Below are positions 1-4,617 of a stretch of 4,617 nucleotides of DNA, piece by piece (positions within the stretch are counted from its first letter, which is position 1; each line of letters starts with the position of its first letter). The notes beneath the pieces are model-generated. The model saw only the letters and a list, made by a program, of their open reading frames with translations, ran no database searches and was not told where the DNA came from. The position numbers and the translations under genes were made by a program. This DNA comes from a virus. Lineage: Duplodnaviria; Heunggongvirae; Uroviricota; Caudoviricetes. The DNA lies in the IMG/VR virus record IMGVR_UViG_2690316066_000015. The stretch is one strand, 5' to 3'.

Positions 1-119
1 ACGGCGAGCATTCGGTGGAGCTGACCCAACGTTTTGCCCGCGCCAGCGCCTTTACTCATGTGCTGCTGCTGAAAAGCCCACAGGAGATCCGCCCAACCAT
101 CGACACACAAAAGGCGTTA

Positions 120-302
120 CTACTGGTGCGTTTCCCGGCTGACTTCTCGCGCAAACAGGAGCTGTGTGGCCAGTGCCCGGATGGCTTCAGCCCCCGTTTT
201 CACACGAAGGTCGATGCGGCGGCCAAATCGTTGCAAATCCCCGTAAAGGCAGATGCGTGCCATTCCCGGTGACGCCAGAGGGAGTGTGTGCGTCGCTGCC
301 AT
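120..302 (-). CDS. I: Tail tip assembly protein I, truncated (N-terminal ~48 aa lambda gpI-like, then divergent with stop at codon 61; probable pseudogene or remnant)
   Basis: ATG at 302-300 lies 103 nt inside the 3' end of K in another frame, as in lambda. [48 protein letters not shown] matches the start of lambda gpI as recalled. After residue 48 (about position 159) the sequence diverges ([12 protein letters not shown]) and ends at tandem stops TAG (120-122) and TAA (117-119). Lambda gpI is 223 aa; no continuation of I-like sequence is visible in any minus-strand frame down to position 1. Confidence 0.55.
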
Positions 303-943
303 TTGTCGGTATACCTCTCTCGTTTACTCAGTTGTTCAGGAATATGGTGCAGCAGCTCACCGTCGCCGCAGTAAATGGCGGCGTGATTCGGCACCGATGA
401 ACCAAAACAGCACAGCAGCACATCGCCCGGCTGCGCCTCTGTCAGTGCGACACGGTAAAAACCAGTAGCCTCCATATTGTCAAGATAGAGATTCTGACCG
501 TGACGCCACCAGTCATCCCCGCGATGAAAATCCGGCATCTCAATCCCCGCCAGATGGTAAGCATCCCGGAACAGTGTGTAACAGTCCGTCACCCCGTACT
601 CAAAGCGCCGCCCGGTGAGATGCGGCACACAGCGGAACTTGTGAATCGCCCCCCGGCAGACCAGCCACCACGGCAAATCGCTCTGCACCTGCAGCCGCCG
701 GTCAGCCTCACTCAGCCAGGGCAGACCACCGGGGTGGCTGTGGACCAGCGCCACAATCTCACCCTGCATCTCTGCCTGCAGCCAGTCCTCCGGAGCCATC
801 CGGAAATACGCCTCCCGCTCACCGGAGATATTCACGCAGGGGAAATATCTTTCCCCCTCCGGCGTGCTTACCACGAAGCCGCACGACTCCGCTGGCGCAC
901 ATCGCCGGGCGTGCGCCAGAATCGCTGATTCTGTCTCTGTCAT
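200..943 (-). CDS. K: Tail tip assembly protein K (phage lambda gpK family; MPN/JAMM-like plus NlpC/P60-like domains)
   Basis: Open frame 985..200 on the minus strand. The first ATG is at 943-941 ([15 protein letters not shown]...), 4 nt after the L stop, giving 247 aa. The track's longer 261-aa ORF starts at a TTG (985). The classical 199-aa lambda K corresponds to an internal ATG at 799-797 ([16 protein letters not shown]...), which has a GGGAGG Shine-Dalgarno-like sequence about 11 nt upstream. The sequence contains an HSHPGG(x7)SxxD JAMM-like motif and a Cys/His pair (DCYTLF, NHAAIY) consistent with an NlpC/P60 fold. TGA at 200-202. Start codon choice is uncertain; the 3' end is firm. Confidence 0.85.
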
Positions 944-947
944 GGGA

Positions 948-1646
948 TTACTGCGAAAGTTTGTTAATGGAAAGGAAGCCGCCAAAGTTGCCGACGTTAT
1001 TGCGAAACTTACAGCCGCTCAGGCATTTGCTGCATTTATCCTTCGTGATATCGGACGTCGGCTGGTCATATTCATCCGCGACTGCCGGACCGTGATAACC
1101 GCACTCATCACCGCGATAGGTCCAGGTGCAGGTGTTGGCCAGCATGATACGCCCCGGAAAAACAGCGCCATCCGTTTCCGTCGGCGTGGACAGTACAAAG
1201 GAGGCACTCACCGCGCTCAGTTCGCTGCACTGCTCGATGCGCCAGCGGCTGATCACCTCCTGCTCCGGATCGGCGTCTCTGTTTCCGTTGACGAAGTTCA
1301 CCGCATCCAGAAAACGGGCGTAAACCTTACGCCGGACCACCGTTCCGCCGACCAGACTCTGCATATCTTCCACCATACCGGTGACCATGCCGTACAGGTT
1401 AGAGACTGCCAGCGTGGGCCGCGTACTGGTGCCTTTGCCATTCAGTTCAAAACCGCTCCCCTGAATGGGATACGCCTGATACTGCCTCCCCTGCCAGGTG
1501 ACCGGCTCACCTTTTTCGTTCTGCTCATTACAGAAAAAATAACGTTCTCCACCGACCTCTGTCAGATCGATTTCCCAGAGCACCACGCTGGCCGACTGCT
1601 CCGCACGGGTGCATTCATTCAGTGTTTCCTGCCGGATATCCTGCAT
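948..1646 (-). CDS. L: Tail tip protein L (phage lambda gpL family; iron-sulfur cluster-binding)
   Basis: 232-aa ORF (MQDIRQETLNECTRAEQSASVVLWEIDL...), same length as lambda gpL and highly similar as recalled. The C-terminal cysteine cluster is present (C173, C182, C205, C208, C212: ...NTCTWTYRGDECGYHG...DKCSKCLSGC...). ATG at 1646-1644, TAA at 948-950. Confidence 0.95.
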   Translation of the reverse strand: MQDIRQETLNECTRAEQSASVVLWEIDLTEVGGERYFFCNEQNEKGEPVTWQGRQYQAYPIQGSGFELNGKGTSTRPTLAVSNLYGMVTGMVEDMQSLVGGTVVRRKVYARFLDAVNFVNGNRDADPEQEVISRWRIEQCSELSAVSASFVLSTPTETDGAVFPGRIMLANTCTWTYRGDECGYHGPAVADEYDQPTSDITKDKCSKCLSGCKFRNNVGNFGGFLSINKLSQ

Positions 1647-1975
1647 CAGTTCACCACCTGTTTAAACTCTGCGCTGAACCCAACACGCAACATACTGACC
1701 TGCGACGACCATTTTGCGCAGGTCACCTTTATCTGCCTGTAACCATAAGGCGGCGTCCACAGAAAGGCCTTCCAGCCCCCGTGCTCAGCCAGAAACGACT
1801 CCAGCGCCGTGGCCTCCTCACGGGAGACAGACAGCGTCACGCTGTACGTTTTCAGGTCAGCGTTCAGCCCGGCAGGCGCACGCTGGGAATAGCCATCACC
1901 AAAGCGCACCTCCCTGACGGAAGGAGCCGATGTCACATCCATCCCGGGTTTCACTTTCCAGCGGAAGGTTTTCAT
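1646..1975 (-). CDS. M: Minor tail protein M (phage lambda gpM family)
   Basis: 109-aa ORF (MKTFRWKVKPGMDV...KVTCAKWSSQVSMLRVGFSAEFKQVVN), same length and near-identical to lambda gpM as recalled. Its ATG at 1975-1973 overlaps the H stop (ATGA) and its TGA at 1646-1648 overlaps the L ATG by 1 nt, matching lambda H-M-L synteny. Confidence 0.95.
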   Translation of the reverse strand: MKTFRWKVKPGMDVTSAPSVREVRFGDGYSQRAPAGLNADLKTYSVTLSVSREEATALESFLAEHGGWKAFLWTPPYGYRQIKVTCAKWSSQVSMLRVGFSAEFKQVVN

Positions 1976-4479
1976 CGTCCACCTCCGGAGAACAGTCCAC
2001 CATCACGCATCTGTGTCTGAATTTCATCACGGGCACCCTTGCGGGCCATGTCATACACCGCCTTCAGAGCAGCCGGACCTATCTGCCCGTTCGTGCCGTC
2101 GTTGTTAATCACCACATGGTTATTCTGCTCAAACGTCCCGGACGCCTGCGACCGGCTGTCAGCCAGACTGCCCGGTGTACCGACATAACCACCGGTGGCA
2201 TAGCCGCGCATCAGCCGGTAGAGATTCCCCACGCCAATCCGGCTGGTTGCCTCCTTTGTGAAGACAAATTCACCACGGTGAACAATCCCCGCTGGCTCAT
2301 ATTTGCCGCCGGTTCCCGTAAATCCTCCGGTTGCAAAATGGAATTTCGCCGCAGCGGCCTGAATGGCTGTACCGCCTGACGCGGATGCGCCGCCACCAAC
2401 AGCCCCGCCAATGGCGCTGCCGATACTCCCGACAATCCCCACCATTGCCTGCTTAAGCAGAATTTCTGTCATCATGGACAGCACGGAACGGGTGAAGCTG
2501 CGCCAGTTCTGCTCACTGCCGGTCAGCATCGCCGCCATATTCTGTGCAATACCGTCAAAGGTCTGCGTGGCCACACTTTTAACCTGCGAAAAACTGTCCG
2601 TCGCACTTTCCGCCCACACTCCCCAGCCGGACTTCATCCCGGCCATCCAGCTTCCACGAAGCTGCTCCTCCGCAGACCAGGTGTTCTTCAGTGCCGATGT
2701 GGCCTTCGCCAGCGCAGCCGGATTATCACCGTACACCTCACGAAGGCGCTGCTCTTCCGACTCCCGCTGCGCCTGACGGTCGGTGAGGCCGCGGGCTTTT
2801 GCGCTGATTGCCGCCTGCTTCGCGCTTTGCTGCTGTTCAAACCGCGCCGCCTGCTGTGCCAGCTCATTCAGCCGCTTCTGGTGTTCAATCTTGTCTCCCA
2901 GCTCAGCCAGCTGGCGTTTGTACTCCAGCGTCTCTTTCTCATGAGCCAGCAGGGATTTTTCCTGCTCAGATAACTGCCGTTTCGTGGCGGCCTCTTTCAG
3001 GACCACATACTGATTTTCCGCTTTCCATAAATCACGGCGCTGCTGGCTGATTTTTTCATTCGCACCGCTGTGCTTCTCCAGCGTCCTGAGCTCAGTTTCA
3101 AGCGCCAGCAGGGCTGCATGCGCCTGGTCTTCCTGGCGCTCACCGGCAGACACCTTCACACCGGACGGCTTTTTCTGCGTCGACTCATAATCCTTTTTTG
3201 CCGACGCCATCAGCGTGTTGTAATCCGCCTGCAGGATTTTCCCGTCTTTCAGGGCCTTATTCAGCTCTTCCTGCCGGGCGGTATATTTCTCCAGTGGCGT
3301 CAGCAGGCGCTCATACGCCTTCTGCGCCTCTCCGGTATACTTCAGCTGTGACGCCTCACGCTCAGCCCGGTCCCTTGCCGCCAGTTCACCGGCTTTTTCC
3401 ATATCCGACTGCAGCGTGGCCGCTGCCAGACCCAGACGGGCATTTTCCCGGTCATCCCATGCGCCCTGAAGGTTGGCACGAAAAGAGGAGGTCTTTCCCC
3501 GGCGCTGGCTCCGGCTCTGGTACCACTGCCATTTTTTATCCGCCTCATCAAATGCCTTCTGCGCACTGACGAGCATATCCGCTGAGGATTCAGGACGACC
3601 GATATCCAGAATGGCATCCCACATCGATTTGAATGCCTTCCCTGTTTTATCCGCCCAGGTCTCCAGTGTTCCCATGTTTTCTTTCAGGCGACGGGTCTGC
3701 TCATCAAAGCCTTTCGTGGCGATATCGTTCGCCGCCTGCAATGCCCCGGCCTCGTCTCCGGAACGCTGCAGCTGTGCAACATACGCAATCTGCTCTGCCG
3801 TCACGTTACGGAACTGGCGCGCCATCGCCATCAGTCCCGACGTCGGGTCAGTGGTCAGCTTCCCGAAGGCTTCAGCGACTTTATCCACCTCCACACCGGA
3901 TGCAGACGCAAAACGCGCGACACTCTGGTTGATGGCATCAAACTGTTCACCACCACGCACACCGGCATTCACCAGGGCTGCCAGTGACTCTCTCGCCTGG
4001 TTAAACGTCAGCCCTGCTGCCTGCCCGGCTCTTGAGAGCGTCAGCATACGATCGGCAGTCAGTCCGGCCTGATTGCCGGAAAGGACCAGGGTTTGATTAA
4101 ATTCTGAAAGCGTGGCGTCGCCCTGGTACCAGGCGTACGCCAGCGCACCTGTCGCCACCGCCAGCGAGGTGACCCCGACCATCGGCAGGGTGATCGCACC
4201 GGCAAGCCCCCTGAACATGGGGATCATCCCGCCGAAGGAGTCCTTCACCTGACCGCCCTGTTGCAGCAGGATCAACCAGGGATTCTGACCACCGGCAAGC
4301 TGCGTGGCGATATCCGTAAACTGTGCGGGCAGGGTTCGCATGGCCGCTTTATACTGCCCGACGGAAATCCCGGCTTTTTGTGCAGCCAGCGCCTGGCGGC
4401 TCAGGCCCTGTTCAACAGCACTGGCGGTTTTTCTGGCGTCGGTATCCAGACCTGAAAAATGACGCCTTACCCGGCTCAT
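1972..4479 (-). CDS. H: Tail length tape measure protein (phage lambda gpH family)
   Basis: 835-aa ORF with ATG at 4479-4477 and TGA at 1972-1974. The translation (MSRVRRHFSG...QYKAAMRTLPAQFTD...GGLFSGGGR) is near-identical over long stretches to lambda gpH as I recall it, especially the N-terminal ~290 aa and C-terminal ~250 aa. It has a hydrophobic segment near the N-terminus (AITLPMVGVTSLAVATGALAYAW), a long charged, coiled-coil-like central region and a Gly/Ala-rich segment (GSIGSAIGGAVGGGASASGG), typical of tape measure proteins. Stop overlaps the M start (ATGA). Similarity not computed. Confidence 0.95.
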   Translation of the reverse strand: MSRVRRHFSGLDTDARKTASAVEQGLSRQALAAQKAGISVGQYKAAMRTLPAQFTDIATQLAGGQNPWLILLQQGGQVKDSFGGMIPMFRGLAGAITLPMVGVTSLAVATGALAYAWYQGDATLSEFNQTLVLSGNQAGLTADRMLTLSRAGQAAGLTFNQARESLAALVNAGVRGGEQFDAINQSVARFASASGVEVDKVAEAFGKLTTDPTSGLMAMARQFRNVTAEQIAYVAQLQRSGDEAGALQAANDIATKGFDEQTRRLKENMGTLETWADKTGKAFKSMWDAILDIGRPESSADMLVSAQKAFDEADKKWQWYQSRSQRRGKTSSFRANLQGAWDDRENARLGLAAATLQSDMEKAGELAARDRAEREASQLKYTGEAQKAYERLLTPLEKYTARQEELNKALKDGKILQADYNTLMASAKKDYESTQKKPSGVKVSAGERQEDQAHAALLALETELRTLEKHSGANEKISQQRRDLWKAENQYVVLKEAATKRQLSEQEKSLLAHEKETLEYKRQLAELGDKIEHQKRLNELAQQAARFEQQQSAKQAAISAKARGLTDRQAQRESEEQRLREVYGDNPAALAKATSALKNTWSAEEQLRGSWMAGMKSGWGVWAESATDSFSQVKSVATQTFDGIAQNMAAMLTGSEQNWRSFTRSVLSMMTEILLKQAMVGIVGSIGSAIGGAVGGGASASGGTAIQAAAAKFHFATGGFTGTGGKYEPAGIVHRGEFVFTKEATSRIGVGNLYRLMRGYATGGYVGTPGSLADSRSQASGTFEQNNHVVINNDGTNGQIGPAALKAVYDMARKGARDEIQTQMRDGGLFSGGGR

Positions 4480-4617
4480 CTGCTCATCGAAACGGACAGC
4501 ATCCAGGGTAACACACTCACCCTTGAGCAGCTGAAAGCAGAAAACCGCGCGGTACTGGTCACCGTGGGGTTATCGAGCGGTTCCGGGTTATCGCTGTTTG
4601 AGCATAGCGACGTTGAG
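4476..4617 (-). CDS. Possible 3' end of the upstream tail assembly gene (lambda G-T / gpT position), 5'-truncated by the window edge; frame and exact stop unresolved
   Basis: Synteny: in lambda, T ends overlapping the start of H. One minus-strand frame is open across all 47 codons from the window edge and ends in TGA at 4476-4478, overlapping the H ATG (ATGA arrangement). However its translation is Ser-rich and uses rare codons (CTA, AGG, AGA, TTA). The other two frames stop at 4588-4590 (TAA; H frame) and 4559-4561 (TGA). I cannot match any frame to gpT from memory, so coordinates are provisional. Confidence 0.3.
   Translation of the reverse strand, partial: STSLCSNSDNPEPLDNPTVTSTARFSAFSCSRVSVLPWMLSVSMSR

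Follow-up and report, generated by a model that had tools for sequence, protein, structure and literature searches.

A lambdoid tail-gene fragment of Escherichia coli whose gene I runs into the chromosomal gene ybhR: prophage-remnant junction or assembly chimera

The 4617-nt window analysed here, that is, the whole stretch of DNA under study, carries on its minus strand the beginning of a lambda-like tail-tip assembly gene I that breaks off after some 48 codons, which raises the question of what interrupted the gene, what DNA it was joined to, and whether the join belongs to a real chromosome or to an assembly. A preliminary description of the window had proposed either a deletion or recombination breakpoint in a decaying prophage or a mosaic junction to a different tail-tip module. 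By exact look-up of its H product, the window was identified as the complete 4617-bp contig CDRY01000495.1 of the E. coli draft assembly GCA_001373235.1. This whole-contig nature lay outside the scope of the preliminary description, as did a second break at the opposite end of the phage DNA (4506/4507), and the first reading is corrected on two points: at its break, gene I is joined to host DNA from a chromosomal gene, and the contig in its entirety is a fragment truncated at both ends.

The truncated gene, hereafter I′, is a 60-aa ORF on the minus strand (120..302). As in lambda, its start codon lies within the 3′ end of K, the two genes overlapping (120-302 versus 200-943), and the genes upstream of it follow the lambda order H-M-L-K. 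Residues 1-48 of the ORF were 100% identical to residues 1-48 of lambda gpI (48/48), in agreement with the lambda-gpI-like N-terminus of about 48 codons described previously. Base-by-base comparison placed the last phage-derived base on this side at window position 158, so the earlier estimate that similarity ends near 159 was accurate to one or two bases. Codons 1-48 (159-302) are therefore phage-derived, and codons 49-60 are antisense ybhR, adding 12 unrelated residues before the read-through ends at the tandem stops TAG (122-120) and TAA (119-117); these stops (117..122, minus strand) were confirmed at the positions first reported for them, inside antisense ybhR. When aligned with lambda I and J, as had been suggested, the gpI match ended at residue 48 and no J was found, in contrast to a full-length gpI of ~190-223 aa that includes the C-terminal block TDNGKQNTYFSSLDNMVAQGNVLPVLYGEMRVGSRV. 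Unlike lambda gpI, I′ keeps 48 of 191-223 residues; it has lost the Gly/Ala-rich middle together with the TDNGKQNTYFSSLDNMVAQGN... block conserved at the C-terminus, and ybhR rather than J follows the gene. The Pfam domain Lambda_tail_I (PF06805) was likewise incomplete, covering only residues 14-48 of I′ and profile positions 2-39 of 83 (E 1.2e-10), whereas the I protein of an intact relative reached profile position 83.

Tblastn searches of the whole window with lambda I, a relative's I, a relative's 112-aa ORF, J, and T detected no further I- or J-like coding in any frame, which upholds the earlier statement that no continuation of I exists. In all close relatives, I was intact at 191-223 aa, with a 112-aa ORF and then J after it, and a short functional I followed by J, which the preliminary description had named as a finding that would overturn its reading, was not encountered among them. 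The 112-aa ORF is conserved between I and J in the relatives (at 19092-19430 in one of them), gave no Pfam hit, and has no counterpart in lambda. The I′ ORF ends after 48 codons because phage DNA is joined there to the interior of ybhR and, since the downstream DNA is not phage, no frameshift correction, single or otherwise, can restore I. As far as the assembled sequence goes, the truncation of gene I is certainly a non-homologous join of phage DNA to ybhR, and I′ is without function.

These observations bear directly on a group of readings in which the abrupt end of the lambda I similarity would reflect a mosaic switch to a non-lambda tail-tip module, an I restorable by a frameshift, or a genuinely short functional I. 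That abrupt end is the one feature such readings account for. The DNA beyond it is ybhR and not phage, no I, J, or other tail-tip coding was detected by tblastn in any frame, and every relative has an I of 191-223 aa with J after it, against the 2-39 of 83 profile positions retained here; we consider these readings barely credible. The mosaic junction of the preliminary description has thus been abandoned, its supposed tail-tip module being the interior of a chromosomal ABC-transporter gene. The alternative of a deletion or recombination breakpoint stood as far as the join itself is concerned, with ybhR as the partner and I intact in the relatives, while its corollary of a decaying prophage still has an assembly chimera as a live rival.

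The partner sequence at window positions 1..156 (plus strand, sense) corresponded to nt 170-325 of the 1107 nt of ybhR, a core chromosomal gene encoding an ABC-2 permease of the ybhGFSR group, and to YbhR residues 58-108; the contig begins there. Over positions 1-160, equivalent to ybhR nt 170-329 in the annotation of E2865, the identity with ybhR was 99.4%, in frame with YbhR residues 58-110 (tblastn), and the segment was present in 5422 of 5426 complete E. coli genomes (megablast), although only as a fragment of the gene in the window. Comparison with related prophages, which the preliminary description had recommended for locating the break, resolved the left junction to positions 157..160: ybhR is matched exactly through position 156, phage sequence extends from 158 onward, and the trinucleotide GGA at 158-160 is common to both parents, giving a microhomology of 3 nt. 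Base 157 is an A that matches neither parent, the corresponding base being T in the ybhR of all best-matching genomes and G in nine of nine related prophages; this mismatch may have arisen with the join or stem from an error in a read. Around the join, the similarity between the parental sequences gave a local score of 6 versus a mean of 5.98 for random pairs. A match of a different I allele (IHE3034 type, PhiR55_1, Ayreon) extending to window position 144 in megablast was set aside because it contained two gaps and represented chance similarity to ybhR; this chance match pairs window positions 144-160 with positions 6001-6017 of one matching sequence and has the pattern TTCT..CG.AAAC.

The join also creates a chimeric ORF on the plus strand (3..272), composed of YbhR residues 58-110 followed by 37 codons of antisense I, which runs off the start of the contig. 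It was called as an 89-aa cut gene, and its full product would be 146 aa. The tail of this fusion was found in no protein among 5.8 billion sequences. Candidate proteins of the predicted fusion length of 146 aa were rejected on inspection of their sequences, being only frameshifted or partial YbhR fragments.

Between the two breaks, a phage block H′-M-L-K-I′ of 4349 bp is retained, all on the minus strand. K (200..943), encoding a tail-tip protein with JAB/MPN and NlpC/P60 domains, is intact, with 247 aa as called, and is 100% identical to its relatives; the minor tail protein gene L (948..1646; 232 aa, PF05100) and M (1646..1975; 109 aa, PF05939) are also intact. Window positions 158-4506 aligned without gaps at 99.3% identity with intact prophage tail modules, and positions 158-2496 at 100%; given this gapless alignment, the truncation cannot be attributed to chance similarity. 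Over K-M, the block was 94.7% identical to lambda, its nearest relatives being wild prophages. The tape-measure gene H′ (1972..4506) lacks codons 1-13: in the relatives, whose H comprises 857 aa, the start of the gene lies 39 nt beyond the base equivalent to window position 4506. While the H protein of a relative aligned over residues 12-857 in tblastn, it is the DNA match that sets the break after codon 13. The longest H′ ORF (1972-4479) starts at the internal Met23 (4479) and encodes 835 aa; this product, WP_055324166.1, is known only from contig CDRY01000495.1, and its annotated start is an artefact of the internal Met. All 32 differences between the phage block and its best relative lay inside H′, in three patches (2497-2515, 3014-3592, and 4090-4095), a pattern typical of tape-measure gene mosaicism. 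A 53-aa cluster representative grouped with H′ at 90% clustering was dismissed as a database quirk, being an unrelated Logan lipoprotein fragment. With no J, no complete I, and an H truncated at its N-terminus, the H′-M-L-K-I′ block cannot build a tail tip.

At the right junction (4506..4507), phage DNA ends with base 4506 and preT (yeiT) sequence starts with base 4507, with no microhomology. The preT fragment (4507..4617, plus strand, sense) covers nt 592-702 of the 1239 nt of this core gene and PreT residues 198-234; its 111 nt were 100% identical to preT in many E. coli genomes, PreT was also matched here by tblastn, and the contig stops there. The host flanks therefore amount to 157 nt on the ybhR side and 111 nt on the preT side. 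In E2865, the ybhR and preT pieces lie 1.97 Mb apart on opposite strands (ybhR minus, preT plus).

Both junctions show the properties of illegitimate joins, with two sides that are each colinear with uninterrupted parents, an abrupt switch between them, and microhomologies of 3 nt and 0 nt. Since no k-mer is shared by the parents at either join, they are not k-mer overlap misjoins and look like illegitimate joins, and a misjoin through a shared repeat was rejected on the ground that the parents share only chance-level similarity at both junctions. In the reference sequence, no IS or repeat was present at the points where the contig stops. A Shigella or IS-bounded contig found no support, as the RefSeq organism is E. 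coli and neither end carries IS sequence. Megablast searches across the junctions found both absent from 5426 complete E. coli genomes, and the exact junction strings were not found in GTDB genome representatives or metagenome contigs. Neither the I′ products of 60 and 47 aa nor the YbhR fusion of 89 aa had an exact record in protein collections, and a literature search for the accession returned nothing relevant.

The singleton status of the junctions and of the 835-aa H′ product is one of several features that agree with an assembly or library artefact, in which the contig would represent the tail segment of a normal, intact prophage that was assembled as a unique piece and whose ends were extended into unrelated chromosomal DNA by chimeric reads or by faulty extension or gap-filling. 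Both ends of the whole contig are chimeric, the flanks of 157 and 111 nt are about one read length, and the assembly is fragmented, this being contig number 495. The blunt and 3-nt joins, together with the unmatched base, would fit ligation-type chimeras with a read error. Furthermore, the retained genes are undecayed, and the prophages most closely related to this tail module are intact and integrated at ompW. Set against this, phage sequence continues beyond neither 158 nor 4506; at each end, reads across the junction would thus have had to prevail over the true continuation. There is also no shared k-mer able to cause a misjoin in the graph. It would further be a coincidence, of about 1 in 500 by the estimate given below, that each partner is found 18-20 kb away from a classical lambdoid att site, on the side and strand for which the join is a simple deletion. 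We regard an artefact as a sizeable minority possibility; if it were the true explanation, I and H would be intact in the real genome.

The position of the partner genes spoke for real deletions. In E2865, a lambdoid prophage adjoins ybhB at att-lambda with its genes H-M-L-K-I-J in ascending order, and 32.7 kb past I, on the other strand, comes ybhR, 18.5 kb of that distance being host DNA; with this arrangement, a simple deletion would produce exactly the join of sense ybhR to antisense I. The prophage Sp15, at mlrA/yehV in Sakai, carries its genes on the minus strand in the order J-I-K-L-M-H and faces preT with its int end, and mlrA is situated 19.2 kb upstream of the preT breakpoint, which again makes the join of antisense H to sense preT a simple deletion. 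The orientation expected of a simple deletion would thus fit a prophage at att-lambda for the I end and one at mlrA for the H end, the three relatives inspected being at ompW. By a rough estimate, we infer that two random chimeric partners would meet this geometry with a probability of ~0.002, or about 1 in 500, the requirement being that each partner lies no more than 20 kb from a known lambdoid att site, with side and strand both correct, and the number of such sites being taken as about 20-25. Because both junctions have simple-deletion geometry, we favour the view that they reflect one or more real illegitimate deletions of lambdoid prophages, which we hold to be moderately probable. The failure of phage sequence to continue past either junction also speaks for such deletions.

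On the left, an illegitimate-recombination deletion would have occurred in a lambda-like prophage integrated in the usual orientation at the ybhC/ybhB site (att-lambda). It would have taken the remainder of I together with J, lom, the tail-fibre genes, and attR on the phage side, and ybhB, bioABFCD, uvrB, yvcK, moaABCDE, ybhLMN, clsB, ybhPQ, and the 3′ two-thirds of ybhR on the host side, amounting to about 33 kb in an E2865-like genome (about 18.5 kb of host DNA); I′ would then read 12 codons of antisense ybhR and stop. On the right, a deletion of ~55 kb, including about 19 kb of host DNA, would extend from inside an mlrA/yehV prophage into preT, crossing the prophage head, lysis, regulatory, and int genes and cutting H after codon 13; the host genes predicted to be lost on this side are mlrA, yohO, yehWXY, osmF, bglX, dld, pbpG, cdd, sanA, yeiS, and preT nt 1-591. 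Canonical prophages at att-lambda and mlrA are inverted relative to each other, so a single molecule could carry both junctions only after an earlier inversion between prophages: the two, lying in opposite orientation, would first have recombined, inverting the terminus-spanning segment and giving a hybrid prophage with mismatched att ends, unable to excise. Alternatively, two distinct remnants with a common tail segment may have been collapsed into the contig. Large prophage-flanked inversions are documented in E. coli O157 (PMC8991562, citing Iguchi et al. 2006). The complete single-locus history, in which an inversion between att-lambda and mlrA/yehV prophages was followed by two illegitimate deletions, each removing ~19 kb of host DNA and together leaving a 4.35-kb H′-I′ island, appears to us rather unlikely; if it were true, the isolate would be Bio-, UvrB-, Moa-, and MlrA-.

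Several observations count against the deletions. A unique single-copy locus would be expected to yield a contig reaching deep into ybhS and preA, neither junction has a second instance, and three events are needed to place them on one molecule. The retained ORFs are undecayed, so the event, if real, must have been very recent. Base 157 matches neither parent, and the inspected relatives lie at ompW. This integration site was found for the close relatives in three of three complete genomes inspected for context, and the prophages at the sites named by the geometry carry different alleles, the att-lambda prophage of E2865 being 87% and Sakai Sp15 82% identical to the window. The H allele was not matched above 98.8% among complete E. 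coli genomes, and the search for a closer ancestor at att-lambda or mlrA with this allele was unsuccessful, the best H matches reaching 98.8% and the one inspected sitting at ompW. Separately, contig JJLP01000013 (11718-12354) contains the same K-I-J module adjoining a host gene that encodes a MASE4-GGDEF protein, which places the module at more than one integration site.

The ompW location of the nearest module relatives would also suit a different real rearrangement, in which two chromosomal breaks captured between them 4.35 kb of DNA from an ompW-type prophage or an incoming phage, with no deletions from att-lambda or mlrA prophages. Such a fragment could have served as filler at the junction of an illegitimate inversion between ybhR and preT, for which the 1.97 Mb separation and opposite strands of the two genes in E2865 have the appropriate geometry, or have been part of a patchwork of short fragments beside repeats; short host flanks would be expected if the flanks were themselves short captured pieces or were duplicated elsewhere. 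However, a capture of this kind leaves the proximity and orientation of the partners to att-lambda and mlrA unexplained and requires several illegitimate joins at once, and no reciprocal junction or second instance was found. We consider it improbable.

If the moderately probable deletions are real, host genes would have been lost on both sides, namely bio, uvrB, and moa on one side and the stretch between mlrA and preT on the other, the predicted phenotypes being biotin auxotrophy, UV sensitivity, and, for want of molybdenum cofactor, chlorate resistance, and the contig would be at best another example of E. coli disarming prophages by illegitimate deletions that remove neighbouring host genes. 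The contig also carries a warning: where a phage gene is truncated close to the end of a short draft contig, the cause may be a chimeric or unresolved assembly, and the reads deserve a check before prophage decay is concluded.

When compared to known systems, the feature is of a known kind, either a prophage-remnant junction or an assembly chimera. One parallel is found in the classical defective lambda lysogens, in which deletions extend from the prophage through bio-uvrB-chlA (moa), as in chlorate-resistance and delta-H1-type strains. The left junction resembles these deletions in its interval and direction, with a break in the late or tail region joined to DNA beyond bio-uvrB-moa, but the phage is not lambda, and the source is a draft genome of E. 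coli labelled as wild type. We know of no described laboratory deletion that matches the ybhR end point or the preT break. The fragment is also similar to the cryptic lambdoid remnants of E. coli in being a set of tail genes with truncated genes at its ends; such remnants, however, typically bear IS insertions and frameshifts and have diverged, while the present fragment carries no IS, matches intact phages at 100% identity along 2.3 kb, and is a singleton that may not be physically real. Finally, the mutually opposed orientation of the two prophages in the proposed history is shared with the prophage-mediated inversions of O157:H7, in which oppositely oriented prophages serve as inversion substrates (PMC8991562).

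What the first reader, a model, noticed from the sequence alone, without database searches (positions are those of the whole stretch)
4476..4617. Remodelled T-H junction: H starts at the equivalent of lambda Met23 and the upstream H frame is closed by two TAA codons
The H ATG at 4479 aligns with Met23 of lambda gpH (lambda begins MAEPVGDLVVDLSLDAARFDEQM-ARVRRHF as recalled). Here the ~10 codons upstream in the same frame still encode lambda-like residues (VTLDAVRFDEQ) with good codon usage, but further upstream the translation is unrelated (PHGDQYRAVFCFQLLKGEC) and the frame is closed by TAA at 4570-4572 and 4588-4590, with no ATG, GTG or TTG in between. So H is either N-terminally shorter than lambda H, or the junction is a recombinational mosaic. 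The upstream gene's stop could be TGA 4476-4478 (ATGA overlap, but a rare-codon, Ser-rich frame), TGA 4559-4561 or TAA 4588-4590; I cannot decide from sequence alone.
Basis: partly seen in the sequence, partly recalled or inferred. Interest (0 to 1): 0.4.

Follow-up and report, generated by a model that had tools for sequence, protein, structure and literature searches.

The report
Truncated tail gene at chimeric contig end
The odd "start" of the phage tape-measure gene H is a breakpoint where the gene, missing its first 13 codons, abuts a backwards 111-base piece of the bacterial gene preT at the tip of a short draft contig; this is most likely an assembly artefact, not a remodelled phage gene junction.

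Summary
ATG 4479 corresponds to lambda gpH Met23, nine H-like codons lie upstream, and beyond them is unrelated sequence closed by two TAA codons. The interpretation does not hold.

Window 4507-4617 is not phage DNA. It is 100% identical to an internal piece (codons 198-234) of the single-copy chromosomal gene preT, lying antisense to H. Prophage identity starts at 4506, which is codon 14 of an otherwise ordinary 857-aa lambda-type H. The joint is blunt, and the window contains no T gene, no G-T slippery site and no native H start.

The window is the whole of a 4,617-nt draft contig (CDRY01000495.1). Its other tip (1-156) is an internal piece of another core gene, ybhR, joined to tail gene I after codon 48. 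Neither junction occurs in 5,426 complete E. coli genomes, the phage records, the GTDB species representatives or the JGI metagenomes. No fusion ORF across junction 2 exists among 5.8 billion proteins.

A repeat-derived contig with two foreign tips 111 and 156 nt long is best read as an assembly or library chimera (about 0.8). A real private rearrangement remains possible (about 0.15). In either case the 835-aa "H" is only the first in-frame ATG of a truncated gene. Interest is low.

The parts
4507..4617 (+). Internal fragment of the chromosomal gene preT (yeiT): gene nt 592-702, codons 198-234 (GNTLTLEQLKAENRAVLVTVGLSSGSGLSLFEHSDVE). It is sense on the + strand, so antisense to H, and forms the terminal 111 nt of the contig.
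   Evidence: It is 100% identical to preT in many complete E. coli genomes, and the fragment occurs exactly once per genome in 5313 of 5426 genomes.
4506..4507 (.). Breakpoint 1: a blunt joint between preT nt 592 and H nt 40 (first base of codon 14). No shared bases, no inserted bases, no IS end or att site.
   Evidence: A three-way alignment of the window, preT and an intact prophage shows preT identity ending at 4507 and phage identity beginning at 4506. The junction is absent from E. coli complete genomes, phages, GTDB representatives and JGI metagenomes.
4480..4506 (-). Nine H codons (L14-Q22: LDAVRFDEQ) left upstream of the annotated ATG.
   Evidence: They are 100% identical at the nucleotide level to intact H genes and align with lambda gpH residues 14-22.
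1972..4479 (-). The 835-aa ORF annotated in RefSeq as a tape measure protein (WP_055324166.1). It is H from its first in-frame ATG (Met23) to the stop, i.e. a 5'-truncated lambda-type gpH.
   Evidence: ORF listing. Precomputed Pfam hits TMP_2 and Tape_meas_lam_C. 82% identity to lambda gpH residues 14-853, colinear. 832 of 845 positions of the ungapped translation comparison, stop included, are identical to the 857-aa H of NZ_CP077477.1. This exact protein is seen on only one contig.
1646..1975 (-). Gene M (109 aa), intact.
   Evidence: ORF, Pfam Phage_min_tail, and annotation of the syntenic relative.
948..1646 (-). Gene L (232 aa), intact.
   Evidence: ORF, Pfam Phage_tail_L, and annotation of the relative.
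200..943 (-). Gene K (247 aa as called; C40/NlpC-P60 peptidase), intact.
   Evidence: Called gene with Pfam Prok-JAB and NLPC_P60, and annotation of the relative.
158..302 (-). Gene I remnant: the first 48 codons ([48 protein letters not shown]), after which the frame runs into antisense ybhR.
   Evidence: Translation compared with the relative. Phage identity starts at 158 in all top hits.
157..157 (.). Breakpoint 2: a single base A that matches neither parent (ybhR has T, the prophage has G). The following GGA (158-160) is shared by both parents.
   Evidence: Three-way alignment, phage hits starting at 158, and both the K-12 and E2865 ybhR alleles having T here.
1..156 (+). Internal fragment of the chromosomal gene ybhR: gene nt 170-325, YbhR residues 58-108, sense on the + strand. 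It forms the other tip of the contig.
   Evidence: 99.4% identity over 1-160 to ybhR in complete genomes, annotation, and alignment and frame.

Best explanation
The region is not a T-H gene junction. It is a breakpoint at the tip of a short draft-assembly contig. A lambda-type tape measure gene H, missing its first 13 codons, its ribosome-binding site and everything upstream (T, G, V...), is joined bluntly to a backwards 111-nt internal piece of the host gene preT. The 835-aa 'H' starting at ATG 4479 is simply the first in-frame ATG (Met23) that a gene caller can use after the break. The two TAA codons and the 'unrelated' translation upstream are antisense preT read in the H frame. All of this is shown directly. 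The inferred step is that the joint is an assembly or library chimera and not the isolate's real chromosome. The contig consists of a 4.35-kb segment of a multi-copy lambdoid tail module with an unrelated single-copy core-gene fragment stuck on each end (preT 111 nt, ybhR 156 nt). Both fragments are shorter than one or two sequencing reads, and the contig stops immediately after each.
For: Shown:
- 4507-4617 is 100% identical to preT nt 592-702, and the fragment is single-copy in 5313 of 5426 genomes.
- Phage identity begins at 4506, which is H codon 14.
- The same H allele in a complete genome starts 22 codons upstream of the Met23-equivalent ATG, behind GGAGGTG, overlapped by the T stop, with GGGAAAG in G.
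- ATG 4479 is preceded by CGATGAGCAG, with no proper SD, and no promoter-like site lies in 4300-4617.

For the artefact reading:
- The window is the entire 4,617-nt contig CDRY01000495.1.
- Its other tip is an internal ybhR fragment joined to gene I, with one orphan base at the joint.
- On K-12 the two host loci are 1.41 Mb apart.
- Both joints lack homology, IS ends and att sites.
- The contig ends 111 and 156 nt beyond the joints, although both flanks are unique sequence that an assembler should extend.
- The tail module is repeated, with a median of 4 places per genome.
- Neither joint is found in 5,426 complete E. coli genomes, 50,697 phage records, GTDB representatives or JGI metagenomes.
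- The truncated protein occurs on one contig only, and no YbhR fusion ORF exists in the 5.8-billion-protein set.
Against: - No reads were available, so the chimera is inferred, not shown.
- I could not pin down the artefact mechanism. The phage segment's ends do not coincide with a common mosaic boundary between prophage copies. The tips are not bounded by SNPs between two reference alleles, and the contig ends do not overlap. A classical de Bruijn mis-join would need a shared k-mer, and none exists.
- The orientation of the two host fragments is what one junction of an inversion across the terminus would give, only 121 kb off-centre from dif. I estimate a 2-3% chance of that coincidence.
- The lookup reported 'samples_with_this_contig: 2'. 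I take this to be the GenBank and RefSeq copies but could not verify it.
Confidence: 0.8

Rival explanations
1. The joints are real. In this one isolate a 4.35-kb remnant of a lambdoid prophage (I'-K-L-M-H') sits between truncated ybhR and truncated preT, formed by illegitimate (non-homologous) joining. The topology equals one junction of a roughly 1.41-Mb inversion across the replication terminus, with a phage fragment captured at the joint. H' would then be a dead 5'-truncated pseudogene remnant.
For: The ybhR flank is read in descending K-12 coordinates (ending at 825,784) and the preT flank in ascending coordinates (from 2,234,624). That is the configuration of an inversion junction. The two breakpoints lie 765 kb and 644 kb either side of dif at 1,590,750, and near-symmetric inversions about the terminus are the kind E. 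coli tolerates (established knowledge). Both host fragments match alleles that occur together in the same complete genomes, for example E2865. Sequence on each side of the joints is clean.
Against: - It requires two homology-free joints within 4.35 kb, and each also lies within 160 nt of a contig end although the flanks are unique DNA.
- It is not seen in any other genome or assembly searched.
- The remnant's H', M, L and K ORFs are all intact and 99.3% identical to a live-looking prophage, so the event would have to be very recent.
- The symmetry argument is post hoc.
Confidence: 0.16
2. One reading: H in this phage is natively about 22 residues shorter at its N-terminus than lambda gpH and is translated from ATG 4479.
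For: An 835-aa ORF from ATG 4479 exists and RefSeq annotates it.
Against: The nine codons upstream are still perfect H sequence. Identical H alleles in complete genomes start at MSQPVGDL... behind a strong SD. ATG 4479 has no SD at a workable spacing and no promoter-like site. No T/G chaperone genes or late operon lie upstream, only antisense preT.
Confidence: 0.02
3. One reading: a phage-phage recombinational mosaic in which a different T-like gene has been spliced onto H.
For: Lambdoid tail regions are mosaic in general; homology boundaries within gene I are seen in other genomes.
Against: The upstream DNA is 100% preT, a host core gene in the opposite orientation, and not any phage gene. 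No phage record matches it.
Confidence: 0.01

Closest known systems
Bacteriophage lambda tape measure protein gpH (NP_040595.1) and its lambdoid prophage orthologues (e.g. WP_032283727.1, 857 aa)
   Same: H' is colinear with lambda gpH residues 14-853 at 82% identity, and its C-terminal ~190 residues differ from lambda at only one position. It carries the Pfam TMP_2 and Tape_meas_lam_C domains and is followed by M, L, K and I in lambda order.
   Different: It lacks codons 1-13, the SD and the overlapping T stop, and the G/T chaperone genes are absent upstream.
Chimeric contig ends in short-read draft assemblies (chimeric reads or mis-scaffolded short nodes attached to a collapsed repeat)
   Same: The contig is short and derived from a multi-copy prophage module. 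It has foreign single-copy fragments of sub-read to about read length at both tips, homology-free joints, one orphan base, and no corroboration elsewhere.
   Different: Read-level evidence is unavailable. There is no shared k-mer at the joints and no adaptor or linker sequence, so the exact artefact mechanism is not identified.
Terminus-symmetric chromosomal inversions in E. coli, classically arising by recombination between prophages or IS copies on opposite replichores (from general knowledge, not tested here)
   Same: The orientation of the two host flanks and their near-symmetry about dif fit one junction of such an inversion, and prophage DNA lies at the joint.
   Different: Known cases arise by homologous recombination between repeated elements. 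Here the breakpoints lie inside unique genes with 0-3 nt of shared sequence, and only one junction is seen, in one fragmentary assembly.

Membership tests
Lambda-type tail tape measure protein (gpH) | TMP_2 (PF06791) and lambda-type C-terminal (PF09718) domains | tested here: met
   Precomputed Pfam hits on the 835-aa product.
Lambda-type tail tape measure protein (gpH) | Full-length colinear similarity to lambda gpH | tested here: met
   BLASTP gives 82% identity, with query 1-844 aligned to lambda 14-853.
Lambda-type tail tape measure protein (gpH) | Native N-terminus and start site (M-x-x-PVGDLV..., SD upstream) | tested here: not met
   Codons 1-13 and the GGAGGTG SD are replaced by antisense preT.
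Lambda-type tail tape measure protein (gpH) | Synteny H-M-L-K-I | tested here: met
   Gene I is cut after codon 48.
Lambda G/GT-H junction (what the finding claims) | A T reading frame upstream of H whose stop overlaps the H start | tested here: not met
   No phage DNA lies upstream of 4506. The three candidate stops lie in antisense preT or out-of-frame H. The intact relative has the T stop 20 nt inside H.
Lambda G/GT-H junction (what the finding claims) | G-T slippery heptamer GGGAAAG upstream | tested here: not met
   It is present in the relative at L002 2017. The only window occurrence is inside H at about 3499 on the minus strand, which is irrelevant.
Assembly or library chimera at a contig tip | The foreign segment lies at the extreme contig end and is about one read long or less | tested here: met
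   The window equals the whole contig. The tips are 111 nt and 156 nt.
Assembly or library chimera at a contig tip | The joint is absent from all independent assemblies of related genomes | tested here: met
Assembly or library chimera at a contig tip | The joint is supported by few or no properly paired reads, while the intact parental loci are present in the same read set | not testable with these tools
Genuine prophage-remnant/host rearrangement junction | A mechanistic signature at the joint (att core, IS end, target duplication or microhomology) | tested here: not met
   Junction 1 has 0 nt shared. Junction 2 has an orphan A plus a shared GGA. No IS or att sequence is present.
Genuine prophage-remnant/host rearrangement junction | Unique flanking DNA continues beyond the joint | tested here: inconclusive
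   The contig stops 111 and 156 nt past the joints. Whether that reflects graph forks or low coverage cannot be told.

The most novel reading that the evidence does not exclude
The contig is a faithful picture of the isolate's chromosome. On this reading, a recent private inversion of about 1.41 Mb across the replication terminus has breakpoints inside ybhR and preT. It was sealed by homology-independent end joining that captured a 4.35-kb fragment of a resident lambdoid prophage (I'-K-L-M-H') as filler DNA.
Probability: 0.13. Interest if true: 0.3.

Novelty: not a real feature. Interest (0 to 1): 0.06.

Why it matters
It matters mainly as a caution. A RefSeq protein (WP_055324166.1, 'phage tail tape measure protein', 835 aa) and an apparently shortened tape measure start are by-products of a truncated gene at a chimeric contig end. 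They should not be used as evidence for N-terminal variation of tape measure proteins, or for tail-length variation. If the joints turned out to be real, they would document homology-independent joining with capture of prophage DNA at a terminus-symmetric inversion in E. coli. That would be uncommon but not conceptually new.

Tried and rejected
1. I searched for the whole 238-nt junction region in complete E. coli genomes and in phages. Only the two halves matched, and separately.
2. I ran exact-pattern scans for junction 1 (GTDB representatives and JGI metagenomes) and junction 2 (GTDB representatives). All returned zero.
3. I looked for independent assemblies carrying the truncated H. It occurs on one contig only, and its cluster partner P0002 is an unrelated 53-aa peptide.
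4. I searched 5.8 billion proteins for the YbhR-junk fusion ORF across junction 2. All hits continue as normal YbhR. This negative is not conclusive, because partial or fusion ORFs may be hidden inside clusters.
5. A literature search for the assembly accessions gave only a spurious substring hit, a JACDRY... accession in a Pectobacterium paper.
6. I tested whether the phage segment's ends coincide with common identity boundaries between prophage copies, which would explain a collapsed-repeat contig. No boundary lies near H codon 14, and only loose ones (about +/-50 nt) lie in gene I, so the test was inconclusive.
7. I tested whether the tips are SNP-bounded graph nodes, as in a mixed-strain assembly. 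There are no SNPs at preT nt 591/703 or ybhR nt 169/326 between K-12 and E2865. There is also no terminal overlap or palindrome, so nothing points to a circular molecule or a hairpin artefact.
8. A promoter and terminator scan of 4300-4617 found nothing.
9. I rejected a functional Met23 start and a phage-phage T/H mosaic, for the reasons given under the rival explanations.
Full report
**1. Checking the observation**

The feature lies on the minus strand.
- ATG lies at 4479-4477 and opens an 835-aa ORF that ends at 1972.
- In the same frame upstream the translation is ...LNVAMLKQR*PGTAR*PHGDQYRAVFCFQLLKGECVTLDAVRFDEQ-M.
- TAA codons lie at 4590-4588 and 4572-4570. There is no ATG, GTG or TTG between the second TAA and the ATG.
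- The alternative stops at 4478-4476 and 4561-4559 are both TGA.

The lambda record gives the gpH N-terminus as MAEPVGDLVVDLSLDAARFDEQMARVRRHF. The recollection was correct, and ATG 4479 corresponds to lambda Met23.

**2. What is upstream of the ATG**

A megablast of 4617-4380 against 5,426 complete E. coli genomes found no record covering the whole query. The tape measure match always began at query position 112, which is window 4506. The phage collection gave the same result.

The distal part, searched alone, is 100% identical to an internal segment of preT. This gene encodes the NAD-dependent dihydropyrimidine dehydrogenase subunit (yeiT). The fragment is present exactly once in 5,313 of 5,426 genomes.

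A three-way alignment of the window, preT and an intact prophage shows the following.
- preT identity runs from 4617 down to 4507.
- Prophage identity starts at 4506.
- There are no shared bases and no inserted bases at the joint.

The preT fragment covers gene nt 592-702 (codons 198-234). It is sense on the + strand and so antisense to H. The 'unrelated translation', the two TAA codons and the three candidate 'T stops' are therefore antisense preT or out-of-frame H. The window contains no T gene, no G gene and no GGGAAAG slippery site upstream of H.

**3. What H looks like when intact**

The best complete-genome relative is NZ_CP077477.1, at 99.3% identity over window 158-4506. It carries the usual lambda order ...V-G-T-H-M-L-K-I-J.

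Its H is 857 aa and begins MSQPVGDLVIDLS|LDAVRFDEQMSRV... The start sits behind GGAGGTG, the T stop falls 20 nt inside H, and GGGAAAG is present in G. The window retains H only from codon 14. The nine codons LDAVRFDEQ upstream of the ATG are residual H. The preceding 'V T' is preT sequence.

H' aligns colinearly with lambda gpH residues 14-853 at 82% identity and carries the TMP_2 and Tape_meas_lam_C domains. ATG 4479 is preceded by CGATGAGCAG, which offers no SD at a usable spacing. No sigma-70-like site is found in 4300-4617. The 835-aa ORF (RefSeq WP_055324166.1) is simply the first in-frame ATG of a 5'-truncated gene.

**4. Context: the window is a whole contig, and the other end is chimeric too**

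An exact look-up of the 835-aa product found one contig: CDRY01000495.1 of assembly GCA_001373235.1. It is 4,617 nt long, identical in extent to the window.

The far end of the window also failed to match the prophage. Window 1-160 is 99.4% identical to an internal part of ybhR, an ABC exporter permease and another core gene.
- Base-level alignment shows ybhR nt 170-325 at window 1-156.
- Base 157 is an A that matches neither parent.
- Prophage identity starts at 158. This cuts tail gene I after codon 48.

The contig is therefore [ybhR 156 nt]-A-[I'-K-L-M-H', 4,349 nt]-[preT 111 nt]. The tail module is a repeat in E. coli genomes, with a median of 4 places per genome.

**5. Real or artefact?**

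Neither joint exists in the complete E. coli genomes, the phages, the GTDB species representatives or the JGI metagenomes (junction 1 only). The truncated H is unique to this contig. A search of 5.8 billion proteins for the fusion ORF that junction 2 would create found only normal YbhR sequences.

Both joints lack homology, IS ends, att cores and adaptors. Both lie within 111-156 nt of a contig end, although the flanks are unique DNA that an assembler would normally extend for kilobases. Two such joints on one 4.6-kb repeat-derived contig are what chimeric tips look like. They would be a remarkable coincidence for a true structure. I therefore favour an assembly or library chimera, at about 0.8.

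I could not identify the artefact mechanism.
- The ends of the phage segment do not sit on an obvious shared mosaic boundary.
- The tips are not bounded by SNPs between two reference alleles, and there is no terminal overlap or palindrome.

One point favours the real-rearrangement rival. On K-12 coordinates the ybhR flank is read descending to 825,784 and the preT flank ascending from 2,234,624. That is the topology of one junction of a 1.41-Mb inversion spanning dif (1,590,750), only 121 kb off-centre. By my estimate such orientation plus symmetry has a 2-3% chance of arising at random. The comparison is post hoc, however, and does not outweigh the contig-tip argument. I give this rival about 0.15. 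Even then, H' would be a dead remnant.

**6. Comparison with what is known, and verdict**

The gene is an ordinary lambda-type tape measure gene. It passes the domain, colinearity and synteny tests and fails only the native-start test, because the start has been cut off.

The claimed 'remodelled T-H junction' fails both defining features of a lambda T-H junction that I tested: there is no T frame and no slippery site.

The finding is best classed as not a real biological feature, namely a truncated gene at a probably chimeric contig end. Its practical lesson is that WP_055324166.1 is an annotation by-product.

Reads from the isolate would settle the residual uncertainty within minutes.

Noticed in passing
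window 1-160: The other end of the contig carries an internal fragment of the core gene ybhR (nt 170-325, sense on the + strand) joined to tail gene I after codon 48. This creates a spurious chimeric ORF (window 3/15..272 +) that the gene caller also called.
   Followed up: yes
window 157: A single base A at junction 2 matches neither ybhR (T in both K-12 and E2865) nor any prophage copy (G). It is an untemplated or erroneous base at the joint, followed by GGA, which both parents share.
   Followed up: yes
window 1-156 and 4507-4617, mapped to K-12 825,784 and 2,234,624: The orientation of the two host fragments equals one junction of a 1.41-Mb inversion across dif (1,590,750), 121 kb off-centre. 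This may be coincidence or a hint that the structure is real.
   Followed up: partly
window 2497-4095, mainly 3014-3592: All 32 nucleotide differences from the best complete-genome relative fall inside H, and 25 of them lie in 3014-3592. The same central region (about H' residues 305-385) is where H diverges most from lambda gpH, with small indels. This looks like an ordinary mosaic patch in the tape measure coiled-coil region.
   Followed up: partly
window 4506/4507: Breakpoint 1 falls exactly on a codon boundary in both genes (H codon 14 position 1, preT codon 198 position 1), although the genes are on opposite strands. This is probably coincidence (about 1 in 9).
   Followed up: no
window 1972-4479 (protein WP_055324166.1): RefSeq holds this truncated ORF as a distinct 835-aa 'phage tail tape measure protein'. 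In the 90% clustering its cluster representative is an unrelated 53-aa Logan peptide (P0002, MKHFWKKTLWAALL...), which is a clustering oddity.
   Followed up: partly
window 200-985: The mechanical ORF for gene K starts at TTG 985 (261 aa) and overlaps L. The gene caller and RefSeq relatives use ATG 943 (247 aa). Gene I (ATG 302) overlaps the end of K, as in lambda.
   Followed up: no
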